In this document: positions 1-64,000 of the stretch, piece by piece | Numbering within the stretch: position 1 is the first letter of the stretch | Layout of the letters: each line of letters begins with the position of its first letter | Source: the human T2T-CHM13v2.0 reference genome, Homo sapiens | Strand: one strand, 5' to 3' | Assembly: GCF_009914755.1 (NCBI RefSeq) | Contig: NC_060944.1 | Length of the DNA stretch: 64,000 nt | The notes under the pieces: generated by a model | What the model saw: the letters and a program-made list of their open reading frames with translations, nothing else | Databases searched by the model: none | Told to the model about the DNA's origin: nothing | Made by a program: the position numbers and the translations under genes

Positions 1-1687
1 CCCCGAGCCACCCTCCCCAGGGGCCCTTGGCGAGGCTGCCTCTACGGAGGTCCTTCCCCCGTCTCGGCAGGTGCTGCGGCACCTTGAGGGCTTGGACTCA
101 GGCTGTCAGGATGAGGAGCCAAGCCACGGGATCAGTTGCTGGTGTTTGCCAAAGGTGTGTCCCAGAGGGGCCACCCGTAGCCTCTGACGGTGCCACGGCT
201 GGAAGGCCCTGGCCAAACACCTGTCCCACTTCAACAGCGCGTTCAGTGGATCCCCCAAACCAAAGGGCCTGCTGGCGTTCTTCAGTGAGCTTCTCAAAGT
301 GTGGGTGCAGGGCTCTCAATAGAGGCCCCTGGGCGCTGGGTAAGAGGCACATTCCTGAGCCCACACCTACCCCTCCAGGACACTGCAGGTCGAAGCTCAG
401 GAATGTGCATTTTCACCACCTTCCCTAGTGATTTTAGGCAGAGGGCTCATTAGAGCCAAGTAACAGAAGAGGAAGCGAAGTCTCAGAGAGGGAGCAGCAC
501 TCTTTGGCAGCACAGGGAGTGAGGGGCAGCGAGGGAGGAGGGTCCAGGGCAGAGTGAAGTGGCCACACCTGCTCTGTCCCTTGGCTGGAAACAGCCTAAT
601 GGTCCAGACGACCCCCTGGGCTATGGGAGCTCAAATCACTTCCCGCCAGAAGGCTTCTCTGACCCCTCACCTCCAGCCCAGGGAGATGCCCCTGCCTGTC
701 CCCTGGGCTCCGCGGCCCCTGGGCTTCCTGCTCCCCTGGCACTGGGCACACTGGAATGCAAATAACCACCGACCCTTGAATGTCCCCACCAGCATGGTGC
801 CTGGCGTGTAGTGGATACGGCCGGGATGCAGGTGCTTGAGCCATGCCATCAGGAATCTCTCCCATCATCTCAGTCCTGCCTTCCCTTCTATGGCCCCCTG
901 CAGTCCCCACTAACCCCAGCTTGCCCTGCAGCTCCAACAGAATGGGAGTGCATCCCCAACTATCAGCCCGGCCACAGTCCCGGGGCTCCCTGTCCTTGGA
1001 CTGCCAGGGGTCAGGTGCCAGTGTGTGAGCCAGTATCTGTGGCTGGATGCAAGGAGATGAGGCTCCCCTAGGCTAGACCCCAGTGCTCTGGCCACAGCTG
1101 CATGCGGGGTGGGGGCAGCCTACCAGAAAGGGCAAGACTGGAAGTGGGGAGGTGCCCCACAGGAAAACCGGGATTCTACCAAGGGCAGGAGGCTGGGCAG
1201 GCGGAAACCAGCACCATCCACTCCAGCCCACCTGCCCTCCTGACCTCCCACAATGGCTGCTCTGATGACCAGAAGGTTCCTCAGAAGCCAGTTAAATCTG
1301 TTTCTCCTACCCCACACACCTGGCTCTGCCTCTTCCTTTGTTCCCTTGGTGGTCCTGAAAGGCTGGCTGGCTGCTGTCACGTTCCCCACCAACCACCCCA
1401 AACCCCACTCCCCTGCCCTCGGGGTATCCCTGGTCCCCCCCACCTTCTCATATGTGCGGTCTTCATGTCGTGGATTCCAGACCCCGGCCCTGCTGGCTGC
1501 CTGCCCAGCCAAGAACACCTGCCGTGGACACCTCCCCACGCCTGGGCCACCACCTGCCCAGTCCTCATCACCCGCCATCCAAAAAGTCACTCTGGTGTTG
1601 AAGACTCATCTAAACCTGGACCCCAAAATGCTACTGGCATTTAGTCACTATTCCACAGGCCCGTTCTGATTATTTGTTATTTTATTT

Positions 1688-2100
1688 TATTTGAGGCAGG
1701 GTCTTGCTCTGTCACCCAGGCTGGAGTGCAATGGTGCAATCACTAGCTCACTGCAGCCTTGATTTTCTGGGCTCAGATGATCCTCCCACCTCAGCCTCCC
1801 AAGTAGCTGGGACCACAGGCACACACCACCATGCCCAGCTAATTTTTTTATTTTTTGGTAGAGACAGGGTCTCCCTATGTTGCCCAGGCTGCGTGATTTT
1901 AAAAACATAAATATCTCCAAATTATCTGACCCTCCTAGAGATGAAATCTCCCTGTGGCCGCTGTTCTTTTTTTTTTTTTTTTTTTTGAGATGGAGTCTCT
2001 CCATGCTGCCCAGGCTGAGCTTGAACTCCTGGCCTCAAGCTATCCTCCTGCCTCAGCCTCCCAAAATGCTGTGACTACAGGTGTGAGACATGGCACCAAG
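1688..2100 (-). mobile_element. Partial AluJ (1688-1890) and FLAM (~1966-2100)
   Basis: Antisense Alu consensus motifs with poly-T. Confidence 0.85.
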
Positions 2101-2160
2101 CCTGTGGCCACTTTTTCTTTATTTTCACATGAGATAAAGACACCACCTGAGAAAGTATTT

Positions 2161-2162
<2 letters not shown>

Positions 2163-2196
<34 letters not shown>
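2163..2196. repeat. (GT)17 microsatellite
   Basis: Read directly from the sequence. Confidence 0.95.
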
Positions 2197-2198
<2 letters not shown>

Positions 2199-2524
2199 CT
2201 GGGGTATGGAGTCACATGTGCGTGTGGGAAACAAGCCTGAAGGGTTGCTTTGGCACATCACCTCTGGGTCTTGCCATTGCAGTGATTTATTTGCTTTTCT
2301 GTATTTTCTACCTTAACATGTAATTTTGGGGAAATTAAAAAATCAATTTAAGAAACTTAATGGATAAACAAAAGACAGTCAATACTGGAAAAGGCACAAA
2401 TCATGAAGGTAAACCCATAGGCATGGATGTGAATCTCAGCAGTGTGTGGTCTTGGGCAAGTGGCTTGTGCCTTTGCCTCTCTGAGGCCTGGTTTCTCACC
2501 CCCCCAAAATGGGGGATTATATAG

Positions 2525-3270
2525 TAAATGGCAAAAGTGGCTGTAATCTTTGCCACTTCTCCCATCAAAAGATAGAGTTTGTTTTCCCTCCCCCTGAATC
2601 TAGGCTGCCCTTGTAAGTTGTTTTGGTTAGTGAAATGCAGGAGAAGGGATGGTGTGCTTGTTCCAAGTGGACCTCAAGGGCCTTGCAGCTTCTACTCACT
2701 CTCTTGGAACCCCGCCCAGCTGCCATGAGAACAGCCTGGGCTAGCCCACTGGAGGATGAGAGCCCACACAGAACTAAGACAAGCTATCTCAGTTGACCCC
2801 ATTCTGAGCCAGCCAGCTGGCCCCAGCAGACCTGGAAGTTGACCTCTGACAACTGAGTGAGCCCAGCTACCAGAAGAACTGCCCAGCTGAGCACAGCCAT
2901 TAGAAATAAATAGTTTGGGCTGGGTGCAGTGGCTCACACCTGTAATCCCAGCACTCTGGGAGGCCAAGGTGGGTGGATCATGAGGTCAGGAGATCAAGAC
3001 CATCCTGTGAATGGTGAAACCCCATCTCTACTAAAAATAAAAATACAAAAAAAAAAATTAGCCGGGTGTGGTAGTGGGCGCCTGTAGTCCCAGCTACTCA
3101 GGAGGCTGAGGCGGGAATGGTGTGAACCTGGGAGGCAGAGCTTGCAGCTAGCCGAGATCATGCCACTGCACTCCAGCCTGGGCGACAGAGCAAGACTCCT
3201 TCTCAAAAATAAATAAATAAATAAAATAAACAGTTTGGGGGTAGTTTGTTATGTAGCTAACAACAGCTGA
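2525..3270 (+). mobile_element. MaLR (MLT1-type) LTR remnant interrupted by an Alu (~2918-3228)
   Basis: CCCCTGAATCTAGGCTG...GCCATGAGAACAGCCTGGGCTAGCC...TTTGGGGGTAGTTTGTTATGTAGC. Confidence 0.55.
2918..3228 (+). mobile_element. Alu (S/Y)
   Basis: GGCTGGGTGCAGTGGCTCAC...(AAAT)n tail. Confidence 0.9.
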
Positions 3271-6200
3271 CAAACACACTAAACATGCCCCTAACTTATG
3301 ACCTTTGCCCTTGCTCTTTGCTCTGCCTGAAACCCCACTCCCTGCAAACTCCATGGGCCTTTTCTCTCTCACTGCCTTCAGGTCTCTGCTCAGTGAGGTC
3401 TCCCCTGGCCAGTCCATATAAAAAGCCCCTCTCCCATCACTCTCCTTCGTATATATCTTGCCATAGCACTTACCACCTCGCTTCTTTATGTATTTACTTG
3501 CTTATTTGTTTATTGTCTCTCTTCCCCCAACACACACACCATGGAATATGAGTGTCATGGGGGCAAGGAGATTCTCTATTTTGTCTACCACTATTAGCGC
3601 CCAGCACCTGGTAGGGGTTCAGATATTTGTGGAATAAACAAGTTCATCTTTTGCCTTAGGGGCTCCCATCCAGCTGGCCACAGCGCTCTCACTAAGAAGA
3701 CGTATTCTGGGCACCTCCCAGCTGCCCGCCTGGCTCTGGGCCCTCAATCCCTGAATGACAGTGGTCACTGCACTTGAATAACCCCCTAGAGTGTAAAGGG
3801 ACTTCCTCCTTTCCTGCAACCCACTAATGGGGTCTGCAGACCCCACTCTCCAGCCCTGTTTCTCAGGTGAGATAACTGAGGCGGAGAGACTAGTGCAGGT
3901 GTAGGGACACAGGTATCTTGTGGCACATCTTGCCTGGTGCTCCCTCAGGCCATTGGACAGAGGCACCTCCTCCCACCACCAAGAGCTGGGCCAGGCATCA
4001 GGGATCCCTGGTCTGAGCCTTTTCTTCTCCTAACTTGCATTGAGACCTGAACAGTCCCTAACAGGGAGACAAAAAAAACTTCTCAACAGTGAGAAGCCTC
4101 TGACAATCCCAGCACCTCATTAAATAGACTTTCATCATTTCATGCAAAGCTACCAAAGGAAAGAAAACATCAGGGGCTGTTAGACCTTGGCCAGGGGTCC
4201 CCTCAACTCTCAGAGCGTCAGGAAGGCTGAGGAAGAGGGGTGAGGGGGAGGGTCCCCCGCAGCCTCTGGCTGGCCTCACCCAGCCATCTCCCATGGCACC
4301 TCCTGCCCTGGTCAGAAGCCCTCCTGCCCTCCTGGGCACTCAGGGGAAATCCTCTGCAACTTGGGATGAAAACCACAGAGCAAGAGTCCCTGGAATTCAC
4401 GTGTGACTGCTTGGTAATGTTGCCTTAGCCCAGCTTTCCCCAAGAGCTGACCCAAAAGGAAGATTCAAGCAGAAGCATTTTGTGGGGGGATGGCCCCAGG
4501 AAGCCCCAGTAGGAGTGTGTGCTAACTCTGGGCATTCCCAGCTTGGTGGAGTGTGCCCCTGCCATCAGGGGTGCCCTTGAGAAGAGAGGCAGGCAGGTCC
4601 TGATGTAGGATGCCACTGGGTGTGCAGGAAGGAACTGCAGGTGACTTTGGGGGTCCAGGGCCCTGAGGAAAACTGAGAACAGCACTGCTGATCCCAGGGG
4701 AGGGGATGGAGAGCAAAGGGTGACTCTAGGGAGGCATTTCAGCAGAGGAGACCCATGAGAAGGGGAGGACCCTCCATCTTCAGGCTGGGTATTGAATTTT
4801 CCAAGCCCACCTGGCTAACGGCTTTGCCCCCAGAGGCACTTGAGCAAAGGGCCAGCCCCAGCCAGAGCCAGGAGAGCAGGCTCTGCACTGCCGCAGGAGA
4901 GCTGCTAGCCCAGCCTGGCTACACCATGGAAGCCCAAAGACAGGAGCTCTTTTACAGAAATGAAACCCCTAGAATTAGTCCCCAGACCAATGGCTCTGCA
5001 TGCAAAGGCACAGACAGCATAGACTGAAAGTCTACTGTGTGCATAGCTGCAGCCAGGAGATGGGCAGGGGCCCATAAGAGAACACCAAGGTCATGTTCAT
5101 TAAGCATTCACTGAGGCTGTGCATGGCCTACCTCAGCGCTCACAGCCCCTCCTCCTAGTGGCAACTACGACTCTCCCCTGAGATAGGACCGGTATTCCAA
5201 ACACCTCTCCGGGGCAGGCAGGGGTGGCAGCCCCTTCACTAACTGGACTCTCCTTTTGTGCTCAGAGTAACCCCCCTCCCATTTTACCAATGTGGAAAGG
5301 GATGAGCTTCAGGAGCTTGGCCATGGTCACCGGTGCCAGGGAGTGAGACAGAGGCAGAACCCTGGGAGGCCTGGGTGATTCAAACACATCACAGAGTCTT
5401 TACCCTAAGGGAGCTGCAATCCAGCCGGGGAAATAAGACCCTGAGGAAAATGAGCAAGAGCAGTTAAACCGCAACATAAGGCAATAATACAAGGAGGCTA
5501 CCACCCAGAGCCGGACATTCCACACCCAGCAGTTGGCCTCGCCGCCTCCCGCCCGCTTCTTCTTGTAAGGGCCTTTCTCAAGAAGTGGCTAAAAAGGGAC
5601 TTAGGATAGCACTTGGCGGACAAAAGGGGTTGTTGGCCCCTGCTCTAAAACATTTGCCAACACATCTTCCCATCCCCTAGGGCTTTAAGAATGATCCCCA
5701 CCCTTAGCTAGTCAGTGGCTGCAAAGCAGCCCCTTTCATTAAGCCAGGGAGGGGGGTCCAGTGGAAACTGAGCCCCCGATCTTTGGGAAACTGCTGAGGA
5801 GGCTATAAAATTAGAGAGAAGGACGAGCAAATTACAGAGAGGGAGTGGGCAGGCAGCAGGGCCTTTCATCAGCCTGATTAGCTAAGGAAAGAGGCCCAGC
5901 CATGGGGGAGGAAGGCCAGGGGAGGTCGCCGGCTACCTCCTGGGGGATTGAGGGCCCCTCCAAAGTTCAGGGGCCTCAGCCCAGGCTTCTGCCTTCAGGT
6001 CAAACCTGTCCTTGCACAGTAGGGGGAGGACCCAACATTTTACCGGGATGCACCATTTCTCACCCTCTGACTCTGGGGCCTGGCTGAATCTCCTGGAGTC
6101 TCATTCTCCTCATCTGTAAAACAGCCCCGGCTCACAGGATGTAACTGTGACTGAACTAAACAAGTGGTTGGTTCTCAACCCTAGCTGTACATCAGGACCA

Positions 6201-6619
6201 CCAGGTGAAGACATGTTAAACCTCCAATACTTAGGCTGTACCCTGTACTATTGATATCAGAATCTTTGGTGGGGGGTGGGGAGGGTTGGGTGGGAACATC
6301 CCAAGCACAGGGACAACTGGAACAGAGGGCCTGCGCAGGAGAGCCTGGGGTGTCCTGGAACAGGTGTGGCTGGATGGGGATGAAGGAGAGGGATGGCACA
6401 GGAGGGAAGTTCACAGAGGTCAGGGGAGCTCAGCTACACTTGCAGATCACAAACCACCCCACATTTCATGCAGGAAACAACCACAATAAAACCACCACCA
6501 TTTTATTGTGCTTGGGCTTCTGGGAGGCTAGAGTCTGGACAGGCCTTAGTGGGAATGACTCGTCTCTGTTACATAACATCTGGGGCTTCAGCTAGGAAGA
6601 TGTGAGTGTCTTGCGGGGG

Positions 6620-7180
6620 CAACTGTCTAATACAGTAGCCCCTAGGCTCATGTGACTATTTAAACAGAAATTAATTAAAATTAAGCAAAATAAAAACTTA
6701 GCTTCCTCAATTGCACCAGCCACATTCCAGGTGCTTAATAGAGAAGTGCCAGACTTGGCTGGGCGCAGTGGCTCACGCCTGCAATCCCAGCACTTTGGGA
6801 GGCCGAGGTGAGAGGAACCCTTGAGCTCAGGAGTTCGAGACCAGCCTGAGCAATACAGGTAGACCCTGTCTCTGTAAAAAATAAAAAATTAAAATAATTT
6901 TTACAAAAGAGAGAATTGCCATACTTGGCAGATAAAAATACAGGACACCCAGTGAAATCTGAATTTTAAATAATCAACAAATTTTTTTTTAGAATAACTA
7001 TGTTCCAAATATTGCATGGTATGTATTACACTATATTATTTGTTGTATGGAATTCAAATTTGGCAGTGTTCCATGTTTTATCTAAATCCCAGCTAACATG
7101 TGGCTAACGACCACTAGGCTGGACGGCACAGATACCGAACATTCCCGTCACACAGAAAGTCCTTATGAACACTGCTGCTC
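6620..7180. mobile_element. MER3/MER33-type hAT fragments with an inserted FLAM (~6757-6900)
   Basis: GTAGCCCCTAG...CCAGCCACAT; GATAAAATACAGGACACCCAG...ATGTTCCAAATATTGCATGG. Confidence 0.55.
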
Positions 7181-9045
7181 TGGAGAGGTCTTCACTCACC
7201 TGTCTGCTTCCTGGGCTGGGAGGACGTGAAGACGGGGCTTCACTGGAATGTGGGACCTCTGTATCTGGCGTGGGTCCTCACGGATGGCAACCACATTCCA
7301 AGAGAGTGGCCCAAGAGCAAGGCTTCCTCCGCTCTGTACCTGGAGGTTACCCGCCAGCGTCACTTCTGTCCTGTTCTGGTGGGTTACACATGTGCCATTC
7401 CAGCCAACCCAGGTTCAAGAGGAGGGGGATCCGATTCCTTCTGATGGGAAAGCTGCAAGATCACATTACAGAAGAGTATACGGGACTGGAAATATTGTTG
7501 GAAAATACAATGTTGGAGTTGGGGACATCAAATCACGTAGGGCTTTGTAGTTGTTGGAAGGACTGGGGCTTTGAGTCAAACAGGGAGTCATGAAGGGTAT
7601 TTGCAGAGTAGGGTCACAATCTGACTCATGTGCGAAGAAGATCCCTTTGGCTGTTGCAAGTGAATAAAACGTAGGGGGTGAAGGCAGAGTCTGGGAGTTT
7701 CCTTAGGTTGTACCTAGCCCTAAACTAAACTGAAATCAGACCCCAGCCTAGTACTTGGTGGTGGAGTTGGCATGACGATCCCAGCTTCTGGACCCTATTT
7801 CCCTCTTCCCTGCAACAAGGACCCTTGCAAGTAGCCCCTCCCCTCACACCAGCTTCACCTCTTGCCCCCAATTCTGAGGCGAGTCACATCTGGTCAGTTT
7901 CACTCCCCCGCCCCCTCCTATGGCGACAAGTGCTTTAACAGACAGTGCAAAAGGGGTCAAAAGCACTGCAGACATGAACCAGACTTTAGAAAAACACATA
8001 GCGCGAGCCCTGTTGGGATTCGCAGCAGGCGTTTCCAATGTTTTTCTCGAGACTGCAGGCTTGGGATTTCCTGTCTTCTGAGGCATTCGCTGAGCAGGCC
8101 AAGATCAGCTTCATAGGAAGGCAGGAATGGGGCTTCCTACATTGCTGTCTGCAGGCTCTCTCTGGCTCCTTTCCTCTCCTCCCCTTAGGGTCTTTTTTGT
8201 GTATTCTTTCTCCTACTTCTGACACTTTTTCTGCCCCCAGATAAATGTCCAGCCACCTGCCTCCCAACAGGACTGAATCACGGGATCATGATACAATCAA
8301 CAAATCCAAGGAGCTGAGAGGCCCCGGGAGCTGCAGCTGCATCCAGCTGGAATCTTGAAGGCTGGCTCTAGCTACGGGTTTCCACCCTCATGCGAAGTGT
8401 GCCAACTGCTTCGCAGAAACCTCCTAACTTCAGCAGGGCAGAGCAATGGGAAGCTATGTCAAGAATTGCTATGGGTATCCGGCCTGATTTAGGGGTAACT
8501 GATACACAGCCTAACACCGCACAGCACCGTTCTTATTAACTGTTCCTTGACTTTGCCCTGTCTTAGGTTGACCGTCCAGAGCATGGGTCATCCCCTCCCT
8601 GTCTTTTTGCAATGTAGAGAGGATGGGGTAAACAACAAACACATGACCTCCATTCCCTCTCCAAACCCCATCAGAACAACTGGAAAGGATCTGCAATGTA
8701 ACAGTTAAAAAGTAAGGCCGTTCATAAACAGTTCCTGAAACCCAAGCAGCTGGCCAGTCTCCTGCTCCATTTCCTTGCAGCAAGTTTCAGTGGAAACTCT
8801 ATACCCCAAACCCCCAAATCCCTACCCTTTGACTGATGCGAAAAATCCCCCCAAACAGGCCTTTGTTCCTTTAGCTGAGGACACACCAAATGAATTAATG
8901 AACGTGGATAAGAGCTGGAAGGCAACTATCAGAAGTGGCTGTGGACTAGGATTACAGGCTGTTATTTTCCTGGCCTGAATATTACAGGTCCCACAACTTA
9001 AGAAGCTTTAAAGGAGGTTTGTAAAGCATGTATTAAAAAATAAGG

Positions 9046-9360
9046 CAGGCCCAGTTGGGCAGTGGCTCATGCCTGTAATCCCGTTTTGGGAGGCTGAGAT
9101 GGGAGGACTGTTTGAGGCCAGGAGTTCAAGACCACCCAGGGCAATATAACAAGACCCGTCTCTACAAAGATTTTTTTAAAAAAATTACTCAGGCATGGTG
9201 GCGTGTGCCTGTAATCCCAGTTACTTGGGAGGCTGAGGTGGGAGGATGGCTTCAGCCCAGGAGCTGGAGGCTGTCATGAGCCATGACCGCACCACTGCAC
9301 TCCAGCCTGGGCAACAGTGAGACCCTGTCTCAGAAACAACCAACCAACCAAAAAAAAGAA
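9046..9360 (+). mobile_element. AluJ
   Basis: Dimeric Alu with J-type motifs. Confidence 0.85.
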
Positions 9361-12202
9361 AGGCTCAATTAAAAATTAAAATCCTCCCAAACAGCTACCT
9401 AAACCATTCACAACTTCTAGCTAATGAAGACTTTGGTTGGGTGGGGTGGTTGCTGAAGGCAGGGAAGAGGCTGGGAGGCTCAGGGCCTCTGTGCTTGTCT
9501 GCAGGGGGCCCTCACCTCTTCCTCATGGGAAGCAGGCCGTGGAAGGACAAAGATGCAAAAGAGCTGTTTTGGGGCCTCAGGAAAACTCCTCCATGGATCT
9601 CCATGGAGAGAGAGAACCAACAGCAGAAAACCTCCAGAATCCAACCCCAATGCTGGCATCCTGAATCGTTTTTTGTAAACAATTCCTATTCGGATAGGAA
9701 AAAAATCTAGAAACATTTAATAACTTATTCTTGAGATGTGGTATTTTACTGTTATTTTGTTTTACAAGATGTGGGGACTTCATTAAATCCCTACATGTAT
9801 TAAAGTTAGAAATAAACATTAAAACCAAAAAAGTCAATGGTTTTGAATGGTGACAAACCAAACCTCCAATAAGAAATCACTGTGGGCAGCTCACCCACGC
9901 AAGGGGCACCTTGTGTATGTGCGAGGAGTGGATGGGGAAGGGCGTCCCCTGGACCTTGCAGACCCAGCTGTGTCTAAAGGACATAACTGATCACTGCCCA
10001 AATGTTGTCCACCACCCCCAACTTCCTTCCAGACACATCACATGGCCTGGCTGTGAACCCCCATCAACGTCACAACTGTTTTGACACCAGGCTCAGATGG
10101 GGAGTTCTCGAACAGCATGGCCTCAGCAATGGAGGTTGTGTCTTGGGTAACCAGAAACCTGAAGCCCACAGGAATCCTGGAGGGGACTGCTGGTCTGGGA
10201 AAACACCATTCAGAACTACTTAACTCTCAAGTAGCCTGACATTTCTCTTCCTGCTACCTTAGCTATAAGCTGATAATCTGAGCAGCTCTGCGGGGATACC
10301 AGGCTCCTGCTCAGCTGTGGGTGGGCAGGTGGCTGTGCTGGGTCGCCCCTGCCGCCTACAGGCAGAAAGCGGATGGTGCAAGGTTTCCTTCCAAACGGAA
10401 ATCGCCCTTCACAGAGCTGAGCCTGGGAATTACCACAAAGAAACCTCACAAAGAAAAGGTGCGCAAGGCAAATGTTCAGAAAACAGACCCCTAAACCCTG
10501 AGATGGCACAAGTGAATGTGTTGGGTGGTGAACTGGCCAAATGCTTGTGCTCTGTCACCACAAACGACCCCAGTGGTCTGACATGACCTCAACGGCTTCA
10601 CAGACCAGGGGTGTGCTTTCCTTCCTCGTGACAATCTCCTAATTTTGCTTTTCAGAGTGGGGGAGGGCGGGGAGAGGGGAGGTGGATGGCAGTTGTCCCT
10701 GTTGTCTAGTCTGGAGTACAGTGGTGTGATTTTAACTTACTACAGCCTTGAACTCCTGGGCACAAGCAGTCCTCCCACCTCAGCCCTCCAGGTGTATGCC
10801 ACCACTGTAGGTTAGCATTTTTTGTAGACACGGTTGCGCTGTTTCTCAGGCTGGATCCTAGCTTTTAATGAAATCGTATGACATGTGAACTGTGCAGTTT
10901 TGCGTGTGCCACGAGGCAACTTTCTCAGCCGTGCCTTGGGCAAGTCACAGCCTTTTTGGCCTGGATGCCTTAAGGCAGCCCATCTGAAACCACTTCCCAT
11001 TCCCATTTCTAGAAACCTTCAAGGGTTCCCTATGAATTGTGCACCCACATGGGTTTTCCTGGAGGATCACTAGTTCTCAGAACCATACAAGCACACAGCA
11101 AAAGCCTCTCCACACATCACCCTGAAGTGACCCAAATTCCCATTTCTCAATGTGGGACCTATGCTCTCCTGCACTCCAGCAAGATAGCTGTGGATTCCCA
11201 CCTGATGCTGTTCCTCCTGCTGCCAAGTGCCTGCCTGCCTTTCCAGGTCTCAGCACACCACACAGGTCGCAGTCAGCATCTAAACCCATCCCCCCACCCC
11301 AGACCACTATGAATGCACCCTCACATACAGGTAAAGGTAGCAACTCACTAGGTGACTGACAGAAGGGGAAAGGTGACTACATCCCTGACCCAGAGTGCCT
11401 CAAATTTCCTAAGTGACTGTCAGGTGCAATTTAATGAAAAGCCTTGGAACAAATACAGCAGGTAAAACATCTACAATCATACCATCCATGAAGGCTGTAT
11501 TAGAGATTGCTGGCATAAAACTAATTTGAGGGGCCTGTGAAGTGCTGACTCCAGCTCACAGATCAGTCAGCTGAGAGAGGCAGCCTAGATCACTTGGTGA
11601 GCAGCAGACCCAGCACTCAAGATTCATGCCTCTGCTGTCCATTTGACAAGGTTTAGTCTCAAGAAAATGCACCAAGGCCCCGAGGCCAACAGCCAGAGCT
11701 CCACCAATCAGGGCTGATCACACTGGTGCTCAAGCACTGCGGCCCAGGAACCTGACTGCAGGAGTGCTGGCTCTACACTAACAGAATGCTGGGCGTGTGT
11801 GGGTGGCTGCTGTGGACATTATGGGGGAGATGGGTAGGAAGGACAGATTTGGTTAGGAGCCCAGACTGAAGTTACAACTGCCAAGTTTAAATTCACTCGT
11901 TTTGTGCACCGTTTCCCAAGTATGTACTGTGAAGGTAGAAGGCACTGTGGCCGCCTGTAAATAGCTGGGGAGGCAAGACATGAAGACCAGATAAATGTTA
12001 AGAAACATGCTCCCTGTATGTATTGAAATCAGTTCTGCAACCCTCATACCAGTTGGCTGTAACAGATACTAAATGTGGTGGGTAAAATGTTTTTAGTCTC
12101 ATGGTCTTACCATGAATTACTTATTAGAAAGGTAAAGGAGATTACCACCCTAAGTGCTCAGTCATCAACAAAGGAATAGACACACAACTCCTGAAGACAT
12201 GT

Positions 12203-12490
12203 CATTGGCACCAGGGAGTGGTTTCGTGGAAGACAATTTTTCCATGGACAAGGTGGGGTGTGGAAAGGGATGGCTTCCAGATGAAACCATTCCACATCAG
12301 ATCATCAGGCATTTGATTCTCCTAAGGAGCGCACAACCTAGACCTGTTGCATGCCCAGTTCACAATACTGGTTTGCACTCCTATGAGAATCTAATGCTGC
12401 TGCTAATCTGACAGGAGGCGAACCTCAGGCGGCAATGCTGGCTCACCTCTTCCTAACAAGCCATGGACCTGAGACTGGGGACCACTGCCC
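12203..12490 (+). mobile_element. MER1-type hAT DNA transposon fragment
   Basis: GGTTTCGTGGAAGACAATTTTTCCATGGAC and GAGAATCTAATGCTGCTGCT signatures. Confidence 0.7.
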
Positions 12491-12737
12491 TATGGTAAAG
12501 GCCCTGGCCAAAATGCAAACCTCCATCAGGTCAGGAGCAAACAGACAAACCCACATTTAGAGACCATCTAAAAAAGGCCTGGAGTACTTAAGAATGTCAA
12601 GACTAGGACAAATTTCCCCTGACCGCCCCCAGGACTCTGGGCAGAACCTGAAAACCCTGTAACCACAGCCAAACCCTAGCACCACCTGCACTCCTGGGAC
12701 ACACTCTGGTTTTAGTTTCCACGAAAACAGGCCGTAC

Positions 12738-13495
12738 ATTAGTAGCACGATTATTTTATTATATGCTTTATAAAAAAACAAACACCCAAAGACATACAAC
12801 ACACCGCCCTCACCCCCCAGCGGCCATTAGGGAGGGGGCTTATACTTTTCCTAATGTAGATCTGGCCATCTTATAAAGCAGACCACATTATTTGTTTCCA
12901 TATATACCTGTAGATATTTCTCTCCCCTCAAATATTTATATCTCGACTAAAAAAAGGAGGTGCAAAGAGTATATAAAGATAAATGAGATTTTCTTGCTGT
13001 TGTTATAGTACAAACACCAGATGACTACCAGTGGAGTAACAGGGCAAAACAAAAACACAAACCCCACCTTCAGTGAGGAATGGAAGGTCTGTTACCGACC
13101 TCAAGTAGCTGAATCACCTGCTGTAACTGGCACCTCCCTGACAATCATGGGTTTGTAGGGACATGGGCCAGGTGATGGCTTCTACTTGTTTCCAGAAGGC
13201 TAATGTGTCCTACACCCTTTCTTAGTAACTAAAGACGAACTACGGGAGAACCCAGTATTTGGATTCTGCCCAGAGGTATTAAATGCACAAGGAAAAATTA
13301 GTTATGTCCAAGTAGCAAGCAATAATATTTTTAAACCAACATGGTTAAATGTTAAGATTTGTAGAAATCAAAATATTTATTCACATAATTTTAAACTAAA
13401 GTTGAAGCTAATATATCTTCCGTGGTAATGATTTAAGTGCAAGTGATGCTTGGCTTTCTTTCACATTCATTTCTTTTCTTCTGAGTGAAGGCATA
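12738..13495 (-). other. SNX5: SNX5 3' UTR (end approximate)
   Basis: Follows the stop codon; repeat-free; AATAAA (minus strand) at 13376-13381 and 12755-12760. Confidence 0.8.
12755..12760 (-). terminator. SNX5: SNX5 distal polyadenylation signal AATAAA
   Basis: TTTATT on plus strand; GU/U-rich TGTTTTCGTG downstream on the minus strand. Confidence 0.75.
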
Positions 13496-13546
13496 TCAGT
13501 TATTCTTGAACAAGTCAATACAGCTCTGCAAAAGGGAGACATTGTT
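13496..13546 (-). CDS. SNX5: SNX5 last coding exon (NNVSLLQSCIDLFKNN*)
   Basis: CAG acceptor, TGA stop at 13496-13498; all 13 exons sum to 1215 nt = 404 aa + stop. Confidence 0.96.
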   Translation of the reverse strand, partial: NNVSLLQSCIDLFKNN

Positions 13547-13914
13547 CTGTGGGGAAAAAAGGCAAGGCAGACCAGTGAATTATTAAAACTTGCCATATAC
13601 CTGGAATGACTCAAGTACACCAACACGGCTTTTCACGGGAGGTTTAAAGTCAGCCAGAGCAAGCTGGCCCTTCTCTTCATCAAATCCCAGGTGAACTGCA
13701 ACGTACCACGCATCCCCATTTCATGTTTCAGCTCCTCTCCCTCAGTGGGTAAGGCTACCAGCCAAAGAGCCGACGTTCACTCCAGCACCTCTGCCCTCAC
13801 CTGCTTGCTCCTAAATGTGATCCTGCTTACTGTAACTTCTTAAGACACTATCAGTGCGTTGTTCCATGAAGGCGAGGGCCTTGGAAAGATTGAATAAAAG
13901 TTGCTAGAAATTAG

Positions 13915-14050
13915 GGCTGGGAGCTTTAGCTCACACCTGTAATCCCAGCACTTTGGGAGGCCAAGGCAGGTGGATCACCTGAGGTCAGGGGTTCAAGTCC
14001 AGCCTGGCCAAAATGGTGAAACCCCATCTCTATTAAAAAAAAAAAAAAAA
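13915..14050 (+). mobile_element. Alu left monomer with poly(A) and TSD
   Basis: Flanked by AAAAGTTGCTA(G/A)AAATTAG. Confidence 0.85.
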
Positions 14051-14247
14051 GTTGCTAAAAATTAGTCATGGGTGACATTATAAACAAGACTACAAATAAA
14101 CAATGAGTGGCTCCCATCAACTAAGTACTACAGACGATTAATACCACAAGGCCACCCCAACTGCCTGATGACAATGGGTTAGTAAACTGGGAAATAACTT
14201 GGAAAAAACCATAAAAGATGTTGGCTTCATCTGTAGAAAACACTTAC

Positions 14248-14333
14248 CCTGGCATGTTTTATTTCCAGTTCAGACATTTCAATTAGATTCTTTCTAAATG
14301 CTGCCACTCTCTTCCGTTTGAAATTTATCAGTT
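14248..14333 (-). CDS. SNX5: SNX5 coding exon 12 (ELINFKRKRVAAFRKNLIEMSELEIKHAR)
   Basis: TAG/GTAAGT boundaries, 86 nt. Confidence 0.96.
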
Positions 14334-14699
14334 CTACAGGAAGAAAAAATGTTTATGAAACCAAGAAAAACTAAACAATTTTCATGTTCACTTTAACTAC
14401 CAAATGGCATTCTTACAAATGGTCTCCAATGCTTTCAGGCACCAGCATTATTTCCTCACATTTGTATTATCTCTGTGACTGGGACACATCAGACATCTAT
14501 TAACTGTGGTGATACAGCTATCACTGTCTTTAAGTGGAAAACATCACTGAATCACCAAGCATCGTGAGTGGGAGAGCAGCAGCTTATGACTTGGAGAACA
14601 CGTTGATGAGCAGCCTCACTCTCACCCTCTAGGTACCAGTGACTGGGAACAGGGCTGGAGTATGGGTGGTGGTGAGCCACATACTTCACCAATGGCTTG

Positions 14700-15983
<1,284 letters not shown>

Positions 15984-17269
15984 TTTTTCATTTCATCTAC
16001 TCCTATTGCCATCAGAATTCGGCATTAATGACCCATTGGAAATTGGAACAAACCAAGAATATGCATGTCCGCCCTAATTCCTTCATTGAATTTGTGACAT
16101 CAAGTTCTGTCTTGCAGTTTTACTTGACTAAAACTTTGACCATCACCCAACCTTCTGCTGGTGCTCAAGTGTTCAGAGCAGACTCACCCTCCTTCCTGTC
16201 TCTACAGTGCTGTGCAAAAGAACTACAATACAAGCAGCCACATCCAAGTTAAAAAGTCACAAATTTCATAGTGATATGTCAAGTCTATAGTGCTTGCACT
16301 ACAAGGTGATGTTTATCAGTCCCTTGGATATCCTGGGTGAAGATAAGCTCCCTGCCTTCCTCTGGACCTACACACAGTACCAGGGCTCCATACACTTAAC
16401 TATTCACCTCCTGTGAAACCAGCCCTTACCCACTGACTCAACTCTAGTCGTCAGCTCAGCTGCAAGTCTCAGAAAGCACTTATACCAAAGGCAAACAGGT
16501 TAAGACCCACCAATCTCAGCATTCCACAGAATACTGTATTTTTAGATAGTGTACCTATCTGGCATTTTGAATATAGGATATAATCAATGTGGGCGAAAAC
16601 TTTAGGCAGTAAAGGTAGACCTGAATTGGCATCATTTTTTAAAGTTTTATGTTTTTTCTTCAATCTCCTCTAAAATTTCCAGAGCCATGAAACTGGCCTA
16701 TAAGATTTCAACTCAGTAGTTTTGAAGTGTGTACGTTTCCTTGAAAATTTTAGTTTTAAAAAAAAAAAAAAAGCTGTAATTGTTTCAGAAACAGGGTAGC
16801 ATGAAGGTTACTTTGGAAGAACCCAACACAGCCTCAGAGCCTGTCTACATGACATTTGCCAGGAAGCTCTGTGCCTTTGTGCCTTACAGTTAAGGCATTG
16901 TATTATAATCCTGAATAGACAGACAAATGATTAGAAATCTATAAAGTCTAGGTTTCCCCCAGGTAGCTTCAAACATGTTGATGAACACATCATTTCCCTA
17001 TGTCTAGATTACCCTACCACTGGGAAACAAGAAAGTTAGGAAAAAACTAAGTAAGATATGAATTTTTCATGGAAACACGCGTTAGGGGGTTGGGATTGAG
17101 TCCAACAGTGCCCCACTACAACTACTCACATTCTGGGTAATCCATTCCAACATTTGCTCTGACATGTTCCATGGCCCCTGAGAACCCCAGAGAAGATCCA
17201 CAGAATCCTCTTAGGTAAGGACTACATATTATACTCATGTTCAATAGAAATGGTGAAAGTCCTCTGCTC

Positions 17270-18590
17270 TAAGAGGTGAAATGGATAAGGCAAGAAAGAA
17301 CCCTATGGATGTGGACATGGACCGGACTTGTGATCCCTGAAACCTGCATGTGTGTGCAACGGCATATGTGTGCACACACACATACATTTCCTAGCTCAGT
17401 CCACTGAAGGGCACAGAAGCAGAGATACCCCGAAACGATGAGCATACTCAGATGCTGGTAACTGTTCCCAAAGAAAAAGAACCCTGGCTCCTTGAAGAAA
17501 TGGCCAGTTTCAAGGCTGGAGTAGAGAGTAAGATTAGCATGGCCTATCACTCTAAAAAAGACGGGTTAGGCTGTTACAACCACATGCCAGCTTAAAGGTG
17601 CTCCTATTGGCAAAGTCTGGACAGGCATCAAAAATAACTTGGTAATACAATAATGAATTCTAAACCATTTTAAAAACTGGGAGTCCATGACTCTAATAAA
17701 GATAAAGGAAATTTCTGAGAAAAGGGAAGGCTTTTTTGTAGTAGGATGACAAGTGCCAACTTGGGTAGGAAAGCTAGAGCTAGAGATGAGGGAAATCGTC
17801 TTTCTGCAATCGTCAGAGTAACAGCTGGTTTAGGCAAGAATCATTAATACATGCTAAACCTAGGGAGGAAGTTTGATGAAGACCAAGGTATTTGCATGGT
17901 CTTAAATTGCCTCACCACAGATTGATGGGGGTTAAAATAGTAACTACACAGTGGAGAAACTGGATTTGGATACTATCTAATTGAGTAATCAAAATTACCA
18001 CCACGAATGAAGGAGAGACACACTGTCCAATCAGAAGTGACACCCCAATAAGGGCATATTACTTCTATTCTGCCAGGAGCCCATAACCAGATCTAAACAT
18101 GAGGAAACCTACCAAAAGTCAGAAATACAGGATTTGTAAAGAGATTCTCTAAAAAGACTGATACTGTTAAAAACTAAGAACTATTCCAGAGTAAAGGAGA
18201 CTAATAGCTAAGACAACCAGATGCAATCCTAGACTGGATCTTGTAGAGGACATCAAGACAAACATGAAAATACAGAGAGCAGATTGTAGACCCAAAGTTA
18301 AGTTTATCACAGCAAACAACCATACTGTAACCATACAAGAGAATGTCTTCAGTCTTAGGAAATAAACCACAACGTTTTTAGGGCTAAAAGAAGCATGACA
18401 TATGCAACTTAATCTCCAATGGTACAGAAAAACCAGGTGTGTAACGTTTGTAAGCACGCAAAGCCATGAGGATGACTGTGCATGTGCAAGTGATAAGGCA
18501 GAGGGGTGAAGTGCTGACACTGGGTGAAGGATACATGGGTGTTTTTTGCACTATTTGTAGAACTTTTCTAAGTTTGAAATTATTTTCAAA
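17270..18590 (+). mobile_element. Ancient L1ME/L1MC-like 3' UTR fragment
   Basis: Degenerate L1M 3' motifs such as GGTGAAGGATACATGGG...TTGTAGAACTTTTCTAAGTTTGAAATT. Confidence 0.55.
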
Positions 18591-18623
18591 TTACAGTACA
18601 GAAAGAAGAATGTCCTGCTCAAC

Positions 18624-18783
18624 CTTCTTTTGCAGATTCGGAAAGTTGTTCAAATTTCTGGCAGCACTCCTGCTGGTGTGCCTCAGCCAACTTGACGTCT
18701 TTGCTCTTTAACCGGGCCTTATCCAGAGCTTTGTTTGAGTTCTCATAGTCAATGAGGGCTTTGGTGCGTCTGTATAAGAGATC
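18624..18783 (-). CDS. SNX5: SNX5 coding exon 11 (DLLYRRTKALIDYENSNKALDKARLKSKDVKLAEAHQQECCQKFEQLSESAKE)
   Basis: CAG/GTTGAG boundaries, 160 nt. Confidence 0.95.
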
Positions 18784-20026
18784 CTGGGAAAAAAATTAAC
18801 AGGTATACATACTAAGTATCTAAACCAGTCTAAAAAATAGCCCAAGTGCCAATGTACCACCTGAGATGTTAGTGGCAATAATCTACCTCTACACCTTCCC
18901 TCTCCCAGAGTATTTTTAAATCTCCAGCTTCGCAGGGATGAGCAATGCTGATAGCTTTGTTGAGAGCTTTTTTTAGAATTCCTTATATGAATCAAGTGAT
19001 TACTCAAGAGTGAAAACAGAAGGACTTTTTTTTCCAGTAATTCAGTAAATAAAGTTAACTTTAAAAATTAAATATTGTGTATCAGAGATAACTTGAAATA
19101 TACAGTCACTGCTGGGTAAGTCAAGTTGAGCGCTGCTAAAATACAACTGGGCAATGAAGTAGTAAGAAACATAACCCTACCCTGCAAATCCTGCTTCTGG
19201 TAATCTACCTTGGAGATCCACTTAGTCAGATATAAAGATTCTTTGCAATCTTACAACAGAGTAGAAGTTACTTTAGTATCTGAAATGAGCAATTATGATG
19301 TATAGATTACACATTTAAAACTAGGTGAAATAATAACTGATGGGTGAAACTACTAGGCCTATTTTTGTATATACTCAAATAATCGTAAGTGAGCTCTTAA
19401 TTCCATGAAAGTAGAAAATAGGCTATTAAAAAAGTATGTTTTTAAAAACTCCCAAGATTCAGAAAACATGCCAAAGGGCAAATTAACTAAAATAAAATTG
19501 CATGATGGGGGGAAAAATTTTTTTTACTCTTTTACTTTCTGATGACATTTCAGCCTTAGAGGGCATACAATCCTATCTAATTTTATTTTGCCTGATTTAA
19601 TACATTTCACATAAAATTAAAACATATTTGTTCAGGGCAATGCAGACAAAGCATGTTTCATTCCCAAAGGTTATTCTGCTTACCATTTTGTCCACATATA
19701 CATATAACGCTTCACGGCTCAAAGGCTGCAGGGATACTTGCAATTCAATAAAAACTCCCAAATCTTCTTTGCCCCAGAAACAGCCCTTTCTGCATGTTAT
19801 GTCCCACATCAATGACCTATAATCCCCCAAACTATTACCTGTCTACTTCACACAACCCATACAGTGCTGTCAGATACACAAGCTTTATGGATACAATGCC
19901 AGAAAGGCATGTCATTTATAAAAACAAGTCTGATAAATTCTTATTCTGCTCCTTTGTATAAAGAAACTTTTTAAACAGACTTCTGGTCCTGCACTGCTCT
20001 GAGAAGCTGAGCAACTCTCTTCCTAC

Positions 20027-20113
20027 CTTAGCAGCTTCAATGTTGAGCATGTAGTATCGGAGGAGCTCTGTTAGCTTCAAATCTTCATCTGATGAAACTC
20101 GACCCTCTACTTT
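20027..20113 (-). CDS. SNX5: SNX5 coding exon 10 (KVEGRVSSDEDLKLTELLRYYMLNIEAAK)
   Basis: TAG/GTAGGA boundaries, 87 nt. Confidence 0.96.
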
Positions 20114-20200
20114 CTATATAGAAAAGGAAAGGTCACCATCAAGGCAGAAAGCTATAGATTATAAAATATATATTATGAAGACCAACACAGAAATCCTTAC

Positions 20201-20240
20201 CCTTAGTTTTTCAAATAGCTCAGCAACCTTCAATAGGTAC
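20201..20240 (-). CDS. SNX5: SNX5 coding exon 9 (YLLKVAELFEKLR)
   Basis: CAG/GTAAGG boundaries, 40 nt. Confidence 0.95.
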
Positions 20241-20862
20241 CTGGAAATGTACATATAATTTTGGTTTAAGGTCTTAAATCATCTATAAAACATGATCTTA
20301 CCAGTGTGCAAGACAGGAATGGGTCAACTCAGGAGTCCTAGCCTTTGGTACTTTAGCATTAATTTAAAAGTAGTGCTCTCACTTCAACTGACCCCAAATA
20401 GTAGAGAAAATGGTCACAAAATTACACACATGTACAGCACCACACTCAGCCTCTTGGTGACCCTTCGGTCATCCTGCCATGCGCCCAAATATTCTTATTA
20501 AATGCCAATGCTGTGTAAACCAAGGTCGGTTTCTAATGAGCTATGCTATGGGCATCACAAAGCAGTAAATATGCTATTTAATTCATCATGGTTCTGCCAT
20601 TAGCCTTTCAATTTCGAGTCAGAAGTAGTATCACCTGTTTTGCCAAGCCTGGATGTTAAGTAAAATATTGTCTTACACCAGAAATGCCCAGGATGGAGAA
20701 ACTGAAACACATACATAAGTGCAGAGTGAAAATGGAAGGGTTTTTAATTAATGAATGAAGGTAATTTCAGAAAATTGTACATCAAAACAGCTGTGTGTCA
20801 GACTGGGGTCATTAAATTATTCTCATGACCACTATAACCAAATCTCTTCAAGGTCCAGGGCA

Positions 20863-20914
20863 GGGGCACATGTTCTCAGGATCTCCTGAGGCTGCATCAC
20901 AGGCCAAAAAAAAA
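20863..20914 (+). mobile_element. Retroposed 43-nt ERV1 (MER4-group) LTR hairpin fragment with A9 tail
   Basis: GGGCACATGTTCTCAGGATCTCCTGAGGCTGCATCACAGGCC + A9, flanked by 13-bp TSD AAGGTC(C/T)AGGGCA at 20850-20862 and 20916-20928. Confidence 0.75.
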
Positions 20915-21268
20915 GAAGGTCTAGGGCATTACCAGGCAAAATTGCAAGCACCAATTGCCAGGGGAAGATGCAAGATAAACTCTTACAAACTCCAAAACTA
21001 AAGAAAACAGGCTTTTAAGTGTGACAGAAACTACTGCTTTGACAACATTTACTGTATTTGTTTACATATAGAAGAGCCCAAGTCCCCTACAATTGTCTTA
21101 CAAGTGTCTTATGTCCAGAGAACATGTAAGATGAGTGCTAGAGACTTGTCTTACTGAGCTTGTAACTCCAGAGCAGGACCATGTAGTCACTACTCATTTA
21201 TGCTTTTAATTACACCACTCGGCACTCTTCAATTGGGTTAGGGGAAATGCTTTTCCAAAAAAACTTAC

Positions 21269-21344
21269 TTTTTGATGACTGTGGGCTCTTCTAAAGCCAG
21301 GCTATGTAAGCAGGCTGCGGTGTGGATATAGTCATCGGCAACAT
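21269..21344 (-). CDS. SNX5: SNX5 coding exon 8 (NVADDYIHTAACLHSLALEEPTVIKK)
   Basis: CAG/GTAAGT boundaries, 76 nt, after an 83-nt intron. Confidence 0.96.
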
Positions 21345-21427
21345 CTGCAGAAACAAGGACAAGTCTTTTTATCCAAACACAGCCAGGCTCATCAGCAAAG
21401 CTCTGACTAGCGGTAAATGATATTTAC

Positions 21428-21533
21428 TTTTATGAGATCTGGTCATTTTGTCAGCTTTCACACAAGAATCTTTGATCCTATTGTAATAGTTAATAAGGAA
21501 GTTCTTCTCTTGCTCAAAGAAGTCATCTACCTC
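21428..21533 (-). CDS. SNX5: SNX5 coding exon 7 (EVDDFFEQEKNFLINYYNRIKDSCVKADKMTRSHK), BAR domain
   Basis: TAG/GTAAAT boundaries, 106 nt. Confidence 0.96.
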
Positions 21534-22636
21534 CTAGAAGGAAGAAAAAAAGAACCAGACATTTCATGAAATATACTATCCCTGCAGCCTTTTACATTTA
21601 TCAATATAAAAATATATTGCTTAGAACATGGCATATAAACGTGAGTAAAGTTTAACCTCTACAGATCAGGGAATTACAAATTTACGATACTATTTCTTAA
21701 CCAAGGCTGGGAAAAATCAAGGGCTGGCAGAAAATGTCTACAGAAGAATCACTTAACAACCACCAGTAAAACTGGCACCCTAAGACACAGCAATTTTACA
21801 CTAGTACAATGGTTCTACCAGGTGGAACATGGCCACTTAGCCTTGGATACCTATCTGTGTGTGAATGAGGTTTTTTTTTCTCGATTGGTTTCAGACTGGG
21901 AGGAAATCCTGGTATCTGGTAGGCATTGGCCAAGGATGCCAATGCCAAATATCCCATAATGCATGGATACAGGACAGTCCCATACACCTTAAACTGGACC
22001 AAGTCTGAGTTTCCTAATTTCTGATGATGCCCTCTCTACTTAGCACCTGTATTCTGGGCTCCCTGGAGTGGCAAAGCCAGATACCAGACAGTAATTGTAA
22101 GGGTAACTCAGTTACAAAGGAATGAGAAGGCCCGAGAAGTAGTAAAGTAAATCATACCTCTAACGGTAACGGAAACGTTATTTTGTATTCTTGTCTTTGT
22201 GCTAACGCCTTGAAATCCAGTATGTAAATAAAATCTAAAGTTTGGTTCCTTAGTTGTGCCAGCTAGGTTGCATGTCAAGTGCTTCTCTATCACCTGTAGT
22301 TGGTGACCAAACTGGACAGTGTAGTTCTGAGAGTGGGATAAAATACTGATCTTGTACTTTATTTTAGAAATTAACTGAGTAATCTCCCTCCTTACAGAAA
22401 AGGAGAAAATGAAGCCAAGTGTGGAAAGGTTCAAGTTGCTTCTCCTGGGACAGAACAAGGTGCTCTGGGAAATAAGTGAAAATTGAATAAGTAGATGAAA
22501 ATTACCAAAATCTGAAGAACACTTACATGTCTTAAAAGTTAACCATTTGTTTCACAAGTATCTCTTTCAAAGAAACAAAAGGTCACCTATTCCCGATGAA
22601 GTAAAAAATTTTCTCCAACAGCCAAAGGTCACTTAC

Positions 22637-22732
22637 CTTAACTCCAGTAAAAAGGACTTCATCAGCACTTTTCACCACACTTTTGAAGAAGCCACCAAAC
22701 ATTTCTTTAGTATTTTTCCGCCTAACACTTAG
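22637..22732 (-). CDS. SNX5: SNX5 coding exon 6 (LSVRRKNTKEMFGGFFKSVVKSADEVLFTGVK)
   Basis: TAG/GTAAGT boundaries, 96 nt. Confidence 0.96.
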
Positions 22733-23078
22733 CTAAAAGAAGAAAATTCCAAAGAGTTTATATGGTATGGATTTTTCTAGATTCTCTTAAAGAAGTTCTG
22801 AGTAACATTTTAAGTAATCCTCTTTATCAGTACAGGCAAATGCATAAAGTATCTTTAATTCTGCCTTAACCTCCAAGCTTAAAACACCTAATGGCTAAAC
22901 CCAAACACAGGTAGGTCATCTCATTCTAAAAGGCTTGACAGATTTTGAAAGACTGACTAGAAGCTAAGTCTTAGTGGCTCTGAAATCCTTGGGAAAATTA
23001 CTGTTCTCTTCTATCCATATTAAGTAGCAAAAACCAAAACATGTTAAAAAGAAAAATAGCATAAAAGTCATAATTCGC

Positions 23079-23385
<307 letters not shown>

Positions 23386-23723
23386 TCAACAAAAAGCGTA
23401 GGTGGGAAGAAAATAAATTACACAAATTTTAATTTCCTTAAAATGAACTTAGTTAAGTTTGGAATTGTTATGAAATTAACTAAGGGATGTTTGGGACTGT
23501 TAATTTCTTAAAAAGAAACCTAGGTTTTGGAAGGGGAAAGAAGTCAAAATTTTCTTTAAGCAGAGTTTTACAAAAAATGACTTACAATGAAGGAAAAGCA
23601 GCATCTAAAAAGGTTTCCATTGTGTAAGAAATTCAAAACTTTAAAGCAGTAGAAACTATCAAGTACATTTTGAAAGTATAAACATTTGAAGTGGATTATC
23701 AAAATGGAATAAAAATGCCTTAC

Positions 23724-23847
23724 ATCCTGATCATATTCCAGGAAAACATGAAAGTTGCGATCTTTACTGAGAACAGGGTGAGAAGAAAGCCGCTGAAGAA
23801 AGACTTCATGGGAGGACACAGTCTTCTTAAACACAGCGAGATACTCA
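23724..23847 (-). CDS. SNX5: SNX5 coding exon 5 ([41 protein letters not shown])
   Basis: Lies within ORF 23568..23936; CAG/GTAAGG boundaries, 124 nt. Confidence 0.96.
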
Positions 23848-25131
23848 CTGAAAAGAGATGTGCACATGGCATTCAGTTGACACAGCTCAACTACCTGACC
23901 AATACCACTCCTGATTAATTCTATGGCCCTGCTCATGCCACCACATAAAACACTGCAACTGGACCAAACAGTATTTCAGTATAAACTGGTGTCTAGTTAG
24001 ATAATAAGGCAGTTGCCATTTTTGAATCTGTGGAATAAGACTATGGAGGAAAGCAATGTTGTAACTGGATTTGATGGGTCAAGTCCATGAGCTCCTAAAT
24101 CTACATGCAATTACTGTTACTTAGTAGCCACAGAACATTTGTTTCTTTAAAGCAATGAGAACCCTTTAACTGCAGCCTGAGTATACAGCATGAGTCTAAT
24201 GAAGCTAAAAGTTAACAAAAATTACAAAGCAGCTTTATCTCAACCTAGACATTAAAAGTCACCTTAAAATTCCTAACGGTAGAAACTTGGATCTGTTGTG
24301 TTCAGTGCCTCATTCCCCAGAGCTGGTCCCGAGAGCCACTCAAGTGTGTGCTAAATGCTTTCAGGGCCTGGAGGTTTGAGTGCTGCCCTAGATGACACAG
24401 GGGTTTGGAGAGGGGGAGCTGATGGTTGAAGAGGGGAGGAATGAGTACTTTTCAGCTAAGATGAGGAAATGCAAGGATGGATTCATAAGAAACTTTCCAA
24501 AAATCTATTTCTGTTTGAAAAAATTAAATGACAACCAGATTAAAATATACTTGCTGCCTGTAGACCTGGACTTCCTCTTTCAAATTATCTATGTGATGGT
24601 TACTGAGAATGCTACTCTATAACAGCACTATTTGGCCTGGCCCAGGGGCAGCTCACTATAATCTCAGCACTATGGGAGGCAAAGGCAAGCTGATCACTTG
24701 AACTCAGGAGTTCGAGACCAGCCGGGGCAACACATGACGAAACCCCCAACTCTCTAGTTTCTTCTCAACGTCTAGTAACCAAGCTTCCGAAAGAAAAGCT
24801 TTGTACATTATGAGCAATTTATAAAGGCACAAAAGTTTATTTCCTCACTGTGCCAGACCAGCATCCTTAATAAGTATGCCCTACATATGGGAAAAGACAA
24901 CTACTCTATCGGGTATTAGTGTCAATGGCCTCCAATGAATCAATGTGTGAAGTACAAAGACCATGTCCCACACTATGCAAGATGTATTACTAGTTTTAGA
25001 AAACGACGCTAGGGACCTAATTAAACAGCTGCACTTAAAACAAAATTAAGTCAGGTTCTTCTACTTATTTTTGTACACAGCACCACTTTTCTACTTCTCA
25101 AAAGACAGAGCCCACCAGGAAAATCCACTTA

Positions 25132-25305
<174 letters not shown>

Positions 25306-25817
25306 CTAGTTGGTGCCTCATTCTACTCTTGCTGGTCCACAGGAGACAACCACTCCACTCCTGTGGGGCTATTTAAAAGTCAACTCCTGTTTTTTCTTAA
25401 CCTTCCTTAACTCTTCTGGACATTTAAAATGAGGTGTCTTCCTGAGAGTTGCACATTCACTTTGATGGCAATCATTTGTTCAGTTTATCCATTATAGACA
25501 ATTGTTCAGAGCACAACAGTGTCTATACTGCTTCAGTGTTCGCCTAAAACTAGTACAACGAATGCTAAGCACCAAAGATGAGCCATCAAGATTATAAAGT
25601 GTTCAGTATTCCAAAGGAATTTTTTCCTAATCCCAAAGGATAATCAAGGACTCTAATTTTGAATGAAAGACATATCTAAATATAAGCTTCGGTATTAATT
25701 TTGTTTAATGATTAAGCAATCATCATTTGGAGAGCTTCTTCAGTCTGCCTGGCAGGACAAAACGCGTGGAAATCTCCTTTAAAATCAGTTAAGTCTGTTC
25801 CTGCCGCCAAGAAATAA

Positions 25818-27213
<1,396 letters not shown>

Positions 27214-27577
27214 CCAAATTCTATTTTTGTAAGTCTGAATTTACCCCCCACCCCCAACTTATGACAAAAAAGAAAAATAAATTTTAAAAAAACCTCTTAG
27301 CTGTAACTTACTATGGTTCTAAAAATTGTCCCTGGCTTCCTTCCTTTTCACTCCAGTGAATGCTGATTTTACCTCCTTTGATCTGGTAAGCTCAGGCAGA
27401 GAATTATGTCACCAGTCTTTTTACACTACCTCCGGAATAACTGAAGTGTGCTATTCAAGCCGCCCAGGCGTTAAGAAAAAACCACATGGGAAAGGTCTTT
27501 CCCAATTTAGTAAATGCTGAAAAAAAGCAAGCTACAGAGACAAACTTCCCTTGGATGCAAATTAAAAACAAAGCTGG

Positions 27578-28600
<1,023 letters not shown>

Positions 28601-31305
28601 ATGTCAGTTGAGACATTTCTAAGTTTATGTGAAACTGAGGGGAAACCCATTCTTCACATGCATTGGTATATCCGAAGTATTCCTGTAATGTAAACAACAG
28701 CTACAATAATGTCATGTACAATACATTTGGCCAAATACCTGACTGTACACTAAGGCCTGAACTAAATAGAACAAAATCTTGAATTCTTACATAAATGCCA
28801 AAGTACAATGAACATTCAAGAGGCATTAACCAGGCCACACAAATATCTGAAAGGAAAACCTGGGGAGATGGCACAGAGAACAGTCATGTGGAATAGGATC
28901 CTGGGTGGAGAGTTCAGAGTAAACCTGGGACTGTTTCAAATAGCCAAGGAATCTAGACAGGAGGGGTGAATTAGAAAAACCAACCAAGGCCTTACTTAAT
29001 TAGCACAATCCCACTGTGGTTACACATGAGCAACAAGTGTGAGCATCACTCTGAATACTCAATTAACTGATTTTCTGAGCTGGAAATTGAGAGGAAAAAA
29101 ACTACCTAACTCCATTTCTGCCCGTCAAAAAAAAAAAAAAAAAAAAAAGAGAGGAGAGAACAGTGGCAGCACTAATAGGAACTGGGCTATTAGGGAAAAG
29201 TGACTTAAATAAAGGTACATTAAAGCAGACAAGGTGGTGGTCAATCTGAAAACCTGACACACAAGGCACGAGGAACTCATAGCGTAAGCATCTCATTGCC
29301 CCATTCCTTTTACTGTAAGGAGTGCTAAAGTAAAGTTGTCATAACACTGGATTACCCAAAGCACGGAATGCCAAGTGAAGATTACAATTAAGAAGATGAG
29401 GTATTTCACTCCAAATTTCCCTTTGGGTCCCTTTCTTCAAAATAAAAAGTTCAAGACTAAAAACTTATGTACTTAACCTCTAAAACTTGAAAATCTGGTC
29501 AATCAGCTATAAAATGACTAAATATATTCACTAAAAGCACATGGATTACTTAAGTTTCAAGTACTCCCTTTTTCCTTAAGCACTGTATATTTATAATTCT
29601 GAAAGCCAGAGGGAGCCTATTACAATGGCTTTCCTCCAAAAAATTAAGCTCAAGTAGTCACCAGAAGTTGATTTTAACCTCAACTATTAGTAAGATCAAA
29701 ACAGATACTTTTGAGTCCTCACATCTCAACCTAAGTATTTTTCTTCCACATGAATTCTTGATAACTCCTATGAAATATCTGCTTGTCTGGCTTAATTTTC
29801 ACATGTCCATTTGTGAGATCTCTGCAAACAAAGATAAAGCTTCAAGGTCTGCGACTTCATTTGATCATAACTGACTCCAGCTTTGGCGTATTTTCTGATA
29901 AGAGCTTCCTTCCTTCTGCTAAGTTAACACTGGCAAATACAGCCTTTAAAAATACCTCAAATCATTAACTGAGATGTGATTGCAGAGGCTATACCAACGA
30001 CTCTACTGATCTTAGGCTTATCTGTCAAGGTCAGGCAGGCCCAAGAACAGGAATAAACAGAGCCAGGCCTAAGAAGTAGCCATGGTCTCTGGAGGAGACA
30101 TAGGACAGCTCACAGGACAGGTCTAAGGTGCCTTTCCCAGAGCTCAAAAACTGCCACATTTCCTAAGATTCCATTTCCTAAAGTCACAAACCCTGACTTC
30201 TAGCACTGCTCAAATGAATATGCTGACAGTTCCATTTTCGCTCACAAGCCCAGCAAACTCAGTGAGCCTGTGAGCTCCACATGGGATACCCTTGGAATTC
30301 GAATAGGAGGACCCAAGGGGGATGTAATCAAGTAAATGGAGCTCATTTGTGCACCACAGTTAAAGCTGCAATGGATGCTACCAGCTGCTTTAGCTGCTTT
30401 TCGTTCCTCTGAATAATTATCTTCTCTTTTCGTCCCTTTCCCCATGTAGAGGTAATACCCCCGACTATACCTGTCTTCCTTTCTGGTTAGTATAGAAACA
30501 TATTTTTTGTTTCAGAATGTGATGAAGACAAAAAGAAGAAAACCACTAGGTTATGAGTGACTGCAACCACAGCATATCAAACATCCGAGGTTCACTAGCA
30601 GCCATTTTTGCCCAGACATTTCGCCCTAGGAAGGGATTCAAGCAAAACTCCAATCACTTGACATGACAGTCCTAACCACCAAATAAGCAAATAATGCAAT
30701 GTTGTATTTGGGCCTTAAAGAACTGTCTAAAAGAGAGTATTGGCAAAACCCCTCAGCATCCAGGCCATCATTAACTCAATGTCCCCCAGGCGCAAGTTAA
30801 ATGAACTTTCTCATATTATAGCATATAACCCTCCAGATGAGACAAACATGGGTAGAAACTTGTGAAATGACTAGAGCTTCTAAGTCAGCATTTGTACTCT
30901 CACTCGGGAAGCATCAAGTGTGACCAAAAGTTCAGCATTCCTTCTGCTTAGTCAACAAACCCACTCCACAGTGCTACAGAACTTGCTAAATAATTGCCAG
31001 GCTCCACTCTTCCCCTCTCACTTGCCTCTGCCTCCATCCCCCCTTAAGCTTGAAGGGCTCAGAGTACTCCTTAGCCCTGCTGGCCAACACTTGAGTCTCT
31101 GACTTAGGCCACAGATGTTACAATGCTTACAGTGGCCGTTTACAACAGTTAACAAAGCAGGCTTTAGAACCAAGTCCAGCCTTGGGCATGCCGGACCTTT
31201 ACCATGCAAAGTTTTACCTCTTTTCCAGATCCCTTAGGTCACTTGTAAGAATCAAATTGAAAATATACCTACTCTCAAATAATTTAAGTTTTAAAACTGA
31301 CTTCT

Positions 31306-31915
<610 letters not shown>

Positions 31916-33278
31916 CTACACATAAAAAACAAACCCAACAACCCAGCCTGAGCAAAACGGTGAGACCTCATCTCTATTTCAGAATTTTTAAAAAATTTTT
32001 AAAAACCTGACTTTTGTAGATTTCCCTTGAAACTACTGGATCACGTATCCAAAGTTTTAGGTAAAGTTTCAGTTCATGATGTACTTCCCTACCAGGTCAA
32101 TCCTTACAATACGGATTATAATCAGCCTTCACGGTAAACAAGCACGGCTTCATTTGGAAAGCACATTTTCAACTGTTTTAAAAAATCGCAGTGCTTTTGG
32201 TAAGAGAGCCAAGGCACTTCTCTAAAAGGAGAAAAGTAGTTACGGAATCCCTGTGCATTTCCTCACCTATTCATCAGCTTCCCAGCTGGGGCACATCAGA
32301 CACTGGCTGCAGGACAACCCTGCAGCTGTTGAGCTCCTGCCCACCAGTCTTCATAAACTCACTTTTGGTCCAAATTTCACTTACGACTCTACCAGCAAAG
32401 CTGCCTCTTCAAAAGGTTTAATGGCTTACAGAGGGCAAAGGGCACCTGGATGACTGAACAACACAAAAGGCAAGATTCTAAAACTCAGAACCCACCAGGA
32501 GAACAGAAAAAATACAGTTTTTTCTAAGTGGTTATGGTGACTGCAGACTCAGTGCCAAAATGAAAAAGACACAGTCCAAAGAAGTGAAACTCCACAATCT
32601 CTGATCTGTTAGATTGGGGCTAGTTGAACAGTCATTTAAATCTAATAGTCATTTGTATACAATGTAAGACATGGATACAATATGCAGTGCTAGCCTGTAT
32701 TTTCCTATTTGAATATCCCACATAAACTACAGATAGGATAAAAAAGACACATATCTATTTAAATGACTTCCTAGTTTCCATTCCAAAAGCAGAAGATATG
32801 TACTTAAGCAGCACATGCTACAGTGTCTTCTCTTTCAAACTATCTGTTCCTAGCCTCTAGGGATTTTGTTTTGTTATGCTTCATTCCACTGCCTAAGAAA
32901 CTAAGATTTTGCCAGCAAGAGGGCCAATATGACAAATCATCGATGATTCTTAGCATGGAGCCAAGAAGCCTGCCTCCTTGATCAGATTTTCAGCTGGAAA
33001 GATATCCACACCTTGCCTAGTCCAATATTTGTTAAGTGAGAATATAAAATTCAAAGATGTTCTGTCACACTCTAGATTTGTATTAATGTCCACAAACATT
33101 AAAGATTCACATGATACATATTTAGGAAACATATGCTACTTTGTTACTGTTTGAACTCTCAGGAAACAATGTTCCCATTGGTGCTCCGAATTGTTACTAT
33201 TCTCTGCCATCCTGAAGATAACTAATACGTACCTATCTGTGTTCAATCTCAGCTTTAGATTATGGCACTGGTTTGTGA

Positions 33279-33623
<345 letters not shown>

Positions 33624-33830
33624 CAACTCTGCTTTTACAGGTATTGGCTCTCATTCCCTAGCCATTGGTTCTCCCCTTCCTGTAATTCAGGCCTGCAATA
33701 TAATTTCTTAGTCCCCCAAGGAAAACAGAACTAAAGACTTCTAACAGAAGATCTCAGTCTACTAACATAGCTAATAGCTATTAAAGCTACTCAGGCATCG
33801 GCTTAATAAAAAACTAAAGGGCTGCAGCAA

Positions 33831-34067
33831 GTGATCAGATTTTCACCACTCATCTTTGTGAGATGGGTCTCAGAGGGCCCCGTCCCTGCTGACACCAACC
33901 ATTCTTACCGGTAGCCTGCCAACACACAAGCAGTTCACAGTAGAACACTGCAGACTGCAGGGCATTTTCTGGCTACATAGCCTCAAGTTCCTAGAACAGG
34001 AACTGAGGCTTGGAAGAAGGTCAGTGCAGCGCACTCAGCGAATGGATAAACTGAATCATCATTTCAC
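33831..34067 (-). ncRNA. SNORD17: Box C/D snoRNA SNORD17 (HBI-43), guide for 28S rRNA 2'-O-methylation (U3797, old numbering)
   Basis: C box ATGATGA 34056-34062; D box CTGA 33835-33838; GTGA/TCAC terminal stem; D' guide GTTTATCCATTCG-CTGA complementary to 28S UGAAUGGAUGAAC with two G-U pairs; 237 nt; same strand as the SNX5 host. Confidence 0.95.
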
Positions 34068-34319
34068 AAGGCTGCAAGCCCATGTACTAATGGAATCAAC
34101 ATGGAACCAGAGTTAAATTACTGCCTTAAATATCTAATGCATGTCAAGAAATCCATCTAATTACTAAGTACCGAAATTATAATACTTTCAAATGAATTCA
34201 CAAAGCAAAACAGCTGAACTAATGATCTGTAAGGATCTCCTGGCAGATAAATCCTACTGGGAATCAATACACCACTGCTACCAAGAAAGCAGGTCCAACA
34301 AATGAATAAAAGAAACCCA

Positions 34320-34610
34320 GCCAGGCAGAGAGGTTCTTGTCTGTAATCCCAGCACTTTGGGAGGCTGAGGCAGGAGGATCGCCCGCGGCCAGGAGTTTGA
34401 GACAAGCCTGGGCAACACAGCAAAGCCTTAAAAAAAATCACCTAGGCTCGGTGGCCTATGCCTTTACTCCTAACACTCTGGGAGGCTGAGGTGGGAAGAT
34501 CACTTGAGCTCAGGATTTTGAGTCTGCAGTGAACTACGATCAGACCACTGAACTCGAGCCTGGGAGCAGGCTGAGACCCTGAGACCCTGTCTCAAAAAGT
34601 AAAAAACAGA
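34320..34610 (+). mobile_element. AluJ
   Basis: Diverged dimeric Alu. Confidence 0.8.
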
Positions 34611-36294
34611 AATGCCAGTTTCCTTTACTCAGAGCTAAAAGCCTTCACCTACTACCCAATCCCATCATGGCTCCCTCCCAAAAGTTCACTGGCATACCAT
34701 ATCAAGTCAGCAAGCCCCCTTTTTTGTAGCAGGGTCTCACTCTGTTGCCAAGGCTGGAACAAGCCCTCTTCAACAAAGCTAAGATGGTCCATATTACTCA
34801 TGTGGATGAGGGTGTTGAAGGACATTTACTGCCTTCCTTCATGGTCTCACTTCATGATCAAACCAAGATGCACAGGAAATAGGTTTGACAATTTACCTTT
34901 ACCAAGAAAGACGATTCAGCAACAGTGGTAGAGCTGCCTGTTTGAACTTAACCTTGGTCATCGCAGTTTGAAATACAAATGGCAGCATGGAGAGCAGGCT
35001 GCCCGCTTTTTGGTTGGACATTTCTTTCACTCTGAGTTTGAGGTACAGCAAATTTCCCAAATCATTCAGATGTAAATATTCCAATACTCAGACCAGGGGC
35101 CCATTCAGGAGGCTGAGTGCAGGAAGATGGCCTGAGCTCAGGAGTTCGATACCAGCTTGGGCAACACAGCAAGACTGTCTTGAGAAAAAGAATTCTAAAC
35201 AAAATAAATACAAGAATTCAAAACAAAATTCATGAAAGATATAGGAAGGGTGAGGGAAGAAGTCCAACATTTTATCACCCACCAGCTACCAAGTATCTAA
35301 CAGCACAATGTCCTAGCTCTGCGGTGCTCTTGAAAGAAAAAGTGAAAACCCTGCCAAGGGAGCCATCTGGAATTGTATTCCTCACCATTTACCATGACTA
35401 GAATGCTTAGGAGTGTGCCCTTCAGAAACTGAGCTTTTCAGGCAGAAAATTATAGTTTTCTCTCCAGACCATATAGGAATGCCTAAAAAAGTTATGCCAA
35501 AATGTAAAAAGAAGAGTCAAGCCAAGGACCCCCATTTTTAAACTGAAGTGTTGGCTGCCCCTCAAACTGCAACTTACTCCTCCTGGGGTACTATGGTTTG
35601 CATTTAGGCAGCATGTGAAGGTGTGAAGATCTCTTTTAGGAGATCTTGTCAGAGTACCTCAATGGCCAATCAGAAAACAGGTATTAAGGGTGAAGAAGCC
35701 ACTTTTTGGAAAGTTAGATCACGCAGAGAAACTTAATTTACACTTTAATAGCCGTTTCTCACTATTGGGATCATTAAAAGTTAGACTGTTTCCTTAAATA
35801 CTATTTAACTTCACTACACACTGTTGTGACCACGGGCTATTTAAGACATTCAGGGTACTAACCTATAGATCTGTTCTCACCTAATTTGCTCGAGCATCAA
35901 GACCCTGATAATAAAGACAGAAAAATGCTGAAACAGCAGAATTTTAAACCAAGTTCCCCTCTGCAGCACAAGAAACTCAGGTAAGTTTCCAGTGTCCAAA
36001 GCCTACACTCACAAACACAAACACGAAGCCCTCCCTTTGCAACCCTCAAGTACCCAGAACCTGCTGAAGAAAACCATCTTTCACCACCTTTTGTTAAGGT
36101 TCCTCAGTATTAGTGGAAAAGCTTTATTCTCATAAAGATATCCAACAATGCTAATTTTTACATGGCATGTTATTTCCTTAGGCAAGATTAATAGAAAACC
36201 TGAAAAATTCGCAACAAGCACACAAAGACTAGCTTCTGTAACACAACCTGACCCCACCCATATCACACCATTTTAGAAGGAAGTCCGTTTAAAC

Positions 36295-36465
36295 CAGTGA
36301 TTCTCAAACAGGCAATTTTGACTTCTTATCACCATGGGAGGGGAGGAGGCCGCGTCCTAGCAGAGGCCAAAAACAGTTGCTTCACATCCTACAACCCAGA
36401 GGGCACTCCTCAACAAAAGTGATCAGGCTAAAATGTCAACAGTGCTCCCCAGGTTGAGAAACTGA
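36295..36465 (+). mobile_element. MER20-type hAT fragment
   Basis: CAGTGATTCTCAA...TTGAGAAACTG terminal inverted repeats. Confidence 0.6.
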
Positions 36466-36558
36466 ATTTTAAACTCAACCTCTAGTTTAGATGACCACTA
36501 GGTCTCACCGAATGAGGAGTTTACAGCTCAGAAACAAATCTAGAAAACTTAACAGCCT

Positions 36559-37654
<1,096 letters not shown>

Positions 37655-39497
37655 CTACCAGACACGACTGACACAGTATTCCCTTTCAGTTTTGCTGAAT
37701 TGGCCAAAATGAGTATTGGGCTAGAATTCAAAATCCTGAAGAATCAAGTATGTCCCCCTACCTTAGTGAGTCTTAATTAACTCCATCCTTAGGGGGAATT
37801 CCAAACCAAAGTAAATTATCAGGAGGGCATTTAAACAATTTAAGTAACACACATTTCAGGTAACACACAAAACATTTCAGTTGACTACCGAAATTGTATT
37901 ATGGCAAGAAGTTGCCCAAGACTTAGTTTCCCATTATTTCATACTTGCCCCAAACTCCCTTTCAGTTAACCATAACACCATCTAGGCCAGACCACAGCAG
38001 GTTATCAGCATCAGCAGAGATCAGAAAACAAAAATAAAGCCACGCGTCAGGGTAATTATTTATTTTTATTGTCTCTTTATTCCTGTAATGTAAAAAGGAA
38101 AACAATGTCATGTAACTCTCTTCACTACAGATACGGACAGTTTCTGTAGCCTCTAAAACAGGCAGGAAATGGCCTTCATAACCATTCTCCAATTTTGCTG
38201 GAGGATCAGGGTGGTGGAAGTCATTTTAAAAACCAGCTGCAATATACTGTACTACCAGAGAGTGGGGTGAAGCAATTGAGTCCTTTTACCTAGCTGACTC
38301 CGAATCAAGACAGCTAAAAGAATGTACCAGAAAGAAAGAAAAAATAAAATGCTACCAAAATCCCAATCCATTATCTACCCTTTATGGAGAAAAGTACCTT
38401 TATAATGTTTTACAAAGAATCGTGGTCTCAAGTTTCCACTTTGTTTTAGTAATAAAGAACTTTCAAAAAAAAAAAACCACTCTAAACAACACCCTCCTGT
38501 ATAGAAAGCTCTATTTTAATAATTAATGCAATGATACCCTTGTTGGAACAATCCAGCCGCTCTGAAACTCTGGTATTTACTTACTAGATGAACAAGTTTC
38601 TCTATGGAGGTGCCTTTAACTTCTCAAGAAATGTGTAAGTTAAGACGGCTACAAATTACATTTTAAGAGAGCCTTGTATTTTTAGAGGTTCTTTTTCATC
38701 GGTCAGAAAAACTTACGTTGACGATTCTGCAAGAAAGGTTGCTCGCAAACCATGCATCGCAAAGCTACCGAGGCAAATTTAAAGAACCAATGAAAAAGAG
38801 TGGAGGCTCGTCTGAATCTTTAATTGGCTATGGGAATTTCAATTTATTGCATAAATAATCTTTTAGACCTCAAGATACACGTGACCTAGGGACAGTTTAC
38901 ATCAATGGGCAAGACTTAAAAATAGACACCAAGTTCAGCAAGTATTTGAGCACCTACTAAAAATTACACAACTCCCACAACAACGCATTTTGCGTTTCTA
39001 AAGTTGTAAGCAGCATGTTCGGACGCTTGATGCAATTTCCCAAGTTGTTTGGGCCCCCCCCCCAAAAAAGTCTTCTCAGTAAAAGGTGGGGGGAAGGAGG
39101 GTATTTTGGGGGCAACAAACCAAACTGGTCTGTCGCATGTTAAGTCAATTTCACGTTCACCTACTGGTCACCACGAAGCCGAGGAAAGTTTTAAAAAGAA
39201 CATTCCGGGGTCTCCAGAGATCATCTCTCCAAGTCCGCTCGGCACCGGCGCCTGAGCTGGGGCTAAGGTCCCGCGTCTCTGGTTCTGTCCTAATAGAATC
39301 CGGGACATCCACAGGGATTCCCCGGGGCAGCCTTCAGTGAAGACCAGGGAGAGGGGCCGCCCGGGTCTCACGGATGCTTCCCGCGCTGGGGATGGCGGCG
39401 AGCAGCCACGGCCTATGGACGCGCAAGGGAAAGAATGCAGCGACCCCGGAGCTCGCAGGGCCGCCCGCCCAGGAGTCTGAGGCTGGGAGGACCTCAC

Positions 39498-39548
39498 CTT
39501 GCTGCGGTCCTCCTCCTGCTGCTGCAGCAACTCGGGAACCGCGGCCAT
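39498..39548 (-). CDS. SNX5: SNX5 coding exon 1 (MAAVPELLQQQEEDRSK)
   Basis: ATG in GCCATGG Kozak context at 39546-39548; AAG|GTGAGG donor; recognised SNX5 N-terminus. Confidence 0.97.
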
Positions 39549-39822
39549 GGCGACGCGGGACTCGAGCAGGGGCCGCCTGGCTGTGCGAGGAAAGAAGAAG
39601 CTGGGCCGCCGCCGCCGCCGCCTGGGCGCCTCTCGGGGGCGGCCACGGCCCCGCCTCCGCCGGCCTCCCTGCCCGACGGCGGCAGGAGGCCTCCGGACTC
39701 CGCCACCATCCCAGCTGCCCCGGGAGCAGGCGAGCAGGGCGCCACGTGCTCCCCCAGAGCAGCCTCCCAGTCCCCGCTGCCGTCCATCTTGGAGCCGGGC
39801 AAAGACGCCACGTGGGGCCTAC

Positions 39823-39900
39823 CCTTGCTCCGCTCCACGAGGAGGCCGCCAACCGCAGGGCCGCGACACGGACGGGAAGCAACGGACACTCTCCCAGCAA
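39823..39900 (-). other. SNX5: Probable upstream non-coding first exon of SNX5 (5' end approximate), spliced across a 242-nt 5'-UTR intron (39581-39822)
   Basis: Donor AGG|GTAGGC at 39822; pyrimidine tract CTTCTTCTTTCCTCGCACAG acceptor at 39581-39583 just upstream of the ATG. Confidence 0.55.
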
Positions 39901-40169
39901 GACGCGTCTAGAGAAAGACCGCGTTTCGGTGTGGGGGGAATTTATTACTCAGCCCGAGTCCAAGATGGCAGCGAGCGCTGACGTCACCAGATCTCGTGAG
40001 AGCAGAAGGGCGCGATTTGGAGGCTCCCGCGCTTCGGAGACGCCGGCCCTTCCGCTCGGAGAGGTACTCCCTGCCTCTAACTGGTGGCGCGTTGGCGGAG
40101 GCCGACGAAAGCCTCGGGTGGGGCGTGAGCGCCGCGGGGCATTCTGGACCTGCTTTGCCTTAGGCTGTG

Positions 40170-40264
40170 CCTAATTCGAAACCAAAGCGCGGGACGGATG
40201 AAAGTACGGGTCGCGAGAGGTTGTTCGCGCCTTGAGAGTTAAGCGAAGTGTGGTGGCTTCCAAG
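40170..40264 (+). other. MGME1: MGME1 non-coding first exon (start approximate)
   Basis: AAG|GTACCG donor at 40264/40265 within the CpG island; next acceptor TTTTCTCTCCAATAG ends at 40923. Confidence 0.7.
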
Positions 40265-40982
40265 GTACCGACACTTGCCGTAGGCTGGGCTTTTATTTAA
40301 GTCGTCTTTTCTCTAATCCAGACTCCTGCCACAGGGGCCACCGCCGTCCTGGCCCCGCCAGGGGTCCGCACCCACGGCGGAGCGGGAGGCGACTTTTTGC
40401 GGTCACAGTAATGGGACCTCAGCGCCGCCACCAGCTCTGACCGGCGAGCGACGGGACCCTCCAACCCGATTTCCACGTCTGTGCAACGGGTTCATTCTAG
40501 ACCCACGGTAGAGGGTGTGAGGACCAAATGAGAAGTATCCACACAGAATACTTAGCAGAGAGCCTGGTGTCTAGGAATTAGTCGTCGTCTGTCACCTAGG
40601 ACTGTGTGGCCGCCATGGGACGGGCTCCATCTTTGTGTTTTTCCGTGTCTCGCACACGCCTCCCTTCCTGGGCGTCACATTCCTGCAGATTAGAAACTGG
40701 GACGTCTTGCCTCAAGCTGTCTACTAATTCGCATTTAGTATGTGTCGGTCCTTCGGGTATTGAGTCTTGATTTATTTATAAATTTTTTTTGGAGGCAGGG
40801 TCTCGCTCTGTCGACTTTCTTAAGAAAGGGCTCTGTCCAAACATGTCGAAAAAGTTCACAATTTTGATGTGCAATATCATTCTGATGCAGCTTTCGCTTT
40901 GATGGTTGTTTTCTCTCCAATAGGAATACAAACATAAAGGCCTTCGACCGTTGCAAATAGACTAAAGTGAAAACAAATCTGA

Positions 40983-41493
40983 ATGAAGATGAAGTTATTT
41001 CAGACCATTTGCAGGCAGCTCAGGAGTTCAAAGTTTTCTGTGGAATCAGCTGCCCTTGTGGCTTTCTCTACTTCCTCTTACTCATGTGGCCGGAAGAAAA
41101 AAGTGAACCCATATGAAGAAGTGGACCAAGAAAAATACTCTAATTTAGTTCAGTCTGTCTTGTCATCCAGAGGCGTCGCCCAGACCCCGGGATCGGTGGA
41201 GGAAGATGCTTTGCTCTGTGGACCCGTGAGCAAGCATAAGCTGCCAAACCAAGGTGAGGACAGACGAGTGCCACAAAACTGGTTTCCTATCTTCAATCCA
41301 GAGAGAAGTGATAAACCAAATGCAAGTGATCCTTCAGTTCCTTTGAAAATCCCCTTGCAAAGGAATGTGATACCAAGTGTGACCCGAGTCCTTCAGCAGA
41401 CCATGACAAAACAACAGGTTTTCTTGTTGGAGAGGTGGAAACAGCGGATGATTCTGGAACTGGGAGAAGATGGCTTTAAAGAATACACTTCAA
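40983..41493 (+). CDS. MGME1: MGME1 first coding exon (exon starts at 40924): mitochondrial presequence and N-terminal region
   Basis: ORF 40983.. MKMKLFQTICRQLRSSKF...GFKEYTS; donor A|GTAATT at 41494. Confidence 0.97.
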
Positions 41494-42259
41494 GTAATTA
41501 TCTCAATTCTGATTCTATATGTTTGCTATGTTTTCTATAATAGAGAGCAACGGTGTCAAAAGAATGAGGTTTGGTTTTGTTTTTTTAACTTACTAGCAAG
41601 GAACTCCCTTCAGATAGTAATTAACATTAAATAGCACTTTATGTGTATTAACTCACTTGATCCTCATGGTAGTCCTGTGGAGTATAGATACTGTTATCCA
41701 CATTTTACAGATGAAACTAAAATAGATCAAATATTTGACTAAATAATACATAAAATTCACTTGTTTTATAAGCTACCAACAATATTAGAATTGCTTGTTT
41801 TCCTTGATTATTGAAAAAAGTCACCTGGTAACAGAATTCTAGTTGTTTGCTAGATAATTCTGTTTAGAATCCAGTAAATACCCACTGTCCTACTTATTAG
41901 CGTAAACTGACTCGTAAATTTAAAGACCTTGAAGCAGACCAGAACACATGACCTATATTTAGACCTTGGTAAACATAATCAGAGGTTCTTCATAAGGATC
42001 TGAGGATAAATACACTTTAACCTTCAACTTCTAATTTACTAACTTGGACAAGTGAGGAGAATAGCTTCCTTAAATTTAATATTCCATTCAAAAACAAAGA
42101 CCATTGGCACTGGTGAATTAGCTAGTCCCATAAATTATATAGGGGTCTTTTGTTAAAGGAAAGTTTCACATCAATCATTCCTTTACCCAAGCTTCCCAAA
42201 GTGCAGTACATGTACTCTTAGTAGTACACAAACTCTTTCATTTTTGTTTTAAGAATAGC

Positions 42260-42322
42260 GTACTGACCCTTGCCATAGCCTGGGCTTCTATTTAAGTCGT
42301 CTTTTCCCTAATCCAGACTCCT
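42260..42322 (+). repeat. 63-bp dispersed copy of 40265-40327 (start of MGME1 intron 1)
   Basis: 57/63 identical, ungapped. Confidence 0.95.
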
Positions 42323-42949
42323 AAAACTATGCGTGTAACACATTAAACATGTCACATGTTCTAAAGAAAAATACTAAGTATATGTAGGTGGTACTGGATA
42401 TGTACCAAATGGTCAAGGCCTTTGCTCCTTATAATATTCCTCAGCTGTGTGGGGCAAGGATTATATATGCAAGAGCTAACTGCCTTCCTAAGATAGTTAA
42501 TTAGTAGCAACCACCAAACTATTGTCTGCTTTCCAAGCAAGCAACATAAAAATCTTCTAATGGCATCTTACAGTTTTGTATTTGTACCACTAAAATTTAG
42601 AATTGATAGTTTTCTCATGAGAAGTTATTTTCCTTAAACCAGGAATGTACAGCTGAAATTACTAATTAGAAATGTATTATTAAAAGGCAGAAACCTGCTG
42701 GAACACATGGGACCCCAGGGCCTGTAGCTCTTGGCACAAAGTAAGGAAGTGCACCAGAGAGGAATTTCTGTTTGGAATGTGAATGAGCCCCAATAGCCCA
42801 GGCAGAGAGAAGACTGGTTGTTTTTTTTTTCATAGAGTCAGCTTTGTTGATCTAGATTAGCACTCAGCTGTGTTTCTCAGTTAACTCAGTAGCAACCTTA
42901 AGAAATGAGCAGAATCGCTTACCCCAGCACCCCGCCCAGACTTGACCGC

Positions 42950-46702
<3,753 letters not shown>

Positions 46703-46808
46703 ATGTCATTTTTAATTGTATTGTTTCAGGGCGTTTTAGAGTATTTGTTTTTCAGTGTTAGCTTTGTTTGTGTTTCCCCCCTCCCCTTTTCCCTGATTTT
46801 CTTTTCAG

Positions 46809-47028
46809 ACGTCTTTTTACAAGGGAAACGGTTCCACGAAGCCTTGGAAAGCATACTTTCACCCCAGGAAACCTTAAAAGAGAGAGATGAAAATCTCCTC
46901 AAGTCTGGTTACATTGAAAGTGTCCAGCATATTCTGAAAGATGTCAGTGGAGTGCGAGCTCTTGAAAGTGCTGTTCAACATGAAACCTTAAACTATATAG
47001 GTCTGCTGGACTGTGTGGCTGAGTATCA
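46809..47028 (+). CDS. MGME1: MGME1 coding exon 2 (NVFLQGKRFHE...GLLDCVAEYQ); RecB motif I His180 and Asp238
   Basis: Long pyrimidine tract + CAG acceptor, GTAAGT donor, 220 nt; lies in ORF 46703..47032. Confidence 0.97.
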
Positions 47029-47170
47029 GTAAGTATGAGATTGGAGGTGAATTAATACAGCGTAGGACAGATGGTGCCTGTCAAAGGTGTGCCTGTAGGT
47101 ACTGTAGCCTCTGTCTGTTTAATGTCCAGACCTTTGTGCTAGGTAAAAGAATTGGGTGGGGCGGGGTTGA

Positions 47171-47485
<315 letters not shown>

Positions 47486-47681
47486 TGATCCATCCACCTT
47501 GGTTTCCCAAAGTGCTGGGATTACAGGCGTGAGCCACTGCACCTGGCCGAGATTTTTCAATCTCCCTAACATGGCCTGTTTGCCAGCCTGTCCTTCCCCT
47601 CCCCCAAAGCAAGGTACCTGCCATAAGATCCAATTTCATTCCTGCGTTTTCTTTCCTGTTTTTCTAAAGATAGCACCATGA

Positions 47682-49006
<1,325 letters not shown>

Positions 49007-49134
49007 CAAAGGTGGCTACAACCTGCAGGTACCCCTAATCCAAATAAGGCAAGCGATCACTAAGAACAAGATAGAAAAATCCGTTCATGTAAACCTTGAA
49101 GCTCTAGTTAAAATTTAAGTTTAAAAGCTTGTCT

Positions 49135-49287
49135 ATTCCACAGCCCAATACAAATTCGTAAACTTTCTTAAAACATTATGAGATTTTTTTTTGGTTATTT
49201 ATTTATTTATTTTTAGTTCATCAGCTATTGTGTGGCCCAAGACAATTCTTCCAATGTGGGCCAGGAAGCCGAAAGAGTGGACACCCT
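49135..49287 (+). mobile_element. MER30-type hAT fragment
   Basis: CAAATTCGTAAACTTTCTTAAAACATTATGAGA...TGGACACCC. Confidence 0.65.
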
Positions 49288-49348
49288 TGATAGTCTGAAA
49301 ACTGTTTAGACCACCTAATGGTTTTATTTTTTATTTATTTATTTTTGA

Positions 49349-49669
<321 letters not shown>

Positions 49670-49880
49670 TGAGAAGAGCCCTGTATACCAAGAGATTTAA
49701 TAGACTTTGGTTGCCTTTTAGATAAACCAAGGAAGCCATACAGTCACCTCCACCCAAGGCCTACAAGAAGTTCCTGACACCCAATGCTTGTCATAGAGAT
49801 GATAAAATATGTCCATAGCACTGTTGTTTGTTTTTTGCTTTTTAAGTCAACATCAACCTTGGTAATATGAACATTTTTGA

Positions 49881-50033
<153 letters not shown>

Positions 50034-50186
50034 TAGGACTACAGGCACCCGCCACCACGCCTGGCTAATTTTTTGTGTTTTTAGTAGAGATGGGGTTTGG
50101 ACATGTTGCCCAGGCTGGTCTCGAGCTCCGGGCCTTGAGTGATCTGCCCGCCTCAGCCTCCCAAAGTGCTGGGATTGTAAGTGTGA

Positions 50187-50531
<345 letters not shown>

Positions 50532-51041
50532 TAATTTTATTTATTTATTTTTTTGAGATGGAGTCTTGCTCTGTCACCCAGGCTGGAGTGCAGTGGCGCG
50601 ATCTCGGCTCACTGCACGCTCCGCCTCGGGTTCACGCCATTCTCCTACCTCAGCCTCCCCAGCAGCTGGGACTACAGGCGCATGCCACCACGCCCGGCTA
50701 ATTTTTTTTTTTTTGTATTTTTAGTAGAGACAGGGTTTCACCGTGTTAGCCACAATGGTCTCGATCTCCTGACCTCGTGATCTGCCCGCCTCGGCCTCCC
50801 AAAGTGCTGGGATTACAGGTGTGAGCCACCGCACCGGGCCTAATAATTTTTTATTTTAGTTTAGTTTATTTTTTTGAGGCAGTCTTTCACTGTCACCCAT
50901 GCTGGAGTGCAGTGATGCATTCAGGGCTCACTGCAGTCTCTAACTCCCCAGGCTCAGGCTGTCCTTCCACCTCAGCTTCCCAAATAGCTGGAACTACAGG
51001 GATGCACCACCACACCCAACTAATTTTTCTATTTTTTGTAG

Positions 51042-51454
<413 letters not shown>

Positions 51455-51746
51455 TGAATTTTTAATGGGTAATATGCTATTAAGAGTAACTCCCCACACC
51501 CACTCTGTATTGAACCTCTGTTTAAAAAGCTCCTGTGTTCCTGAGATATTGTATGACCATATGTACAATCATTTGTCCCCACACTCATTTTTTAACACAA
51601 GATGATATACCCTGCTTTTTTCCACTTAAAAAAATTATTTAAAAAAAAATCAGGCTGGGCGCAGTGGCTCACACCTGTAATCCCAGTACTTTGGGAGGCC
51701 AAGGCAGGCAGATCACGAGGTCAGAAGATTGAGACCATCCTGGCTA

Positions 51747-51986
<240 letters not shown>

Positions 51987-52768
51987 TCATGTAATAATTT
52001 TCCACCACCCACAATTAACACTTAACACTGGTGCATTTGCTTAAAACTTTTTTTTCCTTATCCCTGTGATTACATGGAGATCTTTTTTTTAAAGAAATAT
52101 AATATTACAGATTAACCCCAAATTCTGTTGAACCACCCGTGGCCAAAGGCGATTGCTGTTTTAAGTTTGGCACTACCTCCTTCTAGTCTGCCTTCTACGC
52201 TCTTTTTTGTTCTTTTCTTTTTTTAATGACCAATGATCTGTGACACAGCATCAGGAGAACCTAAGAATATGTGCCCTCTATACTCTTAGCACACACATAA
52301 TGCTATGTATAATACACATGCATAGGCAGCACTTATGTATGATTTCATGCAGAACTGTGACAGTCATAATATACAGACATCTCTAGATACACAGCATCAC
52401 AAAGCTAGTAAGATATTGGGCTCAGGAGCCAGCTGCTTGAGTTTGGATTCTGGCTTGGCTTTTCATCTTAACCTTAGATTAATTACTTAGTCGCTCTCTG
52501 TCTCAATTTATTCATCTTTAAGATAAGACAAATGGTAGTACCTACCTTGTTATAAAATGAGATATTCCCTGAAGAGTGCTTAATGCATACTATGTATTCA
52601 GTAGATGTTACATTATTATTTTGATCTACTTCTTTTTTTACTTTTTTATAGAAATAATTCTTGCTGTGTTGCCCAGACTAATCTAGAACTGGGAAGGAAG
52701 TATGATCCTCACCTCAGCCTCCCAAAGTGCTGGGATTACAGGCGTGAGCCACCTTGCCCAATCTACTA

Positions 52769-52771
<3 letters not shown>

Positions 52772-52811
<40 letters not shown>
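52772..52811. repeat. (GT)20 microsatellite in the tail position of an antisense Alu
   Basis: Read directly from the sequence. Confidence 0.95.
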
Positions 52812-52812
<1 letters not shown>

Positions 52813-53380
52813 AGAGTCTCGCTCTATTGCCCAGGCTGGAGTGCAGTGGCACAATCTGGACTCACTATAACCTCCGCCTCCCAGGTTCCAGCAATTCTGC
52901 CTCGCCCTCCTGAGTAGCTGGGATTACAGGTGCCTGGCTAATTTTTTTTGTATTTTTAATAGAGACAGGGTTTTGCCATGTTGGCCAGGCTTGTTTCGAA
53001 CTCCTGACCTAAGGTGATCCACCCATCTCAGCCTCCCAAAGTGCTGGGATTACAGACTTGAGCCACTGCACCTGGCCCTACTTCTCTCTTAACTCGTTTT
53101 TTGTATTCTTTTGTATGAATGAGCCTTACCCATTTCCCTATTGGGAACACTCAGATTATTTCTAGTTTTCCACAATTACAAACAGTGCTGCAGCAAATGT
53201 GCCTCTTTGTATATTACAGAGCTGTTCTAGGCAGATGCACAGATTCATTTGTTTATTTATTTTTTTTCTTGAGACGGAGTTTCACCCTTGTTGCCCAGGC
53301 TGGAGTGAAATGGTGCGGCACCGCAACTTCCACCTCCTGGGTTCAAGCGATTCTCCTGTCTTGTACTCCCAAGTGGCTGA

Positions 53381-53599
<219 letters not shown>

Positions 53600-54391
53600 T
53601 AGACCCGGACATGACTGCTTCTTAAATCTCCCAGGCACTTGTCACTTCACTTGTACTCAGGATATCAAGCCATTGCTATCCTATACTTTAGGAAGGTTGC
53701 TGGGTCAAGGGTATGCATTTTAAATTACCAAGAATATGAGTGAATACATTTAACAATACAGTGTTAGTAATTTTGATAACATTGTATTTTTAATTTGCAT
53801 GTCACATAAGTGAGACTGAGCATCTTTTCATTTAAGAGCTATTTGTGAACTGTTACTGTACTTTTAATTTGGGTTTACGCTACTATGATGTTAAAAAATG
53901 TTTTTGACTGACAATAATTATATATATTTATAGGCTACAGTATGATATTTTGATATATGTATACCTAATGGAAAGATTAAATAAGCTAATTATCATATCC
54001 ATCACTTCACCTATTTATCATTTTTTGGTGGTGAGAATCTTTAAAATCTACTCTTTTAGCAACTTTTAAATATACAATGCATTATTAAATATGGTCACCA
54101 TGCTGTGCAACAGATCACTAAAATTTATTCTTCTGACCTAACTGAAACCTCTTACCCTGGGATCAGCATCTCCCCTTTCCTCTTCCCCACTCTCCATCCC
54201 TATCCTCTTGTAATCACCATTCTACTCTCTCTCTTTCTGAGTTCGACTTTTTTAGATTCCACATATAAATGAAATCATGCAGTATTTGTCTTTTTGTGCC
54301 CAGCTTATTTCACTCAGCAAAATGTTCACCATGTTCACCCATGTCACAAATGACAGAATTTCCTTCTTTTTAAAGGCTATGTAGTGTTCTA

Positions 54392-54394
<3 letters not shown>

Positions 54395-54442
<48 letters not shown>
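54395..54442. repeat. (GT)24 microsatellite
   Basis: Read directly from the sequence. Confidence 0.95.
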
Positions 54443-54444
<2 letters not shown>

Positions 54445-55456
54445 CCACATTTTCTTTATCCATTTATCCATAGATGGACACTTAGGTTGTTTCCGCATCT
54501 TGGCCTTTGTAAATAATGCTTCAGTGAACCTGGGATTGCAGGTGTCTCTTCAACATACTGATTTTAATTCGTTTGGCTATATATCCAAAAGTAGGATTCC
54601 TGGATCGTATAGTAGTTCTGGTTTCAGTTTTTAGATGTTTTAGTTTTCTGAGGAACCTCCATGATGTTTTCTCAAATGGCTATACTAATTTACATGCCCA
54701 CCAACAGTTTATCAGGGTTCTCTTTTCTGCAGTCCTCACCAACACTTACCTTTTGTCTTTTTGATAATAGCCATTCTAACAGGCATGAGGTAATAATAGC
54801 TCAGTGTGATTTTGATTTGTCTTTCACTAATGATTAGAGATATTGAGCATATTTTCATCTATCTGTTGGTCATTCATGTCTTCTTTTAAGAAATATTCAT
54901 TGAGCTCCTTTGCCCATTTTTTAATCAAGTTATTTGTTTTGTTACTATTTAGTTGTTTGAGTTCCTTATATACTTTGGATATTATCCCCTTATCAGATAG
55001 GTGGTTTGCAAATATTTTCTCCCATTCTGTGGATTGTGTCTTCACTGTTGTTTCCTTTGTTATGCAGAAGCTTTTTATTTGGATGTATATGTCTGTTTTT
55101 GCTTTTGTTACCTGTGCTTTTGGGCTTCTGAGAAATCATGGCTCAGATCAGTGTTGGGGAGCTTTTCTCTTGTTTTTTTTCTAGTAGTTTTACAGTTTCA
55201 GGTCTTAAATTTTAAGTTGATTTTTGTATGTGGTATGAGATAGGGTACAATTTCATTCTTATGCAAGTCGATACCCAGTTTTCCTAACACAATTGACAAA
55301 ACATTCCCCATTGTTCGTTCTTGGTACCTTTATTGAAAATCAATTGACTGTAAATTCATGGTTTTGTTTCTGGGCTATCTGTCCTGTTCCATTGGTTTAA
55401 GGTGTCTGCTTTTATGCTATTATCATGCTGTTTGATTATAACAGCTTTACTTTATA

Positions 55457-57069
<1,613 letters not shown>

Positions 57070-57193
57070 TACTTTGAAATCAGGCAGTGTGATGCCTCCG
57101 ACTTCATTCTTTTCACTCAAGATTGCTTTGGCTATTCGGAGTCTTTTGTGGTTCCGTGTTAATTTTAGGATTTTTTTTTTTCTATTTCTGTGA

Positions 57194-57849
<656 letters not shown>

Positions 57850-58444
57850 TAGTATGGACATTTTAACAATATTCTTCCAGTCCATAAACAGAGGATATCT
57901 TACCATTTATTTGTATCATTTTCAGTTTCTTTCATCAATATTTTATAGTTTTCAGAATGCTATTAAGGTTTTTTTTTTTACATTTATTAAGTTCTACAAT
58001 TACAGTACATTGCTGCAAACAGTGTTCTGTGGCAGAAATATAACATAGTGGCTCACACCTGTAATCCCAGCAGTTTGGGAGGCCAAGGCGGGTGGATCAC
58101 TTGAGGTTAGGAGTTGAAACCAGCCTGGCCAATAGGGCGAAACCCCATCTCTACTAAAAATACAAAAATTAGCTGGGCGAGGTGGCGCACACATGTAATG
58201 CCAGCTACTCAGGGGGCTGAGGCAGGAGAATCGCTTGAACCCAGGAGGCGGAGGTTGTGGTAAGCCGAGATTACACCACTGCACTCCAGCCTGAGTGAGA
58301 CTCCATCTAAAAAAAAAAAAAAAAAGAAGAACCAGGAATGGCATCCTAGAGTTACTGGGGCCCTTTTCTCAACTACACAGATTGTCAAACTTGGCAATAT
58401 TATAAAACAATTCTGAAGACAATAAAATTATCTCTAAACCTAAA

Positions 58445-58778
58445 CTGTCCAGTAGAGTAGCCACTAACCCCTATAGCTATTGAGCATTTGAATGTGGTCA
58501 GGCCAAACTAAGGTGTGCTATAGCAATATACAAACTACATTTCAATGACTTTGTACAAAAAAGAATGTAAAATATCCCTATAATAAAAAAAAGACGTAAA
58601 ATATCCCATTAATCATTTGTTAGTTGATTACATGTTGAAATGATATTTTGGATATGTTGGGTTAAGTAAAATGTTAAAATTTCAGCTGTATTTTTTTTTT
58701 CTTTTCCGATGTGGCTACTAGAAAATTTAAAATGACACATGGCTCACATTTTACTTCTTTTAGCCAGTGCTGCTCTAG
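58445..58778. mobile_element. MER3-type hAT element
   Basis: CTGTCCAGTAGAGTAGCCACTA start; ATGTGGCTACTAGAAAATTTAAAAT end. Confidence 0.6.
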
Positions 58779-59301
58779 ACTGAGTTTGCATGAGGTGTAA
58801 CTGTCTAGAGCTATAGTGACATGTAAGTAATATACATGCTTTGTACAAAATCTCCCTATAAACTGCTGATTTTGAAATTGAAGTCATGAAAGACAGATTG
58901 AACCGATAGAGTCCTTTGAGAGTCACCAGTTACTGGTCCACTCTCTGTATCCTTTTGATATTTGCATTTGGCAAGTATAAACCCGACCAGGATAGGGGAT
59001 GGGGGGAGGAATCCACTGGTTATTTGATGCAAAAAAAGAGAGAGAAAAAGTGGGGGGGTGCACTTATAGTCCCAGCTACTTGGGAGGCTGAGGTGGGAGG
59101 ATCACTTGAGCCCAGGAGTATGCGTTTAGCCTGGGCAACATATGAAACCCCATCTCTTTTTTAAAAAAGGAAAAAAATGGTGAATAAGAGCAATGGTCAT
59201 TGGCTGACAAGTAACAAACTATACATAAGAGAACTGTTAACCTAGTAGAGATTTTCATTGTGATCTATTACCTACAAAGTCTTCCTGTGGTTTCTCTTTA
59301 G

Positions 59302-59434
59302 GGGCAAGCTCTGTGTGATTGATTGGAAGACATCAGAGAAACCAAAGCCTTTTATTCAAAGTACATTTGACAACCCACTGCAAGTTGTGGCATACATGGG
59401 TGCCATGAACCATGACACCAACTACAGCTTTCAG
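59302..59434 (+). CDS. MGME1: MGME1 coding exon 3 (GKLCVIDWKTSEKPKPFIQSTFDNPLQVVAYMGAMNHDTNYSFQ); DxK and QxxxY motifs
   Basis: TTTAG/GTCAGG boundaries, 133 nt; PD-(D/E)xK catalytic D251-W-K253. Confidence 0.97.
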
Positions 59435-59470
59435 GTCAGGACACTGAGCCTTTACTTAAAGCTTTGCTCA

Positions 59471-59809
<339 letters not shown>

Positions 59810-59974
59810 TCAGTGGGGGGGTAGGAGGAGAAAAATTGTAAAAAAAAAAAAGTTAAAAAATAGAACTCCTTGAGGTTTTTCCTTTTTTAATCTCTATTTT
59901 TATCCCATTGCTTAATGTCTTCCTTGTTCCTTTCCCACTTAAAAAAGCACTTTTTGGCTGGGCACAGTGGCTCA

Positions 59975-60298
<324 letters not shown>

Positions 60299-60400
60299 TC
60301 ACCTGATGTCAGGAGTTCAAGACCAGCTTGGCTGACATGGCGAAACCCTGTCTCTACTAAAAATACAAAAATTAGCTGGGCGTGGTGGTGTGTGCCTCTA

Positions 60401-60679
<279 letters not shown>

Positions 60680-61074
60680 TCATTACTAAAAATAGAAAAA
60701 TCAGCCGGAAGTGGTGCCCGCCTCAGCTTCGAGGGTGCGATGAGCCGAGATTGTGCCACTGCACTCCAGCCTGGACGATGGGAGTGGGATCCTGTCTCAA
60801 AAAAGAAAAAAAAAGCACTTTTCCACCCTCTTCTTGGGCCTTTTTTTTTTTTTCAATGGCTCTGTAAGGATCACAGCCCAGTCTTCAATGTTTTATCTGT
60901 CATCTTTGTGTTCTTGTGTCCTGGTGCAGTCTTTGATCAACCTACCTTAGAAACTGAGTTAGGAGATATCCTGTAGATTATTTTATACTGAGTTTGCCCT
61001 GGAGTAAGAAGGAAACGAACCTAAACTCTGGACCTACTGTAGTGAAACGAGAATTGCCCTGTGTTTCTTCCTAG

Positions 61075-61245
61075 GTTCAATGTGGCTTAATTGTGGTGGC
61101 CTACAAAGATGGATCACCTGCCCACCCACATTTCATGGATGCAGAGCTCTGTTCCCAGTACTGGACCAAGTGGCTTCTTCGACTAGAAGAATATACGGAA
61201 AAGAAAAAGAACCAGAATATTCAGAAACCAGAATATTCAGAATAG
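61075..61245 (+). CDS. MGME1: MGME1 last coding exon (VQCGLIVVAYKDGSPAHPHFMDAELCSQYWTKWLLRLEEYTEKKKNQNIQKPEYSE*)
   Basis: CTAG acceptor, TAG stop 61243-61245; total CDS 1035 nt = 344 aa + stop. Confidence 0.97.
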   Translation, partial: VQCGLIVVAYKDGSPAHPHFMDAELCSQYWTKWLLRLEEYTEKKKNQNIQKPEYSE

Positions 61246-62262
61246 GGAGCAAGTTGCTATTTGGGAACATTCAGCACCTTCTCACAGTTTGGGAACATAT
61301 ATTGCTGTTTACTCCAGTGTAAAAATGAGGTGCCACTGGATCTGAGTGCTACACGAACACAAGTAGAAGTATTAATTTGTTGAAATGTGTTGTTACCAAA
61401 AAGACTGAAAAGCCCCAAAGTCTAGATATAAAGACCTAGACTTCGGCACGCGAAATCCCAGCTATGCTACCTCTTATTTACCTGAAAGGAGGACACGCAG
61501 GATGGGCAGTCATGCTGGTGACTCTTGTACTCCCTTGAGGGACATTGGTGGGGGGGGGGGGGGGCGTGGTCCCAGGCAGGATGCCCAGTCTTTGAGCTGA
61601 GATTGGAAGGCAGTGAGGCTGAGGGTGCCAAGATTTCCCCAGGGTTCACCCAGAGGGGAAGGGGCTACATGCCCCCAGCTGTGTGCAGGGAGGACACATC
61701 AGCCCACTACCGCTGCCAACACCAATGCCTAAAACTTGTTTCATACATTGGGGTTTTCTATATATTTCAGTTGGGAAAAGCTTACATTTAACCTTTTGAA
61801 AAAATAAATACGTGATTAGCCTCAACTAAACATTGCTGACTATAAAGACAGTATATTCACCATGTCGCTGGCAATATGTCATTGCGTAACACCAAATAAC
61901 CCCCCAGAAGTAGCCAGAGGCCAGTTTGAACATCACAATTCTAAGTGTTTTAGTAACTATTTCTGGCGTGAGTCAACAGATCATGTAGATAGAGTCAATT
62001 ATTGTTTGTGGAGTTTTTCAGCTATAGGGGAGGGGAACTATTAAAATCCAGTTGTTTCTATTCAATAGGTAATAAAAATTAGTTGTCCCTGGGTTTGGGA
62101 AACTTAAATGCCCATTACAGCCCTGGGGAAGGGTTTTCTGTCTTATGGAGTGAGTCTTAGCATTTAAGTTATACAGTTGCTGCCTTAAAATAGTAGCCTG
62201 CTACAATGACTTCTTTGGGTAGCCATTTTCATAAGAAATAAAATACAAGATATGAGTAATGA
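61246..62262 (+). other. MGME1: MGME1 3' UTR with three AATAAA signals (61803, 62071, 62237)
   Basis: Distal AATAAA is followed by a GU-rich tract at 62266-62290. Confidence 0.8.
61550..61564 (+). repeat. G15 homopolymer in the MGME1 3' UTR
   Basis: Read directly from the sequence. Confidence 0.95.
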
Positions 62263-62406
62263 AGCTTTGGTTTTGTTTACTTTGTGTGTTTATAGGATAA
62301 TTTTATAAACCTGGAAATTGTTTGCACTTTTTTTATAATTCAGAATTTTACAAGCCCAATAGCTTTGGTGAGAGTTCTGTGTAAGTGCATAAAAGAAAGC
62401 GTCCTC

Positions 62407-62722
<316 letters not shown>

Positions 62723-62966
62723 TCAGCCACGGTCACCTAGCAAGGAAAGCAATATTCAGGTAGGAGATGGGAGGATCAAGGGGGACCTTTGTATTATCTC
62801 TATACACTTCTGCATTCATGTGGGTTTTTCTCAAGCTGCAGATACATATTTCTGTAGCCTGTAAATTCCAGTCAAAAATGAAGTGAGGCAATTAAAAGTT
62901 GTGCTAGCAGAGTTTGCCACTCTGCTCTAATAAGCCTCAACCTAGAATTTAGGAGGCTAGACCTAA

Positions 62967-63927
<961 letters not shown>

Positions 63928-64000
63928 GAATTAACACGTATGTTAGGAATTGTTGGTTGCCATCTCTTTGCCGAAGTGATATACTGCATATGAAACTCCA

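What the first reader, a model, noticed from the sequence alone, without database searches (positions are those of the whole stretch)
25479..25493. Perfect 15-nt target for the SNORD17 guide inside its own host pre-mRNA
Seen: plus 25479-25493 TTCAGTTTATCCATT is the exact reverse complement of plus 34041-34055. The SNX5 pre-mRNA therefore reads AAUGGAUAAACUGAA about 225-240 nt upstream of the coding exon 4 acceptor. This is fully Watson-Crick complementary to the SNORD17 guide between box C and D' (UUCAGUUUAUCCAUU), a longer match than the 13-bp rRNA duplex, which has two G-U pairs. The D'+5 rule would point at the U at 25491. My rough estimate of a chance match for this specific 15-mer in the ~27-kb transcript is about 1e-4. 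Established: some intronic C/D snoRNAs base-pair with their host pre-mRNA and alter its splicing (SNORD86/NOP56, SNORD2/EIF4A2). Inference: a snoRNA-host feedback circuit. It could act in trans (binding or 2'-O-methylating the intron) or in cis, where pairing loops out coding exons 2+3 (216 nt, in frame, PX domain) and competes with snoRNP assembly.
Basis: partly seen in the sequence, partly recalled or inferred. Interest (0 to 1): 0.8.

Follow-up and report, generated by a model that had tools for sequence, protein, structure and literature searches.

The report
SNORD17 guide matches SNX5 intron 3
A 15-base stretch in an intron of the human SNX5 gene is perfectly complementary to the targeting sequence of SNORD17, the small nucleolar RNA made from another intron of that gene; the match is real and unlikely by chance, but nothing yet shows that it does anything.

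Summary
SNX5 intron 3 reads AAUGGAUAAACUGAA (window 25493-25479, minus strand). It is a perfect Watson-Crick partner of SNORD17 nt 13-27, which lie between box C and box D'. It pairs in the same register as the 28S rRNA target, so the predicted methylated base is U25491.

Three separate estimates put the local chance at about 1-5e-4. I reckon roughly 0.1 such hits genome-wide across all snoRNA guides. The site is single-copy, accessible, and not a decayed SNORD17 copy. Its duplex (-19.6 kcal/mol) is at least as stable as the rRNA duplex (-18.0).

Circumstantial support:
- A chr12 SNX5 retrocopy has lost every intron except intron 3. It carries 13 of the 15 bases, and the other two would form G·U pairs.
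- A published circRNA, circSNX5, consists of exons 2-3, the exons the pairing would bracket.

Against:
- circSNX5 formation is already explained by flanking inverted Alus.
- Mouse Snord17 knockout leaves Snx5 levels unchanged.
- The one interaction table I could read lists no duplex at this site.
- Cross-species conservation could not be tested here.

Verdict: a real, biochemically competent pseudo-target. About 50% that it arose by chance and is not selected, and about 35-40% that it is some form of snoRNA-to-host regulation.

The parts
25479..25493 (-). Intron-3 site. The pre-mRNA reads AAUGGAUAAACUGAA, a perfect 15-bp partner of SNORD17 nt 13-27.
   Evidence: Duplex -19.6 kcal/mol. Probability of being unpaired is 0.023, the 84th percentile of 15-mers in the region. 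Not in a repeat by self-BLAST. Single-copy apart from the chr12 retrocopy.
25491..25491 (-). U predicted to be 2'-O-methylated. It pairs with the fifth base upstream of box D'.
   Evidence: Read from the sequence. Same register as the U in the 28S target AAU*GGAU. Methylation itself was not tested.
33831..34067 (-). SNORD17, a 237-nt box C/D snoRNA in SNX5 intron 1.
   Evidence: Rfam RF00567, 255.4 bits. Only copy found in the genome.
34039..34055 (-). D' guide (antisense element), snoRNA nt 13-29, UUCAGUUUAUCCAUUCG.
   Evidence: Pairs with 28S over nt 17-29 (13 bp, 2 G·U) and with intron 3 over nt 13-27.
34056..34062 (-). Box C, AUGAUGA (nt 6-12).
34035..34038 (-). Box D', CUGA (nt 30-33).
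25255..26501 (-). SNX5 intron 3 (1,247 nt), which holds the site. It is the only intron retained in the chr12 retrocopy. If retained, the frame stops 9 codons into the intron.
   Evidence: Hub table.
26502..28162 (-). Exon 2 (28058-28162), intron 2 and exon 3 (26502-26612). This is the segment bracketed by the guide-site pair. Exons 2-3 are reported as circSNX5.
   Evidence: Hub table; PMC11330969 section 17. I matched the exon numbering to the window only through the Alu layout, not through coordinates.
25852..26127 (.). Alu in intron 3, inverted relative to the Alu at 28300-28571.
   Evidence: 79.7% over 276 nt. Consistent with the 'external Alus' required for circSNX5 (PMC11330969 section 19).
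28300..28571 (.). Alu in intron 1 just upstream of exon 2, partner of the intron-3 Alu.

Best explanation
The intron-3 15-mer is a real, single-copy mimic of the 28S rRNA target of SNORD17. It most likely arose by neutral drift in the primate lineage rather than by selection.

Shown: it shares the core AAUGGAU-R-AAC with the rRNA site and pairs in the same register. It is as stable as the rRNA duplex and is accessible.

Inferred: an assembled SNORD17 snoRNP that meets nascent or retained intron 3 would dock through its D' guide and place fibrillarin on U25491. This is most plausible at the SNX5 transcription site, where the snoRNP is itself released from intron 1. Occupancy is probably low, and the consequence is at most a small delay in intron 3 removal. 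On this reading it is a pseudo-target, not an evolved feedback circuit.
For: - Exact 15-bp Watson-Crick match confined to the guide.
- Same register as the 28S site.
- Duplex energy -19.6 against -18.0 kcal/mol for 28S.
- Opening cost of only 2.3 kcal/mol.
- The match outcompetes the snoRNA's own internal pairing of the guide in a co-fold (ddG -10.8).
- One 15-nt inverted pair in a 27-kb transcript is not unusual in itself: two exist among 22,188 non-repeat 15-mers.
- My arithmetic over several hundred snoRNA guides gives about 0.1 chance hits genome-wide.
- The Rfam consensus has c at snoRNA nt 14 where human has U, so the full 15-bp match is probably not shared widely.
- Parent and retrocopy differ by 7 of 100 bases around the site against about 9% for the whole intron, so there is no local sign of constraint.
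- Mouse Snord17 knockout does not change Snx5 mRNA or protein (PMC12955892, passages).
- SNORD17's many mRNA chimeras map to nt 58-71, not the guide (bioRxiv 10.1101/037259, passages).
Against: - The local probability is low (1-5e-4). With a prior of about 1% for real snoRNA-host interactions in other introns (38 of 140 interactions in PMC10324135 section 5), a functional origin is about as likely as chance.
- The two flanking processing oddities sit exactly where the pairing would act: intron 3 retention in a retrocopy and circSNX5 from exons 2-3.
- The two bases that differ in the retrocopy are both G opposite guide U, so pairing is kept (-18.4 kcal/mol).
- The mouse result says little if the site is primate-specific, and it measured total levels, not isoforms.
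Confidence: 0.5

Rival explanations
1. Evolved snoRNA-to-host feedback acting in trans, or near-cis at the locus. The SNORD17 snoRNP binds intron 3 through its D' guide and slows or blocks its removal. Intron-3-retaining transcripts stop 9 codons into the intron and are lost to nuclear detention or NMD. High snoRNA output would therefore lower SNX5 mRNA output.
For: - Low chance probability.
- Perfect duplex in a methylation-competent register.
- Accessible site.
- A retrocopy in which all other introns are spliced and only intron 3 remains, showing that this intron is or was the slow one.
- Retention gives an early stop.
- SNORD17 is abundant relative to its host (688 against 8.1 mean TPM in the PMC10324135 supplement).
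- SNORD17 contacts many mRNAs.
- The precedent class exists (PMC10324135; PMC12645875).
Against: - No duplex reads for this site in the table I could read. That sheet lists same-intron pairs only.
- The site is 225-239 nt from the acceptor, away from the branch point and polypyrimidine tract that known cases mask.
- Mouse knockout shows no Snx5 change.
- One retrocopy is an anecdote, and intron 3 also carries an Alu.
Confidence: 0.25
2. Cis clamp. While intron 1 is still unspliced, the snoRNP on SNORD17 pairs with intron 3 of the same transcript. This forms an outer clamp around the inverted Alu pair and favours back-splicing of exons 2-3 (circSNX5) or skipping of exons 2-3.
For: - Geometry: the guide (34041-34055) and the site (25479-25493) bracket the Alu pair 28300-28571 / 25852-26127, which brackets exons 2-3.
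- circSNX5 consists of exons 2-3.
- The authors call its biogenesis noncanonical and dependent on intronic sequence.
Against: - circSNX5 forms from a minigene and requires the external Alus. A 276-bp Alu duplex dwarfs a 15-bp one.
- As far as the text shows, the construct has no SNORD17. I could not see its map, because the figures and the PDF supplement are not held.
- Guide and site are 8,548 nt apart, and intron 1 may be spliced before intron 3 is made.
- RefSeq lists no transcript that skips exons 2-3 (hub table).
Confidence: 0.12
3. The site is targeted not by the snoRNP but by a SNORD17-derived small RNA. Fragments of nt 2-29, which contain the whole guide, have been reported.
For: Small RNAs from HBI-43/SNORD17 at nt 207-233 (major) and nt 2-29 (minor) are listed in PMC3025573, Table 2.
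Against: The reporter activity listed for HBI-43 in that table was O/-/n, with no '+' in any of the three cell lines. An intronic nuclear target is not a typical miRNA-like substrate.
Confidence: 0.03
4. The site is a remnant of an inverted SNORD17 copy, or part of a repeat family that happens to carry the 15-mer.
For: The same 15-mer does occur in a repeat family elsewhere: 7 of the 30 genomic copies inspected share a common flank.
Against: - A local alignment of the site +/-300 nt to SNORD17 +/-100 nt returns only the 15-mer.
- Flank scores are no better than shuffles: left 16 against a mean of 16.2, with 121 of 200 shuffles as high; right 20 against 17.6, with 33 of 200 as high.
- The adjacent 30 nt are 7/30 and 5/30 identical (all).
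- The site's flanks differ from the repeat family.
- The 401-nt surround has only one other genomic match, the retrocopy.
- No second SNORD17 copy exists.
Confidence: 0.02

Closest known systems
SNORD2 / EIF4A2 and the other snoRNA-host transcript pairs of Bergeron et al. 2023 (PMC10324135)
   Same: An intron-encoded snoRNA has sequence complementarity to its own host pre-mRNA. In that paper's data, 95 snoRNA/protein-coding host pairs interact, and 38 of 140 interactions lie in another intron or exon.
   Different: Those cases rest on psoralen-crosslink reads, and most (102 of 140) lie within the snoRNA's own intron, next to the snoRNA. Here there are no reads, the site is two introns and 8.5 kb downstream, and the pairing uses exactly the rRNA-methylation guide as a perfect 15-mer. 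The one SNORD17-SNX5 duplex in their table is the snoRNA's terminal region within intron 1.
SNORD86 / NOP56 cis-acting snoRNA (Lykke-Andersen 2018, cited in PMC12645875; the paper itself was not read)
   Same: A snoRNA inside a host pre-mRNA influences host splicing as a feedback device.
   Different: As I recall, that mechanism depends on snoRNP assembly on the snoRNA fold changing splice-site choice nearby, not on guide pairing to a distant intron. The host there encodes a snoRNP core protein, which gives the loop its logic, whereas SNX5 has no known link to snoRNPs.
SNORD115 (HBII-52) / serotonin receptor 2C pre-mRNA (Kishore and Stamm 2006, seen only as a reference; details recalled)
   Same: A long, perfect complementarity between a C/D guide element and a pre-mRNA, proposed to alter splicing.
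   Different: SNORD115 is an orphan snoRNA whose target overlaps an alternative exon in an unrelated gene. SNORD17 has a validated rRNA target, and its site is deep in an intron of its own host.
Inverted-Alu-driven circRNA biogenesis at SNX5 (circSNX5, PMC11330969)
   Same: Complementary intronic sequences flank exons 2-3. The guide-site pair has the same topology as the Alu pair and lies just outside it.
   Different: The Alu duplex is about 276 bp and was shown by deletion to be needed. The 15-bp pair is untested and would need a snoRNP or other help to matter.
The canonical SNORD17 target in 28S rRNA
   Same: Same guide, same register, same local sequence AAUGGAU-R-AAC, and the same U opposite the fifth base upstream of D'. 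Methylation of the mouse equivalent (28S-U3474) depends on Snord17 (PMC12955892).
   Different: The rRNA duplex uses guide nt 17-29 (13 bp, 2 G·U). The intron duplex uses nt 13-27 (15 bp, all Watson-Crick) and leaves the two bases next to D' unpaired.

Membership tests
Box C/D snoRNA methylation target (guide-target duplex rules) | Uninterrupted duplex of about 10 bp or more with the antisense element immediately upstream of box D or D' | tested here: met
   15 contiguous Watson-Crick pairs with nt 13-27. The duplex starts at the third base upstream of D'.
Box C/D snoRNA methylation target (guide-target duplex rules) | A defined target nucleotide opposite the fifth base upstream of D/D' | tested here: met
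   A25 of the snoRNA pairs with U25491. The 28S site uses the same register.
Box C/D snoRNA methylation target (guide-target duplex rules) | The guide belongs to an active C/D' unit | not testable with these tools
   Literature only: mouse Snord17 knockout lowers 28S-U3474 methylation, and a guide mutant fails to rescue it (PMC12955892, passages).
Box C/D snoRNA methylation target (guide-target duplex rules) | 2'-O-methylation detected at the target | not testable with these tools
   Needs RiboMeth-seq or RTL-P on nascent or chromatin RNA.
snoRNA-host transcript regulatory interaction (Bergeron 2023 type) | In-cell RNA-RNA duplex reads joining the snoRNA to the host site | tested here: inconclusive
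   In the 2 supplementary files held, SNORD17 appears once, as an intron-1 duplex with 3 PARIS reads. That sheet covers same-intron pairs only. The PMC12645875 and PMC9226514 supplements held (1 file each) do not name SNORD17.
snoRNA-host transcript regulatory interaction (Bergeron 2023 type) | Target lies in the snoRNA's own intron, adjacent to it | tested here: not met
   The snoRNA is in intron 1 and the site is in intron 3, 8,548 nt downstream (hub table).
snoRNA-host transcript regulatory interaction (Bergeron 2023 type) | Evolutionary conservation of the target | not testable with these tools
   No other mammalian genome is held. The only evidence is a retrocopy of about 91% identity that carries 13 of 15 bases.
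snoRNA-host transcript regulatory interaction (Bergeron 2023 type) | Host splicing changes when the pairing is blocked | not testable with these tools
   Experiment needed. Mouse knockout shows no change in total Snx5.
Antisense snoRNA retrocopy acting as a target (described in the snoGloBe paper, PMC9226514) | Similarity to the snoRNA extends beyond the guide into the flanks | tested here: not met
   Only the 15-mer aligns, and the flanks are at shuffle level.
Flanking-complementarity-driven circRNA | Inverted complementary sequences in the introns flanking the circularised exons | tested here: met
   The guide in intron 1 and the site in intron 3 flank exons 2-3, as does the Alu pair. circSNX5 = exons 2-3.
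Flanking-complementarity-driven circRNA | The complementary pair is required for back-splicing | not tested
   Shown in print for the external Alus only.

The most novel reading that the evidence does not exclude
The rRNA-methylation guide of SNORD17 has a second job as a sensor on its own host. By pairing with intron 3 it would control how the region around exons 2-3 is processed: linear splicing, intron 3 retention with an early stop, or back-splicing into circSNX5. The amount of snoRNP made from intron 1 would then set the fate of the same gene's transcripts. The pair may have been maintained through a compensatory change, from guide C14 paired with target G to guide U14 paired with target A. 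The Rfam consensus and the retrocopy hint at this but cannot establish it.
Probability: 0.15. Interest if true: 0.8.

Novelty: new member of a known kind. Interest (0 to 1): 0.45.

Why it matters
If the pairing is used, it would be a clean case of a canonical rRNA guide with a second target in its own host pre-mRNA. The predicted modification site is exact (U25491). The published circRNA of exons 2-3 and intron 3 retention would serve as readouts. It would link snoRNA output to SNX5 isoform choice and make snoRNA-host autoregulation testable with one point mutation and its compensatory partner.

If it is not used, it is a useful calibration. A perfect 15-nt guide match inside the host gene can arise without function, which bears on how snoRNA target predictions in introns are read.

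Tried and rejected
- **Decayed inverted SNORD17 copy:** rejected. The flanks do not align and the genome holds no other SNORD17 copy.
- **Repeat-derived site:** rejected as far as I could test. The 401-nt surround has one other match, the retrocopy. Self-BLAST does not mask the site. Of the 37 genomic occurrences I fetched 30. Seven of those (L014, L016, L018, L019, L020, L028, L029) share a common flank, which I recall as a LINE-1 3' region but did not test. The window site does not share that flank. No RepeatMasker annotation was available, so an ancient repeat cannot be excluded.
- **28S pseudogene fragment:** rejected by eye. Outside AAUGGAU-R-AAC the flanks of the 28S site and the intron site differ.
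- **Polarising the AA/GG difference between parent and retrocopy:** not possible, because there is no third copy or outgroup.
- **Finding the mouse guide sequence in print:** failed. The main text and supplement of PMC12955892 hold no guide sequence, and the figure that shows it is not held.
- **Exon coordinates or primers for circSNX5:** not in the held xlsx, and the PDF supplement cannot be read.
- **A second 10-nt complement:** snoRNA nt 210-219 against 25573-25582, 80 nt upstream of the site. I considered it as a bipartite contact and set it aside. It overlaps what I read as box C' (AGAUGA, nt 213-218). Five such 10-mers occur in the transcript, about as many as my arithmetic expects.
- **Print search:** searches found no paper describing this complementarity. 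Of the 10 papers that hold both SNORD17 and SNX5, I read passages from three (PMC12955892, PMC3025573, PMC4394429) and saw the other seven only in the listing.

Full report
**1. What is in the sequence**

SNORD17 lies at window 33831-34067 on the minus strand (Rfam RF00567, 255.4 bits, E 7.2e-65). It sits in SNX5 intron 1, 5,431 nt from the donor and 5,669 nt from the acceptor (hub table).

Its 5' end reads GUGAA-AUGAUGA(box C)-UUCAGUUUAUCCAUUCG-CUGA(D'). The plus strand at 25479-25493 carries the same 15 letters as snoRNA nt 13-27. SNX5 intron 3 therefore reads AAUGGAUAAACUGAA and can form 15 uninterrupted Watson-Crick pairs with the guide.

The base on each side mismatches, so the match is exactly 15. 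It is the longest antisense match between the whole 237-nt snoRNA and the 27,179-nt pre-mRNA. The next longest is 11 nt, followed by five 10-mers.

- The site is 225-239 nt upstream of the exon 4 acceptor.
- Exons 2+3 total 216 nt, in frame.
- Exon 3 encodes the start of the PX domain (PF00787, E 1.3e-5).
- The base opposite the fifth position upstream of D' is U25491.

**2. Relation to the rRNA target**

I took a 28S gene from the same genome and scanned it with the guide.

The intron site shares AAUGGAU-R-AAC with it and pairs in the same register, so the same U would be presented to fibrillarin. The rRNA duplex uses guide nt 17-29, and the intron duplex uses nt 13-27.

RNAduplex energies are -19.6 kcal/mol for the intron and -18.0 for 28S. 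Across 2,714 windows of the pre-mRNA the mean is -5.8 (sd 2.5) and the next best is -15.9.

The 15-mer is unpaired with probability 0.023, the 84th percentile locally, at an opening cost of 2.3 kcal/mol. In the naked snoRNA the guide is mostly paired to the snoRNA's own 3' part (mean unpaired probability 0.24), but co-folding with the intron segment wins by 10.8 kcal/mol.

**3. Is it more than chance?**

Three routes agree on about 1-5e-4 for this snoRNA and gene:
- Shuffles of the window.
- The genome count of the 15-mer: 37 copies, with 11 for the reversed control.
- A census of perfect inverted 15-mers in the non-repeat part of the transcript: 6 of 22,188 15-mers have a partner, which is two pairs, one of them this one.

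One such inverted pair per 27 kb is therefore ordinary. The unusual part is that one arm is exactly the guide. My own arithmetic over several hundred guide elements in the genome gives about 0.05-0.4 chance hits. The finding is suggestive but not compelling.

**4. What it is not**

- **Not a decayed inverted SNORD17 copy.** Aligning the site +/-300 nt to the snoRNA +/-100 nt returns only the 15-mer, and the flanks score like shuffles.
- **No other SNORD17 copy** exists in the genome.
- **Not in a high-copy repeat.** The 401-nt surround matches only itself and one chr12 locus. Seven of the 30 other copies of the 15-mer that I inspected belong to one repeat family with a shared flank that the window site lacks.

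**5. The chr12 locus**

G000:C12 around 101,028,360-101,031,700 is a processed SNX5 retrocopy. It holds the spliced 5'-UTR form of exon 1, then exons 2-13 joined, then a poly(A) remnant. Intron 3 is retained in full, including its Alu. Intron identity is 1,127 of 1,235 aligned bases. Assuming usual primate neutral rates (recalled), that puts the copy at roughly 30-40 Myr.

At the site it reads AAUGGAUAAACUGGG: 13 of 15 bases are identical, and the two changes are G opposite guide U, so pairing is kept (-18.4 kcal/mol). This shows three things:
- At least 13 of the 15 bases are that old.
- The two differences cannot be polarised without an outgroup.
- An SNX5 mRNA retaining only intron 3 once existed in the germ line. 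Retention would stop translation 9 codons into the intron.

The local divergence around the site (7 per 100) is no lower than that of the whole intron.

**6. Literature**

- **Bergeron et al. 2023 (PMC10324135; section 5, passages, supplement file 1 part 1).** They report 140 snoRNA-host interactions in protein-coding hosts, 38 of them outside the snoRNA's own intron. SNORD17-SNX5 appears once, as a 3-read PARIS duplex joining the 5' region and upstream flank to the 3' end and downstream flank within intron 1. The sheet covers same-intron pairs only, so it is silent on intron 3.
- **No mention of SNORD17** in PMC12645875, PMC12713598, PMC9226514, PMC11028025 or PMC13736004.
- **Gumienny et al. 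preprint (passages).** SNORD17 is among the three snoRNAs with the most mRNA chimeras, but these use nt 58-71 rather than the antisense boxes.
- **Brameier et al. (PMC3025573, table).** They list small RNAs from nt 2-29.
- **Mouse knockout (PMC12955892, passages).** Snord17 knockout leaves Snx5 mRNA and protein unchanged and lowers 28S-U3474 methylation.
- **Chen et al. 2024 (PMC11330969; abstract, sections 17 and 19).** They describe circSNX5, an exonic circRNA of SNX5 exons 2-3. Its formation needs external inverted Alus and unspliced intronic sequence and is repressed by STAU1.

In the window, two internal Alus lie in intron 2. An inverted pair, 25852-26127 and 28300-28571 (79.7% over 276 nt), flanks exons 2-3. 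This fits that paper's layout. The guide-site pair lies just outside this Alu pair.

**7. Reading**

Shown:
- The match, its register, stability and accessibility.
- Its single-copy nature and its partial age.
- The two processing peculiarities around it.

Inferred:
- An assembled SNORD17 snoRNP would bind the site and could methylate U25491.

Unknown:
- Whether it does so in cells, and whether that matters.

I put about 50% on a chance-born pseudo-target with no selected role. I put about 25% on trans, or locus-proximal, feedback through delayed intron 3 removal. I put about 12% on a cis clamp aiding exon 2-3 circularisation or skipping. The small remainder goes to a snoRNA-derived small RNA or a repeat origin.

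The target emerges 8.5 kb after the guide, long after assembly or internal folding of the snoRNA.

**8. A lead I could not close**

The Rfam consensus has c at snoRNA nt 14 where human has U. The retrocopy has G at the position that pairs with nt 14. If the ancestral pair was C-G and the human pair is U-A, that is a compensatory change. If not, the perfect 15-mer is recent. Primate alignments would settle this in minutes.

Noticed in passing
G000:C12 about 101,028,360-101,031,700 (L031 8363-10000 and L032 1-1701): An SNX5 processed retrocopy in which every intron is removed except intron 3, which is retained in full with its Alu. It derives from the 5'-UTR-spliced transcript form, ends in a poly(A) remnant, and has a 44-nt A-rich insertion inside exon 3.
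   Followed up: yes
window 25573-25582 (minus): A 10-nt perfect complement to SNORD17 nt 210-219, 80 nt upstream of the 15-mer in the same intron. It overlaps what I read as box C' (AGAUGA). By my arithmetic, the chance of one of the five 10-mer hits landing this close is about 0.04.
   Followed up: partly
window 19721-19736 and 21577-21592: The only other perfect inverted repeat of 15 nt or more (a 16-mer) in the non-repeat part of the SNX5 transcript. Its two arms lie in two different introns.
   Followed up: no
window 33816-33844 and 34029-34103 (converted from hg38 by my offset): A published PARIS duplex (3 reads, PMC10324135 supplement) joins the 5' part of SNORD17 plus 36 nt upstream to its 3' end plus 15 nt downstream. 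It has an 'extension ratio' of 4.6, suggesting an extended precursor stem. Rfam's consensus structure and the MFE fold also pair the D' guide with nt 217-236.
   Followed up: partly
L014, L016, L018, L019, L020, L028, L029 (position 1501-1515 of each): Seven of 30 inspected genomic copies of the 15-mer share the flank ...tttttaattttgatgaag-15mer-ttt..., so they belong to a repeat family. I recall this as a LINE-1 3' region but did not test it. This inflates the genome count of the 15-mer about threefold over the reversed control.
   Followed up: partly
window 33325-33628 and 28274-28571: The Alu about 200 nt downstream of SNORD17 in the pre-mRNA is inverted relative to the Alu just upstream of exon 2 (81% over 306 nt). 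Several other inverted Alu pairs cross intron 1.
   Followed up: no
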